DNA from: Chloroflexota bacterium | GTDB lineage: Bacteria; Chloroflexota; UBA11872; VXOZ01 | Assembly: GCA_963663275.1 (NCBI GenBank) | Contig: OY760183.1 | Location: 2,816,001 to 2,880,000 of the forward strand | DNA length: 64,000 nt | Direction of reading: 5' to 3' | Part shown: positions 1 through 64,000 of the stretch, in pieces | How positions within the stretch are numbered: the stretch's first letter is position 1 | Layout: every line of letters starts with the position of its first letter | Position numbers and translations under genes: made by a program | Notes under the pieces: model-generated | The model's input: the letters and a program-made list of their open reading frames with translations, nothing else | What the model was told of the DNA's origin: nothing | Databases searched by the model: none

Positions 1-1047
1 CACGCACGTTTTGGCGAGTTCTTCCAGCGCCGTGCGCACCGGTTCCCGCGCGGGATGCCCGATGAGGATCGCGAAGAAGTAGTAGTCCCACGTACGCCGG
101 CGCGAGGGCCGCGAGAGAATGAACGTCAGATTGACGTTGTGCCTGGCGAATATGCCCAAGGCGTTGTAAAGCGAACCGGGCCGGTCTACCACGCTGTAGA
201 GCAGCGCGGTGCGGTCGTCATCCGTGGCCGCCGGCAACTGCTTGCCGAGAATGGCAAAGCGCGTCACGTTGTCTACGCGGTCCTGAATGCTGCGCGCGAC
301 GATCGGCACGTTTTCCGCCTGCGCCGCCAGTTCGCTGGCTATCGCCGCGGCCCCGGTCTCGTGCTTGATCTTCGCCACCGCCGCCGCCGTGCTCACGATT
401 TCCACCGTCTCGGCCTGCGGCAATTCCTCTGCCAGCCAGCGCCGGCACTGGGCGAGCGCCTGCGGATGCGAGTAGACGACGCGGATGGCGTCGCGGGACG
501 AGTTGGCAATGAGATTCTGCGCAATGGGCAGCACGATTTCGCCGCATATCTGGATCGGGGAGTCCAGGTACTCCACGAAGGAATCCAGGGTAGGGGTCAC
601 GCCCCCTTCGGTGGAGTTTTCCAGCGGGACGACGCCGTAGTCCGCCACGTCACTTTCCACAAGCTGGAAGACGTGGTCCACCGAAGCCGCCGCCTGCAAG
701 GTTGTGGAACTGCCGAATGCTTGAATTCCCGCCTGATGCGTGAAAGTATTCTCCGGCCCCAGGTAGGCCACGGTGAGCGGCTTTTCCAACGCCCGGCAGG
801 CGGAGAGCACCTCGCCGTAGATCGTCTTCAGCGCCGCCGCGTCCAGCGGGCCGTCATCGGCAGCCGCCGCTACGTGCCCCAGCACCTGGCGCTCGCGCTC
901 CGGCACGTAGATCGGCGTGTCTGCGCCCTTCTCTTTGCCGACCTGCACGGCGAGCGCCGCCCGGCGTTGCAGGCGTTCCACGATCTCCCGGTCGACGGCG
1001 TCTATCTGCCGGCGCAGTTCGGCCAGGGCGCTTTCCCGCTTAGGCAT
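1..1047 (-). CDS. pheA: Chorismate mutase/prephenate dehydratase (P-protein), 3' end truncated by window edge
   Basis: Manual minus-strand translation from ATG 1047 gives MPKRESALAELRRQIDAVDREIVERLQRRAALA...PIYVPERE (CM domain) and a C-terminal ACT-like NLTFILSRPSRRRTWDYYFF. No stop in window, so absent from the ORF track. Confidence 0.92.
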   Translation of the reverse strand, partial: MPKRESALAELRRQIDAVDREIVERLQRRAALAVQVGKEKGADTPIYVPERERQVLGHVAAAADDGPLDAAALKTIYGEVLSACRALEKPLTVAYLGPENTFTHQAGIQAFGSSTTLQAAASVDHVFQLVESDVADYGVVPLENSTEGGVTPTLDSFVEYLDSPIQICGEIVLPIAQNLIANSSRDAIRVVYSHPQALAQCRRWLAEELPQAETVEIVSTAAAVAKIKHETGAAAIASELAAQAENVPIVARSIQDRVDNVTRFAILGKQLPAATDDDRTALLYSVVDRPGSLYNALGIFARHNVNLTFILSRPSRRRTWDYYFFAILIGHPAREPVRTALEELAKTCV

Positions 1048-1147
1048 TGAGCCTACCCGTCAATTCCACGACAATCGCGTCTCCCTGAGCGTGTCGGGCG
1101 CGCGGCTCCAAGAGCGTATGCGGCCGCCCGAAGTGTACTGCGGCAGT

Positions 1148-1156
1148 ATTGTAGCA
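1148..1156 (-). promoter_or_regulatory. Putative extended -10 promoter for pheA
   Basis: Minus strand reads TGCTACAAT (TGn-TAnAAT) about 100 nt upstream of the pheA ATG. Confidence 0.45.
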
Positions 1157-1416
1157 GGTTGCCTGCCGCCGCGCTATGGGACACGTCCGTCGCGCAACGC
1201 GCCCGGCGCGCGTACTCTGTGCGCCTTCTTGACGACCCACGCGGCATTTCCTAGAATTAAGGTACAATCAAGGCATGAGGACTTGCCCATTTGCCGGCAG
1301 ACCGCGCAGACCGATGCTGCTCGAGCGCGGCGGCAAGAGATTGAAGCGGCAAGCGCGGCCATGATTGCGCAATGGGGACAGGCTAGCGGCATGCATCAAG
1401 GAGTGAACATACCGCA

Positions 1417-1662
1417 ATGACGTACGTGATTGCAGAACCCTGTATTGACATCAAAGACAACTCGTGCGTGGATGTCTGTCCGGTAGATTGCATCCACTCC
1501 GACGACGATTCGCCGCAGTTCTACATCGATCCGGACGAGTGCATCGAGTGCGGCGCGTGCGAGCCGGTCTGCCCGGTTACGGCGATCTTCTTCGAGGACG
1601 ACCTGCCGGACGAGTGGCGGAGCTACATCGAACTCAACGCCGACTTCTTTGCCGAGGAATAA
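1417..1662 (+). CDS. Ferredoxin, 7Fe/8Fe dicluster type
   Basis: MTYVIAEPCIDIKDNSCVDVCPVDC...CIECGACEPVCP; acidic; AAGGAG upstream. Confidence 0.95.
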   Translation: MTYVIAEPCIDIKDNSCVDVCPVDCIHSDDDSPQFYIDPDECIECGACEPVCPVTAIFFEDDLPDEWRSYIELNADFFAEE

Positions 1663-1802
1663 GCGCGGCGCACACCCTGCCGCCGTATTCGCCGTGAGGT
1701 AAAGTAAGGGGCGTCGGTTGGCCCCGCTCTCGGCGGATTGCCCGCGCTTGGCAGGGCCGGTCTGTCGCTTCCCCCGGTGGGTTGCCTGCCCCCGGCGGCC
1801 CG

Positions 1803-3047
1803 CTAGACGGCCTGCGCGGCCGCAAACGCCGCCGCGAACGCCGCGGAGCCATCGTCGTTCTCGATCTCCATGCTCGACCCCTGCACGTAGCGGGGGTCGT
1901 TGCCCAGGTCGAATCCGCGCTGGAGATCGTGCTCGTAGCCCGCGTACACGCTGGCGGCGCCCTCACCAAATTGCTCCGGCCAGCGGATATTGAAGATCTG
2001 GCGCGGGCGCGCCGGCTTCTCATCCACCCGGTAGCGGCTGACCGCCTCTTCGTCCAGGCTCACTCCGAGCCCGGGGCCCTCAGCCACCGGCATGTAGCCG
2101 CGATCGACGGTGAACGATTCCGCCAGCAGGTCGTGTTCCCAGATGTGCATGCACGAAATCGCCGGCCACTGCGCGTGCGAGAGCACCGCGCCTAGCTGCG
2201 CCGACCACGCCGTGGTCAGGCCCAGGCCCACCAGTTGCAGCCAGAAGGGCTTGTGGGCGACCGCCGCGATCGTGCCCGCCTCCTTCACACTCCCCGCGCT
2301 GCCGCCGACCACGAAACCGTCGCACACGTCGTCGTGCAACGCCGTCATGATGGGCGGCGTGCCGTAGTGCATGGCCAGCGGACGCGGCACGTGCCGCCGG
2401 ATCTGCTGGTTGCCCGCCACGTCGCCTTGCGGAATCGGCGTCTCGATTATCGATAGGTTGGCATAGCACAGCAGTTCTTGCAGCAGCGGAATCGCCGTGC
2501 CCGCGTCCACCAACATGCTGTTGAAGTCCACGTCCAGGTGCACGGTGGGCGGAATTTCCGCCGCTACGGCTTGCAGTTGGGCGTGAATGTCGCGCCAGGG
2601 ACGGCCCTTGAGCTTGATCGAGGTGTAGCCACGGTCGAGCGCCTTCCGCGCTTGCGCCGCCCATTCCTCCGGCGCCATGTCCAGGCACCACCACGAGATG
2701 GGAACCCGCGACCGCACCTGCTCGCCCAGCAGCCGGTGCGCCGGCACACCGGCGATCTTGCCCGCCAGATCCCAGAGCGCCATTTCGGGACCCGCGCCGA
2801 GCGTACCGTCCCACAAGTGTTGGTGCGGGTCCGTGCCGACCAACCGCTCTTTGAGATTGTCCGGCGGCCGGCCCCAGGTGTACTCCACAATCGTCTCGCC
2901 AATGCCGCTCAGGCCGGCGTCGGTGTGAATGCGGCAGACCTCCACCAAGCGCCAGTCCCCGCTGAGGCGCGTCATGTGCAGGTCGTGATGCTCGGTAAAC
3001 GGCACCATGAGCAGGATTTGTTCGACGTCGGTAATGGTTACGGCCAT
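1803..3047 (-). CDS. Mandelate racemase/muconate lactonizing (enolase superfamily) enzyme
   Basis: EMALWDLAGK, KLK, DFN and ETP motifs; start reset to ATG 3047 behind AGGAGG. Confidence 0.88.
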   Translation of the reverse strand: MAVTITDVEQILLMVPFTEHHDLHMTRLSGDWRLVEVCRIHTDAGLSGIGETIVEYTWGRPPDNLKERLVGTDPHQHLWDGTLGAGPEMALWDLAGKIAGVPAHRLLGEQVRSRVPISWWCLDMAPEEWAAQARKALDRGYTSIKLKGRPWRDIHAQLQAVAAEIPPTVHLDVDFNSMLVDAGTAIPLLQELLCYANLSIIETPIPQGDVAGNQQIRRHVPRPLAMHYGTPPIMTALHDDVCDGFVVGGSAGSVKEAGTIAAVAHKPFWLQLVGLGLTTAWSAQLGAVLSHAQWPAISCMHIWEHDLLAESFTVDRGYMPVAEGPGLGVSLDEEAVSRYRVDEKPARPRQIFNIRWPEQFGEGAASVYAGYEHDLQRGFDLGNDPRYVQGSSMEIENDDGSAAFAAAFAAAQAV

Positions 3048-3136
3048 GGCATTCCTCCTGTGATGTGCATGCAATTTGGCAAGAACACTCGGAGTATAGT
3101 AGTCATTTCTCACACGCGCGCTCTGCGCAAACGTGC

Positions 3137-3266
3137 CCTTCGACAGGCTCAGGGCGAACGGGAGACGGGCTTAGCCTCTGCCCTGTGCTCGATTCAGCGT
3201 ATCGGCGCCCGACTCGGCGGCAAACAGAGAAGCGACAACTCCGTTCGTGCTGAGCCTGTCGAAGCA
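3137..3266. repeat. REP-like inverted pair (CTTCGACAGGCTCAG family)
   Basis: CCTTCGACAGGCTCAGGGCGAACGG at about 3137 and CCGTTCGTGCTGAGCCTGTCGAAGC at 3241 are inverted copies; the family recurs at 13.7, 24.7 and 46.85 kb. Confidence 0.8.
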
Positions 3267-3431
3267 CTCTTGCTGAGCTTGCCTGTCCTGAGCGCGTCAA
3301 TGGGACGATTCACAGCTTGGAACGTTGAACCGCACTCTTCGATGTCCCTAATCTCCGGAGAGTTACTCACTCTCAGCCCTCGATTGCGCCCACGCGCGCG
3401 GCCTGTCTCAGCGCGCTTGCTACAGATTTCG

Positions 3432-3950
3432 CTACCCGTCGTCCCCGGTGTCCGCGTCCGATTCCCGCTTGGGATAGTCGAAGTCCAGCAGCGCGCCGCA
3501 CTGCCGGTTCACCTCCTGCCAGGAAGACACGGCCAGTTGCAGGCGCACGACCCCGCCGGGGGGCATTTCGTCGCTAAATTCCCGGCAGAGCAAACTGCTG
3601 AGTTCACTGAAGCCGGGATTATGGCCCACCAAGGCCGCGTGAGCGAGGGTATCGTCCAACTCCCTGACTATGGCGAGCAATCGGTCCGACGCGGCGTGAT
3701 AGATGCCCTCTTCCATCACGATCCGGGACTTTGGGTACCCAATCTGCTTTGCCAGGCGTCTGGTGGTGGCGCGGGCGCGTTTGGCGGGACTGGAAACCAG
3801 CGCGTCGGGCATGAACTCTATTGCCGCCAGGCGCTCCCCCATGCGCACCGCGTCGCGTTTGCCCCGCCGGTTCAAGGGGCGGTCGAAGTCGTCCGTGCCG
3901 GGCTCTTTCCAGCTAGACTTCGCGTGCCGGATCAGTGTCAGCAGTTTCAT
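3432..3950 (-). CDS. sixA: Phosphohistidine phosphatase SixA
   Basis: MKLLTLIRHAKS, DFDRPLNRRG, SSPAKRARAT and LVGHNPG motifs; start at ATG 3950. Confidence 0.9.
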   Translation of the reverse strand: MKLLTLIRHAKSSWKEPGTDDFDRPLNRRGKRDAVRMGERLAAIEFMPDALVSSPAKRARATTRRLAKQIGYPKSRIVMEEGIYHAASDRLLAIVRELDDTLAHAALVGHNPGFSELSSLLCREFSDEMPPGGVVRLQLAVSSWQEVNRQCGALLDFDYPKRESDADTGDDG

Positions 3951-3960
3951 CGTACACCCC

Positions 3961-4494
3961 TCACAGCAGCAATTCGAAGATTTGCTTGCATTTGTCGTCC
4001 ATCGCCTCGAAATCGGGGATGTGAAAGCGATTCCCGTCAATGTCTATGATGAGTATCTCATTTTCCGAGGGCAAGAGCACGGAGTCAAGCTCCCAGCGCA
4101 TCACGAACTCGCGCACGCCGTGATCCGTCTCCACAGTCCAGAACGACGTGCGCCACTCGTTGCGGTATTCGCGCACCGCGAGAATGCGGTAGACGCGATA
4201 GTACGCCTCAAGCGACGCGAAGAGAATGTCCCGCGATTCTTCGTCAAGCTCCGCCGGATTCTCAATCAGGCAGAACTCTTTGTCTTTGGCGTCGAGGATT
4301 GAGACGTACTGCTTGAGCGAGAGCGGGAACGTCCACACCGCTTTGCCGCGCAGCAGGCAGCGGTCCTCCGCTACCTCCACCCGCATCTCGCCGCCCGGTC
4401 CGCGCAGCAGGCGAATGCGCGCGGGGTCCGTCGTGCCCGCGCCGATGTCGGCTACTCGCAGCAGTTCATCTTCAGCGACCGCAAGGTCTTCCAC
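3961..4494 (-). CDS. DUF1854-family protein
   Basis: FPLS..QYVSI, W-x-VETDHG-x-REF and I-x-DIDGNRF-x-I motifs; directly downstream of its usual ABC partner. Confidence 0.8.
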   Translation of the reverse strand: MEDLAVAEDELLRVADIGAGTTDPARIRLLRGPGGEMRVEVAEDRCLLRGKAVWTFPLSLKQYVSILDAKDKEFCLIENPAELDEESRDILFASLEAYYRVYRILAVREYRNEWRTSFWTVETDHGVREFVMRWELDSVLLPSENEILIIDIDGNRFHIPDFEAMDDKCKQIFELLL

Positions 4495-4522
4495 GGTGTA
4501 TGCCTAACTCCCCGGCTACTTG

Positions 4523-6769
4523 CTATCGTTCCACCGCCTTGATACGAGAAACCGTGCGCTGCATCTCCACCAGATTGTGGTAGATGCCGCGCTTGGCCAG
4601 CAGTTCGTCGTGGGCGCCCACCTCGGCGACCGCGCCTTCTTCCAGGACAACCAGCCGATCGGCGTTGCGCAGCGTCGATAGCCGGTGCGCGATGGCGAAC
4701 GTCGTGCGTCCCTTGATCAGGCGGCTGATGGCCTGCTGGATGGCGAACTCCGTCTCGGTGTCCACCGAGGCCGTCGCTTCATCCAGAATGAGAATGCGCG
4801 GGTCTTTCAGCACGGCCCGCGCAATCGAGACGCGCTGCTTCTCGCCCACGGACAAGCGGTTGCCGCGTTCGCCCACCAGTGTATCGTATCCTTCTGGCTT
4901 GGCGACGATGAAGTCATGGGCGTTTGCCGCCCGCGCCGCGGCGATCACCTCCGGCAGTTCCGCCGTCGGCTTGGCGTAGCGGATGTTCTCGAGAACCGTG
5001 CCGCTGAAGAGGAACGGCTCCTGCAACACCACGCCAATCTGGTCGCGCAAGCAGGTCAACTCGATGTCGCGAATGTCGTGGCCGTCGATGATCACCTCGC
5101 CGTGGTCGGCCTCGTAGAAGCGGCAGACCAGGTGGGCCAGCGTGCTCTTGCCCGCGCCCGACTTGCCCACCAGCCCGATCATCTCGCCGGGCTCCACGCG
5201 CAGCCCGACTTTCTTGAGCACCGGCTTGGTCTTGTCGTAGCCGAACGTCACCTCGCGAAACTCAACCTCGCCCCGCAGCGGACGGATGTTCAGCTTGCCG
5301 GGCGCGGCGTAGGGTTCCGTGGGCGTATCGATTACGTCGAAGATGCGGTCCGCGCCCACCAACGCCCGCGACATCCAGTTGTAGATGCGATTGAACCACT
5401 GCAAAGGGCCGTACAGCATCCAAAGATAGTGGATGAATGCCATCAGGCCGCCGAGTGTCAGCGGTCCGTCGATCACGGCGCTGCCGCCCACGAACCAGGC
5501 GATGAAGACGCCGGAACCGGTGACGAAGTTCAGGATGGCGAAAGAGCTATCCCAGTAGCGCGCCTCGTGCACGGTCGCTCGCGCCACCGCCTCGTTGCGG
5601 CGGTCGAAGCGTTCAATCTCGGCCTCTTCCTGGGCAAAGGCCTTCGCGACGCGAATGCCCAGCAGCGATTCGTTCAATTGACCGTGCAAGAGCGCCCAGT
5701 TCTGCGAGACCCGCGACCAGAGCACGCGCATTCGCTTCACCAGCGCGGTGCCTCCCAGCACGACGAAGGGCACCGGCAACAAGACGAAGAGCGTTACCTG
5801 CCAACTCATCAAGAGCAGGATGACAAGCACGCCCACGAGCATAACGCTGTTGACCACCAGATAGGGCGCGCCGTCGATGAGAAAGTAGTTCAGACTCTCC
5901 GTGTCGCGCGTCACCAACGAGAGCAGCGGACCCTGCCCTTTGCGGTTGTGGAACGTCAGCGACATGCGTTCCAGCACCTGATAGAGTTGGGCGCGCATGT
6001 TGGCAATCACCCGCGTGCTCAGCCAGGAACCCACCCAACCGCCCGCGATTTCAAGCCCGCCGGTCGCCAGACTTGCCGCCACCAGTCCCGCAACCAGCCA
6101 CGCGAGCAGCACGAAATTCTCTCTGGGCACCAGGACGTTATCGATCATGGCTCGCGTAATCAGCGGGGGTGTAAGCTGCACGAGGGCGCGGCCAAGTGTG
6201 GTAACGACCAGCACGGCCGCCAACGGCCAGTACGGCTTGAGGTAACCGGCAATGCGCAGCATCACCGCCATCTTGCGCACGCAGCGCGGGCAGTTGCGGT
6301 CTCTATCCGGCAGCAGCGCCTGGCAGCGCTGGCAGCGGGCCCGGGGAATGTCGGTGGTGACCGCGAACGGCTCGTCTTTGGCAAGTTGCTGGATGCCGCG
6401 GGCAACCTCCGTAAACTTGGCGGCCAGGGAACTGGAGTACTCGACGATGGGCGTAAAGTAGCCGTTCAGCTTGACTTCCAGGCGGCCCCCGCCGACGAGC
6501 GGCTCGGCCCGGGCGTCGGTAATCTCCGCCATTTCCAGGTTCACGACGTCCGCTTCGAGACCGTCGCCATTCACGCCGGGCTCCGGCTCGGGCAGCACAA
6601 CCACCCGCTTGTCGGTCAATACAATCCACTGCACGCCGAAGCGGCCGTCGCGCCGCACGTCCGACGTGGCCACCAGCAGCGTCTCTTCGCCGGGCGCCAT
6701 CAACGCGCGCCATTGGGCCACGATCTCAGGATGCGGCTGATCGAATATGACTGTTGAGGACTCACTCAC
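4523..6769 (-). CDS. ABC exporter (TMD + NBD) with N-terminal extension and Zn-ribbon
   Basis: Walker A GKSGAGKS, signature LSVGEKQR, Walker B ILILDEAT, 6-TM region, CQRC...CPRC before the TMD. Start uncertain (GTG 6769 chosen). Confidence 0.9.
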   Translation of the reverse strand: MSESSTVIFDQPHPEIVAQWRALMAPGEETLLVATSDVRRDGRFGVQWIVLTDKRVVVLPEPEPGVNGDGLEADVVNLEMAEITDARAEPLVGGGRLEVKLNGYFTPIVEYSSSLAAKFTEVARGIQQLAKDEPFAVTTDIPRARCQRCQALLPDRDRNCPRCVRKMAVMLRIAGYLKPYWPLAAVLVVTTLGRALVQLTPPLITRAMIDNVLVPRENFVLLAWLVAGLVAASLATGGLEIAGGWVGSWLSTRVIANMRAQLYQVLERMSLTFHNRKGQGPLLSLVTRDTESLNYFLIDGAPYLVVNSVMLVGVLVILLLMSWQVTLFVLLPVPFVVLGGTALVKRMRVLWSRVSQNWALLHGQLNESLLGIRVAKAFAQEEAEIERFDRRNEAVARATVHEARYWDSSFAILNFVTGSGVFIAWFVGGSAVIDGPLTLGGLMAFIHYLWMLYGPLQWFNRIYNWMSRALVGADRIFDVIDTPTEPYAAPGKLNIRPLRGEVEFREVTFGYDKTKPVLKKVGLRVEPGEMIGLVGKSGAGKSTLAHLVCRFYEADHGEVIIDGHDIRDIELTCLRDQIGVVLQEPFLFSGTVLENIRYAKPTAELPEVIAAARAANAHDFIVAKPEGYDTLVGERGNRLSVGEKQRVSIARAVLKDPRILILDEATASVDTETEFAIQQAISRLIKGRTTFAIAHRLSTLRNADRLVVLEEGAVAEVGAHDELLAKRGIYHNLVEMQRTVSRIKAVER

Positions 6770-6955
6770 GGTGCAATGCTCCGAGCGACTCGTTCCGGAA
6801 CGAACGCATGGCGCGCTTGGGGCGGCAATTGCTTGGCGCGAACGACCTACGGTTGGCGGCAAAGCGTGAAGTCGCACGGGGACGGAAGTTGCCGGCGCGA
6901 GGCGGCAAAGCCCCGGCGGCAAGGCGCATCGTCAAGCCGCGGCCGCGCGCACAGC

Positions 6956-8068
6956 TTACGAGAACGGCTGGTACTTCCGCACGTTGGCATTGTGCTCATC
7001 GAGCGTCCGGCTGAAGGCGTGGGAGCCGTCTCCGGTCGCGACGAAGTAGTAATAGTCGGTCGTCTCCGGCGCCGCCACCGCTTGCAGGGAGCCGAGGCCG
7101 GGATTGCAGATCGGCCCGGGCGGCAACCCGACCTGCCGGTAGGTATTATACGGAGAGGCCACTTCCAGATCGGCGTAGGACAAGATCTGCTTCCACCACC
7201 GGCCCTCCGCTTCCTGGTAGCCAAGCGCGTACTGGATGGTGGTGCACGCGCCCAGGGGCATATTGACGCGCAGGCGATTGAAGAAGACGCCGGCAATCAG
7301 GGGGCGTTCGGCGGCCACCTGCGCTTCCCGTTCGATGATGGCGGCCAGCGTCACCGCCTCGTGCAGGGAGAGGCCGCTGGCCCGGATGCCATCGCGCACG
7401 GCGCCGGAAACTTGCTTGCCGAATTGATCCAGAAGTCTCTGCACAAAACCGCGCGTCGTGGTGTCCGGCAGCACGCGATAGGTATTGGGAAAGAGGTAGC
7501 CTTCCAGCGAAGCGCCGGCCGGCCGCTCCGCCAGGAAGTCGTGCGCAAAGCCGCCGCTTTCGCCGGCGGTAATCGCCAGGAATTCATGCGCGTCCAGCAC
7601 GCCCTTTGCCTGGAAGTAGGCGGCCATCTCCTCGCGCCGCCAGCCTTCGATGAGCGTCAGGCTTTGCTCCGGCGTGTACGCCCGCTGGAGCGCGGCCAGC
7701 GCCTCATCCACGCTCATGTTGCGCCGCAGCACGTGCTCGCCGGCCTGCAACGCGCCGTCCAAGCCCTGCTGGCGGGCGCGCAAGCGGAACGCCAGGGCGC
7801 TGCGAATCACGCCGGCGTCCCGCAGTTGATTCGCGATCTGCTCGGTGGTGCTGCCCGGCAGAATCGTGAGCGCCACCTCGCCGCCCTCTTCCTGAGCGGT
7901 TGTATCCTCGCCGGGCGAGCCGAGCACGGAGTCGGCCACGTCCTTCCCAATTCCGCAGCCCGCGGCCGCGGATGCCAGCGCCGCCGCGCCCAATGAGCGC
8001 AGCATGGCGCGCCGGGTGCCCTGTCCGCGCCCGCTCTCATGGATCGAGCGCCCGCTCGCTCTCGGCAT
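6956..8068 (-). CDS. mltG: Endolytic transglycosylase MltG
   Basis: EGYLFPNTY, LAAIIEREA, SPYNTY and GLPPGPICNPG motifs; start probably ATG 8068 (GGAG upstream). Confidence 0.92.
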   Translation of the reverse strand: MPRASGRSIHESGRGQGTRRAMLRSLGAAALASAAAGCGIGKDVADSVLGSPGEDTTAQEEGGEVALTILPGSTTEQIANQLRDAGVIRSALAFRLRARQQGLDGALQAGEHVLRRNMSVDEALAALQRAYTPEQSLTLIEGWRREEMAAYFQAKGVLDAHEFLAITAGESGGFAHDFLAERPAGASLEGYLFPNTYRVLPDTTTRGFVQRLLDQFGKQVSGAVRDGIRASGLSLHEAVTLAAIIEREAQVAAERPLIAGVFFNRLRVNMPLGACTTIQYALGYQEAEGRWWKQILSYADLEVASPYNTYRQVGLPPGPICNPGLGSLQAVAAPETTDYYYFVATGDGSHAFSRTLDEHNANVRKYQPFS

Positions 8069-8492
8069 GGCCGTCTCCCCCTGCGTTGCCCTGGGCGGCA
8101 AAGTACGACTCCAGGATCACCGCAGCCGCCGCGGCGTCCAGCGACGCCTTGCGGCGCGCGCCGGTCGGACTCTCCCGCAAGCGTTCCTCCGCGATGACGG
8201 TAGAGAACCGCTCATCCCAGAATACCACAGGCACGTCCAGCAGCGCCTCTAGTCGTTCGCCTTCCGCCCGTATGCGCTTGCCTTGGGCGTGCAAAGCGCC
8301 GTCCAGGCTGATCGGCAACCCGATGACGAGCGTTTCCGCCCGGTGCGTCGCCAGCAAGCGCCGGACGGCCGCGCAATCGTGCTGCCAGGAACGGCGGCGT
8401 ATGGTCGTGACGGGCGTGGCGATGCCGACGCGCGTCTCACCGCGCGCCACGCCGATGCGCCGCTCTCCCATGTCCAGGCAGAGAATCCGCAT
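8037..8492 (-). CDS. ruvX: YqgF/RuvX pre-16S rRNA nuclease / Holliday junction resolvase-like protein
   Basis: MRILCLDMGERRIGVA, VIGLP, WDERFST and DAAAAAVIL motifs. Confidence 0.95.
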   Translation of the reverse strand: MRILCLDMGERRIGVARGETRVGIATPVTTIRRRSWQHDCAAVRRLLATHRAETLVIGLPISLDGALHAQGKRIRAEGERLEALLDVPVVFWDERFSTVIAEERLRESPTGARRKASLDAAAAAVILESYFAAQGNAGGDGHAESERALDP

Positions 8493-8501
8493 CGCTTACC
8501 G

Positions 8502-10124
8502 TCACAAGTCTTCAGTTGTAATCTGAAGCGGCGGTTGGACGTCGATAGCGATGCGGAACCAGAGGCGCGGCATGCGTTCGTGCCATTCCGGGCCCATTTT
8601 CAAGGTATAGTCGCCCGCTCCCTCCAATGCGCTCAGGTACGTTTCCGCCTCCGCGCGCGTCGCGTTTGTCAACTCGCGCCGCACCTTGCCCAGGTCCCAC
8701 GTGGACACCAGATCTCCCTGCGCCGTGACCGTCAGCTTGAAGACTCCGTCGGCCATCTCGGCGACGTTCGGCGTTCCCAATTGCACGGAGTCCGCCACCA
8801 GGGTATATGCGTCCAGTTGGTTCTCCACGATTCTCTCCAGAATGAGCGGCGCGATTTCGGCGAGATGGGCATGCGCGTACGCTGTACCGCGCAATTTCAC
8901 TTTCATGCGCAGCGTAATCTGTTCGGCTTCCTCATCCACCTCTTTGTCGTAGGTCGCTTGCTCCACGATGACGTCTTCGTGCCACGGCATGAGGGCGTTT
9001 TCCTGAGGATCGATCGTCTCACCCAGCCTCTCGTAGAGCCGCTGCATCAACGTATGGCGCAGTTGGTCGTAGAGTTGCAGCCGGTCCTGCTCCGTCACAA
9101 ACGTGCTGGCGCGCAACCCGCCGCCGAGAATGGGTGTGTCGTTGCTCACCGCCAGACGTTGATTAAGGGACTGGTCCTCGATGTGGGTGATGGCGCCGGC
9201 ATCCACGTTCCCCTCGGGGCCGGCCTCCGTCGCCACGACCCCGACACGCTTCGCGCCAAACGTGCCGCTGGCGCCGGAGGTGGGCGGTATCGTCACGTCC
9301 GCCGACGTTTCGTAGCGTCGATTATCGTCGGTCAGCACCACCGTGCCTTTCGGCGCCATGACCGGTTGGGAAATGCGATTGCGAAAGACCACGGAGCCTT
9401 CCGCGCGTCCTACCGGCACGTCTCGCTTTCCGGTCGCGGCAACGGTCAACTCGTCCGTCTCTTCCAGTATCACCAACTGCGCCGGCATCTGGCCGGTAGC
9501 GGCGTTGAAGCGGCTCACCTGCGGATCGGCGATCAACTGCAACTCGGTCGTATACCGCTGCTGCACCGGCGTGAGTTCTATAGTGGCGCTGGGCAGTACC
9601 AGATAGAACACCCCCCACACGGCGAAGAGCGAGACGACGATGACGGTGGCCCACGCCAGCACCCGCGCCAGCGATCGCTCCAATGGGGGTGCGGTACCGC
9701 TTCTTCCCTCCGGCGAACGCCGCCGGGACCCTGTGCCGGAAGCGGCGCGGATCGTTCGCTCTGCGTCCCGCGCCGCACTCTTGCCGCCGCCGGAAGCCGG
9801 CGTCTCCGCCGCGGCCGCGCCTGGGTTGCGCTCCGCTTGGCCGGGCGCGTGCAGCGCGCCCAGAGACGTGACGACGCGAATGCCCAGGTCCGCCGCCATG
9901 GAGCGCACGGCGCGATCGCCGCACACCAGCGTAAAGTCAAGTTCCAGTTCCGCCGCCTGGGCCTGTAGGCGGCGCAGGTTGTCGCGGTTGTGCAGCGCCG
10001 GGCAGTTATTCGCAACCAACACGCCGGACGGCCCGCGCGCGCGCCGGAGTTTGTCGATGACGGCCGCCACGTCATCGCCGGAGTTGGCATAGATGACACG
10101 GCTGCTCGAATAGGAGCGTCCCAT
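8502..10124 (-). CDS. Single-pass membrane protein with baseplate-J-like extracytoplasmic region
   Basis: TM segment (AWATVIVVSLFAVWGVFYLVLP) followed by GSVVFRN...PKGT...YET...VVATEAGPEGNV...V-x-N...GG, typical of baseplate-J-like proteins; start probably ATG 10124. Confidence 0.7.
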   Translation of the reverse strand: MGRSYSSSRVIYANSGDDVAAVIDKLRRARGPSGVLVANNCPALHNRDNLRRLQAQAAELELDFTLVCGDRAVRSMAADLGIRVVTSLGALHAPGQAERNPGAAAAETPASGGGKSAARDAERTIRAASGTGSRRRSPEGRSGTAPPLERSLARVLAWATVIVVSLFAVWGVFYLVLPSATIELTPVQQRYTTELQLIADPQVSRFNAATGQMPAQLVILEETDELTVAATGKRDVPVGRAEGSVVFRNRISQPVMAPKGTVVLTDDNRRYETSADVTIPPTSGASGTFGAKRVGVVATEAGPEGNVDAGAITHIEDQSLNQRLAVSNDTPILGGGLRASTFVTEQDRLQLYDQLRHTLMQRLYERLGETIDPQENALMPWHEDVIVEQATYDKEVDEEAEQITLRMKVKLRGTAYAHAHLAEIAPLILERIVENQLDAYTLVADSVQLGTPNVAEMADGVFKLTVTAQGDLVSTWDLGKVRRELTNATRAEAETYLSALEGAGDYTLKMGPEWHERMPRLWFRIAIDVQPPLQITTEDL

Positions 10125-10307
10125 AGCGTAATGACAACCGATACGAGGAAGAGAGAGAGGCGAACTGCGAGGAATCGTGTCCAATCGCTTACACATATAG
10201 TATACCTGATTTGCGGCCAAGATGTGGAGCGCCGCAAAAGTGTGGACGGCCGCCAATGCGCAAGCATCGGAGCCGTTGCGGGCCCTCATGGGCGGCGCGC
10301 ATTTGTG

Positions 10308-10336
10308 TTGACGATATTCACGCCGCTCGGTATACT
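10308..10336 (+). promoter_or_regulatory. Sigma70-type promoter for SBP1
   Basis: TTGACG-17 bp-TATACT, followed by GGAGGAGG RBS. Confidence 0.7.
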
Positions 10337-10400
10337 CTAGCCGTAACATTCCGAGAGTCTAGCACTGGGGCCCTGGCCCCAAAATGGAGGAGGTTCCATA

Positions 10401-11813
10401 GTGGAATCATTGCTTAATCAAAAAGGGCTGAGCAGACGGCGCGTGCTGGCCGGTATGGGCCTCAGCGCCGGCGCTTTGCTGGCCGCGGCCTGCGGCGGCG
10501 CGACCGGCGCGGCCGAGGAAGAGCAAGAAGCGCCTGCGGAAGAGGAAGCCCCCAAGGCCGCAGAGGAAGCGCCCAAGGCCGAGGAAGCCCCGCCTGTGCA
10601 GTTTCTGCACTGGTGGATTTCCCGCATCGACCCGGGCGGACTGGTACCGTGGGCGTTGGAAGAGTTCACGAGCCGCACCGGCATTCCGGTGGAGGACGTG
10701 GGCAGGGACCCGATCGAGCCGCTGCGCCAGCACTTCCGCACCACCATCGCCGCCGGCACGCCGGTGGACGTGGCTTTCAACTCCATCATCTGGGCGCGCG
10801 ACCACTGGGACCTGGGCCTCTTGATGGACTACGAGCCCTATCTGACCCAGTACCCGCATATCCAGGACGACCAGTATTTCGAGGCTTCGCACCAGTTCCG
10901 CAAGGCTGAAGGCGCGACCTTTGGTATACCGGTGATGGGTCCGGAGTCGCAGTCGATCGTCGTCAACGGCCAGTTGCTCATCGACATCGGCCTCGATGAG
11001 AACGGCGGGGACATCAACAACTGGGACGACCTGGTGGCCGCCGCCCGCGCCATGACCAAGAGGGAAGGCGAGAACATCTCCGTCTCCGGCTTCCTCTTGC
11101 CGGACAACGTCGCGTTGGCGCGCTGGGCCGCCTGGGTGCTGACGACGGGTAACGGGGCCTACGACGCGGAGCAATTCACGGCGCAGTACGATTCAGAAGA
11201 GGCCATCGATACGATGCAGTTCCTCTTCAATCTCTGGAACAGAGAGGAAGTCAGCGCCAAGTCGCCGGACGGCGGCACGCTCACCGATCCCCGGCATCAT
11301 GAACTGCTGCAGGCCAATCAGGCCGGCATGCACTACGACATCAGCTCGACCCCGACGCTGCGCTACTTCGAGGTGCCCCGCGACTTCAAGTATTGGCAGA
11401 TTGGCTACCCGGGTCCTGCCGACGGCGGCCAGTTTGCCACGGCCTCCTGGATGAACCCGGTGGTTACGCCGCTGGGCGCGGGTAACCCGGACGGCGCGGT
11501 TGAGTTCATCAACTGGTTCTGCGGCCTTGAAGTGGCCTTGCACAAGATCGAGGTCAATAAGGCGGTCTCCCCGCGCCTCGATCTCTTTGCCCATGAAGCG
11601 TGGACCGCTGGCGTTGCCGATCTTCCCGTGCTCCAGACGCGCGAGGACTTGGCCAAACTGCCGGGCGTGTACCCCTACCGCCGCTTCCTGAAGCAGAACG
11701 CCGAGGTGCGGCCGATTCTCAACGATGCCTACCAGGGCAAGATTGAAATCGCATCGGCCCTCTCACAGGCCAATGAACTCGCCAACCAGATCCTCAACGA
11801 GCCGGCGGAGTAG
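10401..11813 (+). CDS. ABC solute-binding protein (family 1), Tat lipoprotein; paralogue 1
   Basis: SRRRVL twin-arginine, LLAAAC lipobox, Glu/Ala linker, AAGTPVD, SBP-like body. Confidence 0.88.
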   Translation: MESLLNQKGLSRRRVLAGMGLSAGALLAAACGGATGAAEEEQEAPAEEEAPKAAEEAPKAEEAPPVQFLHWWISRIDPGGLVPWALEEFTSRTGIPVEDVGRDPIEPLRQHFRTTIAAGTPVDVAFNSIIWARDHWDLGLLMDYEPYLTQYPHIQDDQYFEASHQFRKAEGATFGIPVMGPESQSIVVNGQLLIDIGLDENGGDINNWDDLVAAARAMTKREGENISVSGFLLPDNVALARWAAWVLTTGNGAYDAEQFTAQYDSEEAIDTMQFLFNLWNREEVSAKSPDGGTLTDPRHHELLQANQAGMHYDISSTPTLRYFEVPRDFKYWQIGYPGPADGGQFATASWMNPVVTPLGAGNPDGAVEFINWFCGLEVALHKIEVNKAVSPRLDLFAHEAWTAGVADLPVLQTREDLAKLPGVYPYRRFLKQNAEVRPILNDAYQGKIEIASALSQANELANQILNEPAE

Positions 11814-11849
11814 GCCCTGCCTACACTGCCAGCCCATTGGCGAAGATGG

Positions 11850-11885
11850 AAGGAGGCGCACACGTGTGCGCCTCCTTTTCTATTT
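11850..11885 (+). terminator. Intrinsic terminator
   Basis: Perfect palindrome AAGGAGGCGCACACGTGTGCGCCTCCTT followed by TTCTATTT. Confidence 0.8.
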
Positions 11886-11976
11886 CGGCGTGAGTGTGCG
11901 CAATCGCTGAATGCCGAGGTGTTGGGACGCATTCTGCGCGGGCAGCGCCTTACGTAAGCGCACTCTGGCGCAATTC

Positions 11977-12005
11977 TTGACAGTTATCCTGCGCCAAGCT
12001 AGAGT
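11977..12005 (+). promoter_or_regulatory. Sigma70-type promoter for SBP2
   Basis: TTGACA-17 bp-TAGAGT. Confidence 0.6.
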
Positions 12006-12061
12006 TTCAATTGTGTGACAAGAGTCCGTATGTGCCACAGAGCCATATAGGGAGGGCTGCC

Positions 12062-13471
12062 ATGGATGCTTTGGACGAACGCAAGGGCCTCAGCAGGCGA
12101 AGCCTGCTCGCGGGAATAGGGCTTGGCGCCGCCGGCGCTTTGCTGGCCGCGGCCTGCGGCGGCGCGGCCGCGCCGGCCGTGGAAGAAGAGGCGGCGGAAG
12201 CGGAGGCGCCCAAGGCCGAGGAGGAGATGAAGCAGGCCGAGGAAGCCACGCCGGTACAGTTCCTGCATTGGTGGATTCCCCGCATCGACCAGAATGGCTT
12301 TACGCCCTGGGCCTTGGAAGAGTTCACCAACCGCACCGGCATTCCGGTGGAGGACGTGGGCCGGGACCCGATCGAGCCGGTACGCCAGCACTTCCGCACG
12401 ACGATTGCGGCCGGTACGCCGGTGGACGTGTCCTTCAATTCCATCATCTGGGCACGCGACCACTGGGACCTGGGCATCTTGATGGATTACTCGCCGTACC
12501 TGACGCAGTACCCGGAACTGCAAGACGACAAGTTCTTCGAGGCTTCGCACCAGTTCCGCCAGGCGGAAGGCGCGACGTTCGGCATCCCTGTGATGGGGCC
12601 GGAGTCGACGTCGATCGTCGTCAACGGCCAGTTGCTGATCGACGCCGGTCTTGACGAGAATGGCGGGGACATCAACAACTGGAGCGAGTTGGTCGCTGCT
12701 GCCCGCGCCATGACCAAGAAGGAAGGCAATGACATCGCCGTCTCCGGCTTCTTGCTGCGTCCCGGTGTCGGCGGCTTGGCGCGCTGGGCGGGCTGGGTGC
12801 TGACGACGGGCACTGGCGCCTACGACGCTGAGCAGTTCAAGGCGCAGTACAACACTGAGCAGGCGCGGGATACGCTGCAATTCCTCTTCGACCTCTGGAA
12901 TAAAGAGGAAATCAGCGCCAAGGATCCCGAAGGCGGCGCCGTGCCCGACCACTACAAGTTGCTGCAAGCCAATCAGGCTGGCATGCACCACGACATTAGC
13001 AGCACACCGACACTGCGCTACTTCACCGTGCCGCGCGATTTCAAGTATTGGCAGATCGGTTTCCCGGCCCATGATGGCCCGGACGGCCAGTTTGCCACCT
13101 CGTCGTGGATGAACCCGGTGGTAACACCGCTCGGCGCGGGCAACCCGGACGGCGCGGTTGAGTTCATCAACTGGTTCTGCGGGCTTGAGGTAGCAATTGT
13201 CAGGCTCGAGCTCATCAAGACGGTCGCGCCGCGGCACGACTTCTTTGCCGATCCGGCCTGGACCAAGGGGTACTCCGACCAGCCGGTGCTCAAGACGATC
13301 GAAGACCTGGCCAATCTGCCGGGCGTCTACCCCTACCGCCGCTTCCTGAAGCAGAATGCCGAAATCCGGCCGATGCTCGACGATGCGGCCATGGGTAAGA
13401 CCGACATCGCCACCGCGCTGGCTCAAGCCGACGAGCGCGCCAACCAGATCCTGAACGAGGATGCAGAGTAG
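12062..13471 (+). CDS. ABC solute-binding protein, Tat lipoprotein; paralogue 2
   Basis: SRRSLL...LLAAAC; long identical stretches with 10401..11813; ATG 12062 behind GGGAGG. Confidence 0.88.
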   Translation: MDALDERKGLSRRSLLAGIGLGAAGALLAAACGGAAAPAVEEEAAEAEAPKAEEEMKQAEEATPVQFLHWWIPRIDQNGFTPWALEEFTNRTGIPVEDVGRDPIEPVRQHFRTTIAAGTPVDVSFNSIIWARDHWDLGILMDYSPYLTQYPELQDDKFFEASHQFRQAEGATFGIPVMGPESTSIVVNGQLLIDAGLDENGGDINNWSELVAAARAMTKKEGNDIAVSGFLLRPGVGGLARWAGWVLTTGTGAYDAEQFKAQYNTEQARDTLQFLFDLWNKEEISAKDPEGGAVPDHYKLLQANQAGMHHDISSTPTLRYFTVPRDFKYWQIGFPAHDGPDGQFATSSWMNPVVTPLGAGNPDGAVEFINWFCGLEVAIVRLELIKTVAPRHDFFADPAWTKGYSDQPVLKTIEDLANLPGVYPYRRFLKQNAEIRPMLDDAAMGKTDIATALAQADERANQILNEDAE

Positions 13472-13512
13472 GCTTCAACTGCACAGGTTGGACAATTGCT
13501 GAAGAAGCGAGG

Positions 13513-13548
13513 AAGGAGGCGCACAATTGTGCGCCTCCTTTGCGTTTT
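13513..13548 (+). terminator. Intrinsic terminator, near-copy of 11850
   Basis: Palindrome AAGGAGGCGCACAATTGTGCGCCTCCTT followed by TGCGTTTT. Confidence 0.78.
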
Positions 13549-13711
13549 CCTGGCTGAGCGAAGGGTCAAGCCAAGCCTTGCCTTTGGCCCTTGAACAGAG
13601 ACGATTACCCTTTGAAGAGTGTGGATGGAAGCGCACGACAGAAGAAAGAGTACGCAAAGGCGAGCGCCCGCCGGACGGATGGGAGCCCCAGTCAGACGGA
13701 TGAATCATGCA

Positions 13712-13770
13712 GGAGAGGCAGTATCCGTTCGTCCTGAGCCTGTCGAAGGATGAACGGATACTGCCTCTCC
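13712..13770. repeat. REP-like long hairpin
   Basis: Perfect 19-bp arms GGAGAGGCAGTATCCGTTC / GAACGGATACTGCCTCTCC around a CTGAGCCTGTCGAAG core. Confidence 0.85.
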
Positions 13771-13902
13771 GGAGCAGCAAGACTCTCAACATCTCACACT
13801 AGCCAAGTTACCCTGGATTCCCCTTCGCTCCGCTCATCGGAGTGAAACGTGACCGCTTGCGCCTCTATTGGTTGTTGGACAGCGATTACTCGACCGGGCG
13901 CA

Positions 13903-15141
13903 TCAAAGCCCCACCCATTCTCCGTCCCGCGTCACTAGGCGTCCGCTCCTCATCACCGCCCGCACGTCGGTCAACGCCTCGATGCGGTCGGCCACGTCGC
14001 CATCGAGCAGAACCAGGTCCGCCGCCTTGCCGGTCTCGATCATGCCAATCTCATCCTGCAGCCACATCCCTTCAGCCGCCCTGCCAGTGACGCGGAAGAT
14101 GACGTCCACCGGATCGAGTGCGAGCGTATGGCACGCCTGCACGAGCCGCTGCGGCCAGTTGGCGATGTTGCGGCCCATGTGATCGCTGGAAAAGTACGCC
14201 TTGCAGCCGCGCCGTTCCATGTCGCGGATGAGATCGAACCGATAGTTCACCGCGCCCGGGCCTTCCCAGCCGCTGACCGCGCCGTCCCGCTCGGCGATGG
14301 GCACCAGCGTGGCAAAGATGTTCAAGTCCACGAAGATTCCCTTTTCCCCCGCTTCCCGGGCAACCTCGGGCACGTATTCCACCGTTCCTTCCTCAGACCC
14401 CAGCCAGTTGCAGTGGGCGAGAGCGTCTACGCCGGCCCGCACCGAATTGACGATGCCCTCCGTGGGATTGACGTGGGCGACGACCCGCTTGCGCAGGCGG
14501 TGGGCGTCTTCCACGGCCACGCGCATCTCTTCCTCCGAATACTGGGCGCGATAGCGGTTCGAGGGCGGGTCCGACGCCCCGCCGGTGGCCATGATCTTGA
14601 TGAAGTCCACGCCGCGAAAGACGAGTTTGCGGATCGCGACCTTGATCTGGTCGGCGTTGTCGGCGAGTTCCTCGATACCGAGATAGTGGCCGTGACCCGC
14701 CGTCGTCGTGATGCTGGGACCGGCCGCCAGGATGCGCGGGCCTACCGTGATGCCCTGATTGATCGAATCGCGCACGAAGAGCAATGAATCGCCAATGCTG
14801 CCGCAATCGGCCAATGTTGTGATGCCCGCCGCCATCGCCTCGCGGGCGGCTTGCAGCGTGTAGAGCACAATCGCTTCGCGGGGCGCGTCGATGCCCGGAT
14901 ACGACGGGTCGGCGGCGTTCTCGATGGTGAGATGGGTGTGGCCGTCGATCAAGCCGGGGATGAGGGAAGCGCCCGCGCCGTCGATCTCATCCCAGTCCGA
15001 GCGATCGGGAAACGCGGTATCGAGTTCTTGCCGTGAACCCACAAAACTGATGCGCTCATCTTCGATGACCACACAGGCATTGCGTCGCGCCTCGTTGCCG
15101 GTGCCGTCGACCAATACGTCCGGGCAGATTAACGTCGGCAT
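13903..15141 (-). CDS. Metal-dependent amidohydrolase (Xaa-Pro dipeptidase-like)
   Basis: PGLIDGHTH, GVDFIKIMATGG and GKAADLVLLDG motifs; ATG 15141 behind GAGGAGG. Confidence 0.9.
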   Translation of the reverse strand: MPTLICPDVLVDGTGNEARRNACVVIEDERISFVGSRQELDTAFPDRSDWDEIDGAGASLIPGLIDGHTHLTIENAADPSYPGIDAPREAIVLYTLQAAREAMAAGITTLADCGSIGDSLLFVRDSINQGITVGPRILAAGPSITTTAGHGHYLGIEELADNADQIKVAIRKLVFRGVDFIKIMATGGASDPPSNRYRAQYSEEEMRVAVEDAHRLRKRVVAHVNPTEGIVNSVRAGVDALAHCNWLGSEEGTVEYVPEVAREAGEKGIFVDLNIFATLVPIAERDGAVSGWEGPGAVNYRFDLIRDMERRGCKAYFSSDHMGRNIANWPQRLVQACHTLALDPVDVIFRVTGRAAEGMWLQDEIGMIETGKAADLVLLDGDVADRIEALTDVRAVMRSGRLVTRDGEWVGL

Positions 15142-15406
15142 AGTGGTTCCTCCTCGATTGGGCTGGAATTCTACGCAGGCAATAACATCGCCCCAGGGGC
15201 GTCGCGCGTGCTTCCCGCAAGCAACGTGAAACTGCAAAACTTCCCCATCCGCAATGCGCGTGCGGCACCCCTCAACGCGCCGCGCACGGCGGATGCTCCT
15301 CTTAGTGTATGGTATCTCCAGGAAACGCACACTGAGTCCTGAGCAGTTCCTTGCCGCCGCGAGGCGGGCACAGGAGACTGAAAGAAGCGGAAAGGGTTGC
15401 TTTACA

Positions 15407-16546
15407 ATGTCCGGTACTCGTTTGACCGATCCCGAAACAGTCGGCATGGATTCCGCGCAACTCGAACGCGCCTACGCGCTCATCGCGGGCTGGACCGAGA
15501 GCGGCTTCATGCCGGCCGCGGTCCTGCGTGTGGCGCGTCACGGCCAGACCGTCGCCCAGCGCGCCTTTGGCCGCATTACGGTGGAGCCGGGCGGGCCGCC
15601 GGCGCAGCAAGACAGCATCTTCATCATCGCTTCCATTTCCAAGCCGGTCACCTATACGGCGCTGCTGCGGCTGGTGGACGAGGGTCTGGTCAGCCTCAGC
15701 GATCCGGTTACGCGGTTCATACCGGAGTTCGGCGGGCACGACACGGCGGCGCCGGACCGGGACGCGGTGCAAGTTCGCCATCTCTGCACACACACTTCCG
15801 GCCTGCCGGACATGGTGCCGAACAACGTGTTGCTGCGCCGCCAACACGCGCCGTTCGCGACGTTCATCGACCACATCTGCCGGGTACCGCTGCTCTTTGC
15901 GCCGGGCACGGACATCTCCTACCAGAGCGCGGGCACGGCGCTGGCGGCCGAGATCGTGCAGCGCGTGCGCGGCAAGCCGCTGCGCGAGACGCTGGCCGCG
16001 GAAGTCTTCGAACCATTGGGCATGGAGGACACGTCACTTGGCTGGATTCCTGAAAGAGAAGCGCGCATCGTGGAGGCCATGCGGCCGTCGCATCTTGGCG
16101 GCTCCGATTACGACCACAACAGCCTGTATTGGCGCGAATTCGGCGCGCCGTGGGGCGGCCTCTTTTCCACGGTCGGCGACATTGGCCGCTTCCTGGAGAT
16201 GTACCACCAAGGCGGCGCGCTGGACGGCGCACGCATTTTGAGCCCCGCACTGGCGGCCGCCATGCTCAGCGACCAGACCGACGCCATGCCCGGCATTCCC
16301 GCCGCCACGAAATTGCGGGAAGGCTGGGGGCTGGGCTTCCGGCTCTATCGCCGCGCCAACCCAGTGTACTTCGGCGATCTGCTGGAGTCCGGCTCGTTCG
16401 GCCACACCGGCTCCACCGGCACGTTCGCCTGGTGCGACCCCACCAAGGCGCTCACCGCCGTCTTCTTCTGCAACCAACTCCACGAGCGCGTCCAGCACAA
16501 CTTCCAGGTCTTGAGCAACACCATCGCCGCCGCCGTGCGGGATTAG
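15407..16546 (+). CDS. Serine hydrolase, beta-lactamase class C/AmpC-like family
   Basis: SxxK (ASISK), LCTHTSG, YQS and FGHTG motifs; no signal peptide. Confidence 0.88.
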   Translation: MSGTRLTDPETVGMDSAQLERAYALIAGWTESGFMPAAVLRVARHGQTVAQRAFGRITVEPGGPPAQQDSIFIIASISKPVTYTALLRLVDEGLVSLSDPVTRFIPEFGGHDTAAPDRDAVQVRHLCTHTSGLPDMVPNNVLLRRQHAPFATFIDHICRVPLLFAPGTDISYQSAGTALAAEIVQRVRGKPLRETLAAEVFEPLGMEDTSLGWIPEREARIVEAMRPSHLGGSDYDHNSLYWREFGAPWGGLFSTVGDIGRFLEMYHQGGALDGARILSPALAAAMLSDQTDAMPGIPAATKLREGWGLGFRLYRRANPVYFGDLLESGSFGHTGSTGTFAWCDPTKALTAVFFCNQLHERVQHNFQVLSNTIAAAVRD

Positions 16547-16831
16547 AGCAATAGAGTGTCACGTCAATCGTTTTGAACAACGGTTGGTAACGGGTACAAT
16601 ACCCAAGCATATGCGCGAAAGAACAGGTGAAGGCAAGATGCGTGTTCCTATCTCGGGCTCTTGAAAGGTGTCTCGACTTGCATCTCGTTTTGCGGCGTTG
16701 GAAAGACAGAATCATGTTGCACCGCCTGGCAGATGAACACGTCCGCGGCCTGCTTTGCGTAACGCAGGGACATTTCGCTCGCGCCCATTCCGCCCCATCT
16801 CCGAGCGTCGCCGCGCCCACAGGATAGTGCC

Positions 16832-18790
16832 GTGACCCACGACCACGACCATCACCACGACCATTCCTCCGGCGGGCTCCTTGCGGAGACCGGAACGCGC
16901 CTCACTCTCGCTTCCGGCGCGCTCCTGCTCGCCGGCATCATATCCAGTATTGTCGGCGCGCCGGCTCTCGCGCAGTCCGGTCTCTATCTTGCCGCCGTCC
17001 TGATTGGCGGCGTGCCAATCGCGCGGGCCGCCTGGGAGACGCTCAGCGAACACCGGCGGCTTTCCATAGATGCGCTCGTGGTTGTAGCCGTCATTGGCGC
17101 GGCTATCCTGGGACAGTGGTGGGAAGCGGCGGCGGTGGTGTTTCTCTTTTCTTTCAGCGAAATGCTGGAGGAATTCACCCTGGATCGCGCCCACAGCGCC
17201 ATCAAATCCCTGATGGAACTCTCCCCGGAAGAAGCCCGGGTCAAAGTCGATGGACGCGAAACAACCGTGCCCATCGAGAGTGTCGCGGTCGGCGCAATCG
17301 TGGCGGTGCGCCCCGGAGAGCGCATTCCCGTAGACGGCGACGTGGTTGTGGGCAGAACGACCGTTGACCAGTCGGCAATCACGGGCGAGAGCGCGCCGGT
17401 TGCCAAGACTCTTGGCGACAGCGTCTTTGCCGGCGCCATCAACCAGGAAGGGTACGTGGAAGTAGCCACGACCCGGCCGGCAGCCGAAAACGCCATCGCC
17501 CGCATCGTGCGCCTGGTGGAGGAAGCGCAGGAGAAGAAAGCCCCCACGGCGCAGTTCATCGACCGCTTTGCCGCCTACTATACGCCCGGCATTGTCGGGT
17601 TCGCCTTCCTGGTGGCCGTCGTGCCCTGGCTGGCGTTCGGCCAGCCCTTAGCGGAGTGGGTGTATCGCGGTCTCGTGCTGCTGCTCGTGGGCTGCCCCTG
17701 CGCTCTGGTCATATCCACGCCGATTTCCATCGTTGCCGCCATCGCCCGCTCGGCACGGGACGGCGTGCTTATGAAGAGCGGTACCGTGCTGGAACTCATC
17801 GGACAGGCCAAGGTCATGGCATTTGACAAGACCGGCACCCTCACGCGGGGACAGCCGGAAGTCACCGAAGTCATCCCCGCCGCGGGCTACAGTGAAGAGG
17901 ACTTAATCCAAATGGCCGACAGGCTGGAGCACCGCTCCGAGCATCAACTCGCCGCGGCCATTCTGCGGCGGGCGGGGCACGTCGATGCGGCAGAAGGCAG
18001 CGGCCACGTCCACACGGAGGAAGTCCTGAACTTCGAGGCCATCGCCGGCCGCGGCGTGCGCGCGCAAGTGGACGGCGCCGCGTACGTGTGCGGCAGTCCC
18101 GACTTTCTCCGGTCGCTCGGCTATGACACCGCGCCCTTTGAAGACACGGCTACCAGCCTGCGAGACTCAGGCAAGACCGCGCTGCTGGTAGCCGAAGAGT
18201 CGCGAGTTGCGGGGCTCATCGCCACTATGGATACGCTCCGGCCGGAAGCCGCGCCCACGCTGCGCGCGATTGAAGACATGGGCATCTCGCAATTGGTCAT
18301 GCTCACCGGCGATAGTGAACCGACGGCAGCGGCAATCGCGCGGCGCCTGCCCGTGAGTGACGTTTCCGCCGAGTTGCTGCCCTGGCAGAAGGTCGTAAGG
18401 GTCCAAGACCTGGTGAAAGCCCACGGCAACGTGCTCATGGTCGGCGACGGCGTGAACGACGCCCCCGCCCTGGCCAGCGCCACCGCCGGTATCACGCTGG
18501 GCGGCGCCGGCACGGACGTGGCGCTGGAAACCGCGGACGTGGTCTTGATGGGCGACGACCTCAGCAAGATTCCCGCCGCGCTGCGCCTCAGCCGCAAGAC
18601 CATGACGGTGATCAAGCAGAACGTCGCCTTCTCGCTCGGCATCAAGCTGCTCGTGCTGCTGCTCACCCTCTTCGGTCTGACCTATTTGTGGATGGCAATC
18701 CTGGCGGACGTGGGCGCGACGCTCGTGGTGGCGGCCAACGGCCTGCGCCTGCTGCGCACGCCCGACACAACGAAAGCGGAAGAGCCATGA
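16832..18790 (+). CDS. Heavy-metal-translocating P1B-type ATPase (CadA/ZntA-like)
   Basis: His-rich N-terminus; TGES, CPC, DKTGTLT, TGD and GDGVNDAP motifs. Confidence 0.95.
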   Translation: MTHDHDHHHDHSSGGLLAETGTRLTLASGALLLAGIISSIVGAPALAQSGLYLAAVLIGGVPIARAAWETLSEHRRLSIDALVVVAVIGAAILGQWWEAAAVVFLFSFSEMLEEFTLDRAHSAIKSLMELSPEEARVKVDGRETTVPIESVAVGAIVAVRPGERIPVDGDVVVGRTTVDQSAITGESAPVAKTLGDSVFAGAINQEGYVEVATTRPAAENAIARIVRLVEEAQEKKAPTAQFIDRFAAYYTPGIVGFAFLVAVVPWLAFGQPLAEWVYRGLVLLLVGCPCALVISTPISIVAAIARSARDGVLMKSGTVLELIGQAKVMAFDKTGTLTRGQPEVTEVIPAAGYSEEDLIQMADRLEHRSEHQLAAAILRRAGHVDAAEGSGHVHTEEVLNFEAIAGRGVRAQVDGAAYVCGSPDFLRSLGYDTAPFEDTATSLRDSGKTALLVAEESRVAGLIATMDTLRPEAAPTLRAIEDMGISQLVMLTGDSEPTAAAIARRLPVSDVSAELLPWQKVVRVQDLVKAHGNVLMVGDGVNDAPALASATAGITLGGAGTDVALETADVVLMGDDLSKIPAALRLSRKTMTVIKQNVAFSLGIKLLVLLLTLFGLTYLWMAILADVGATLVVAANGLRLLRTPDTTKAEEP

Positions 18791-19194
18791 ATTCACAAGC
18801 ACAGGGACATCTCGGCCAAACCGATCAAGAAGTGAAGCGCGCCAGCAAGGGGCGCATCGAAGCCGTGCTGAGCCTGCTCGATACCGGCGAGCGGCAGATC
18901 TACGTGCTGCACGTGCGCCTGTTGCCGCAGGTCCGCACCTTGCGGCGGCGCTTCCGCGAGGTAGACGCCTTGCGGCTGATGGGCTTCACGCCCCGGCCGG
19001 AGTGTCCGTACTTCCCTTACCAGTGCTTCTACGCCGGCTGCTACTACCGTGAACTGGGCGAAGCTTCGGATGAGGCAGCCAAACAGCGTTTCGAGGAAGT
19101 CTTCGATAACGCGCTGGATTCCCTGGCGGAGGCTATCGAACACATCCTGGCCGGGGCCTGGCTGGCGGAGGAAATGGGCCTGCCGTTGAAATAA
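18787..19194 (+). CDS. Hypothetical Cys-containing protein, translationally coupled to the ATPase
   Basis: ATGA overlap with the ATPase stop; typical codon usage; CPYFPYQCFYAGC. Confidence 0.7.
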   Translation: MNSQAQGHLGQTDQEVKRASKGRIEAVLSLLDTGERQIYVLHVRLLPQVRTLRRRFREVDALRLMGFTPRPECPYFPYQCFYAGCYYRELGEASDEAAKQRFEEVFDNALDSLAEAIEHILAGAWLAEEMGLPLK

Positions 19195-19200
19195 CGCGGT

Positions 19201-19785
19201 TCAGGCGGGCACAACCCGGTCAACGTCCAAAACTACGTCCGGGAACGCCTGCGGGGCGATGCGTGCGCCGGCCCCGGCATGGCGCACACGGGCGTATGCG
19301 CCGCCTTCAGGTTCGGTGTAGGCTTCGATGCGGCGGTTCTCCCGCGTGACTATCCACACCTCCGGAATCCCGGCGCGGGCGTAGGCGGAGAGTTTCGCGC
19401 CCCGATCATAGTCAACGCTGGTGTCGGCAACCTCGATTAACAGCAGCACGTCGCCTGGACCGGGGTGCCCTCCCTGGTAGAAGTCGTCCCGCCACCGCAG
19501 CAGCATCACGTCCGGCTGCGGCTCGCTGCGCTTGTTCAGGCGCGTGGGGTTCTGGACGCGCACGATTGCCCGGCCCTGCAATCGAGGCGGCAGCACATTG
19601 GTAAAGCGGTCAACACTGGCGGCGTGCCAGTCGCCAATAGGCGGCATAACGATGAGATCTCCCTCCAGCAGTTCAACCCGATCGTTCTCGGCCAGGATGC
19701 CAATCTTGGCCATTGCGTAGTACTCGGCCACGGTGAACCGGCGGCGGGTCGGCGCTAACGCTGGGGGAGCAACGGTAGTGGCCAT
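19201..19785 (-). CDS. Uma2/DUF820-family endonuclease-like protein
   Basis: RRFTVAEY, RVELLEG, SEPQPD, LLIEVADTS and YARAGIPEVW motifs. Confidence 0.92.
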   Translation of the reverse strand: MATTVAPPALAPTRRRFTVAEYYAMAKIGILAENDRVELLEGDLIVMPPIGDWHAASVDRFTNVLPPRLQGRAIVRVQNPTRLNKRSEPQPDVMLLRWRDDFYQGGHPGPGDVLLLIEVADTSVDYDRGAKLSAYARAGIPEVWIVTRENRRIEAYTEPEGGAYARVRHAGAGARIAPQAFPDVVLDVDRVVPA

Positions 19786-19979
19786 GGCAATCCTGTCAAT
19801 TCGATTCAATGGAATGCTACGCTCTGTGTCGCGCAAACAAGCTGAGCTGAGACGTTGCCAGCCGGTCTCTCTGCGGCGCGCATTCTATGGTAAACAGTAG
19901 CAACGGAAGTTGTCAATTGCCAATCCGCACGCTCGAGGCATCTTGCTGCGCTCGGAATGCCATGAAGTGTCAACCCTAC

Positions 19980-20567
19980 CTAGTACGCGAATTGCGGTTC
20001 CCAGTCGCCCGGGCCGTCCGGCAGGAGAGCGAAGAGGTGCCAGACCCCGCAGTAGAGATCGCCGGGGCCGAAGAAATCCCTTGCTACGCGCATGATCGCG
20101 CCGTCCGGGTCTCTGTGGAAGACGGACACGCCGGGCATGGCGTGCGAGTCGAAGTGCTCTTCTTCTGACGCGAATCCCATGTCCTCGATGAACCTGGAGC
20201 CTTCCGTCGAGTACATGCGAAAGCGCCATCCCCGCTTCATCGCAAAGTCCTTTTGGATGTCCGGGCGGTCAGGCGACACCACCGCAAAGGCCGCCCGGCT
20301 CTCCAAATGATGGAGTACGCCGTTGAACTCGTCGGCCCACAGCGTGCAATAGGGACAACCCGCGCCCATGTTGTGAATCAGTATCAAGTCAGCCATATCG
20401 CCAAACAGCGTGGAAAGCTTTACGCTGCCGTCAGGCCCCTTGAGCGTATAGTCCCTCACCGGCTCCGGGGGCAACCGGCGGCGGAGGGCGGCCACCCGTT
20501 GCTTCGCCTCCTCCAGTTCACTCAACGCCGCGGCAAGCTGAGACTCCACATCCGCTTCGGCTGTCAT
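19980..20567 (-). CDS. DUF899 thioredoxin-like protein
   Basis: RRRLP, L-x-x-LFG, CPYCTLWAD and PGVSVF motifs; ATG 20567 behind AGGAGG. Confidence 0.85.
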   Translation of the reverse strand: MTAEADVESQLAAALSELEEAKQRVAALRRRLPPEPVRDYTLKGPDGSVKLSTLFGDMADLILIHNMGAGCPYCTLWADEFNGVLHHLESRAAFAVVSPDRPDIQKDFAMKRGWRFRMYSTEGSRFIEDMGFASEEEHFDSHAMPGVSVFHRDPDGAIMRVARDFFGPGDLYCGVWHLFALLPDGPGDWEPQFAY

Positions 20568-20700
20568 TGGGCTTCCTCCTTGCTGAGACCGTGCCCGGGT
20601 GCAAACTCCGCCTGGACTGGCGCTACGGCGAATGCGGTGGCTCGCCGCGCGCCTTTGCAAAGCTCATTGCCCGGACGGTAATTACTCTCGACGCCAAGAA

Positions 20701-20763
20701 GCGGGGGACAAGCCCCCGCGCTACGTTTATGCGACAACACGAGAGACAAGCCCCCGCGCTACC
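20701..20763. repeat. GTAG-type REP doublet
   Basis: GCGGGGGACAAGCCCCCGCGCTAC plus a second GACAAGCCCCCGCGCTAC; same family at 23.3-23.5, 33.64 and 33.85-33.92 kb. Confidence 0.85.
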
Positions 20764-20856
20764 GTTCTCCGGCACGCGCGCTTGCGCGGGCAAGCGCGCG
20801 TAAACCGAGTCCGCGCCAAGGTCGGACGAGCGTCCTGAGAGTAATGCGCGCCAGGC

Positions 20857-22797
20857 TTACTTCTTTCCCTTCTCGCTCTGCGCGTTGTAGAGCCCGATAA
20901 CCTCCCGCACTGAGGTCGCGTCTTCGGGGCCGCGGTCTTCACGCACAAAACCGATGACCCTGGGAAAGCGCAGCGCGTAGCCTAAGGCGTCAGATTCCTC
21001 GCTGCGCTCGGAATGACATGCTGTCTTCTCCCGGCTGGCTGTCTCTTTCGGACTGGGCGCCTCGCCCCGGCTGGCTGTCTCTTCCGATCCAGATGTTTCG
21101 CCCCGGCTGGATGTTTCCTTCAAATTGGGTGTCTCATCCGGGCTGGGTGTTTCCCACCTTCTGCCGCACGTGTGGGTAGGGCTGCGCGTAATCTCATCGG
21201 CCTGGATCTCAACCACGTGGGCGGGAACACACCACACGTCCGGCTCGATCTCGGCCTCCACCCGCGCCGGCTTTTCTGCCGCTTTCTCCTTGTCCAGCAG
21301 TTCGCGCATACGCTCCCATTCTTCTTCAGAGAACCCCGTGCCCAGGCGCGAAATCGTCACAAACAGGTCCCGCTCCCGGTCGTACACGCCGAGCAGCAGC
21401 GAGCCGATGCCCAGCTTGGAGCGCGCCCCTTTGCCGTACCAGTAGCCCAGCACGACGCAATCAACCGTATCGGAGAGTTCGCCCTGGTACGAACGCTTCA
21501 TCTTGATCCAGTCGAAACTGCGGCGTCCCGCCTGATAGAGCGAGTCCGGCTTCTTCGCCATCACCCCTTCCAGGCCGTGCTCGATCTTGTCGGCAAAGAA
21601 CGCCTCGATAGCATCAACGCTATCGGTCTCGATGTTCTCCGTAACCCGCAAGACCGGGCCTTCCCGCAGGAAGCCCAGCATTTTCTGCCGCCGCTCCGTA
21701 TAGGGTTGACGGGTCAGATCCACGCCGTCGAGATAGAGCAGGTCGAAGAGAATCAACCGCAGCGGCAGTCTCTCCGCCATTTCGTCGATGTTGTGCTTGC
21801 GCCGCCGCTGGGTCGTCATTTGGAACGGCAGGAACGCGCCGGTTTCCACGTCGTAGGCCAGGGCCTCGGAATCGGCGATGAACGTACGGCCTGCCGCCTG
21901 CTCCCGCACGGCGGCAACCACGTCCGGGAACATGCCGCTGAAGTTTTCCAGGTGGCGCGAGTACATGGTGACGTTCTCGCCGTCGAAGTGCACCTGGCAG
22001 CGGATGCCGTCATACTTTGGCTCCACCGCGCACCGGCCCAGACGCACAACCAGGTCTTCCATCGACTTGACCCGCTCGGACGCCGCCGGAATGACCGGCG
22101 TGCCGACCGCTATGTGTATTTCTCCCAAGCCGACCACGCCGGACCGCCAGTAGACCTTGGCGACCCGCGCCAGGTCGGCGCAAATGCTATAGGCGCGTTC
22201 GATTGGCGCGCGATGTTCTTTGGACCCGGTGCGGGCATAGGAGAGCGCGTCCATCACCGTCGGATCCCCCACGCCCAGCCGCAAGCGCCCCAGGGGGATG
22301 CGCAAGAGATACCGCACTTCCTGCTTCCCCACGTGGCGCAGGAGATCGGCCAGGAGCGAGATTTTCTTGTCAACGGAACCCTCGCCCTCGGTCAGCGCGA
22401 TTTCCGTCAGGCGCTCGAAGACCTCTACGACCGTCAACGCGCCCCGCTCCCGTTCGATGCGCTCTTCCGCCACCGCGCCGTAGTCGCCGATTTCGCCAAA
22501 ACGGCGGCGCACGTCGTCCACAGCCGCGCCAACGCCTCGCGCTACCGCCTCTGCCGTAAGTCGCTCGCCGACGCCAAACTCGATTGGCGCGTAGAGCGGC
22601 GCCACCCGCCCCTGCAAGAGATAGATCACTGTGTCCATCTCCTCCGGACGGGTCTGTGTGAAGAGATCCGCCAGCAACTCCATCATGCGGATGCGGCTGC
22701 GGGTGGCGTCGAGTTCCGCAAAGTATCCGGCCAACTGCTGGAACGTGAGGGTGGATGCCTGGGGCGCAGCCGTGGTGGGGTCAATGGTCGCGGCCAT
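20857..22797 (-). CDS. lig: ATP-dependent DNA ligase (archaeal/ligase I type with DNA-binding domain)
   Basis: EPKYDGIR (motif I), FDLLYLDG, EGVMAK, WIKMK, DCVVLG and ALRFPR motifs; start probably ATG 22797. Confidence 0.93.
   Translation of the reverse strand: MAATIDPTTAAPQASTLTFQQLAGYFAELDATRSRIRMMELLADLFTQTRPEEMDTVIYLLQGRVAPLYAPIEFGVGERLTAEAVARGVGAAVDDVRRRFGEIGDYGAVAEERIERERGALTVVEVFERLTEIALTEGEGSVDKKISLLADLLRHVGKQEVRYLLRIPLGRLRLGVGDPTVMDALSYARTGSKEHRAPIERAYSICADLARVAKVYWRSGVVGLGEIHIAVGTPVIPAASERVKSMEDLVVRLGRCAVEPKYDGIRCQVHFDGENVTMYSRHLENFSGMFPDVVAAVREQAAGRTFIADSEALAYDVETGAFLPFQMTTQRRRKHNIDEMAERLPLRLILFDLLYLDGVDLTRQPYTERRQKMLGFLREGPVLRVTENIETDSVDAIEAFFADKIEHGLEGVMAKKPDSLYQAGRRSFDWIKMKRSYQGELSDTVDCVVLGYWYGKGARSKLGIGSLLLGVYDRERDLFVTISRLGTGFSEEEWERMRELLDKEKAAEKPARVEAEIEPDVWCVPAHVVEIQADEITRSPTHTCGRRWETPSPDETPNLKETSSRGETSGSEETASRGEAPSPKETASREKTACHSERSEESDALGYALRFPRVIGFVREDRGPEDATSVREVIGLYNAQSEKGKK
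20992..21154. repeat. In-frame insertion in ligase: about 7.5 x 18-bp tandem repeats plus one REP half
   Basis: Units start at 21021, 21039, 21057, 21075, 21093, 21111, 21129 and 21147; AGATTCCTCGCTGCGCTCGGAATGACA at 20992-21018. Confidence 0.85.
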
Positions 22798-23236
22798 GAG
22801 GGGGTCTCTCTCCCGGTGGTGGATTGAAGACGACGTGCGAGGTAAGCGGTATTGCCAAGCGCGCCCGGTTAGCGCCGCTCTCAGCCAGGGCATAGAAGGG
22901 CATGAGTGGGACGCAAGCGGAGACTGCGCTTCAGGCTGCCTGGCGGCAGCGGGATCTCCAGCGGAATCATCGCGACACGCCCGGTTGGCGTGAGATTCGC
23001 GCTTGACCCTCGAGTCGAACGCGCCGCGCGGAACGTGGGTAAGGAGGAATGATCACGAAAAAACGAAATGAAACCAAACGCGCGATGAAATCGCCAGGAG
23101 GGCTACGGAGGCCTTCCTCCATAGTTCAACGTATTCTACCACAATTCCGCTTCGACTACCTATGCCGCCGGCAGCGCAGGCCCTTCTCCACGGGCACCCC
23201 AGGCCCCATCCCTCCGGCAGCGCAGGCCCCATTCCT

Positions 23237-23498
23237 CCGGTAGCGCAGGTTTGAAACCTGCGTCCCGCGCCAACGTGCCCGCTCATTCGCCTGCCCCAGC
23301 GGGGGACAAGCCCCAATGCTGTCGCATTAAACACAATGAGAGTGAAAACAACGCTCGTTTCTCCGGTAGCGCAGGTTTGTAACCTGCGTCTTCCGTAAGG
23401 TCAATCCATTCCGTTCTCATTTTTCTTGTTCCGGCGGGGGACAAGCCCCCGCGCTACGTTAATGCGACAGTATTGGGGACAAGCCCCCGCGCTACGTT
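23237..23498. repeat. Composite REP cluster (GTAGCGCAGGTTTG and GGGGACAAGCCCCC units)
   Basis: Two CCGGTAGCGCAGGTTTGWAACCTGCGTC and three GGGGACAAGCCCC units; 23361-23498 is closely repeated at 33781-33919. Confidence 0.85.
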
Positions 23499-23565
23499 CC
23501 TTCCCGGTCAACAGACGCTAGGCGACGAGTCGCAGGAAGGGAGCAGGTCATTGGCCATCGCTCCG

Positions 23566-24435
23566 CTATTCATCTTGAGTCATGAAGTAGTGCGGCACGA
23601 CATCGACCTTTACTTTGCCGAGAATTGGCTCCAGATCCGCTTCGATTTGGCTGATGCCGGTGCTGATGGCGTCCACGTCGCTTTCGTCCGCGTCCAGGAC
23701 CGTGTACCACGTGTACTCGTAGCCGATTTCCCGCCAACGCGGCAGCAGCACGTCAATGTACGTCTCTTCGGGAACCATGATGCCATTATTGAAGTACGGC
23801 GGTTGGTAGAACCAGTACGCTTCACCGGCGTCCAGCGGAGCCCAGCGCCCCACGATCCTCACTTCGATCGGTTCCGGGTCTCCGCCGGGCGTGCGGTAGA
23901 CCAGGACGAGATAGTCGCCTACTTTCGCGCCGATCTCTTCCAGTTTCTCCGTCATCATCACGGCTTCGAAAATGGAGTCACCCGCCTTGGCCGGATTGGC
24001 CAGGCGTCCTTCCACGATACGGACGTGCTTGTCGAAGTCCGCCAAAGAGGAGATGAACCCCCAATCGACGTCCCGGGATGATGACAAGTCCGAGTCGGCG
24101 CCCATCAAGAAAATCGGCATGTGCTCAGTCTGCGCGTAGCGGTTGGTAAGGAGTACTGGTAAGCCGATTGCGCTGGGCGCCTGTAGCCGCAGGTACTCAT
24201 CCGCCTGCCGGTATTGTAGGAGAGAGATGTTGGTCTCGAGTCTCGGCTCGAACTTGCGCACGAGCAGACCGGCGGGCTGCCGCGCCTGGCCGGACTCCGA
24301 TTCGTCCACAGAGGCCTGCGTCGATAGGTCGCTCAACCCGCCGGGAGCGACGGACCCGCAGGAAACCAGTACCGCCATCGCTAACAGTCCGAATACCGTA
24401 GCGAGAAAAGCAGTAGGCTTTGAGCGCGTAAACAT
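23566..24435 (-). CDS. Hypothetical lipoprotein
   Basis: Hydrophobic leader ending in LVSC lipobox; soluble remainder; start ATG 24435 or 24456. Confidence 0.75.
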   Translation of the reverse strand: MFTRSKPTAFLATVFGLLAMAVLVSCGSVAPGGLSDLSTQASVDESESGQARQPAGLLVRKFEPRLETNISLLQYRQADEYLRLQAPSAIGLPVLLTNRYAQTEHMPIFLMGADSDLSSSRDVDWGFISSLADFDKHVRIVEGRLANPAKAGDSIFEAVMMTEKLEEIGAKVGDYLVLVYRTPGGDPEPIEVRIVGRWAPLDAGEAYWFYQPPYFNNGIMVPEETYIDVLLPRWREIGYEYTWYTVLDADESDVDAISTGISQIEADLEPILGKVKVDVVPHYFMTQDE

Positions 24436-24695
24436 GACCGTGCCTTCTTTTGACATCCGGCGACTCTACGTATTTCCCACTGTCAAGATAGCATGGACAG
24501 CCAGAGGGTCAATCATCCGGCGGCTGATTCTTAGGTGAGGTTAAGGCGATTCTTAGCAAGCATTAAGGAATCGTGTGGGCAAGGGCATAAGGAACACGTA
24601 GGAAGGATTGAAGGGAACGCGTCGGCAATAGTGTAGGGAACGAGTGGGCAACAGGTGAGGGAACACCGCCTGCCCCGATTGCGTCGAAACCGTGC

Positions 24696-24810
24696 CCAAG
24701 CCGTTCGCCCTGAGCCAAGTCGAAGGGTGAACGGCTTGGGCGCGGGATTAACGCGACAAGACCTTCAGCAGGTGTAGGGGCACGACATGTCGTGCCCCTA
24801 CACCTGCTGA
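24696..24810. repeat. Two adjacent REP hairpins
   Basis: CCAAGCCGTTCGCCCT...AGGGTGAACGGCTTGG (24696-24739) and a perfect 46-bp palindrome TCAGCAGGTGTAGGGGCACGACA|TGTCGTGCCCCTACACCTGCTGA (24765-24810). Confidence 0.85.
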
Positions 24811-24847
24811 TTGACCGTCTGCGCCGCACTCCTGGCGGCGCTTCCGT

Positions 24848-26227
24848 TTACCGCCCCGCCAGGGCCGCTTGCAGGCGGTCACGCTCCGCGGCCAACGCCG
24901 GGCTCACTGCCACGGGATAGGGCGGCGCGGCGGACGCCAGCGCGTGCAGGCGCGGCGGCAGCGCGTCCTGTTGTTGGCGCGCCCGTTCCCGCGCCGCCGC
25001 CAAGTCGTTGCTTCCCGCCGGCAGGCGTTTGCCCCCGCGCATGACGGGAACCAGCAATGGCGCACCCGCAAGCGCGCTCTCTTCCGCCAGACCGATTACG
25101 TCCCGCGCCATCTCGCCGTTTTCGTAGACGCGGAAGACCTGCTTCCGGCCCGGCAGCGCCGACTTCCCGGCGGCCATTTTAATGCGCCCACGCCCCGCGT
25201 ACGCCACCAGCTTGTAGGCGCAATCCAAGGCCGGCGCGTCGTGGGAGACGCTCATGCGGGTACCCACGCCGTACCCGTCGATTGGCGCGCCTTGACCCAC
25301 CAAGTCCGCAATCGCGTATTCGTCGAGGCTGCCGCTGGCAAAGATCCCCACATCCTCAAGACCGGCGTCGTCCAGGATGCGGCGGGCGGCATGAGCCAGC
25401 GATGCCAGGTCGCCGGAGTCCAGCCGTATCGCCCGCACCCGAAACGCGCCCCCCAGTTCTCGGGCAAGCAAGACGACTTTCGATACGCCCGCCAGCGTAT
25501 CGTACGTATCCACGAGCACAACCGTCTCCGGATAGAGCGCCGTAAACTGCCGGAACGCCTCCAATTCGTCGTCGTGCGCCTGAATATAGCTGTGCGCCAT
25601 GGTGCCTCGCACCGGAATGCCGTAGCGCCGCCCGGCCAGCACGTTTGAGGTGGCGTCCACACCGGCCACGTGGAACGCGCGCGCGCCCTTGATGGCCGCG
25701 TCCGTGCCGTGGGCGCGGCGCGAGCCGAAGTCCACCACGGTAGCGCCCCGCGCCGCGTTCACCACCCGCGCGGCTTTCGACGCCATCAGGGTTTGGAAGT
25801 GCACCTGGTTTATCAGCAGCGTCTCCACCAGTTGCGCCTGCGGCAGCGGCGCGATCACTTCCACCATCGGCTCACCGGGAAAGGCCGCGGTACCCTCCGG
25901 CAGCGCATACACGTCGCCGGTGAAGCGAAAGGCCGCGAGATAATCGAGAAACTCCTGGGAAAAGATCCCGAGACGCGCCAGATAGTCCAACGCCTCACCG
26001 AAAAACGCCAGGCTTTCCACGTAATCGAGCACGTCGGCGAGACCGCAGGCAATCACGTAATTCCACCCCTCCGGCAAGCGGCGTATGAAGAAGTCGAAGA
26101 CCGCCGTCTCCTCCATGCCCTCCCGCGCGTAGGCTTGGAGCATCGTGAGAGCGTAGAGATCGGTGAACAAGGCTGCGTCCGTGTTTTCTTCCCCTTGGCG
26201 CAGCCGGTCTTGTCGATGAGGCGGCAT
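24848..26227 (-). CDS. pncB: Nicotinate phosphoribosyltransferase
   Basis: LFTDLYALTM, DFGSRRAH, GTMAHS, LVDTYD, IRLDSGD and YKLV motifs; ATG 26227 behind AAGGAG. Confidence 0.95.
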   Translation of the reverse strand: MPPHRQDRLRQGEENTDAALFTDLYALTMLQAYAREGMEETAVFDFFIRRLPEGWNYVIACGLADVLDYVESLAFFGEALDYLARLGIFSQEFLDYLAAFRFTGDVYALPEGTAAFPGEPMVEVIAPLPQAQLVETLLINQVHFQTLMASKAARVVNAARGATVVDFGSRRAHGTDAAIKGARAFHVAGVDATSNVLAGRRYGIPVRGTMAHSYIQAHDDELEAFRQFTALYPETVVLVDTYDTLAGVSKVVLLARELGGAFRVRAIRLDSGDLASLAHAARRILDDAGLEDVGIFASGSLDEYAIADLVGQGAPIDGYGVGTRMSVSHDAPALDCAYKLVAYAGRGRIKMAAGKSALPGRKQVFRVYENGEMARDVIGLAEESALAGAPLLVPVMRGGKRLPAGSNDLAAARERARQQQDALPPRLHALASAAPPYPVAVSPALAAERDRLQAALAGR

Positions 26228-26245
26228 TGCCCTACTCCTTAGACG

Positions 26246-26374
26246 GACACCCCTGCGCAATCCCGCGACTCCGTTGGCATAGGGCCACGTCTGCGCCAAC
26301 TCCCCCTCACCCCGGCCCTCTCCCCAGAGAGAGGGAGTCTCTTGGCTAGCCGGCCCGGGTCGCGCAAGGCTCTC
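26246..26374. mobile_element. Degenerate MITE-like element (GAGACC-end family)
   Basis: Imperfect inverted ends GACACCCCTGCGCAATCC / GGGTCGCGCAAGGCTCTC; internal CCCCTCACCCC...CCCTCTCCCC...GAGAGGGAG hairpin like the arms of 48758-49094. Confidence 0.5.
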
Positions 26375-26393
26375 CCGGTTTGAAAGAAATCTC

Positions 26394-27020
26394 CTAGTAG
26401 ATGGTGCTGGCGGCGGGGATGCCGGTGAGGTGATGGGTGTCGTTCCACACGATCAGGGTCGGCAGCGTGTCGCTCCAATCGACGATGGAGAGGCTGGCGT
26501 GCCCAACGGTGACCTGCCAATATCGTTCCAGCGGCAGGTCGAACAGATGGCAAAAGTACATCCGCATACCTCCGCCGTGCATCACGACCGCGACGGTCTC
26601 TCCCTCGTGCCGGTGGACGATGCGCCGCAGCGCCGCCTGCGTGCGCCGGTAGAGAGCGGGACCGTCCTCGGCCCCGGCCGGCGCCCACTCTGGATCGTGC
26701 CGGTGTTTTTCCCAGTCCGCGGTGTTTGCCATGAGTTCCGACAAACGCCGGCCTTCCCACGCCCCATAGCCGCGCTCGCGCAGATCGGCGTCCCGCACCG
26801 CCGTCGCGTCGTGCCGCGCGCCGATTACCCGCGCCGTGTCATAGCTGCGCGCCAGATCGCTGCAGTAGAGGCCGCCGAGGGACTCGCCGGCGAGCCGCTC
26901 CGCCAGCGCCTGCGCTTGGGCCTGGCCTTCCACCGATAGCGGCGGGTCTTGCTGGCCCTGGATGCGTCCCTGGCTGTTCCAGGTCGATTGGCAGTGGCGC
27001 ACGAGCAGAAGTCGTACCAT
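26394..27020 (-). CDS. Histidine phosphatase (phosphoglycerate mutase/CobC-like)
   Basis: LVRHCQS, SDLAR, E-x-x-YGAWEG, VMHGG and NDTHHL motifs. Confidence 0.9.
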   Translation of the reverse strand: MVRLLLVRHCQSTWNSQGRIQGQQDPPLSVEGQAQAQALAERLAGESLGGLYCSDLARSYDTARVIGARHDATAVRDADLRERGYGAWEGRRLSELMANTADWEKHRHDPEWAPAGAEDGPALYRRTQAALRRIVHRHEGETVAVVMHGGGMRMYFCHLFDLPLERYWQVTVGHASLSIVDWSDTLPTLIVWNDTHHLTGIPAASTIY

Positions 27021-27022
27021 GG

Positions 27023-28447
27023 CTATGAGTCTGTGCCCTTCCCGCCGGACGCGGCGGATTCGTGGGACGGGTCAAGAGGCGGGTCAACGGCCCCGGCCAA
27101 GCCGAACGCTTCCCGCGCCTCCGCCGCCACGAAGAGCGAACCCGTGGCGCAGAGCACGTCTGTCGATTCCATCTCGTTCAATCCCAGCACGACAGCCTGT
27201 CTCACGTCTTGCGCAACCCGCACCGGCGCCCGCTCCGCCGCGATTTCCAACCCGCCGGCGGCTGCGGCGATCGCGTGAGGGTCCTGCGCGCGCGGGTGCC
27301 GCGACTTCACCGCGATCAACCCTTTCACCGCCGGCAGCAGAGCCTCGAGCACGCTGACGGCGTCTTTGTCGCGGTTCAATCCCAGAATACAGTGCACGCC
27401 GCGCCCGGGATAGTGCGCCGCCAGGGTTTCACGCAGGCGGCGCATTGCGTCCGGCGTGTGCGCGCCGTCGGCGATCACTGGCGGCCAGGCGGACAACTGC
27501 TCGAACCGCCCCGGCCAGCGCGCGGCTTCTATGCCCGCGCACACCGCCTCAAAGGAAAGCGGCACGCCCTGCGCCGCCAGTTCCTCCGCCGCGGCAAGCG
27601 CCACGCTGCAATTGAGCCGCTGGTGCGGCCCGCGCAGCGGCAAGCGCACCGCGCGCTCCGTCCCCAGCGCCGTAATCTTGCACATCTGGGCGGGATACTC
27701 CCAAGGGGGAAGCGCCGGAGCGGAGACCGCTTCGCACCGGCCCGCGTCCGCTTCAAAAATGCGGGCGCGCCGCGCCGCGCACACGGTTTGAAAGACCTCC
27801 GTTACCGCCGCCGGGCCGGGCGCGTGCACCAGCACCCCGCCGTCCTTGACGATGCCCGCTTTCTCGCGGGCGATGGCGGCGAGCGTGTTGCCGAGAATGG
27901 CCGTGTGCTCCAAGCTGATGGACGTGATGACCGCAACCAGCGGCGTGAGGACGTTGGTGGCGTCCAGCCGTCCGCCCAGCCCAACCTCGACGACGGCCAC
28001 GTCCACTTCCGCCTCGGCAAAGAGCAGGAAGCCCAGCGCCGTCGCCAGTTCGTACGTCGTCGGCTTGCCGAGAGCGGGTTGCTCGCGCTCCAATGCCGCC
28101 GCCGCCGTCGCCACACGCTCGACCAGGCGCGTAAACGTCTCCTTGGAAACCGGCGTATTGTCGATGCGCGCGCGCTCGCGGAAGGTATGCAGGTGCGGCT
28201 GCGTGTAGAGCCCGGTGCGCAGGCCGGCGGCGCGCAGGATCGACTCGATGAGCGCCGCCGTAGAGCCTTTGCCCTTGCTCCCGGCCACGTGCACGCTGGG
28301 GAAGCGCCGGTGCGGGTCGCCGAGACTGCGCAGCAGGGCCGCAATCCGCTCCAGCGTGAAACGCGGCGGCGCGTGCGTTCCATAGCCGATGCCCCGCTCC
28401 CAATCGGCAAAGGAATACAGATACTGGAGCGACTGCGCGTAGTCCAT
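27023..28447 (-). CDS. folC: Folylpolyglutamate/dihydrofolate synthase
   Basis: HVAGSKGKGS, EVGLGGRLDATN, EKAGI, WPGRFE, DGAH and TGSLF motifs. Confidence 0.95.
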   Translation of the reverse strand: MDYAQSLQYLYSFADWERGIGYGTHAPPRFTLERIAALLRSLGDPHRRFPSVHVAGSKGKGSTAALIESILRAAGLRTGLYTQPHLHTFRERARIDNTPVSKETFTRLVERVATAAAALEREQPALGKPTTYELATALGFLLFAEAEVDVAVVEVGLGGRLDATNVLTPLVAVITSISLEHTAILGNTLAAIAREKAGIVKDGGVLVHAPGPAAVTEVFQTVCAARRARIFEADAGRCEAVSAPALPPWEYPAQMCKITALGTERAVRLPLRGPHQRLNCSVALAAAEELAAQGVPLSFEAVCAGIEAARWPGRFEQLSAWPPVIADGAHTPDAMRRLRETLAAHYPGRGVHCILGLNRDKDAVSVLEALLPAVKGLIAVKSRHPRAQDPHAIAAAAGGLEIAAERAPVRVAQDVRQAVVLGLNEMESTDVLCATGSLFVAAEAREAFGLAGAVDPPLDPSHESAASGGKGTDS

Positions 28448-28453
28448 CGCGGC

Positions 28454-29104
28454 TCAGCGCTGCCCCGTGGCAATGGCCATGAACTCGTTGCGGGTGCGCG
28501 GGTCCGAGAGGAAGAGGCCGCGCATGGCGCTCGTGATCATGCGGGAACCCGGCTTCTGGATGCCCCGCATCGCAATGCACATGTGCTCCGCCTCTACCAC
28601 CACGGCCACCCCTTTCGGCTTGATCACCGTGGCAATCGTCGCCGCGGCGTCGTCGGTCAGGCGTTCCTGCAATTGCGGCCGCTTCGCCAAAGTCTCGATC
28701 ACCCGCGCCAGTTTACTCGCCCCCACAATCTGGCCGCTGGGCAAGTACCCCACGTGCGCCATACCCCAGAAAGGCAGGAGATGATGCTCGCACATCGAGA
28801 AGAACTGGATGTCCTTCAGCACGACCATGCCGGCATAGTCCTCGTGAAAGCTCACGTCAATGGCCGCGGCCGGATCCCGGAAGAGTCCGGCAAAGAGGAA
28901 AGCGTACGCCTGGGCGATGCGGCTCGGGGTCTCGCGCAGGCCTTCCCGCGTTGGGTCCTCGCCAATCGCCAGCAGAATCTCATGCACGGCGCGTTCGATA
29001 CGGGCGGTATCGACGGGCGCGTCCGCCGCGGCGGCTACGGTCTCTTCCGGATTGGCGCAACTATCCCGCTGCATACCGCTCGCGTTCGTTTGGGCGTACG
29101 TCAT
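28454..29104 (-). CDS. folE: GTP cyclohydrolase I
   Basis: CEHHLLPF, GASKLAR, QLQERLT and EAEHMC motifs. Confidence 0.96.
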   Translation of the reverse strand: MTYAQTNASGMQRDSCANPEETVAAAADAPVDTARIERAVHEILLAIGEDPTREGLRETPSRIAQAYAFLFAGLFRDPAAAIDVSFHEDYAGMVVLKDIQFFSMCEHHLLPFWGMAHVGYLPSGQIVGASKLARVIETLAKRPQLQERLTDDAAATIATVIKPKGVAVVVEAEHMCIAMRGIQKPGSRMITSAMRGLFLSDPRTRNEFMAIATGQR

Positions 29105-29110
29105 CGATAT

Positions 29111-29788
29111 TCAGGAAGCCTGCCGCGCCCACAGCGCGCGGGTAAGGCCCTGGTGCACAAGTTTGCCAATCAGGTAGCCCATCGTGGTGGCGGAACCCGC
29201 CTGCCGGATGCGTTCGCCCCGGCTCAGGCAGGCAACGACCACGCTATCGGCGGCCGCGCCCGTAGCCACGTGGCCCTCGGCGGTGGTTAGCCGTGCTTCC
29301 ACCAGCGCCCGCGCCTTGGCCTCCGTCGCCGTCACCATGGCGCTCACCATCGCGCCCATCGAGAGGCTGGCGTCGGTCAGTATAATTATGTCAATGCTGC
29401 CGCCGCTTAGCGCATCGTCCGGCCTGGTCTTGCCGGCGGAACACCGCGTCATGAGATCCGCGAACAGCAGCACAGAAACCTGCCACTTTGGCGTTGTTTC
29501 GGTTTCCTGTACGTACTCCCCGGCGTTGCCGGCCGTCAGCACGCCCACGTACGGCTCGTGGATGCCCGCTTGCAAGGCCCAACCGTGCAATTTCTGTTCC
29601 AAAGCCTGCGGGTCGCGCGCTTCACCGCGCGACATCACCACGACATTGCGCGTCAGCGCCAGGTCGTCGCCAATGTCGGCGCTGCTGAGAACTCGCAGCG
29701 GTGTGCGGCTGCCGACCCGCAGCACGTTTTCGGCATGAGTGAGCGTGACGCCTTCCAGGGAGAATTCGCAATCCGCCGCCGCACTCAT
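29111..29788 (-). CDS. cbiZ: Adenosylcobinamide amidohydrolase (CbiZ)-like protein
   Basis: VLSSA, VGVLTA, G-x-I-x-III, A-x-VTATEAK and ATG...DSVVV resemble CbiZ; the usual TGT-x-TD motif is altered. Confidence 0.68.
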   Translation of the reverse strand: MSAAADCEFSLEGVTLTHAENVLRVGSRTPLRVLSSADIGDDLALTRNVVVMSRGEARDPQALEQKLHGWALQAGIHEPYVGVLTAGNAGEYVQETETTPKWQVSVLLFADLMTRCSAGKTRPDDALSGGSIDIIILTDASLSMGAMVSAMVTATEAKARALVEARLTTAEGHVATGAAADSVVVACLSRGERIRQAGSATTMGYLIGKLVHQGLTRALWARQAS

Positions 29789-30047
29789 CGCCGTATTGCT
29801 TATCCTCTTGGTTCCCTACCCGTGTAGACAATAGAATCCACGCCGGCCGCGACGGGCGCGTCAGCGGCAAAGCCACCTTCAGTATTCAATGGGACAGCCG
29901 CGCTGTCAACCAACTCGCTTCATAGTGGAAGCTTCGCAATCGATTGGCGGAATAGAGCACTGTCTTGTGGAGGGACTTCCATCGCGCCTCCACGTACGCG
30001 GCGCTTCATTGACAGCACTCCCCCATCGCCACGACGGAAAGGGAATC

Positions 30048-30119
30048 TGTCATTCCGAGCGGAGCGAGGAATCTAGGGTGTAGAGTTCCATTAGATTCCT
30101 CGCTCCGCTCGGAATGACA
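30048..30119. repeat. REP doublet (TGTCATTCCGAGCGGAGCGAGGAATCT family)
   Basis: Inverted TGTCATTCCGAGCGGAGCGAGGAATCTA ... TAGATTCCTCGCTCCGCTCGGAATGACA. Confidence 0.88.
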
Positions 30120-30265
30120 CACGCGCACGGCACGGCAGGGCAGGGGCACAGGCAACCGCGCGTGCTCCACTCCTCCCCGGCCCCGATAGCATTAATTCGG
30201 CTTACGGCGTATCATTATCATGGAAGCTATCGTCTTGCAGTAACCGGGGGAGTTTCTAACGAATC

Positions 30266-31297
30266 ATGGAGAGCGCCGCCTACAGCGTAGCCCAACTGCG
30301 CCAAGCCGTGGACCGGCTGCCGCGCGTTCACCTGGCGGAGTTGCCCACGCCGCTGCAAGAAGCGGCGCGCCTCTCCGACGCCCTCGGCGGCCCGCCGCTC
30401 TTCTTCAAGCGCGACGACCTCACCGGCCTGGCATTCGGCGGCAACAAGACCCGGCACCTGGAGTTCATCCTGGGGGAAGCCCTGCAAAGAGGGGCCGACA
30501 CCATCATCACCGGCGCGTCGATCCAGTCGAACTTCTGCCGCCAGACCGCCGCCGCCTGCGCCAAACTGGGCCTGCGCTGCATCCTCTACCTCAACGGCCA
30601 GGCGACCGGCGCGCCGCAAGGAAACCTGCTGCTCGATCACCTGGCCGGCGCGGACGTGCGACTCGTGCAGGTGCGGCAACTTCCCGATCTCATCGCCCTC
30701 TGCGAGGAGGCGGCCGTGGCGGAACGGCAGGCGGGCCGGAACCCCATCGTGGTAGACCTCTGGCGCGGCATCGCCAGCCTGGGCTCGGTTTCGTACGTGG
30801 AGTGCGCGTTGGAACTGAAAGCGCAACTGGAAGAACTCGGTTTGCTGCGGGCTTCCATCTACCTCTCCTCCGCCACCGCCACGCAAGGAGGGCTGGCCCT
30901 GGCGGCGCGGGCGCTCGGGCTGGACTGGCGCGTTGTCGGCATCAGCCCCATTCGCACCGATCTCGCGCCGACGGAGGTGGTGGCAGACCTGGCGAACGAG
31001 GCCGCCGCGCGCCTGGAGCTTGAACTGCGCTTGAGCCCGGCCGAAGTCGAGAATCAAGAGGACTACATCGGCCCCGGCTATGCTCTCCCAACGGAGGAGG
31101 CGCGCGAGGCCCTGGAACTGGTGGCGCGCACCGAGGGGATGTACCTGGATCCCGTCTACACGGCAAAGGCAATGGCCGGCCTGATCGACCACATCCGCTC
31201 CGGCGAACTGGAGCCCTCGCGGCCGGTGGTCTTCCTGCACACCGGCGGCACGCCGGCCCTCTTTGCCTTCAACGACTGGTACGCGCCGTCATCGTGA
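30266..31297 (+). CDS. D-cysteine desulfhydrase / ACC deaminase family PLP enzyme
   Basis: PTPL, KRDDL, GGNKTR, QSN, LDPVYTAKA and FLHTGG motifs. Confidence 0.92.
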   Translation: MESAAYSVAQLRQAVDRLPRVHLAELPTPLQEAARLSDALGGPPLFFKRDDLTGLAFGGNKTRHLEFILGEALQRGADTIITGASIQSNFCRQTAAACAKLGLRCILYLNGQATGAPQGNLLLDHLAGADVRLVQVRQLPDLIALCEEAAVAERQAGRNPIVVDLWRGIASLGSVSYVECALELKAQLEELGLLRASIYLSSATATQGGLALAARALGLDWRVVGISPIRTDLAPTEVVADLANEAAARLELELRLSPAEVENQEDYIGPGYALPTEEAREALELVARTEGMYLDPVYTAKAMAGLIDHIRSGELEPSRPVVFLHTGGTPALFAFNDWYAPSS

Positions 31298-31327
31298 GAC
31301 TAAACCCAGGCAGGAAAGGCAACACAC

Positions 31328-31906
31328 GTGTCAACGCCAAACGGTAAGACCATCCCCGGCAAGCAAGTTGCCGGACTGCCCCTGGCGCCATTCGAGAAGC
31401 GCGTGAAAGCGGCGCTGTGGGACATGCTCTTCTTCATCTTCGGCCTGGCGGCCGCGGCCATGCTGGCGGTAACCGCCGTCATCACAGGCGTGCTCATCCT
31501 GGGCGTTTCAGTCGGCGAAGTCACCGAGGATACGGTCTATCCCGACGCGGCCATCATCGTGCCCTTCGGCCTGGCGGTTCTCATCGTCGTGCTCGCGCCG
31601 TACATCTACTTCATACAGGTGCCGGCGGAATACAGCGGCACGGCGGGTATGCGCCTGGTGGGCGTGCGCGCCGTAACCGCCGCGGGCGCGCAAATGAACT
31701 GGCGGCAGGCCGCCACCCGCGCGCTCGCCATGCTGGTCTCAATCGCCGCGCTCTGCGCGGGCGCATTCTGGATGTTCCGGGAACCCGACCGCCGCACATG
31801 GCACGACCTGGCCGCCGGCACGTTCGTCATCGAGGACGTGTACATACCCAAACGACTCAACCTCGATCCCTGGGATCCGATCGAAGAGGAAGATGACACC
31901 TCATAG
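31328..31906 (+). CDS. RDD-family membrane protein
   Basis: KR-x-x-A-x-LWD, T-x-GM-x-x-x-GVR and RTWHDLAAGT motifs; TM segments. Confidence 0.85.
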   Translation: MSTPNGKTIPGKQVAGLPLAPFEKRVKAALWDMLFFIFGLAAAAMLAVTAVITGVLILGVSVGEVTEDTVYPDAAIIVPFGLAVLIVVLAPYIYFIQVPAEYSGTAGMRLVGVRAVTAAGAQMNWRQAATRALAMLVSIAALCAGAFWMFREPDRRTWHDLAAGTFVIEDVYIPKRLNLDPWDPIEEEDDTS

Positions 31907-31994
31907 GCGCGGGCGCTCCGGTCGCCGGGCGGAGTGTTTCCGCAACCGGCGCGGCAGCGCGTTTCCTGATTCGTCCACAGAGAGGATAAAGAAA

Positions 31995-33581
31995 ATGTAC
32001 GACGTGGTGTTCGAAGGCTGCACCGTGGTTGACGGTAGCGGAGGGCGGGGCTTCGTCTCCGACGTAGCCGTGCAGGACGGCGCGATCGCCGCCGTGGGCG
32101 CGTTGGCGCACGCGGAGGCCCAGCGGCGCGTGCCCGCCGGCGGCAAGGTGCTCGCGCCGGGCTTCATCGACATGCACACCCACTCGGACCTGCCCTTGCT
32201 CGTCAACCCGCGCGCCGAAAGCAAGATCCGGCAAGGCGTGACCACCGAAGTCATTGGCAACTGCGGGCTGGGTCCCGCGCCGCTTACCGCGCAGACCAGG
32301 CCGGAAATCCGCGAAATGAGCACGTTCCTCGCCAAGGGCAGCGACGCGCTGGGCTGGGACTGGCTGACCTTCGGCGACTATCTCGGCGCCATCGAGCAGC
32401 AGGGCGTGGCCCTGAACGTCGTGCCGCTCGTCGGCCACGTGCCGCTGCGCATGGCCGCCATGGGCAACGATCGCCGGCCGGCCGCGCCGGAAGAGATTGC
32501 GGTGCAGCAACAGCATCTCCGCCAGTCGCTGGACGACGGCGCCTTTGGCATGTCCAGCGGCCTCATCTATCCGCCCAGTTCCTATGCGGACACGGAAGAG
32601 CTTGTCAGCCTCGCCCACGTGTTGCGGGACTACGGCGCGCACTACTTCAGCCACATTCGCGGCGAGGGCGATACGCTCTTGCGCGCCGTGGCGGAAGCGA
32701 TCGAGATTGGCGAACGCGCCGCCGTTTCCGTGGAGATCGCTCACCACAAGGCCACCGGCAAGAAGCACTGGGGCAAGGTGCGCGACGCCACCATGCAAAG
32801 CGAACGCGCCCACGACCGCGGCGCGAACGTCCACTTCGACGTCTATCCCTACACGGCGGGCAGCGGCGGCCTGGACCAGGTGGTGCCCAATTGGGCCAAA
32901 GAGGGCGGCACGGCGGCCATGCTGGCGCGCTTGAACGACCCCCAGACGTGCGCCCAACTGAAAGCGGAGGCGGCGGCGGGGTTCGGCACGTGGGAGAGTT
33001 TCTACCTGGTGTGGATCGACGATGATGCCTACAAACACTTCGAGGGGCAGGAGTTCACCGCCATCGGGGAGAGCCTGGAGATGGAACCCCTGGACGCCGC
33101 CTTCCATCTCATCATCGAGAGCGGAAACAAAGCCTCCATGCTGGCCTTCTCCATGAGCGAGGACGACGTTGAGTACATGCTGGCGCACCCGCTCGGCATG
33201 GTGGGTTCCGATGGGTCGAGCCTCGCCCCCTACGGCCCCCTGAGCCAGGGCGTGCCCCACCCGCGCAACTACGGCACATTCCCCCGCGTGCTGCAAGTCT
33301 ACGTCCGCGAGCGCAACGTGCTCACGCTGGAACAAGCGGTGCGCAAGATGACGGGCGCGTGCGCGGAGAAGCTGGGCCTGGCTGGAAAGGGCTTCGTCCA
33401 CAGCGGCCTGGACGCCGACCTCGTGCTCTTCGATCCGGAGACCGTAACGGAGAACGCCACGTTCGGGGATCCGCACCAGTACCCCACCGGCATCGATCTG
33501 GTCATGGTGAACGGCCAGATCGTGGTCGATAACGGCGAACACACCGGCAAACTGCCCGGCAAGGTGCTGCGCAGGAACTAG
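31995..33581 (+). CDS. N-acyl-D-amino-acid deacylase (D-aminoacylase)
   Basis: APGFIDMHTHSD, QGVTTEVIGNCG, YPYTAGS, GSDG and HPRNYGTFPR motifs; ATG 31995. Confidence 0.92.
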   Translation: MYDVVFEGCTVVDGSGGRGFVSDVAVQDGAIAAVGALAHAEAQRRVPAGGKVLAPGFIDMHTHSDLPLLVNPRAESKIRQGVTTEVIGNCGLGPAPLTAQTRPEIREMSTFLAKGSDALGWDWLTFGDYLGAIEQQGVALNVVPLVGHVPLRMAAMGNDRRPAAPEEIAVQQQHLRQSLDDGAFGMSSGLIYPPSSYADTEELVSLAHVLRDYGAHYFSHIRGEGDTLLRAVAEAIEIGERAAVSVEIAHHKATGKKHWGKVRDATMQSERAHDRGANVHFDVYPYTAGSGGLDQVVPNWAKEGGTAAMLARLNDPQTCAQLKAEAAAGFGTWESFYLVWIDDDAYKHFEGQEFTAIGESLEMEPLDAAFHLIIESGNKASMLAFSMSEDDVEYMLAHPLGMVGSDGSSLAPYGPLSQGVPHPRNYGTFPRVLQVYVRERNVLTLEQAVRKMTGACAEKLGLAGKGFVHSGLDADLVLFDPETVTENATFGDPHQYPTGIDLVMVNGQIVVDNGEHTGKLPGKVLRRN

Positions 33582-33603
33582 CGAACGGCTCGCAGAGCGG
33601 CGG

Positions 33604-33919
33604 CGTGGATGCGGCCCTCAAGCGCCGCCGCATCCACGTAGCGCGGGGGCTTGTCCCCCGCCTCTTCGCTCACGTGCCCTTGCCAACGTGTCCTAGCTTC
33701 TCGTTGCCTACCCGTTACCCGGGACAGTGTCTCCAAGGTCGTCGCACTAAAGGCGATGAGAATAGACTCTACGGTCGCGTCTCCGGTAGCGCAGGTTTGT
33801 AACCTGCGTCTCCCGTAGGGACAATTGTTTCCATTCTCACTTCATCTTGTGCCGGCGGGGGACAAGCCTCCGCGCTACGTTAACGCGACAGCATTGAGGA
33901 CAAGCCCCCGCGCTACGTT
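33604..33919. repeat. Hairpin plus REP cluster between convergent genes
   Basis: CGTGGATGCGGC/GCCGCATCCACG hairpin, GTAGCGCGGGGGCTTGTCCCCCGC (33638-33661), and a roughly 138-bp copy of 23361-23498 at 33781-33919. Confidence 0.85.
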
Positions 33920-34012
33920 AAGACGACTGCCTTTGGCTTGGCCCCTCCCGCTTGGCACTACACGTTTACACCTTGGCATGCAACGCGCGTATGCGCGACG
34001 CGCCTTCACGGG

Positions 34013-34753
34013 TCACACCCCGTACGCGAGCCGCTCGATGAGGGATTCCGGCAGTTTTGCGTCGCGCATCTTCCGCTGGGTCGCCGCAACGTCATACGCC
34101 ACGCGGCGCAGGAGGAACTCGCGGCTGGCGGCGTCATAGACGGCAAAGGCGGCGCGCGGGTCCTGGTCGCGGGGTTGGCCGGCACTGCCAGGATTGATGA
34201 TCATCCGCAGCCTGCCGTCCAAGCGCAGCGGCTCATCCGGTTGCAAGACGACGCGGTAGACCTCCATCTCCGACGCATGTTCGGCGGCGATGAACGCGCA
34301 GGGCAGGTGGGTGTGCCCGACGAGGCAATAGCGCGTGGCAAAGTGGCCGAAATTCCTCCGCGCCTCGGCGGGCAGGAAGAGGTATTCTTGCGTCGGCGCG
34401 CGCGGGCTGCCGTGGCAAAGGGTAAATTCGCCTTGGCCGCGCGTTTCCGGCAGAGCGGAGAGGAAGTCTCGCGTTGCGGCAGTCAACCGCGCCGCCGTCC
34501 AACGCGCCGCGCCAGCGGCATGGGGATTGAAGCCGGCGGCGGCGCGCTTGCCGCAGGCAACCCAATCGTGATTGCCCGCCACGGCCGCGTGCGCATGGCG
34601 GCGGATCGCGTCCACGCACTCGTTCGGATTTGGGCCGTAGCCCACCAGATCACCCAGACACCAGATCTCATCGAACGGCGCCGCGGCCGCCAACACGGCT
34701 TCGAGCGCTTCGAGATTGGCGTGAACGTCGGCAATGATGAGATAGCGCGAAAC
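34013..34753 (-). CDS. Calcineurin-like metallophosphoesterase; start codon problematic
   Basis: RYLIIADVHANLEAL lies upstream of the ORF-track GTG; CLGDLVGYGP, GNHD, HGSP, GHTH and INPGSAGQPRD motifs. Confidence 0.85.
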   Translation of the reverse strand, partial: VSRYLIIADVHANLEALEAVLAAAAPFDEIWCLGDLVGYGPNPNECVDAIRRHAHAAVAGNHDWVACGKRAAAGFNPHAAGAARWTAARLTAATRDFLSALPETRGQGEFTLCHGSPRAPTQEYLFLPAEARRNFGHFATRYCLVGHTHLPCAFIAAEHASEMEVYRVVLQPDEPLRLDGRLRMIINPGSAGQPRDQDPRAAFAVYDAASREFLLRRVAYDVAATQRKMRDAKLPESLIERLAYGV

Positions 34754-34799
34754 GACGTGCTCCCCAGGTGTTCAAGCCGCCCCCGGCACCGCCGCGGCC

Positions 34800-35093
34800 C
34801 TAGGAAAACGGTATGAAATCCAGTTCGCGGTCGATGATCTCCATCTCCAGCTTGAGGCCGGCAATGTGGTTCGTTACCTTGTCGAGCATCGCGTTGGCGT
34901 GGCGCGTACTCGTGCTCACGCAGGCGATGCCGATCACGCACGTTCCCCACACGTCCTGGTCGTCCACCTCGCCGATCGCCACGTTGAAGCGCGCCCGGGT
35001 GCGGTCGATGACGGCGCGCACGACGCGGCGTTTCTCTTTGAGCGAGTCGCTTGCGTAGAGTTGGAACGTTATCCGGCAGACGCCGACAATCAT
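34800..35093 (-). CDS. DUF503 (YlxP-like) protein
   Basis: MIVGVC...SLKEKRRVV...FNVAIGEV-x-x-QD-x-W. Confidence 0.9.
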   Translation of the reverse strand: MIVGVCRITFQLYASDSLKEKRRVVRAVIDRTRARFNVAIGEVDDQDVWGTCVIGIACVSTSTRHANAMLDKVTNHIAGLKLEMEIIDRELDFIPFS

Positions 35094-35163
35094 AGGATGG
35101 ACGAGACGAAACGACGCGCTCACGCGCCGGGCGCGGAGCGCCGGTTCAATGGATGAATAGGGG

Positions 35164-35237
35164 TCGGGGTGCCCGGATTTGAACCGGGGTCCTCATGGAC
35201 CCAAACCATGCGCGCTACCAGGCTGCGCCACACCCCG
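35164..35237 (-). tRNA. tRNA-Pro(TGG)
   Basis: CGGGGTGTGGCGCAGCCTGGTAGCGCG CATGG-TTTGGGT-CCATG AGGAC CCCGG-TTCAAAT-CCGGG CACCCCGA forms a cloverleaf; CCA not encoded (followed by CCC). Confidence 0.95.
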
Positions 35238-35300
35238 CGGGTGCTAATCTCGCACTCTCTTGGTGCAACAGACTACACGTGGGGGAATTCGCGGAACGCT

Positions 35301-35639
35301 CTACTCGAACTGGCCGGTGAACAGCGCCGACAGGAAGCCCAGTATCGTGACAATCCAGGCGGCCGCGATTGCCAGGTACGCGCCCACGTGCAACCGCAGG
35401 CGCAACTCAAATTCCCAAAAGTCCACTTTGGTCGCCTGCCTCAAAGCCTGAATGTCCGCTTTAGTCGCCTGCTCCAACGCACGCACATCGGCCTTCGTCG
35501 CCATGCCGGCAATGTCCTCCTTGGTCGCCAGCGCGCCGTAACCCTCGCTGCCAACGTCTATCAACGCCCGGGCCTGGAATTCCGAGAATCCTGCCGCCGT
35601 GAGCGACTGAAAAGCCCGGTAGGTATCGAATACTGCCAT
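35301..35639 (-). CDS. DUF1640/CCDC90-like coiled-coil membrane protein
   Basis: FDT...L-x-x-AGFSE-x-QA, repeated ATK-x-D, C-terminal TM segment. Confidence 0.82.
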   Translation of the reverse strand: MAVFDTYRAFQSLTAAGFSEFQARALIDVGSEGYGALATKEDIAGMATKADVRALEQATKADIQALRQATKVDFWEFELRLRLHVGAYLAIAAAWIVTILGFLSALFTGQFE

Positions 35640-35802
35640 CGTCCGCTCCCTCCACGCCCCCATTGTACGCAGGCGAAAAGCCGCCGGTCAACCATGACGG
35701 ATTCCCCATAGCGAAACTTGACGCTGCCTGCGTGGTTGCTCCAGCCTACCTCGCCATCAATCGGGCAACCGGCCGACGCTCACTCCGCTACGGCGAAACG
35801 AC

Positions 35803-35839
35803 AAAAAGAAGAGGCGCAGGCGGTACGCCTGCGCCTCTT
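35803..35839 (-). terminator. Intrinsic terminator of SBP3
   Basis: AAGAGGCGCAGGCG-GTA-CGCCTGCGCCTCTT hairpin with a U-run on the minus strand. Confidence 0.8.
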
Positions 35840-35856
35840 AGCAACAAGCAAAGAAA

Positions 35857-37257
35857 CTAGCCGCTCATTGCGCTATCGAGATGGGCTTGCTGAGTCTCCG
35901 CGAGGGTCTTCATTGCCTCTTCGGCAGTGATCGCCTCTTCGAGGACCTGCGTGGACGCCTCCATGAACGCACTGCGATAGTCACTCGCCGTCGCGATGGG
36001 CGGCCAGTAGGTCTCACCGTACTGAGCCAACTGCAGGAAGACGTCAACATACGGTACGATGCGGTTGTCCGCGCCGACCTTCTTGATATAGCCTTCCTTG
36101 AATTCGCCCAACTGGGCAATCACGCACGGGCCGTTGAGGGTCTCGTAGCCCATCTTGCCGGAGTTGTCGATGAACATCCACTTATCAAAAGCCCACGCCT
36201 CATCCGGATTTGCGGCGTTAACCGGGATGGCGTACATCCAGCCCTGCACCGAGTTGAAACGGATACCCGCTTCAGCGCCCTCGACCGTCGGCGGCAGGCC
36301 GATGCCATACGGCAGGCCGGGAGCATTGTCGTCGATACGCCTCTGGGCCCAGAAACCGGAAGCAAAGTACGCCAGGTTGCCCGTGTACCACGGGAAACCG
36401 GTCGCGCCATAGCCGCCGCGATCTTTGAAGAACTCATCGACGGCCACTTTACCGCCCTGCTTCTTGGTCAAGCTGACCAGCCAGTTGAGCGACTCGATAA
36501 TCGCGGGATCATCCGGCGTCACTTTACCGGCGTCGTAATCGAAGAACTCCCCACCAAAGAGGAATCCAAGACGCGTGCGGCCAAAGCTCCGGTAGTTCCA
36601 ACCCAAGTCGCTGATATTTTCACCACTGGTCTGATGGAACTTGAGCGAAATATCCTCTGTGTTCTGGAAATCAGTCAGCGGAACTTCCGGATCTTCACCG
36701 AACTTGACGTACATGTCCTTGTTCCAGAAGTAGACGATCCAGTCGGCGCCGCCCGGCACCGCGTAGAGTTGGCCGTTGAGGGAGCTATCGTCCCACATCG
36801 CCTTGGTAAACTCTTCGCGGGTGTGCCCCGCAGCCTTCATGTACTCATCCAGCGGGCGGATGAGTTCGTTGAACATGAACGGCCCCTGGAACACCCAGTT
36901 GGTGTAGTGCGTGTCCGGCGGCGTACCGGCGGCGATCGAGGCGATCAGCTTCGCTTCAATATCCTTGATGAACTGCCAGTCCAGCTTGATGCCGGTGTCG
37001 GCCTCGAAAGCCGGCCCGTACGCGCCCATGATAGTGGAGTACGGCTCGCCCCAGGCCGCGTTCCACGCCACCACCGTGACCTGTTCCTTCGGCTGCTCTT
37101 CCGCGGCAGGCTTGGCCTCTTCCTCAGGCGCCTCAGCCTCCCCTTCAGCGGCCGGCATCGCAGCCGCGCCGCACGCCGCCAGCACCACGGCGGCCGAGCC
37201 GCCCGCGGCCATAGCGAGGAAGCTGCGTCGTGTGACGTCAACATCTAGTTTCGGCAT
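35857..37257 (-). CDS. ABC solute-binding protein, Tat lipoprotein (SBP3)
   Basis: TRRSFL, VLAAC lipobox, IAAGTPPD, YAVP and WNKD motifs. Confidence 0.88.
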   Translation of the reverse strand: MPKLDVDVTRRSFLAMAAGGSAAVVLAACGAAAMPAAEGEAEAPEEEAKPAAEEQPKEQVTVVAWNAAWGEPYSTIMGAYGPAFEADTGIKLDWQFIKDIEAKLIASIAAGTPPDTHYTNWVFQGPFMFNELIRPLDEYMKAAGHTREEFTKAMWDDSSLNGQLYAVPGGADWIVYFWNKDMYVKFGEDPEVPLTDFQNTEDISLKFHQTSGENISDLGWNYRSFGRTRLGFLFGGEFFDYDAGKVTPDDPAIIESLNWLVSLTKKQGGKVAVDEFFKDRGGYGATGFPWYTGNLAYFASGFWAQRRIDDNAPGLPYGIGLPPTVEGAEAGIRFNSVQGWMYAIPVNAANPDEAWAFDKWMFIDNSGKMGYETLNGPCVIAQLGEFKEGYIKKVGADNRIVPYVDVFLQLAQYGETYWPPIATASDYRSAFMEASTQVLEEAITAEEAMKTLAETQQAHLDSAMSG

Positions 37258-37546
37258 TAGGCTCTCTCCTTATCGAGATGCAATGCTCCTGAAACAACAC
37301 ACCAAGCCAAGCAGAGCCGTTGCAGTAACTGCTGGCCTGTGCGCTATGTTAAGCCTTTGCCCCGAATTGTGTCAAATCGCCTGGCCGACCGCAGACACTT
37401 CCCTCGGTTCCTGCGCAATCCCCTGCGCTCAAGACCCTCAACGGTGGAAAGCGGCCTGCGGACCAGCCATACAAATAGGAGATAGAGGGGCCTCCCGCAG
37501 GGGTCTACGGGCGCCGGGCGGCCGGCATAGGGCGCAGCCGTAGCCG

Positions 37547-37555
37547 TGCTATAAT
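37547..37555 (+). promoter_or_regulatory. Extended -10 promoter for the ppdK operon
   Basis: TGCTATAAT about 110 nt upstream of the ppdK ATG. Confidence 0.55.
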
Positions 37556-37665
37556 GCCTTTGACTGTTGTTCCAGGCTGGACAACGCGGGCGGCGGGCAG
37601 CGCGCTTCACCGCTCGCGGGCACACCATGAGCGTCAATCACACCACAGGGAGGAATGCGCGAGCA

Positions 37666-40359
37666 ATGGCGAAAGAAGCGGTTGCGACTCAGGGAGCAGA
37701 GACCGGGCACAAATGGGTGTACCGCTTTGAAGAGGGCGACGCCACCATGCGCGACCTGCTGGGCGGCAAGGGCGCGAATTGCGCCGAGATGATGCGCGCC
37801 GGCCTGCCGGCCCCGCCGGGTTTCACCATCACCACGGCGGCCTGCAACGCCTTCTACGAGTCCGACGAGCAGTTTCCGATTGGCATGTGGGACCAGGCGC
37901 TGGCGGCCCTCGCCGATCTGGAAGCAAAGTCCGGCAAGCGGCTGGGGGACGCCGCTAGTCCGCTGCTGGTCTCGGTGCGTTCCGGCGCTAAGTTCAGCAT
38001 GCCCGGCATGATGGACACTATCCTCAATCTGGGCCTCAACGACGAGACGATCCAGGGCGTGATCGCGCAGACGGGCAACGAACGCTTTGCCTGGGATTCT
38101 TTCCGCCGCTTTGTGCAAATGTACGGCAACGTGGTGCTGGAGGTCGAGAAAGACCATTTCGAGCACGCCTTGGACGCCATCAAGGAAGAGGCGGGCATCG
38201 AGCAAGACGTAGACCTGACCGTCGCGCATCTCCAGGCCGCCGTGGGACGCTTCCAGGAGATTATCGCCCACGAGACCGACGCGGTCTTCCCCACTGAGCC
38301 TGTAGACCAACTGCGCGGCGCGATCGAGGCGGTCTTTGCCTCCTGGAACAACCGCCGCGCCATCGACTACCGCAACTTCCATAGGATTCCCCATTCTCTG
38401 GGCACCGCCGTGAACGTGCAGACGATGGTCTTCGGCAACATGGGCAGCGATTCCGGCACCGGCGTGGCCTTCACGCGCAATCCCTCCACCGGAGAACCGG
38501 CGCTCTTTGGCGAGTTCCTGGAAAACGCCCAGGGCGAGGACGTGGTGGCCGGCGTGCGCACGCCCCTGCCGATTGCCAAGCTGCAAGAAGTGTGGCCGGA
38601 CATCTATGAGGAGTTCGCGGCCATTGCCCAGCGGCTCGAGACCCACTACCGCGAGATGCAGGACATGGAGTTCACCATCGAACGCGGCACACTCTACATG
38701 CTCCAGACGCGCACGGGCAAGCGCACCGCCAGCGCCGCCGTGCGCATCGCGGTGGACATGTTCAACGAGGGCCTGATCAGCAAGGAAGAGGCGATTGCCC
38801 GGGTGGAGCCGGAGCAAATCGACCAACTCCTGCACCCGCGCATCGACCCGGAGGCCGAGGCGCAGGTCATCGCCAAGGGTCTCAACGCCTCGCCGGGGGC
38901 GGCGGTAGGCATGGCCTACTTCGACCCGGACGAGGCCGAGGCGGTGGCGCGCCAGGGCGCGAACGTGATTCTGGTGCGGCCTGAGACCAGCCCCGACGAC
39001 GTGCACGGCATGATTGCCTCCCAAGGCATCCTGACCGCCCGCGGCGGCGCCACGAGCCACGCGGCGGTAGTGGCGCGCGGCCTGGGCAAGCCCTGCGTCG
39101 CCGGCTGCGACGAAATTCGCATCGACATGGAACACGAACGCTTCACGGCCGGCGACGTGACCATTGAAAAGCGCGACTTCATCTCGCTCAACGGCAGCAC
39201 GGGCGAGGTGATCCTGGGAGAGGTGCCTCTAATCCAACCCGAAATCACGGCGGAGATGAGCGAGTTGCTCCGCTGGGCGGACGGCGTGCGCCGCCTGGAA
39301 GTCTGGGCCAATGCCGACTACCCCCGGGACGCCGCCCTGGCGCGCGAGTACGGCGCGCAAGGCATCGGCCTCTGCCGCACGGAGCACATGTTCTTCGAGG
39401 AAGAGCGGCTGCCCATCGTGCAGCAGATGATCCTGGCCAGCAGTTCCGGCGAGCGCCAGGCGGCCCTGGACAAACTCCTGCCCATCCAGCGCGACGACTT
39501 CAAGGGCATCTTGAGCGCCATGGACGGCTTGCCGGTGGTCATCCGCCTGCTCGACCCGCCGCTCCACGAGTTCTTGCCGGACTACGCCGAATTGTTGGAG
39601 GAAGTGGCCACGCTGCGCGCCACCGGCCAGGACCCGCAGCGGCTGGCGGAACGGCAGGGGCTCCTGGAGAGTGTCGCGTCGCTGCGGGAGGCGAATCCCA
39701 TGCTTGGCTTGCGCGGCTGCCGGCTGGGCCTGGAATACCCCGCCATCTACGAAATGCAGGTGCGCGCCATCCTGGAGGCGGCGCTGGCGGTGCAGGAAGA
39801 TGGCGGCAATCCCCATCCCGAAATCATGATCCCCCTCGTCAGCCACGCGAACGAACTGGGCGTGCTGCAAGAGCAACTCGAACGCACGGCGCAACAGGTG
39901 GCGGCGGAACGCGGGGCCGGCGTGGCCTACAAGTTCGGCACCATGATCGAGGTGCCCCGCGCTGCCCTCACTGCCGCGGAGATAGCGGAGCACGCCGAGT
40001 TTTTCAGCTTCGGCACCAACGACCTAACCCAGACCACCTACGGGTATTCCCGTGACGACGCCGAAGGCAAGTTCCTCCTGAACTACGTGGAGAACGCCAT
40101 TCTGCCGGAGAACCCGTTCCAGGTGCTCGACCGGGACGGCGTGGGCCGCCTGGTTTCGATCGCGGTGGCGGAAGGCAAGCGGACCCGCCCCGACCTGGAA
40201 GTCGGCATCTGCGGCGAGCACGGGGGCGACCCGGACTCGATCCACTTCTGCCACGGCGCGGGCTTGGACTACGTTTCGTGCTCGCCGTACCGGGTGCCGG
40301 TGGCGCGCCTCGCCGCGGCCCAGGTGACGCTGGCCGCGGCCGGGCCCCGTGATAGATAG
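37666..40359 (+). CDS. ppdK: Pyruvate, phosphate dikinase
   Basis: LGGKGAN, SMPGMMDT, GGATSHAAVVAR, GIGLCRTEHMF, FSFGTNDL and GICGEHGG motifs. Confidence 0.97.
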   Translation: MAKEAVATQGAETGHKWVYRFEEGDATMRDLLGGKGANCAEMMRAGLPAPPGFTITTAACNAFYESDEQFPIGMWDQALAALADLEAKSGKRLGDAASPLLVSVRSGAKFSMPGMMDTILNLGLNDETIQGVIAQTGNERFAWDSFRRFVQMYGNVVLEVEKDHFEHALDAIKEEAGIEQDVDLTVAHLQAAVGRFQEIIAHETDAVFPTEPVDQLRGAIEAVFASWNNRRAIDYRNFHRIPHSLGTAVNVQTMVFGNMGSDSGTGVAFTRNPSTGEPALFGEFLENAQGEDVVAGVRTPLPIAKLQEVWPDIYEEFAAIAQRLETHYREMQDMEFTIERGTLYMLQTRTGKRTASAAVRIAVDMFNEGLISKEEAIARVEPEQIDQLLHPRIDPEAEAQVIAKGLNASPGAAVGMAYFDPDEAEAVARQGANVILVRPETSPDDVHGMIASQGILTARGGATSHAAVVARGLGKPCVAGCDEIRIDMEHERFTAGDVTIEKRDFISLNGSTGEVILGEVPLIQPEITAEMSELLRWADGVRRLEVWANADYPRDAALAREYGAQGIGLCRTEHMFFEEERLPIVQQMILASSSGERQAALDKLLPIQRDDFKGILSAMDGLPVVIRLLDPPLHEFLPDYAELLEEVATLRATGQDPQRLAERQGLLESVASLREANPMLGLRGCRLGLEYPAIYEMQVRAILEAALAVQEDGGNPHPEIMIPLVSHANELGVLQEQLERTAQQVAAERGAGVAYKFGTMIEVPRAALTAAEIAEHAEFFSFGTNDLTQTTYGYSRDDAEGKFLLNYVENAILPENPFQVLDRDGVGRLVSIAVAEGKRTRPDLEVGICGEHGGDPDSIHFCHGAGLDYVSCSPYRVPVARLAAAQVTLAAAGPRDR

Positions 40360-40404
40360 CACGCTCGCGCGCGTCCACGCGCGGCATTCCCCTAGGAGGT
40401 CAAC

Positions 40405-41007
40405 GTGACATCGAGGACAGACGCGGATTCCGTCGCAGACGCGGACCCCGTTGCAGAGGCAGAACTCCTGCGGGCGCTGGAGGAGCAACCGGAGGAGTGG
40501 GGCCAGGTGCGCATCAGCGTGCCCCCGGACACCGGCAAGTTTCTCCACGTCCTGGTGCGCATGGCCAGACCGAAGCGCATTCTGGAAATCGGCATGTTTC
40601 ACGGGTACTCGACGCTCTGGATCGGGCTGGCCGCCCGGTCGGTCGGCGCGCGCATCACCACCCTGGAACTGGAAGCCGAGAAGGTTGCCGTGGCGCAAGC
40701 TAACTTTGCCAAGGCCGGTTTGGCGGACATCATTACCGTCATCCAAGGCGACGGCAAGCAGACGTTGGCTGGGCTGCCCGGCCCATACGACCTGGTCTTT
40801 CTCGACGCGGCCAAGGAAGATTACGCGGCCTACTTCGATCTCATCTACCCGCGGTTGGCGCCCGGCGGCGTCATCGTAGCCGATAACGCGGTCTCCCACG
40901 GGGAGTACATGGCGGACTACTTCGACAAGGCGCGCAACCACTCCAACTGCGTGAGCGTGCTAGTCCCGGTCGGCACCGGCGAAGAGGTGACCTACAAGAA
41001 GGGTTGA
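40405..41007 (+). CDS. Class I SAM-dependent O-methyltransferase
   Basis: ILEIG-x-x-x-GYSTLW, DLVFLDAAK and GGVIVADN motifs. Confidence 0.9.
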   Translation: MTSRTDADSVADADPVAEAELLRALEEQPEEWGQVRISVPPDTGKFLHVLVRMARPKRILEIGMFHGYSTLWIGLAARSVGARITTLELEAEKVAVAQANFAKAGLADIITVIQGDGKQTLAGLPGPYDLVFLDAAKEDYAAYFDLIYPRLAPGGVIVADNAVSHGEYMADYFDKARNHSNCVSVLVPVGTGEEVTYKKG

Positions 41008-41010
41008 GCG

Positions 41011-41682
41011 GTGGGCGGGCGTGACGAATCGGAGAAATCCCTCACACTGCGGCGGATGCGCCTGGCATCCTCGTTGCGGCGCAAGGGAGTCAGCGACCCG
41101 CGCGTGCTCAACGCCATCGGCGAAGTCCCGCGCGAGCAGTTCGTAGACCAGGGGCTGCGCGACGAGGCCTACCGCGACAGCCCGTTGCCCATTGGCAAAG
41201 GCCAGACGATTTCGCAGCCCTACGTGGTGGCGCTCATGACCGAGGCGCTTGCCTTGACCGGCGCTGAGCGCGTGCTCGAAGTCGGCACCGGCTCAGGCTA
41301 CCAGACGGCAATCCTGTGCGCCCTGGCGCAATTCGTGGTGTCGATTGAACGTTTCGCCGGTCTCGCCCAGGCGGCGCGGGACCGCCTGCGCGCCCTGGGA
41401 CATGGAAACTTTGCCGTGCACGTCGCCGACGGCACCCAGGGATGGCCGGACGAAGCGCCCTACGACGCCATCGTCGTGGCGGCGGCGGCGCCCCGGCTGC
41501 CGGAGCCGCTTCTCGCCCAGCTTGCGGCGGGCGGGCGTTGCGTGATCCCCGTGGGCGATCGGCACAGCCAGGCGCTCCTCTGCGTTGAGCACCACGGCGA
41601 ACGGGCGCCGCAACGCAATCTGGGGTGCGTGCGCTTCGTGCCGCTGGTGGGCGCGCACGGCTGGTCGGACGAAGGGGAGTAG
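41011..41682 (+). CDS. pcm: Protein-L-isoaspartate O-methyltransferase
   Basis: GQTISQP, VLEVGTGSGYQ, APYDAI and VRFVPL motifs. Confidence 0.95.
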   Translation: MGGRDESEKSLTLRRMRLASSLRRKGVSDPRVLNAIGEVPREQFVDQGLRDEAYRDSPLPIGKGQTISQPYVVALMTEALALTGAERVLEVGTGSGYQTAILCALAQFVVSIERFAGLAQAARDRLRALGHGNFAVHVADGTQGWPDEAPYDAIVVAAAAPRLPEPLLAQLAAGGRCVIPVGDRHSQALLCVEHHGERAPQRNLGCVRFVPLVGAHGWSDEGE

Positions 41683-41829
41683 GGCCGTTCCGCACATGAT
41701 GAGGATGCATTAATGGCGGATGCGTTAGTATAGGACGTACGGACGGGACCCGTTCGCATTGAGTCCGCAAGTCTGCGGGCGCCTGACGGCAGCGACGGTA
41801 GGCCCGCCCAGCACTCATCGAACAAGAGG

Positions 41830-42714
41830 ATGCAGATGGAAGAGAGAGTCGCCGCTTTCCTGGACCACATTACCGAGCAGCGTGACCTATCGGCGAACAC
41901 GCGGGCGGCGTATCGAAACGACTTGTCCCAATTGACCCGTTTTCTCCAGGCCAGGGGCATGGACGACTGGCACGGGGATGCCGCGTGGGTGGAGGCGTAC
42001 AGCCAGGATCTCATGGAACGCGGCTACAGCGCCGCCACCCGGGCGCGCAAAGTTGCCGCCGTGCGCTCGTTCTACCGCTACCTTTCCGATGAAGGGGTCG
42101 TGGCCGAGGATCCGACGCAGGATCTGGCCGGCGGGCGCGTCGAGCGCGCCCCGCCCACGGTGCTCAGCCACGAGCAAGTCGCCGCTCTCTTTGCGGCGGC
42201 CCGGGAGCGCTCATCGCCGGAAGCCCTGCGCGACCAGAGCATCTTGAGCCTCTTGTACGCGACCGGCCTGCGCATTACCGAGGCGCTGGGCCTCGACCTG
42301 GACGACATCGACCGAGAGCAGCGGCGCCTTATCGTGCGCGGGCGCAAGCGCCAGGCGGAAGCGCCCCTGGACGAGGCGTGCCTGGACGCGCTCGACCGCT
42401 ACGTCACGCAGAGCCGCCCCCGGTTGCGTACTTCCCAGTCCGGCCAGGCGCTCTATCTCAACCATCGGGGGCAGCGCCTCACCCGCCAGGGTTTCTGGCT
42501 GGCGCTCAAGCGTTTTGCGCGGGCGGCGAACTTGCCCGAGGTCACCCCGCAGACGTTGCGCCATACCTTTGCCGCGCACGCCCTGGAAGGCCAAGCGCCG
42601 CTCGAGCGCGTGCGCTCGATGCTGGGCCACAGCAACGTGAGTTCGACCCGGCGCTACACCCAGCTTACGGATGACGGCGCGGGAACCGAATCGAGCGCAG
42701 GAAACGCCAAATAG
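41830..42714 (+). CDS. XerC/XerD-like tyrosine recombinase
   Basis: NT-x-x-AY-x-x-DL, LYATGLRITE, LTRQGFW, TPQTLRH and LGH...Y motifs. Confidence 0.85.
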   Translation: MQMEERVAAFLDHITEQRDLSANTRAAYRNDLSQLTRFLQARGMDDWHGDAAWVEAYSQDLMERGYSAATRARKVAAVRSFYRYLSDEGVVAEDPTQDLAGGRVERAPPTVLSHEQVAALFAAARERSSPEALRDQSILSLLYATGLRITEALGLDLDDIDREQRRLIVRGRKRQAEAPLDEACLDALDRYVTQSRPRLRTSQSGQALYLNHRGQRLTRQGFWLALKRFARAANLPEVTPQTLRHTFAAHALEGQAPLERVRSMLGHSNVSSTRRYTQLTDDGAGTESSAGNAK

Positions 42715-42725
42715 AAAGAACGTCG

Positions 42726-44729
42726 ATGCAGACCGTCCGCCGCCACCTATCCGCTCTACTCGTTTCGCTCCTTCTGCTGGCAGCGCTGCTCAGCGCCGCC
42801 TGCGGACAAAACGGTACGGAGCGCGAGACGCTCTACTCCGCGAGCGACGGCCCCGCCGGGATAGAAGCGTCAGGCCGGTTCAAGCCGCTGGCATCCCAGG
42901 AGGCGGCGGAAGAGACGCTCCAGCGGCTGCTGGCAACCGACAAGCCCGAACGCGACCTCTTCGACATCGGCAGACGCTACAAGGGCCTGACGGACGACGT
43001 CCCGCGCGTGGTGAACGCCGCGCGGCCCGACTACCCGCTGGAAACGGTGCAAACCTTCTGGCTTGCCGACGACGCCAACGGCACGTACTACCCGATCAAC
43101 GCGGTGCTGCTGGGGAAATCGGCGCACCTCTACATGTACGTCGAGGAAGGACTGGACGTGCCCCAGGCCGGGATCGACAAGACGCTCCGCGTCTTCGAGG
43201 CAACCATCTACCCCACAATCAGATGGTACTTCGGCGCGGAGCGGGAGCCAGGGATTGACAACGATCCTCGGATTACGGTGCTCAACGCGCATATCCCCGG
43301 CGTGGGCGGCTATTACTCCTCCGCGGACGGGTATCCAAGCGCGGTCAATCCCTACAGCAATGAACGGGAGATGTTCTACATCAACATTGGCGGCCGCGGC
43401 TACGGTCCCGGCACGGACAACTATCTGTCTACGCTCTGCCACGAGTTCCAGCACATGGTGCACTGGAACCAGAACCCGACCCAGGAGACCTGGCTCAACG
43501 AAGGCGCCGCCGTGGTCGCGTCGCGGCTCTGCGGCTACGGCGTCGGCGGGCTGGTCAATTGGTTCGCGGAGAACGCCGACGTGCAACTAACCTCCTGGAG
43601 CGACGATTCGAGCGCCGCCATACCGCATTACGCGGCGGCCTACCTCTTCACGGAGTACTTCGCCCAGCACTACGGCGGCCACGAGAAGCTGAAGGACTTG
43701 ATTGCCCTGCCGCTGCGCGGCCAGGCGTCCATCGACGCGTTCCTGGCGCAAGAGGGCTATGACGTGACGTTCTACGACGTGTTTGCGGATTGGACGGCGG
43801 CAAACTACGTTGACGATGGACGCCCGGACGACGGCGCTTATACCTACAACGTGCGCCTTCCCAACATGCGCTCCCAGCAAGTGGTGCGCAATGAGACCTT
43901 CGACAGCGACCTGACGGTCAACCAGTTTGGCACGCAGTACGTGGATCTGCGCCTGCCGCAAGGGGACTATACGCTGGAGTTCGAAGGCGCGCCGCAGGTG
44001 CGGCTCTTCGCCACCACCGCCCCCAGCGGCGCAAACGTGTGGTGGAGCAATCGCTCCGACATGGCGAGCACGTCGCTCACAGGCGCGTTCGACCTGCGCA
44101 ACGCGTCGGCCCCGGCGCTGCGGTTCCGCACGTGGTACGACATCGAACCGGACTTCGACTACGCCTACGTGGCGGTTTCGATTGACGGCGGCGAGACCTG
44201 GACGACGCTGCCGGGCGCCACCACCACCACTGAGGACCCGAACGGCAACAACCTCGGCCACGGCTTTACCGGCGCCAGCGGCGGCGGTGAGCGCCCCGAG
44301 TGGATCGAAGAAGAGATCGACCTTGCCGAGTACGCTGGCAAGCAGATACTGCTCCGCCTCGAGTACGTCACCGACGACGCGGTCAACGGCGTCGGCTTTC
44401 TGGTGGACGACCTTTCCATCAGCGAGATCGGCTTTAGCGACGACGCCGAGACCGACGGCGCGTGGGAAGCGCGGGGCTTCTTCCGCACGGACGGCATTCT
44501 GCCGCAGTACTTCATCGTCCAACTGGTGCGCTACGCGGACGGCCTGCCGGCGGTGGAACGCGCCATGCTCATCGGACGGGATGAGGTGGGTGTTTCGTTC
44601 TCCCTGGCCGGCTTTGGGGAAGAGGTGCAGCGCGCCGCGCTCATCGTCAGCGGCGCGACGCCGGTCACCACTGAGGACGCGCGCTTCAACGTGCGCCTCG
44701 CTCCGGTTGCCGGCGGCGACAGCGAATAG
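42726..44729 (+). CDS. Lipoprotein Zn-metalloprotease (M30/M6 immune-inhibitor-A-like)
   Basis: LSAAC lipobox, SNEREMFY, HEFQHMVH, WLNEG, and a C-terminal WYDIE-x-x-FDYAYV / YVTDDA domain. Confidence 0.85.
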   Translation: MQTVRRHLSALLVSLLLLAALLSAACGQNGTERETLYSASDGPAGIEASGRFKPLASQEAAEETLQRLLATDKPERDLFDIGRRYKGLTDDVPRVVNAARPDYPLETVQTFWLADDANGTYYPINAVLLGKSAHLYMYVEEGLDVPQAGIDKTLRVFEATIYPTIRWYFGAEREPGIDNDPRITVLNAHIPGVGGYYSSADGYPSAVNPYSNEREMFYINIGGRGYGPGTDNYLSTLCHEFQHMVHWNQNPTQETWLNEGAAVVASRLCGYGVGGLVNWFAENADVQLTSWSDDSSAAIPHYAAAYLFTEYFAQHYGGHEKLKDLIALPLRGQASIDAFLAQEGYDVTFYDVFADWTAANYVDDGRPDDGAYTYNVRLPNMRSQQVVRNETFDSDLTVNQFGTQYVDLRLPQGDYTLEFEGAPQVRLFATTAPSGANVWWSNRSDMASTSLTGAFDLRNASAPALRFRTWYDIEPDFDYAYVAVSIDGGETWTTLPGATTTTEDPNGNNLGHGFTGASGGGERPEWIEEEIDLAEYAGKQILLRLEYVTDDAVNGVGFLVDDLSISEIGFSDDAETDGAWEARGFFRTDGILPQYFIVQLVRYADGLPAVERAMLIGRDEVGVSFSLAGFGEEVQRAALIVSGATPVTTEDARFNVRLAPVAGGDSE

Positions 44730-44776
44730 CCGCGTTCCCCGCCTAGCCGTCTGCGCCCTCTCGGAAGAAGCGAATG

Positions 44777-46756
44777 CTATTCCCCACCAGCTAACTCCTG
44801 GCGGCGTTGGACGTAGTCCTGCACCGCCAGCAGGAATTCGGCGTGGCTCCACGTGTACGGCGTTACCGAGAGCGGCGCGTGGGTGTAGGGGTGGACCTGC
44901 TCGGCAAACATGCCGGTAGCCACCGCGTGTCGGCGCGCCCATTGCAGCAGTTCCCCGGCCGGCTTCAGGTCCGCCAGAGTCCGCGCCCGTGCCACGTGCC
45001 AGCGGCAGAGCCACATAGTCGTCACCACCCAGGGATTGCCGGGCACGTTGCCCACGTCCGTGCTGACCTGGTGGAAGCGGTCGTTCTCGAAGCGGGCCAG
45101 GCCGCCGACTTCCGTATGGCACCACAGTTGCTGGCGCACGGCCGCCATGGTGCGTTCCATGCGCTCGTCCCCGGCCGGTACCATGCCAAAGAGGCCGACA
45201 CCGGCGATGCTGGCGTCCAGCGTGAGGTCCGGCACCGGCTCGCGGTTGCCGTAGAGGCGCAGGCGCGTGACGTAGCGCCCGGTTTCCGCATCGTAGAAGA
45301 GCGCGGCGAACGCCCGGCGGATTTGCTCCGCGGCCTCCCGCGCGGCCTCCGTCAGTTCCGGCTGGCCGAAGGCCGCCGTAAACGTGCACGCGGCCCGCAG
45401 CCCGGCCCACGTGGCCGCCAGCGTGTAGGCGTGCAACCCGTAGGTCTCTTCCCACAGATCGAAGGAAGGCAGCGGCAAGCCGGTCTCCGGTTCGCGATGG
45501 CTGAGGAGGAAGTCCAGCGCCGGTTGCACCAGGTCGGCGTAGAGCGAGCGCACGAAGTCGAAGTCCCGGTCCAGGCCGAAGTGCTCGCCCAGCGCCCAGA
45601 GCAGCGTCGCCGTATTGTCGGCGGCCACCGGCAGCGTTTCTTTGCCGTCCGGCGCCACCCACGCGTGATCCAAGCTGCCCACCGCGCCAAACGAGGTGTA
45701 CTTGGAAAAGAGGTAGCCGTCGGCGGTAGGCAGTTGGCGGCAGAACTCGAAGAAGTGGCGCGTGAGGTCCGTAAAGCCCGCCCGGTCCAGCGCCACCCCG
45801 GCCAGCGCCCCCACCCGCGGCAACAGATAGCTGTACGTGTCCCCCGTGCGGCGGGCAACGTCGGGATCGCTGCCGGCCATGATCGCCCCGGTGCTGTCCA
45901 CCTGCGTCCGCAGCGTGAGCAGGCTCCGGTGGTAGAGGTCCCAGATTTCTTGCGGAATGTCCGGCTTGGGCGTGCGGTGCTTGCGCACCCAGAACGACCA
46001 GTACTCCTGCGTGCGGTGGATGAAGCTATCCGGCGTGCGGAAGCGAATCAAGCGGTTGTCGTCCAGCACGGCGTCCAGGCCGGTATTGGCCGCTAGCCAG
46101 TGGTAGCCGGTGCGGGTCTCTCCCGCCGGCACGCGGCCCAGCGCCAACATGCCCACGCAGTCCACGTCGCCCCGCGAAACGGCGTTTTGCGAAAGCCAGC
46201 CGTCTTCGGCGTCCTGCCACGACCCCCGCGCGCCCTCGGCCGTGTAGACGCCCGTTGCCCAGTCCTGGATGCCGGGCTTGTCGCCGGCCATGACGTTCAT
46301 CAGAAAGAAGCGCTGCCCCTTGTAGGCAATCAGCGACTGCGTGGGCGGATGGTAGAATACCGTGTCGCCAATGTCCGGGCCCCAAAGTTCCCACTCGTAC
46401 TGGAAGTAGAGGCGAATCTCGCGGGCGTCGTCCGTCGTGTTCTTTACGTCAAGTTGCCGCAGCAGGAAGTCGCGCACGAAGTCCAGGCAGTCCGTAAACT
46501 CGATTTCGATGCCCAACCGCCGGTGGACGGCCCTGGCGCGGGAAACCAGAGAGTAGTCGCGATAGCCGGGCGTGATCTCCCAGGCCGGATCGCCCAGCCA
46601 GGAGAATTGGTCGTCCACCCAGACGCCGACGCGGGAAGGCCGCGCCGCCAGGTGATTGTCGGCGCCGACGTTCGGATAGTAGAGATCCCGAATGCGGTAG
46701 CGCTCATCGAAGTTGACGAGCATGCTGCCGTTGCCAATGGTAAGCGCGCGCGGCAC
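44777..46756 (-). CDS. Glycoside hydrolase family 15 (glucoamylase-like)
   Basis: IGNG-x-MLVN, DLYYP-x-VG, DLWEE, GGLARFEND, AEQVHP and TWSHAEF motifs. Confidence 0.88.
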   Translation of the reverse strand: MPRALTIGNGSMLVNFDERYRIRDLYYPNVGADNHLAARPSRVGVWVDDQFSWLGDPAWEITPGYRDYSLVSRARAVHRRLGIEIEFTDCLDFVRDFLLRQLDVKNTTDDAREIRLYFQYEWELWGPDIGDTVFYHPPTQSLIAYKGQRFFLMNVMAGDKPGIQDWATGVYTAEGARGSWQDAEDGWLSQNAVSRGDVDCVGMLALGRVPAGETRTGYHWLAANTGLDAVLDDNRLIRFRTPDSFIHRTQEYWSFWVRKHRTPKPDIPQEIWDLYHRSLLTLRTQVDSTGAIMAGSDPDVARRTGDTYSYLLPRVGALAGVALDRAGFTDLTRHFFEFCRQLPTADGYLFSKYTSFGAVGSLDHAWVAPDGKETLPVAADNTATLLWALGEHFGLDRDFDFVRSLYADLVQPALDFLLSHREPETGLPLPSFDLWEETYGLHAYTLAATWAGLRAACTFTAAFGQPELTEAAREAAEQIRRAFAALFYDAETGRYVTRLRLYGNREPVPDLTLDASIAGVGLFGMVPAGDERMERTMAAVRQQLWCHTEVGGLARFENDRFHQVSTDVGNVPGNPWVVTTMWLCRWHVARARTLADLKPAGELLQWARRHAVATGMFAEQVHPYTHAPLSVTPYTWSHAEFLLAVQDYVQRRQELAGGE

Positions 46757-46844
46757 AGTGCTCCCTCCTCAAGTCGTGGTGCGCCACTCGCTCTACTATA
46801 GCAGTCTTGCGCGCGCTGGGGACGGGGGCCAAGACGGCCGCTTC

Positions 46845-46879
46845 CCCGTTGGTCCTGAGCACGTCGAAGGGTGAACGGC
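46845..46879. repeat. REP-like hairpin (CTGAGC..GTCGAAG family)
   Basis: CCGTTGGTCCTGAGCACGTCGAAGGGTGAACGG. Confidence 0.7.
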
Positions 46880-46980
46880 TGCTCCGCGCGCAGTCTGCGC
46901 TCATGCTCCGGCCTGAGTTACTCCTGCGAACTCAAACCAGGAAATTGGAGGCGGTTTTCTTTCAGCTTCTCTAATAACGA

Positions 46981-47008
46981 TTGACTACCCAAGCCGGTGT
47001 GTTATCCT
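46981..47008 (+). promoter_or_regulatory. Sigma70-type promoter for the CxxC gene cluster
   Basis: TTGACT-16 bp-TATCCT with extended TG; AT-rich upstream. Confidence 0.6.
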
Positions 47009-47153
47009 AACTGTGGAAGTTGGCGGCACCGGCGCGACCGGTGGGTATTTCCTCGACACATAGGGGTGTTGAAAGGCCACCAAGGGCGCGTCTCACGCTG
47101 CCAACGAGAATGAACTTGCGCGAAGTGTTGATGATTTCCGCAGGAAGGCGGCG

Positions 47154-47657
47154 ATGCCGGTTCATCGACCCACTACGTTACCGGTAGTCGGCACGGCCAG
47201 GGGATTGCTTGCGCATCCGGACATACCGGCCTTTCCGCTGGAGGCGTTCCGCGCCGCCCACCCTTCCGGCCAACTGCGGTGCGGGAGTTGCGGTGAATTG
47301 GTGCGGCACGACCCGTGCTCGGTCGTGGAATCATTGTTAGAGCACATGCCGGCGGCAGCGAAGCGCCTCTGGGGGCCTGAGACACCCATTGCGGTGAGTC
47401 TCGCCCACGACTTCTACCCATACCAGCCGCACGCCGCGACTCCGGACTGCGGTGGCGAGCCACCGGCCACGTTGCACGTGCTTGTGTATGAAGACGGCGC
47501 ACGGGAGAAGTGGCTCAGCAACGACGACGGGCAATGCGAGCGCTACTATGGCATCGTCTACCGCAACGCGGCGTCTCTGTCGATGCCGCTAGGACGTGCC
47601 CCCGCGCCCGTATTCCGTGAAGTCTGGTATCCCACCGGCGACTTTCGCGAACTCTGA
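47154..47657 (+). CDS. Hypothetical CxxC protein, long form A
   Basis: Paralogous to 48284..48781 (PSGQ-x-RCGSCGEL, WGP, DDG, YGIV-x-R, REVWYPTG); AGGAAGG upstream. Confidence 0.82.
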   Translation: MPVHRPTTLPVVGTARGLLAHPDIPAFPLEAFRAAHPSGQLRCGSCGELVRHDPCSVVESLLEHMPAAAKRLWGPETPIAVSLAHDFYPYQPHAATPDCGGEPPATLHVLVYEDGAREKWLSNDDGQCERYYGIVYRNAASLSMPLGRAPAPVFREVWYPTGDFREL

Positions 47658-47753
47658 CGCCCTACCGGCGGCTTACGGGAGAACCTGCACCCTACCGGAG
47701 GCATTCGCGAGGGCGTGTAACTTGGAAGCGAACTCCAATCCGTTTTGCCTGAG

Positions 47754-47893
47754 GAGACCCTTGCAAGAGTCCGTCATTCCGGTGAAAGCCGGAATCCAGG
47801 GTACCTTTACACTACCATCAACATGAAGTCAAGCCAATTCACCTTAATGCCAAACCTTGGCCCTTGATTGGGAAGGGGTTACGCAGAGGTCTC
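47754..47893. mobile_element. MITE-like element with GAGACC...GGTCTC ends
   Basis: Inverted ends GAGACCCTTGCAAG / GGTTACGCAGAGGTCTC; internal CGTCATTCCGGTGAAAGCCGGAAT hairpin. Confidence 0.6.
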
Positions 47894-47937
47894 CCCAGGC
47901 AGATGGCTAGAACGAAGGTTGACCGTGGAGGTCGGCA

Positions 47938-48246
47938 ATGCCGGCGCATGAGATCATCGTCACGCGTATTCCCCAGGAACGCGGGGAGGAACCGGCGGCG
48001 GGCGTAGCTCAACCGCAGACCGTAGGGGACTACCGCGCCCGCTACGGTAACCGCATAGTGTGCCGTACCTGCCGAGAGGAAATCAGCGTCAGCGGCTTGG
48101 AGCAGGTGTGGGAAGCGTACGGTCCTGACGCCGTAATCGATATTTCCCACCGGGGCTTGCGCCTGCCCGGCGATCCGGTCGATCTGCCGCTCGCGCCGGG
48201 CTGGCAGCCTCAGCCGCGCCGGCCCGCCGCCGCGTCCGACGAGTAA
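47938..48246 (+). CDS. Hypothetical CxxC protein, short form B
   Basis: Paralogous to 49330..49620 (MP-x-HEIIV-x-RIP, TV-x-x-YRA, CxxC, A(Y/W)GP, PG(D/E)P); GGAGG RBS. Confidence 0.8.
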   Translation: MPAHEIIVTRIPQERGEEPAAGVAQPQTVGDYRARYGNRIVCRTCREEISVSGLEQVWEAYGPDAVIDISHRGLRLPGDPVDLPLAPGWQPQPRRPAAASDE

Positions 48247-48283
48247 CGCCCGAAAAGAGAACGGCAGCACAGGGAGGGCAGCA

Positions 48284-48781
48284 ATGCCACCACGGCAACA
48301 GCCAATCCATCGAACCCTCACGGGACTGGCCGTTTCCGAGCACGAGGGCCAGCCCGTGCATCTCCACATCCCGGCCTACACGGTGGCCGAGTTCCGCCGC
48401 GCCTATCCTTCAGGTCAGGTGCGCTGCGGCAGTTGCGGCGAACTGCTGGACTATCAGCGCGGCTTCGAACTAACGGAGGAGCGGTGGGGGCCGGATACGG
48501 TCATGACGTTCGCGCTCTCGCACGAGTACTTCCCGGCTGACTTCCTTGAGCAGGACTCCACGCCGGCCGCGGCAGGCCAGGCCCTTGGGCAATGCCCGGT
48601 GCTCTATTCCGATGACATCCGCGAGGAGTACGCCCGGCGCGACGACGGTCGCGACGAATGGCTCTACGGCATCGTGTTCCGCGACGCGCGCGCGCCGGAG
48701 CGCGTGTACCGTGAGGTCTGGTACCCCACCGGCGTGTTTCGTTCCCCTCTCCCCGATGAGACCTTTGCAAAACCTCGCTGA
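48284..48781 (+). CDS. Hypothetical CxxC protein, long form A'
   Basis: Paralogue of 47154..47657; GGGAGG RBS; last codons overlap a MITE end. Confidence 0.82.
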   Translation: MPPRQQPIHRTLTGLAVSEHEGQPVHLHIPAYTVAEFRRAYPSGQVRCGSCGELLDYQRGFELTEERWGPDTVMTFALSHEYFPADFLEQDSTPAAAGQALGQCPVLYSDDIREEYARRDDGRDEWLYGIVFRDARAPERVYREVWYPTGVFRSPLPDETFAKPR

Positions 48782-49094
48782 GAGGCGAACAGTTCCCTCT
48801 CCTGGGGGAGAGGGTTAGGGTGAGGGGAGATTGTGCGGCAAGTCGTGCCTATATCTTGCGGAATGGGGGCCGAACCGACGAGGATTCCCCCTCAACGGAC
48901 AGGGGTAGGCATTCTACATTCGACTTCACGTGTCATTCCGAGCGGAGCGCAGCGGAGAGAGGAATCTAAGGTTTTCGCTGCAAAAACGTCGGTTCTAGAT
49001 TCCTCGCTCCGCTCGGAATGACACTTGCCTACCCCTGTCAGCCCCAGGGAGAGGGAGTCTCAATGCGCGCCGACCGTGGTTACGTAAAGGTCTC
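48758..49094. mobile_element. MITE-like element with nested inner element
   Basis: Ends GAGACCTTTGCAAAACC / GGTTACGTAAAGGTCTC; inner inverted repeat GACAGGGGTAGGCA (48898) / TGCCTACCCCTGTC (to 49039) encloses REP doublet 48931-49023. Confidence 0.7.
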
Positions 49095-49101
49095 CGAGGG
49101 C

Positions 49102-49310
49102 TGACAGGGGCATTTGGCTGACTAGGGCACATAGACGAGAATCGAGTTCACCTGTCATTCCGAACGGAGCGCAGCGGAGAGAGGAATCTAGAGCGCCGGA
49201 CTTTTCTGACGCCGTGCGGCACGTACACTAGATTCCTCGCTGCGCTCGGAATGACGCTTACATACCCTTTCAGGCCCCGGGGGTTAGGGTGAGGGCGTTT
49301 GTCCCTGTCA
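49102..49310. mobile_element. MITE-like element with TGACAGGG ends enclosing a REP doublet
   Basis: TGACAGGG (49102) ... CCCTGTCA (49303-49310); internal TGTCATTCCG...CGGAATGAC doublet 49153-49255. Confidence 0.6.
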
Positions 49311-49329
49311 AGGAGCAAGGAGTTCGCCA

Positions 49330-49620
49330 ATGCCGCGCCATGAAATCATCGTCGAGCGCATCCCCGATACGTTCCGGGGCAAGCCGGTGCGCCTGCCGCC
49401 GCCTGAGGCATTGCACACCTTCCACCCAGAGACGGTGGCGGCGTACCGCGCGCTCAACCCCGCGCTGCGGCATGAGTGCCCATCATGCGGTACCACCTTC
49501 GATATGAGCAGCCTGGCGCCGGTCCTGGACGCCTGGGGGCCGGAGGCCCGATTCACCGTCTCGCTGAAGTGCCTGTGGGTGCCGGGCGAGCCGCGCCTCG
49601 ACCCGGAGCAAAGACGGTAA
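49330..49620 (+). CDS. Hypothetical CxxC protein, short form B'
   Basis: Paralogue of 47938..48246; AAGGAG RBS. Confidence 0.8.
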   Translation: MPRHEIIVERIPDTFRGKPVRLPPPEALHTFHPETVAAYRALNPALRHECPSCGTTFDMSSLAPVLDAWGPEARFTVSLKCLWVPGEPRLDPEQRR

Positions 49621-49803
49621 CGCACACGCGCCAACCTCAAACGACTCTCCACCGAACGCGGCCCGCCGCGGTGACGGCCTGACGCGCGCGCCGCAATTCA
49701 TGCGCGGGCTGTCTCTCACGCTTGCGGCATGGTACGATGAACGTGTCCGCGACGGCGGCGCTAGAGATCGGCGGCCTCTCCCCCGCGTTCTCAGCAGACG
49801 CCA

Positions 49804-50370
49804 GTGCCCAACTCACGCTCCGCCAGGCGGCCCGCGCCGCCGGAAACGGAAACGCCGGTGAACGCATTCCTCACGCAATTGAAGAGCAAGCGCATCATCT
49901 GGCCGCTCCTCCTGACGGCGCTGATCATCGTCTCCGACCAGGTTACCAAGGCCTTCATCGTGGACTGGCTCAAGCCCCAGGGCAGCGTCTCCATCATTGG
50001 CGACCTGCTGCGGCTCACGTTCGTCACGAACACCGGCGTGGCGTTCGGGATGCTCACCGGAATGCCCTACGTGCTCATGGTGCCCATCGTCATCCTCATT
50101 TGCGTCATCATCTTCTATCTGGTCAAGACGCTCGGCCAGTCGTTCGTGCTCACCTTGGCGCTCACCTTAGAACTTGGCGGCGCGCTGGGCAATCTGATCG
50201 ACCGCATTCGCCTGGGCTACGTGGTCGACTTCGTGAAGTTTCCCTACTGGCCGGCCTTCAACGTCGCCGACAGTTGCGTGGTCGTCGGCGCGATCGGCCT
50301 GGCATTCATCCTCTTCTGGCAAGACCGCCAGGAGACCGCGTCCAAACCGGAATCCCCGCCCGCGCCCTAG
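49804..50370 (+). CDS. lspA: Lipoprotein signal peptidase II
   Basis: DQVTK, NTGVAFG, GGALGNLIDR, VVDF and FNVAD motifs; start may be GTG 49858. Confidence 0.95.
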   Translation: MPNSRSARRPAPPETETPVNAFLTQLKSKRIIWPLLLTALIIVSDQVTKAFIVDWLKPQGSVSIIGDLLRLTFVTNTGVAFGMLTGMPYVLMVPIVILICVIIFYLVKTLGQSFVLTLALTLELGGALGNLIDRIRLGYVVDFVKFPYWPAFNVADSCVVVGAIGLAFILFWQDRQETASKPESPPAP

Positions 50371-50397
50371 GCTGCCGCGCGCCGTTGGAGGCCGACG

Positions 50398-51399
50398 GTG
50401 AGTTCAACCAAGACGCCCACGCTTGCGCTGACCCCCACCGGCGGCGAGGCGGGACAACGGCTCGACGTGTTCGTGGCCGCGTCGTTGGCCGCGTCCGCGA
50501 ACGCGCCGGAGTCTGCCGCCGTTCCGCCGCTCAGCCGCTCGCAGGTGCAGCGTCTCATCGCCGGGCGCCGCGTCCGCATTGCCGGGCAACCGGCCACGCC
50601 GTCCACCAAAGTGCGCGCCGGGGACGTGGTTACGGTCGCCCTGCCTGAGACCGACCCGCCGGGACTCCGGCCGGAGCCGCTCACCGTGCCGCTGCTGCAC
50701 GTGGACGACGCGCTGATCGTGGTAAACAAACCGGCGGGGTTAGTCGTGCATCCCGGCGCGGGGCAGGCCGGCGGCACCCTGGTCAACCAGCTTCTCAGCC
50801 GCTTCCCGGAAATCGCGGCAGTAGGGCATCCGGCCCGTCCCGGCGTGGCGCACCGCCTGGATCGAGACACGTCCGGCGTGCTGGCGGCGGCCCGCGGCGT
50901 TGCCGCCTATGAGCGGCTCGCGGCGCAGTTCGCCGCGCGCGCCGTGCGCAAGACCTATCTGGCCCTGGCGGCCGGCGTTCCCACGGTTGAGCGGGGCGTG
51001 ATCGACGCGCCGGTGGGCAGGCATCCGGCGCGGCGCACGCACATGAGCGTCGTCCGCGGCGGCAAACCGGCGCGCACCCACTTTGCCGTGCTCGAAGCCC
51101 TGGGGCCGCTTACGCTGCTGCGCGTAACCCCTGAGACCGGACGCACCCACCAGATTCGCGTGCATCTTGCCGCCGCCGGCCTGCCCATCGTGGGCGACGC
51201 CCAGTACGGGCGGTGCGGGCCTGATGACGACCGCCTGGCGGGAACCGGACTGACCCGCATGTTCCTGCACGCGCTCAGCCTGGGCTTTACCCATCCGCTC
51301 ACGCGCGCGCCCGTGGAGTATTACGCGCCGCTGGCGGATGACCTGGCTCAGGCCCTGCGCGCGTGCGGCAGCGCCTGGCTTGAGCGCCAAGCGAGTTGA
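50398..51399 (+). CDS. RluA/RluD-family pseudouridine synthase
   Basis: S4 domain; VNKPAGLVVHP, HRLDRDTSG, TGRTHQIRVH and GD-x-x-YG motifs. Confidence 0.95.
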   Translation: MSSTKTPTLALTPTGGEAGQRLDVFVAASLAASANAPESAAVPPLSRSQVQRLIAGRRVRIAGQPATPSTKVRAGDVVTVALPETDPPGLRPEPLTVPLLHVDDALIVVNKPAGLVVHPGAGQAGGTLVNQLLSRFPEIAAVGHPARPGVAHRLDRDTSGVLAAARGVAAYERLAAQFAARAVRKTYLALAAGVPTVERGVIDAPVGRHPARRTHMSVVRGGKPARTHFAVLEALGPLTLLRVTPETGRTHQIRVHLAAAGLPIVGDAQYGRCGPDDDRLAGTGLTRMFLHALSLGFTHPLTRAPVEYYAPLADDLAQALRACGSAWLERQAS

Positions 51400-51514
51400 C
51401 CCTGCGCGCCAAAGCGCCTACGATAGGGAGTTGCGGCCTGTACCTGCAAGACGCCTTCCTTCTAACCGGATAAAACCGCAGTCGGACTGTACCGGAACGC
51501 CCCCCCTCTCCCCC

Positions 51515-52564
51515 ATGAGCAACCAAACGACGTACGCCCACATCACCGGCTGGGGCAAGGCCCTGCCCGCGCGGCGTCTCACCAACGCCGACCTGGAAAA
51601 GATAGTGGACACCGCCGACGAGTGGATCGTCAGCCGCACCGGCATCCGCGAACGGCGTATCGTCTCCGATGATGAGACCACCGATTCCCTCGGCGCCGCC
51701 GCCGCCCGGGAGGCGCTGGCCACCGCCAACGTCGCGCCGGAAGCGGTGGACATGGTGATAGCCGCCAGTTGCACGCCGGAATCGCTCTTTCCCAGCATCG
51801 CGAACCGCATCCAGCAGCGGCTGGGGCTGGCGCGCGCCGCCGCGCTCGACATCAACCAAGCCTGCGCCGGTTTCATCCACGGGCTCGCCGTCGCGCAGGG
51901 GCTGATCGTTTCCGGTCAGTACCGAACCATCCTCATCGTCGGCGCCGAGGTGTTGACGCGGCACGTTGACTGGACGGACCGCGCCACCTGCGTGCTCTTT
52001 GGCGACGCCGCCGGGGCCGTGTTATTGCAGGCGTCGGCGCGCCCGGGCGGGCCGCTGGCGTTCGACCTGGGCTCGGACGGCGGCGGCGGCGACCTGCTCA
52101 CCTTGCCCACCGACGGCAAGCTATTCATGAACGGACGCGAAGTCTACCGCTTTGCCGTCACCGCTATGACCGCGTCACTGGCCGCCGCCATCGAGAAAGC
52201 GGACGTGCCGCTGGACGACATCGACCTGCTCATTCCGCACCAGGCGAACATCCGCATCATCCAATCCGCCGCCCAGACGCTGCAAATCCCGTTGGCAAAG
52301 GTGTTTACCAACGTGGAGAAGTACGGCAATACCTCCGCCGCGTCGATTCCGGTGGCGCTCTGCGAGGCCCTGGAAGAAGGGCGCATCCAGCCGGGGGACA
52401 CGCTCGCCATGGTCGCGTTCGGGGCCGGCCTGGCCTGGGGCGCAACCGTCATGCGCTGGACCAGCCCGCTGCCGCCTGCCGCGCGCTCGGCCTCTACCAC
52501 ACGCGAGACGCAAACCACGGCGCGGGTGAGAGAAAGAGCGGTGGTGGGCGAGACGGCGGGTTGA
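51515..52564 (+). CDS. fabH: Beta-ketoacyl-ACP synthase III
   Basis: RTGIRERR, ACAGF, PHQANIRI, YGNTSAAS and FGAGLAWG motifs. Confidence 0.95.
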   Translation: MSNQTTYAHITGWGKALPARRLTNADLEKIVDTADEWIVSRTGIRERRIVSDDETTDSLGAAAAREALATANVAPEAVDMVIAASCTPESLFPSIANRIQQRLGLARAAALDINQACAGFIHGLAVAQGLIVSGQYRTILIVGAEVLTRHVDWTDRATCVLFGDAAGAVLLQASARPGGPLAFDLGSDGGGGDLLTLPTDGKLFMNGREVYRFAVTAMTASLAAAIEKADVPLDDIDLLIPHQANIRIIQSAAQTLQIPLAKVFTNVEKYGNTSAASIPVALCEALEEGRIQPGDTLAMVAFGAGLAWGATVMRWTSPLPPAARSASTTRETQTTARVRERAVVGETAG

Positions 52565-52614
52565 CGATTGTCTCCGCTCGCTGGCGCCGCGTGAAGGCGA
52601 GCCGGTTTCACTTC

Positions 52615-52640
52615 CGTTATTCCCGCTTGAGCGGGAATCT
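52615..52640. repeat. REP-like hairpin (CGTYATTCCCGC family)
   Basis: CGTTATTCCCGCTTGAGCGGGAATCT between convergent genes; related to 47772-47797. Confidence 0.65.
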
Positions 52641-52657
52641 TCCACCCACGCATACGT

Positions 52658-53236
52658 CTAGCCGGGGCGGATTTCCCAGAACTCCTTGCCCAGCGCGTCG
52701 TAGGGCAGGCGGCGTTCATCCGGATCCTGGGCGTTGAACTGCTGATTCACGAAGTAGAAGAGCAAGACCTCGTCCGTCCCCAGGTTGGCCGCGCCGTGGG
52801 CCACGCCGCGCGGGATATAGAGCAGCTGGCTGCGGCCGCGGCCCAGGACCAACCGCAGCGAATTGCCCGTGGTGGGGGAGTCCCGCCGCGCGTCCCACAA
52901 GCCGACCAACAGCGCCTGCGACGGCGGCACGAACCACAGGTCTTCCTGGTTGAAGTGCAGGTGCCACGCCTTGATCGCCCCCGCCGCCACGAGCGAGCAG
53001 TTGATCTGGCGCGCCTCGAACCCGTCGAGCCCGGCGAGCACGCCTGCCGCCAAGCGGCCGACTTCGGTAAACGTCCCGCCGTCTTCCACGAAGGTTTCCA
53101 GAGGGAGTAGCTGCACCCCGTCTATCCGTTCCTTGGCCCCGTACTCCTGCCGCGAGAGGACCGGATGCAGGTCTTCCCGGATGTCGCCGGCGCTCAGCGC
53201 CGCGTCCGCGGCGGAATCGGCCGTCTCTTTCGTCAT
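52658..53236 (-). CDS. dTDP-4-dehydrorhamnose 3,5-epimerase-like cupin
   Basis: D-x-x-GTFTE, IKAWHLH, QEDLW, D-x-R-x-x-SPT and YIPRGVAHG motifs. Confidence 0.82.
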   Translation of the reverse strand: MTKETADSAADAALSAGDIREDLHPVLSRQEYGAKERIDGVQLLPLETFVEDGGTFTEVGRLAAGVLAGLDGFEARQINCSLVAAGAIKAWHLHFNQEDLWFVPPSQALLVGLWDARRDSPTTGNSLRLVLGRGRSQLLYIPRGVAHGAANLGTDEVLLFYFVNQQFNAQDPDERRLPYDALGKEFWEIRPG

Positions 53237-53480
53237 CGTCACCTTCTCATCGTTGCCAGTTTCATAGCCGTCATGCAATTTTCGCCTGGCGGTCGCATTA
53301 TATGGATGTGCGGGCCGCAATGACCCAGCGCGCTCTTTGACCGCAGGCAGAGTGAATGATACGATGCGCCCCGCGCGCCGCGCAACCTACGAGTTGTGCG
53401 GATTCGTCTGCGGCTGCTGGCGGCATGCCGCTCAGCTACGACCTGCCCACCATGCCGGATGGGCATTTCGTGATTTTCTG

Positions 53481-53509
53481 TTGACACAGGTAGGGGCAGG
53501 TGATAAACT
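53481..53509 (+). promoter_or_regulatory. Promoter of the str/S10 operon
   Basis: TTGACA-17 bp-TAAACT with TG extension. Confidence 0.75.
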
Positions 53510-53562
53510 CTACTTTTGCGTGTGTTATCGCATTGGCAGCCAGGAACTGGTAGGTTTCACTC

Positions 53563-54021
53563 GTGCCGACAACCAATCAGCTTGTGAGACGGGGGCGCAA
53601 GTCCAAGTCCTATAAGGGCAAGTCTCCCGATCTCCATTGGAACTATAACGCGCTCAAGAACCGCTCGGTGCGCACCGAGGGTTCGCCGCAGAAGCGCGGA
53701 GTCTGCATCTCCGTGCGCACGCTGACGCCGCGCAAGCCGAATTCGGCCCTGCGCAAAGTGGCGCGCGTGCGGTTGACCAACGGGCGGGAAGTTACGGCGT
53801 ACATTCCGGGTGAAGGCCACAATTTGCAGGAGCACTCGGTGGTGCTCATCCGGGGCGGGCGCGTCAAGGACGTGCCGGGCGTGCGCTATCACATCGTGCG
53901 CGGCACTCTGGACGCGGAAGGCGTGTATCCGCACGCCGGCGCGCCGCAGGATCGTGCCAAGAGCCGCTCCAAGTACGGCACGCGGCGCACGCGGCCGGCG
54001 GCGAGCGCCAGCGCATCCTAA
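53563..54021 (+). CDS. rpsL: 30S ribosomal protein S12
   Basis: [23 protein letters not shown] and RSKYG motifs. Confidence 0.98.
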
Positions 54022-54132
54022 GCACGCGGCCGCAGGAGCGGCGCAACGTACAATTCAGCGGTCATTCTTGCAGCAGTTGTTGGCCTCGACACCGAAGCTG
54101 ACAACGCTGCTGCGCGTAAGGGACAGTTTACA

Positions 54133-54603
54133 ATGCCACGGCGAGAACGAGTCGTAAAACGAAAGATACCGCCGGACCCGAAGCACCGCAGTGTGACGCT
54201 GCAGCAATTCATCAATAAGCTGATGCAGCGCGGCAAGAAGAGCACCACGGAACGGTTCGTCTACCGGGCGCTGGACATCGTCGAATCGCGCACGGGACGC
54301 TCCGGCCTGGACGTTTTCGATCAGGCGGTGCGCAACGTCACGCCCTTGCTGGAAGTGCGGCCGCGCCGCGTGGGCGGGGCCACTTATCAGGTGCCCATGG
54401 AGATTCCCAGCGGGCGGCGTCTCTCGCTCGCCTTGCGCTGGCTCGTGCGCTACACCCGCGAACGGCGCGGGCCCAGCATGGCCGTGAAGTTGGCGGAAGA
54501 ACTCATCGACGCCGCCGACGGCCAGGGCGCTTCGATCCGCCGCCGGGACGAAACCCACCGCATGGCAGAGGCAAATAAGGCATTCTCGCACTACCGCTGG
54601 TAG
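54133..54603 (+). CDS. rpsG: 30S ribosomal protein S7
   Basis: [11 protein letters not shown] and [10 protein letters not shown] motifs. Confidence 0.98.
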
Positions 54604-54677
54604 GCGGGGCGAAGACGTACGTCAAGCAACGGTCTACGTATCACTGGCTAAGGCAGAGCCGACAAGAACCAGAGAAC

Positions 54678-56750
54678 ATGGAACGCCACTTTCCCATAGA
54701 ACGCTACCGCAATATCGGCATTATTGCGCACATCGACGCCGGCAAGACCACCACGACCGAGCGGGTGCTCTTCTACTCCGGGCGCATCCACCGCATGGGC
54801 GAGGTGCACGAAGGCACCACGGCCATGGACTACATGGTGCAGGAGCGCGAGCGCGGCATCACCATCACGGCGGCCGCCACTACCTCCATGTGGCGCGACC
54901 ACCGCGTCAACATCATCGATACGCCCGGTCACGTGGACTTTACCGCCGAGGTCGAGCGCTCGCTGCGGGTCCTGGACGGCGGCGTGGTAGTCTTCGACGC
55001 GGTTTCAGGTGTCGAGGCCCAATCGGAGACGGTGTGGCGTCAGGCGGACCGCTACGGCGTGCCGCGCATCTGCTTCGTCAACAAGATGGACCGCATCGGC
55101 GCCGACTTCTGGAACTGCATCGACATGATCCGCGAACGCTTGCAGGCGCAGCCGGTGCCGATCCAGATACCCCTGGGCGCGGAAGACTCTTTCACCGGCA
55201 TGATCGACCTCTTCACGATGGAGGCGGTCGTCTTCACGGACGAACTCGGCGCAAAGCCAACCATCGGCCCGATACCGGACGAGTTGCGCGCGGAGGCGGA
55301 ACTGCGCCGCCACGAGATGGTAGAAGCCATTGCCGAACACGACGAAGACCTGCTCCTCAAGTACCTGAACGATGAGGAGATTTCCAACGCGGAACTCAAG
55401 GCGGCGCTGCGGCGCGCGACCTGCGAGGTTACGCTGGTGCCCGTCCTGTGCGGCGCGGCCCTGCGCAACAAGGGCGTGCAGCCGTTGCTCGACGCGGTGG
55501 TGGACTTCCTGCCCTCTCCCACCGACGTGCCGCCCATCAAGGGCCTGGCGCCGGTGTCCGGCATGGAAGAGTCCCGGCCCTCCAGCGATTCCGCTCCGTT
55601 TGCGGCGCTGGCATTCAAAGTGGTCACGGATCCGTTCAGCGGCCGCCTGGTCTACTTGCGCGTCTACTCGGGCACGGCCGAGGCCGGTATGCAGATGCTC
55701 AACGCGAGCCGCAACCGGCGCGAACGGCTGGGACGCTTGCTCTTGATGCACGCCGACAAGCGGGAAGAGATTTCGAGCATCTTCGCCGGCGACATCGTGG
55801 CCGCGGTGGGCTTGAAAGACACGGTGACGGGGGATACCCTCTCCGCCGTGAACCATCCGATTGCGCTCGAGTCGATTAGCTTCCCGGACCCGGTGCTTCA
55901 CATGGCAATCGAACCGAAGAGCCGCCTGGAAGAAGACCGGCTGTCCGCGGCGCTGCGGCGTTTGTCCGAAGAGGATCCCACGTTCCGCGCCGGCCAGGAC
56001 CAGCAAACCGGCGAGACCATCATCGGCGGCATGGGCGAGTTGCACCTGGAGGTAATCGCCGACCGGCTGCTGCGCGAGTTCAACGTGGAAGCGTCCCTGG
56101 GCGCGCCGCAAGTAGCATACAAGGAGACGGTCCAGCACCCGGTGGAGCAGGAAGGCCGGTTCATCCGGCAGACCGGCGGCCGGGGACAGTACGGCCACGT
56201 CTGGCTGCGCATCGAGCCGTTGGAAAGCGGCGCCGGCAACGAAGTCGAGAACGCCATCATCGGCGGCACGATTCCCAGGGAGTACATCCCGGCGGTGCAA
56301 GCCGGCATCAGAGACAGCCTGCTGGCCGGCCCGCTCGGCTACCCGGTGGTGGACGTGCGCGTTACGGTATTCGACGGCTCGTTCCACCCGGTGGATTCAT
56401 CCGAACTCGCGTTCCACAACGCCGCGGTCGTGGCCATGCGCGAGGGCCTCAAGAAGGCGCGGCCCGTGACGCTGGAGCCGATCATGGAAGTGGAAGTGAT
56501 GATCCCGGAGGAGTTTCTCGGCGAAATCGCCGGCGCGCTCAACGCCCGGCGCGGCAGCATCGACGAAATCCAAACCCGGCTGGGCACGAAGGTGATCCAG
56601 GCCAAGGTGCCGCTGGCCGCGATGTTCGGCTATGTAAACACCCTGCGTTCCAGCACCCAGGGCCGCGGCACGTATTCAATGCAATTCTCGCACTACCAGC
56701 AAGTGGCGGAAAGCGCCCGGGAACTGGTAGCCAGAGCCGGCAGACACTAG
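54678..56750 (+). CDS. fusA: Elongation factor G
   Basis: [28 protein letters not shown] and [10 protein letters not shown] motifs. Confidence 0.98.
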
Positions 56751-56804
56751 ACGGTACGAACACAGACCTCACTGTGCGCATGAGCAGAAGGAGAGAGCAG
56801 TAGG

Positions 56805-58007
<1,203 letters not shown>

Positions 58008-58010
58008 CTT

Positions 58011-58322
58011 ATGGCGCAACAGACCATTCGCATCCGGTTGAAGGCTTTCGACCACAGAGTGCTCGATCAGTCGGCGGGCCAGATCGTCAGCGCCGCCCAG
58101 GGCACCGGCGCGCGCATTGCGGGCCCGATTCCGCTGCCCACGGAGATAAACAAGTACACGGTCATTCGCTCGCCCTTCATCGATAAGGATTCGCGCGAGC
58201 AGTTCGAAGTGCGCACGCACAAACGGCTGATCGACGTGCTCGAACCCAACGCCAAGACGATGGATGCGCTCCTGCGGCTGGAATTGCCCGCGGGTGTGGA
58301 TATTGAAATGAAGTCCATGTAG
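58011..58322 (+). CDS. rpsJ: 30S ribosomal protein S10
   Basis: [16 protein letters not shown] and SREQFE motifs. Confidence 0.98.
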
Positions 58323-58337
58323 AGGAATGCCGCACGC

Positions 58338-59003
58338 ATGTCAATCGGCTTAATCGGCAAGAAAATCGGAATGACGCAGGTCTTCGACGGCGCGGGCGCC
58401 GCCGTGCCGGTGACGGTTGTCCAGGCGGGGCCGTGCACCGTGGTGCAGGTCAAGACCGCCGCGGGCCCGGATGGCTATAATGCCGTGCAGCTTGGGCTGG
58501 GCGAACGCCTGAAGAACGTCACCAACCCGGCGCGGGGCCATGCCGCCAAGCATCTGGGCGACGATGCCGCCGTGCCCCGGGATCTGCGCGAGTTTCCGGT
58601 GGCGGACCCGAGCGCGTACGAAGCCGGGCAGACGCTCAACGTGGATCTCTTTGCCGCGGGCCAGGCGGTGGACGTGACCGGCATCTCCAAAGGCAAGGGC
58701 TTTGCCGGCGTGATGCGGCGGCATAACTTCAGCGGACAGCAGAAGACCCACGGTCAATCCGACCGCTGGCGCGCCCCGGGCGCGGTCGGCATGGGCACCA
58801 CCCCGGGCCGCGTGTGGAAAGGCCAGCCCATGGCGGGCAGAATGGGGCAAGACCGGGTAACGGTGCAGAATCTGGAAGTGGTAGACGTTGTGAGCGAGCA
58901 AGACATCCTGCTCATCAAGGGCGCGGTGCCCGGCGGGCCGGGCAGCCTGGTCACGGTGCGGCCCGCGGTGAAGGCGCCCGGTTCAGCGCAGGCAAGCGAG
59001 TAG
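58338..59003 (+). CDS. rplC: 50S ribosomal protein L3
   Basis: GKKIGMTQ, SKGKGFAG and KGAVPG motifs. Confidence 0.98.
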   Translation: MSIGLIGKKIGMTQVFDGAGAAVPVTVVQAGPCTVVQVKTAAGPDGYNAVQLGLGERLKNVTNPARGHAAKHLGDDAAVPRDLREFPVADPSAYEAGQTLNVDLFAAGQAVDVTGISKGKGFAGVMRRHNFSGQQKTHGQSDRWRAPGAVGMGTTPGRVWKGQPMAGRMGQDRVTVQNLEVVDVVSEQDILLIKGAVPGGPGSLVTVRPAVKAPGSAQASE

Positions 59004-59009
59004 AACGCA

Positions 59010-59636
59010 ATGGACGTGCAAATTATCGACACACAGGGCAATCCCGCCGGCAGCACGGCGCTGCCCCCGCACATCTTCGACATCGAGCCGCACGCGGCGT
59101 TGGTGCACCAGGCCGTAATCCGGGACGAAGCCGGGCAACGGCTGGGCAGCGCCAGCACCAAGACCCGCAGCGAGGTGCGCGGCGGCGGGCGCAAGCCCTG
59201 GCGCCAGAAGCACACCGGCCGCGCGCGCCACGGCAGCCGGCGCTCGCCCATTTGGCGCACCGGCGGCGTGACGTTCGGCCCCCACCCGCGCGACTATCAC
59301 CGCGCCATGCCGCGCAAGATGTGGCGCAAGGCGATGTTTTCCGCGCTATCCGATAAGGCGCGGTCCAACCGCCTGCTGGTTGTGAGCGCCTTTCCCCAGG
59401 AGAGGATCAGCACCAAAGAACAGGCGGCGTTCCTGGACCAGCTCGGCGCTACCGAAAGCGCGCTCTACGTAACGGTGTCGCCGCCGGAGGAACTCACCCT
59501 TTCCATCCGCAACCTGCCCGGCGTGGCGCTCTCGACCCCGCACACGCTCAGCGTCCGCGACGTGGTCGTCTTCGAGCACCTGATCTTCGATACGGAAGCC
59601 GTGGCCGCGTGCGAACGACTGTGGGGGCAAACATGA
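59010..59636 (+). CDS. rplD: 50S ribosomal protein L4
   Basis: TKTRSEVRGGGRKPWRQK-x-TGRAR. Confidence 0.98.
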   Translation: MDVQIIDTQGNPAGSTALPPHIFDIEPHAALVHQAVIRDEAGQRLGSASTKTRSEVRGGGRKPWRQKHTGRARHGSRRSPIWRTGGVTFGPHPRDYHRAMPRKMWRKAMFSALSDKARSNRLLVVSAFPQERISTKEQAAFLDQLGATESALYVTVSPPEELTLSIRNLPGVALSTPHTLSVRDVVVFEHLIFDTEAVAACERLWGQT

Positions 59637-59920
59637 AAACCGCCCAGGAAGTCCTCATCCGGCCGCTCATTACGGAGAAGGGCACCCTGCTCTCCGACCA
59701 GAATAAGTATCTCTTCGCCGTGGCGCCGGACGCCACCAAGATCGACGTGCGGCGCGCCGTGGAGCAGACGTTTGGCGTAACCGTGCTGTCCGTGAACGTC
59801 ATGAACGTGCCCGGCAAAGAAAAGCGCTTCGGCCGGCACCGCTACCGCACGCCCCGCTGGCGCAAGGCGATCGTATCGTTGCGGGCCGGCCAGACGATCG
59901 ACCTCTTCAGCGGAGTCTAG
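59633..59920 (+). CDS. rplW: 50S ribosomal protein L23
   Basis: PLITEK and KAIV-x-L; ATGA overlap with rplD. Confidence 0.97.
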
Positions 59921-59934
59921 GGAAGGATGAGCCG

Positions 59935-60765
59935 ATGCCAGTAAAATCCTACAAGCCCACCTCCGCCGGACGGCGCGGCATGACCGCGGTCGAGAACAGC
60001 GACATCACCAAGGCCAAGCCGGAGCGGCGGCTGACCAAAGGCCTGAAGCGCAAGGCCGGCCGCAACGTCTCGGGCAAACTCACCGTGCGCCACCGCGGCG
60101 GCGGCCACAAGCGCCGCTATAGGACGATAGACTTCAAACGTGATAAGATAGGGATTCCCGGTACTGTAAAGGCAATCGAGTACGACCCGAACCGGAGCGC
60201 CCGCATCGCGCTGGTCGCCTATCGCGACGGCGAAAAGCGCTACATTCTGGCGGCAGCCGGTTTGAACGTTGGCCATACGGTGGTGTCGGGGCCGGACGCG
60301 CCGATACGCCCCGGCAACTGCCTGCCGCTGCGCAACATTCCGGCCGGCACGGCGGTGCACAACCTGGAACTCCAGGCCGGGCGCGGCGGACAGCTTGCCC
60401 GCAGCGCGGGATCGTCGGTGCAACTTATGACGAAAGAGAGCGATTACGCGGTCATACGGCTGCCGTCGGGTGAAATTCGCCGCGTGCACCTGACGTGCAT
60501 GGCAACCGTCGGCCAGGCGAGCAACGTGGATCACGTCGGCGCGACGACCGGCAAGGCGGGCAGGGCCCGCTGGAAAGGGCGGCGGCCCACGGTGCGCGGC
60601 TCCGCCATGAATCCCCGGGACCATCCGCACGGCGGCGGCGAAGGCAAAGCGCCGATTGGCTTGCCGGGTCCCAAGACGCCCTGGGGGAAGCCGGCGCTGG
60701 GTTTGCGCACGCGCAAGCGAAAGCCGTCGGACAAGTTCATCTTGCGCCGCCGTTACGCGCGCTAG
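59935..60765 (+). CDS. rplB: 50S ribosomal protein L2
   Basis: [13 protein letters not shown] and MNP[10 protein letters not shown] motifs. Confidence 0.98.
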
Positions 60766-60780
60766 GAGGAATCGCACGCT

Positions 60781-61065
60781 ATGTCGCGGTCATTGAAAAA
60801 GGGACCGTTTGTCGACGAAAAGCTGCTGAAGCGCGTTCAGACGATGAACGACAGCGGCCAAAAGCGCGTGCTGCGCACGTGGTCCCGCGCCTCCACCATC
60901 TTTCCGGACATGGTGGGCCATACGATCGCCGTGCATGACGGCCGGCGCCACGTGCCGGTCTACGTCACGGAGAACATGGTGGGGCACAAACTGGGCGAAT
61001 TCGCGCCAACGCGCAACTTTCGCGGGCATTCCCGCGAAGACCGCACGACCCAAGTGCGCGCTTAA
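60781..61065 (+). CDS. rpsS: 30S ribosomal protein S19
   Basis: RSLKKGPF and [11 protein letters not shown] motifs. Confidence 0.98.
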
Positions 61066-61080
61066 CTGAGGATACTGCGG

Positions 61081-61452
61081 ATGCAAGTACAAGCGATCGG
61101 CAAATACCTGCGGGTGTCGCCGCGTAAAGCGCGCCGCGTCGCCGCTACCGTAACCGGGCGCTCTGCCGGGGAGGCGCTGGCAATCCTGCGCTTCCTGCCC
61201 AGCCCAACGGCGCGCATGTTGGCGAAAGTCGTGCGCTCCGCCATGGCCAACGCGGAGAACACGTACAACCTGGACCCGGCCGAACTGACGGTGGCCAGCG
61301 TGCGGGTAGACAAAGGCCCGGCAATGAAACGCTTAGACCCAAAGGCGCGCGGCCAGTGGGGCCTGCGCAAGAAGCGCACCAGCCACGTAACCGTAATCGT
61401 CGCGGACGAGGATAGTGCTGATGATGAGGAGATCCTGAGCAGTGGGGCGTAA
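61081..61452 (+). CDS. rplV: 50S ribosomal protein L22
   Basis: SPRKAR, SAMANA and KRTSHVT motifs. Confidence 0.97.
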   Translation: MQVQAIGKYLRVSPRKARRVAATVTGRSAGEALAILRFLPSPTARMLAKVVRSAMANAENTYNLDPAELTVASVRVDKGPAMKRLDPKARGQWGLRKKRTSHVTVIVADEDSADDEEILSSGA

Positions 61453-62290
61453 AGTTCACCCGGTCGGCTTCCGCTTAGGCTTCAATCGGACGTGGAGCAG
61501 CCGCTGGTATGCCGGCAAAGAGTACGCGGCGCTCACCGAAGAAGACAGCAAGATACGGAAGATGGTTCTTGCTCAGTTCGAGCAGACCCGCGCCAGCCGC
61601 ACCGGCGGCCGGCGGGGCGGCATGGGCGCCGGCATCTCCCAGGTAGACATCGAGCGCGCCGGCACCACCATTAAAGTGGACATCCATACCGCGCGCCCCG
61701 GTATCGTCATTGGACGCGGCGGCGCCGCCCAGGCCCAATTGCGCAAGGACCTGCGCGAACTGACCGGCAAGAACGTGCGCACCAATATCATCGAAATCAA
61801 GCAGCCGGAGACCAACGCCTTCCTGGTGGCGCGGGCCGTGGCCGAGCAACTTGAGCGGCGGGTTTCGCCCCGCCGGGCGATCAAGATGGCGGCCGACCGC
61901 GTGATCCGCTCCGGCGCAATCGGCGTGAAGCTGATGGTCGGCGGCCGCCTCGGCGGCGCGGAGATGTCGCGCAGCGAGAAGGAAATTCGCGGCACGGTGC
62001 CGCTGCAAACGCTGCGCGCCAACGTCGATTACGGCTTCACCCAGGCCCAGACCACCTACGGCATTCTGGGCGTGAAGGCCTGGATATATACCGGCGACGT
62101 TACGCCGGAAGAGTTCTACGCCCGGCAGGAAGCGGCCGCGCCGGAAGAGACTCCGCCGCCACCGCCGCGCCGGCGGCGCAGACGCCCGCGGCGCAGCGCG
62201 GATCGCGCCGGGGGTGAGGGCGGCCAGGGCAGGCGCCGCGGCGGCGCCCAGCGCGACAGGAGTTCCGGCCCAAGAGAAGCGAGCGAGTAG
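61442..62290 (+). CDS. rpsC: 30S ribosomal protein S3
   Basis: [26 protein letters not shown] and PLQTLRA motifs; Arg/Pro-rich tail. Confidence 0.98.
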
Positions 62291-62298
62291 AGCCAGCC

Positions 62299-62721
62299 AT
62301 GTTGATGCCGAAACGCACCAAGCACCGCAAAGTCCACCGCGGCCACCGGCGAGGCAAAGCCTACCGGGGTTCCACCATCGCCTTTGGCGACTTTGCCCTC
62401 CAGGCCACCGCGGGCGGTTGGGTTGACAATCGACAGATCGAAGCGGCGCGCCGCGCGGTGACGCACCACATCCGGCGCGGCGGACAGATGTGGATTCGCA
62501 TCTTTCCCGATAAAGGACTGAGCAAGAAGCCCGTGGAGGTACGGATGGGCGGCGGCAAAGGCCCGCCGGAACAGTGGGTTGCCATCGTCAAGCCCGGCCG
62601 CATCCTCTTCGAACTGGCCGGCGTGCCCGAAGACGTGGCGGCGGAAGCCATGCTGCGCGCCGCCCACAAATTGTCGGTAAAGACCCGCTTCATCTCGCGG
62701 GAAACCCCGGAAATCGTGTAA
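62299..62721 (+). CDS. rplP: 50S ribosomal protein L16
   Basis: MLMPKR, QIEAAR, WIRIFPD and RMG-x-GKG motifs. Confidence 0.98.
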
Positions 62722-62749
62722 GCGAAGAGCGGCGAGGAAAGACTGCGAA

Positions 62750-62953
62750 ATGGCGAAACCGGCGGAACTGCGCGCCTTGAGCGCGGAAGACTTGCAGGAA
62801 CGGCTGGATGAGGCTCAGGAAGAGTTGTTCAACCTGCGCTCGCAACAGGCGACGGTGCAGCTTGAGAATCCCGCCCGCTTCGGCATTCTCTTCCGCGAAG
62901 TTGCCCGCATCAAGACGATCATGCGCGAACGAGAACTCGGCATCAATAGCTAA
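62750..62953 (+). CDS. rpmC: 50S ribosomal protein L29
   Basis: ELFNLR...ARIKT; position in operon. Confidence 0.96.
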
Positions 62954-62976
62954 GAGCGAGAATAGAGATACACCTA

Positions 62977-63315
62977 ATGGCAGCAGAGGCAAAAGCAACC
63001 GGCCGCCGGAAGCAGCGCAAAGGCGTGGTGGTAAGCGACAAGATGGATAAGTCCGTCGTCGTCGCCGTCACCCGCGTGCGCCGCCATCCGTTGTACAAGA
63101 AGACCGTGCGCAGCACCAAGAAGTACCTGGCGCACAGTCCGCGCAACGACGTGCACACCGGCGACCGCGTGCTCATCGAGGAAACGCGGCCGCTCTCCAA
63201 ACGCAAGCATTGGCGGGTAGTGCACGTGATCGAGCGCGGCGAACAAGCGGCAGTGGACATTATCGATGATACGGCAGCCGCCCTGCCGCCGGAACCCGCA
63301 GAGGCGGCCCCATGA
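62977..63315 (+). CDS. rpsQ: 30S ribosomal protein S17
   Basis: [16 protein letters not shown] and ETRPLSK motifs. Confidence 0.97.
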
Positions 63316-63680
63316 TTCGAGAGACGTCACGCCTGAAGGTCGCCGACAATTCCGGCGCCCGCGAGATCATGTGCATTCGCGTGCTCGGCGGCTCGCGCCG
63401 CAAGTACGGCGGCATCGGCAGCATCGTCGTCGCTTCCGTTAAGGAGGCCGTGCCCCTCAGCCAGGTGCGTGAAGGCGAAGTGGTGCGCGCGCTGATCGTG
63501 CGCACGGCCAAAGAATACCGGCGCACGGACGGTTCCAGCATTCGCTTCGACGATAACGCCGCCGTTATCCTGGGCCCGCAGAACATGCCGCGCGGCACCC
63601 GCATCTTCGGGCCGGTGGCGCGGGAACTGCGAGAGATGGGATTCATGCGCATCATTTCCCAAGCGCCGGAGGTGCTCTAG
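63312..63680 (+). CDS. rplN: 50S ribosomal protein L14
   Basis: VADNSGA, FDDNAAV and [12 protein letters not shown] motifs. Confidence 0.98.
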
Positions 63681-63682
63681 CC

Positions 63683-64000
63683 ATGCAGCGGATTCAATCC
63701 GGCGATCAAGTGGAAATAATGCGGGGCAAGGACCGGGGCAAGCGCGGTCGCGTAATGCGCGTGCTCCTGGCCGACCGGCGCGTGGTGGTGGAAGGCGTCA
63801 ACATCGTCAAGCGCCATCAGCGCCCTATGCCGCCCATGCAGCCCGGCGGCATCATCGAGATGCCGGCGCCGCTGGCGGAGTCGAACGTCAAGATCGTGTG
63901 CCCCAATTGCGACCAGCCGGCCCGCGTCGGCTACCGCATCCTGGAAGACGGCAGCAAGGCGCGCGTGTGCAAGCAATGCAAAGAGATTATCGGCCAAGAG
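63683..64000 (+). CDS. rplX: 50S ribosomal protein L24 (truncated by window edge)
   Basis: Manual translation MQRIQSGDQVEIMRGKDRGKRG...VVVEGVNIVKRH...CPNC...CKQC; no stop in window. Confidence 0.95.
   Translation, partial: MQRIQSGDQVEIMRGKDRGKRGRVMRVLLADRRVVVEGVNIVKRHQRPMPPMQPGGIIEMPAPLAESNVKIVCPNCDQPARVGYRILEDGSKARVCKQCKEIIGQE

Follow-up and report, generated by a model that had tools for sequence, protein, structure and literature searches.

What are the four small proteins encoded between a GH15-family gene (44777-46756, minus strand) and lspA (49804-50370, Peptidase_A8) in this Chloroflexota genome, and what might they do together? The window, that is, the whole 64,000-nucleotide stretch of DNA analyzed, contains at this place four co-oriented ORFs on the plus strand: the long paralogue A, as delimited by ORF calling (47154-47657, 167 aa), the short paralogue B, equivalent to the N-terminal domain of A (47938-48246, 102 aa), a second long paralogue, A′ (48284-48781, 165 aa), which starts 37 nt past the end of B, and a second short paralogue, B′ (49330-49620, 96 aa). 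The coordinates, strand, and lengths given in the initial annotation of the locus check out, all the motifs that it listed as common to A and A′ or to B and B′ are seen in the alignments, and the purine-rich ribosome-binding stretch followed by an ATGCC start that it described is found at each of the four ORFs. It had also viewed the array as a duplicated long/short two-gene module in which the short protein is a form of the long one without its C-terminal part, and both ideas hold. A and A′ (39% identity, BLASTP E 2e-35) and B and B′ (38% identity, BLASTP E 1e-14) are clear paralogues. A and B do not match significantly by pairwise BLASTP (E 1.5); aligned as profiles with hhalign, they match with a probability of 98.85% (E 4.1e-17) over 85 columns spanning residues 1-96 of A and 1-92 of B, and their AlphaFold2 models have an identical order of secondary-structure elements across the shared part. 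A and B are homologous, and B is a free-standing copy of the A N-terminal domain.

A and B are also real genes under purifying selection, the presence of which had been named beforehand as a test of the module. Between close orthologues, NG86 dN/dS values are 0.16-0.27 for A in five of six pairs (dS 0.31-0.63), with both domains of A constrained, and 0.33-0.53 for B, which diverges faster than A within the same pairs (A/B identities of 86/69, 82/67, and 82/65%). It is therefore extremely improbable that we are dealing with spurious or decaying lineage-specific ORFs devoid of function, a reading that could invoke the very narrow taxonomic range of the family, the disruption of two out of 15 B copies, and the invasion of both A-B junctions of the window by repeats, but that conflicts with what we found on selection and conservation: dN/dS well below 1 in both A and B, residues that stay invariant among copies just 35-60% identical, conserved gene order and overlap, and models of A and B that are confident and mutually consistent.

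The absence of a recognized family, which the initial annotation had both noted and proposed as a test, was borne out in all libraries searched, none of which gave a match to a characterized family. In the source annotations, family members are labeled “hypothetical protein” or left blank. Searches of the four proteins against Pfam, NCBIfam, PADLOC, and PHROGs retrieved only sub-threshold zinc-ribbon-type matches located at the CxxC motif (Zn_Ribbon_TF, Zn_ribbon_5, and similar families, scoring 15 bits or less, with cut-offs of 27-29); PADLOC detected no defense system and PHROGs gave no match above noise. A Pfam scan of all members found no family in more than three of 45 B or two of 14 A sequences, and HMM searches for toxin or DNA-binding domains (HTH, RHH, AbrB, and Phd/YefM) were negative for A and B. 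Sequence-profile comparison with the PDB yielded nothing with E < 0.01, the best match, a SnoaL-like protein (E 0.027), being treated as noise. Structural searches were similarly negative: Foldseek returned no PDB row with E ≤ 0.001 for A or B and no BFVD match for the A model, the best ESM Atlas score (0.76) was under the level treated as a lead, and VIA-align, for which Z values below 8 may reflect a common arrangement alone, reached at best Z 3.9 for A and 2.3 for B in the wide search and Z 2.2 for A against the PDB. The A model resembles PAS-like and UTRA (GntR-HutC effector-binding) domains in its five-stranded antiparallel sheet with helices after the first strand (best VIA-align rows: Z 3.9 and rmsd 3.8 Å over 81 residues for UTRA, Z 2.2 for PAS), but these Z values lie below the usual unrelated-model range, there is no sequence similarity, and those folds have no zinc knuckle. 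Three peptide motifs of the family gave no match in a full-text literature search, and we found nothing on the family in the parts available to us of the literature on Chloroflexota, sponge symbionts, and toxin-antitoxin systems.

The AlphaFold2 models, built on 14 sequences for A (mean pLDDT 78.4, pTM 0.75) and only 10 for B (mean pLDDT 73.7, pTM 0.57), divide A into a zinc-knuckle alpha/beta domain at the N-terminus (about residues 1-90) and a C-terminal extension of three beta strands (about residues 108-167) that the B model lacks, joined by a loop of poor conservation and low model confidence. Each cassette would thus encode two acidic, cytoplasmic proteins sharing an alpha/beta domain of ~85 residues without recognizable fold, in which the predicted order of elements is strand, helix, CxxC beta-hairpin knuckle, helix, and strand. 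In A, the sheet would be extended by the three long C-terminal strands, which also contain the residues best conserved in the family. The CxxC motif is modeled between two short strands (40-42/49-51 in A, 39-41/48-50 in B). Its cysteines are invariant in both proteins (C43 and C46 among 14 A sequences, C42 and C45 among 45 B sequences), as is H85 in A, and H4 is at least 90% conserved in A and in B; in addition, every B row covering the stretch (22 of the 23 displayed) has a His or Cys 9-11 residues past the WGP glycine. Not all members begin with MPxH, MLKH being the start of some A proteins and MARH that of some B proteins; given these starts, the proline is not conserved and a catalytic N-terminal proline was discarded. 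So were a classical C2H2 finger, for want of a conserved His pair in a helix, and an R-S-E ADP-ribosyltransferase, which found no fold or HMM support.

CPxC(G/D) and CGSCG sequences are typical zinc knuckles. We infer that both proteins bind zinc, the probable ligands being His4, the two knuckle cysteines, and the His or Cys on the last strand (H85 in A, H71 in B), with the strand order of the models suggesting that His4, the CxxC, and His85 come close to one another. The initial annotation had argued that one CxxC per chain would oblige the chains to share a metal site. The first part stands, each chain having one conserved CxxC and no second CxxC or CxxH knuckle, whereas the need for sharing does not, because each chain has conserved His or His/Cys residues besides the CxxC; an intrachain Cys2His2-type site appears at least as likely as one split across chains. 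Small zinc-ribbon and zinc-knuckle proteins have the same CPxC(G/D)-type knuckle in a beta hairpin, but A and B have one knuckle only and would complete the site with a His of the N-terminal region and a His or Cys of a distant strand, candidate third and fourth ligands that are single residues far apart in sequence. A redox-active dithiol/disulfide switch, making the pair a thiol-based sensor or an oxidoreductase, would also account for one invariant CxxC per chain, and the CGSC of A resembles thioredoxin-type motifs. We nevertheless deem it improbable, since in both models the CxxC sits in a short beta hairpin and not at a helix N-terminus, its sequence forms are those of zinc knuckles, the sole sub-threshold HMM matches are to zinc-ribbon or zinc-finger families, conserved His or His/Cys residues are on hand as third and fourth ligands, and neither Foldseek nor VIA-align found a thioredoxin-fold match.

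Several lines of evidence point to A and B acting as an obligate pair. The 17 genomes of the genus contain 15 A and 15 B genes, without a single orphan; the same nine genomes carry both, and in all 15 cases the A gene is immediately followed by a co-oriented B gene, so that linkage in other genomes, also named beforehand as a test, is complete. In eight of the 12 pairs examined, a GGAGG and the ATG of B lie inside the last codons of A, mostly with an 11-nt overlap, and the two genes are translationally coupled in the relatives. The divergences of the A genes and of their cognate B genes are correlated (r 0.87 for pairwise identities, a value reached by none of 5000 Mantel permutations), in part because the loci have a common ancestry. 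The partners also occur joined in one chain, in two natural fusions, P0003 (286 aa) and P0062 (345 aa), in which A is connected to B by different linkers; each fusion is known as a single sequence on one metagenome contig and may stem from an assembly or frameshift error. In one relative, an IS has disrupted B but the A ORF remains open, and that A is altered at two conserved positions. A frameshift in the B gene of the relative G006 lies in a run of adenines and may reflect either a true pseudogene or a sequencing error.

The window departs from the compact arrangement of the relatives. Junction comparison with them indicates that the gaps between A and B (280 bp) and between A′ and B′ (548 bp) are non-native and filled by insertions of genome-abundant repeats. 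The A-B spacer (47658-47937), made by insertion, contains a dispersed-repeat copy at 47773-47801 whose 29-nt motif recurs across the genome (91 matches at ≤3 mismatches, counting both strands). The A′-B′ spacer (48782-49329) contains two copies of a palindromic MITE/REP-like element (repeat families D2, D3, I1, and I7), with arms at 48927-48949/49005-49027 and 49154-49171/49238-49255; the 18-nt palindrome arm has 411 genome matches (≤2 mismatches, both strands summed). As both junctions are split by these insertions, the A-B coupling is lost here and the expression of B or B′ is uncertain. No RNA data set was listed for the stretch, and the DNA data sets other than the best match had small shares (0.09-0.17), a few of them labeled sponge metagenome, which does not bear on habitat. 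Rfam searches gave only sub-threshold matches, one to whalefall-1 (25.2 bits, gathering score 37) and one to a miRNA model at the palindromic repeat. We rejected an HUH transposase or RAYT tied to the palindromic repeats, there being neither an HUH motif nor a Y1_Tnp match, and no inverted repeats were found at the ends of a rearranged 12-kb segment. Upstream of the array, a sigma-70-type promoter-like site on the plus strand (46981-47008; TTGACT, a 16-nt spacer, and TATCCT, the second hexamer being preceded by TG) lies 146 nt before A. It is the sole such site detected between 46700 and 49900 and, judging from the sequence, likely serves as the promoter of the whole array, A′ having no upstream TTGAC of its own. 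Of 12 A genes, 11 have a TTGAC in the 200 nt preceding them, compared with 12.7% of random 200-nt genome windows.

A and B would most likely form a 1:1 hetero-complex. Structure prediction of A + B with two zinc ions gave a median score of 0.43 (runs of 0.43, 0.52, and 0.37) against 0.00 for the best of three controls, with a partner pLDDT of at least 59 and at least 48% of contacts shared between runs. In the calibration, which was done without a small molecule, 58 of 80 solved complexes and two of 110 mismatched pairs attained the mark, and scores of 0.60 or less comprised only seven of the 80 solved complexes plus both passing mismatches; a pass of this kind is more often wrong than right unless the pairing is already likely, and the A + B prediction, made with shallow alignments and a small molecule, lends weak support to an A:B complex. 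Tandem paralogues forming a heterodimer are known in the WXG100 pair EsxA/EsxB, helical hairpins with a W-x-G turn encoded next to a type VII secretion system. A and B are likewise small side-by-side paralogues, duplicated as pairs and expected to heterodimerize, but their models are alpha/beta with a zinc knuckle and not helical hairpins, their W-G-P lies in a loop before a strand, Pfam gives no WXG100 match, and secretion genes are absent near the cassette.

The A/B family was found in one genus of uncultured Chloroflexota only. A scan of viral contigs detected no relatives, and the A profile matched none of the JGI metagenome contigs. The sole JGI locus with a match to the B profile (L043) has a chance WGPDAVI motif in a 455-aa ORF of another family, and a weak match in another genus (L013, E 0.003) falls in a non-coding frame of a larger gene and was not recovered by the profile. 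Within the genus, the A-B cassette occurs in five different housekeeping contexts and in zero to three copies per species; the genome of the window itself has an empty site where a relative has a 2.1-kb insert with A-B. The flanks are housekeeping genes and not prophage or toxin genes; in context I the cassette adjoins a GIY-YIG ORF, and in context II an IS transposase. It is an accessory element whose taxonomic range is narrow and which is present or absent between species. A pair of acidic decoys derived from a mobile element or prophage, immunity-like or DNA-mimicking and acting on a host or competitor protein, would be in keeping with two small, acidic proteins (pI 4.9-6.9 in 23 of 24) encoded by an accessory cassette near mobile elements, and the best rows for the B model are to an anti-CRISPR protein. 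We hold this to be very improbable, as those rows are non-significant and at noise level (Foldseek E 0.45, VIA-align Z 2.0), relatives are lacking in viral contigs, in BFVD, and, above noise, in PHROGs, and the flanks are of the housekeeping type.

The roles put forward in the initial annotation, metal or redox sensing, defense, and a toxin-antitoxin-like function, are guesses. The behavior of the cassette in the population fits best a conflict or addiction-type module. Type II toxin-antitoxin operons, including the reverse-order higBA, mqsRA, and hicAB types, likewise consist of a pair of small, overlapping genes transcribed together from a promoter of their own, are multi-copy and patchy in close relatives, and lie between unrelated housekeeping genes; the cassette has their layout of adjacent, co-oriented, often overlapping genes, with the overlap broken in the window. 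If the pair were such a module, consisting of a growth-inhibiting effector and a proteic antidote, A, by virtue of its conserved C-terminal sheet, would most likely be the effector, and B, which evolves faster, the antidote, antitoxins often evolving faster than toxins; the promoter-like site, the zero to three copies per species in five unrelated contexts with presence/absence polymorphism, and the adjoining selfish elements would all agree with this. Nevertheless, we rate a toxin-antitoxin-like module as rather unlikely. The cassette has no match to any toxin, antitoxin, or defense family in Pfam, NCBIfam, PADLOC, or PHROGs and no DNA-binding domain detected in either partner, though a new toxin fold is conceivable; both partners are acidic, in contrast with the usual acidic/basic pairing; they are paralogous to each other, which is unusual for a toxin and its antitoxin; the family is restricted to a single genus, whereas toxin-antitoxin families are usually widespread; and the relative with the IS-broken B keeps its A ORF open, with the two alterations mentioned above.

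We consider it reasonably probable, though far from certain, that the array consists of two tandem copies, by now diverged, of a self-contained accessory cassette whose products assemble into a zinc-stabilized A:B hetero-complex, the long paralogue being regulated by the short one. For this complex we infer a geometry in which B docks on A by mimicking the A N-terminal domain, thereby gaining control over the conserved C-terminal part of A; the action would thus run from B to A, and the cellular role of B may be that of a short-paralogue, microProtein-like regulator or that of an antidote. MicroProteins are short single-domain paralogues that heterodimerize with a longer relative, such as Id with bHLH proteins or LITTLE ZIPPER with HD-ZIPIII proteins. 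B similarly has only the domain that it has in common with its longer relative, with which it is always co-encoded and co-evolves, but the known microProteins are eukaryotic transcription-factor regulators encoded at separate loci, whereas A and B belong to a bacterial bicistronic cassette. A bolder version, which we see as a long shot worth naming, is that the cassette represents a new two-gene conflict or regulatory class with a previously unseen zinc-knuckle alpha/beta fold, in which B, a truncated paralogue of the effector A, caps or replaces the A N-terminal domain and thereby keeps the C-terminal sheet inactive.

The practical weight of these proteins is limited by their occurrence in one uncultured genus only. 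If the proposed regulation of A by B is true, they would form a protein family, and probably a fold, without relative in any library searched, with a new zinc-site architecture that combines one knuckle with distant His or Cys ligands. The cassette would then be an obligate pair of long and short paralogues that undergo duplication and divergence jointly, and a compact bacterial case of a protein regulated or neutralized by its own truncated copy.

The array of long (A, A') and short (B, B') paralogues is present as the initial annotation described it, the ORF listing placing A (47154-47657, 167 aa), B (47938-48246, 102 aa), A' (48284-48781, 165 aa) and B' (49330-49620, 96 aa) on the forward strand between a reverse-strand GH15-family gene (44777-46756) and lspA (49804-50370), after which comes an rluD-like pseudouridine synthase gene. 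A purine-rich stretch ahead of an ATGCC start, also noted there, can be seen at all four genes, which are the only copies in the window's own 3.53-Mb single-contig genome. By BLASTP, A and A' are 39% identical (E 2e-35) and B and B' 38% identical (E 1e-14); A and B give no significant pairwise match. The earlier idea that B is a short form of A is borne out by comparing their profiles (14 A and 10 B sequences), for which hhalign aligned residues 1-96 of A with residues 1-92 of B over 85 columns (probability 98.85%, E 4.1e-17). This match shows B to be a free-standing copy of the N-terminal domain of A.

Several observations firmly support an obligate A-B pair whose products work together. Searched with the A and B profiles, the complete set of 17 genus genomes yielded 15 strong A and 15 strong B matches, with B directly downstream of every A on the same strand (15/15); both genes occur in the same nine genomes, neither in the other eight, and there are no orphans. 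The GGAGG and ATG of B lie inside the last codons of A in eight of the 12 pairs examined, mostly as an 11-nt overlap, the textbook arrangement of translational coupling. In the remaining four (both window pairs, L006 and L010) the junction is split by inserted repeat sequence, a frequency suggesting that it may be a preferred target for repeats. Pairwise identities among A proteins follow those among their own B partners (r 0.87, reached by 0 of 5000 Mantel permutations), a correlation to which the shared ancestry of the loci contributes but which shows the pair to be the unit of duplication and divergence. Database searches also returned two natural A-B fusions, P0003 (286 aa) and P0062 (345 aa), with different linkers, each being one sequence on one contig and thus a possible artefact. 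A second tandem A-B-A-B array is found in the relative G007.

Among the 15 B copies, two are disrupted. In the relative G004, an IS with a DDE_Tnp_1 transposase (L018:6763-7728, reverse strand) splits the B gene after about residue 26, and the adjoining A has two conserved positions changed; in G006, B carries a single-base frameshift within a run of A residues, possibly a sequencing error. Nei-Gojobori estimates on unsaturated orthologue pairs from related genomes gave dN/dS values of 0.16-0.27 for five of six close A pairs (dS 0.31-0.63) and of 0.33-0.53 for B (dS 0.43-0.58). The sixth A pair, one locus of which has a destroyed B, gave 0.55. With this decaying pair left out, values were 0.08-0.40 for the N-domain of A, the part shared with B, and 0.15-0.28 for its C-domain, so that both halves of A are constrained. 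Little weight can be placed on the window's own paralogue pairs because they are saturated (dS ~1.2). That these are non-functional ORFs seems to us extremely improbable.

GC content upstream of the A genes is 0.47-0.58, against 0.59-0.74 in the window, and TTGAC occurs within 200 nt upstream in 11 of 12 cases, compared with 12.7% of random windows. The window has a promoter-like site, TTGACT-16-TATCCT, at 46981-47008. The sole A gene lacking an upstream TTGAC is A', which starts 37 nt past B and is presumably co-transcribed. Just past the A' stop, a GC-rich hairpin (48793-48827, forward strand) gave a sub-threshold match to Rfam whalefall-1 (E 0.0014; 25.2 bits, where the gathering score is 37) and is probably a mere hairpin, possibly terminator-like. 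The repeats in the window comprise two palindromic MITE/REP-like elements (48927-49027 and 49154-49255), whose 18-nt arm is matched 411 times in the genome (both strands taken together, with no more than 2 mismatches), and one of a second, 29-nt type (47773-47801), with 91 genome matches (up to 3 mismatches).

Directly upstream of lspA and divergent from it, 15 of 15 relatives in the genus have a homologue of the window's pyruvate phosphate dikinase gene (37567-40359), which in the window lies 10 kb from lspA in opposite orientation. This would fit an inversion of ~12 kb (~37567-49700) with the array at one end, or the apparent inversion may be an assembly error; inverted repeats were looked for at the ends of the rearranged segment and none were found. 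This segment also contains an XerC/XerD-like tyrosine recombinase gene (41830-42714, forward strand; Phage_integrase and N-terminal SAM-like domains), flanked by genes for a PCMT methyltransferase and an InhA-like peptidase.

Besides the GH15/lspA site of the window, A-B cassettes occupy four other contexts: between the glycine-cleavage genes gcvT-H-P1-P2 and tgt, following a set of four solute-binding-protein genes, among GFO/IDH/MocA oxidoreductases, and between a CrtC-like gene and mgsA. The latter site is empty in the window's genome (~17 bp from stop codon to stop codon) and holds a 2.1-kb insert carrying A-B in G004. With one context per cassette clade, the pattern fits an origin by old duplication, with vertical inheritance and loss afterwards, no less well than recent movement. 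In a low-GC stretch of the G004 insert, directly upstream of A-B, a 132-aa ORF (L024:5507-5905, forward strand) whose product has a hydrophobic segment at its N-terminus and is Cys-/Trp-rich in its C-terminal part, seen in this locus only and with no Pfam match, could encode a secreted peptide. Small GIY-YIG ORFs inserted in relatives between gcvH and gcvP1 of the glycine-cleavage operon (L021:2185-2541, forward strand, and counterparts in L015 and L020) are a further sign of selfish genes settling in intergenic gaps of these genomes.

As a single-sequence query against 5.8 billion proteins, A retrieved three relatives, and 1.84 billion cluster representatives, searched by profile, yielded 11 proteins at E <= 0.001, including P0012, rejected as an unrelated repetitive protein. 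The B profile recovered 45 clusters from 5.8 billion proteins, with no Pfam domain and 'hypothetical protein' as the sole source name. A pattern scan of one genome per species (185,579 species) detected 12 loci, all in records titled Chloroflexota MAGs, and an even sample of the phylum (401 genomes, 217 genera) gave matches in the window's own genus only. No relative was found in the viral contigs or the JGI metagenome contigs searched, and a full-text literature search, motif-based only since the family is unnamed, retrieved no paper with its motifs.

The model of A (mean pLDDT 78.4, pTM 0.75) contains a strand (3-10), a helix (29-35), the CxxC hairpin (40-42/49-51), helices (54-70) and a strand (78-86), then a low-confidence loop and strands 111-122, 127-138 and 153-166. 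That of B (mean pLDDT 73.7, pTM 0.57) has the same elements up to the last strand (66-74) and then a disordered tail. The 14 A sequences share, without exception, R33, P37, G39, C43, G44, C46, G47 and H85 and, further on, E129, G133, R137, P150, R155, W158, P160, T161 and F164, with H4 conserved to at least 90%. All 45 B sequences have C42 and C45, and conservation of H4 is again at least 90%; every displayed B row covering the stretch past the WGP glycine (22 of 23 shown) has a His or Cys at a distance of 9-11 residues from that glycine. From the strand order in the models we infer one candidate Cys2-His-(His/Cys) zinc site per chain, which would link the CxxC hairpin with the beginning of the first strand and with the end of the last strand that A and B share. 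For the CxxC, a redox role appears improbable.

The initial annotation recognised no family, and the fold searches agree: Foldseek gave no match at E <= 0.001 in the PDB for either model or in BFVD for A, and the best hits of VIA-align wide had Z values of 3.9 for A (UTRA domains, rmsd 3.8 A, 81 residues aligned) and 2.3 for B. The best pdb_via value for A was 2.2 (PAS and hot-dog entries); according to the tool's notes, all these Z values are below the usual level for unrelated models. Nothing in the ESM Atlas scored over 0.76. For these models, the searches show no recognisable relative in any library covered, which does not in itself prove a new fold.

Complex prediction with A, residues 1-90 of B and two Zn returned the verdict 'weak support' (median 0.43; runs 0.43, 0.52 and 0.37; best of three controls 0.00), with partner pLDDT of at least 59 and contact agreement between runs of at least 48%. 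In the calibration, 58 of 80 solved complexes passed the tool's mark, as did 2 of 110 mismatched pairs, and scores of 0.60 or less comprised only seven of the 80 solved complexes plus both passing mismatches. To us this prediction adds slightly to an expectation that the fusions and the translational coupling had already raised. Taken as a whole package, it is somewhat probable that A and B form a hetero-complex with 1:1 stoichiometry, stabilised by zinc; B, mimicking the N-domain of A, would dock on A and control its conserved C-terminal sheet. The patchy, multi-site and multi-copy behaviour of the cassette would also suit a toxin-antitoxin-like or other conflict role, but this is unlikely given that neither a toxin domain nor a DNA-binding one can be recognised, that A and B are both acidic and homologous to each other, and that the family's range is limited to a single genus. 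A role as an acidic decoy or in anti-defence is less probable still than a redox one.

Our results firmly support a new, genus-restricted and self-contained two-gene cassette whose products cooperate. No characterised family, fold or system matches the family and its module in the libraries searched. The case for a real, paired and hitherto unrecognised system is strong, but this system was found in one uncultured genus only.
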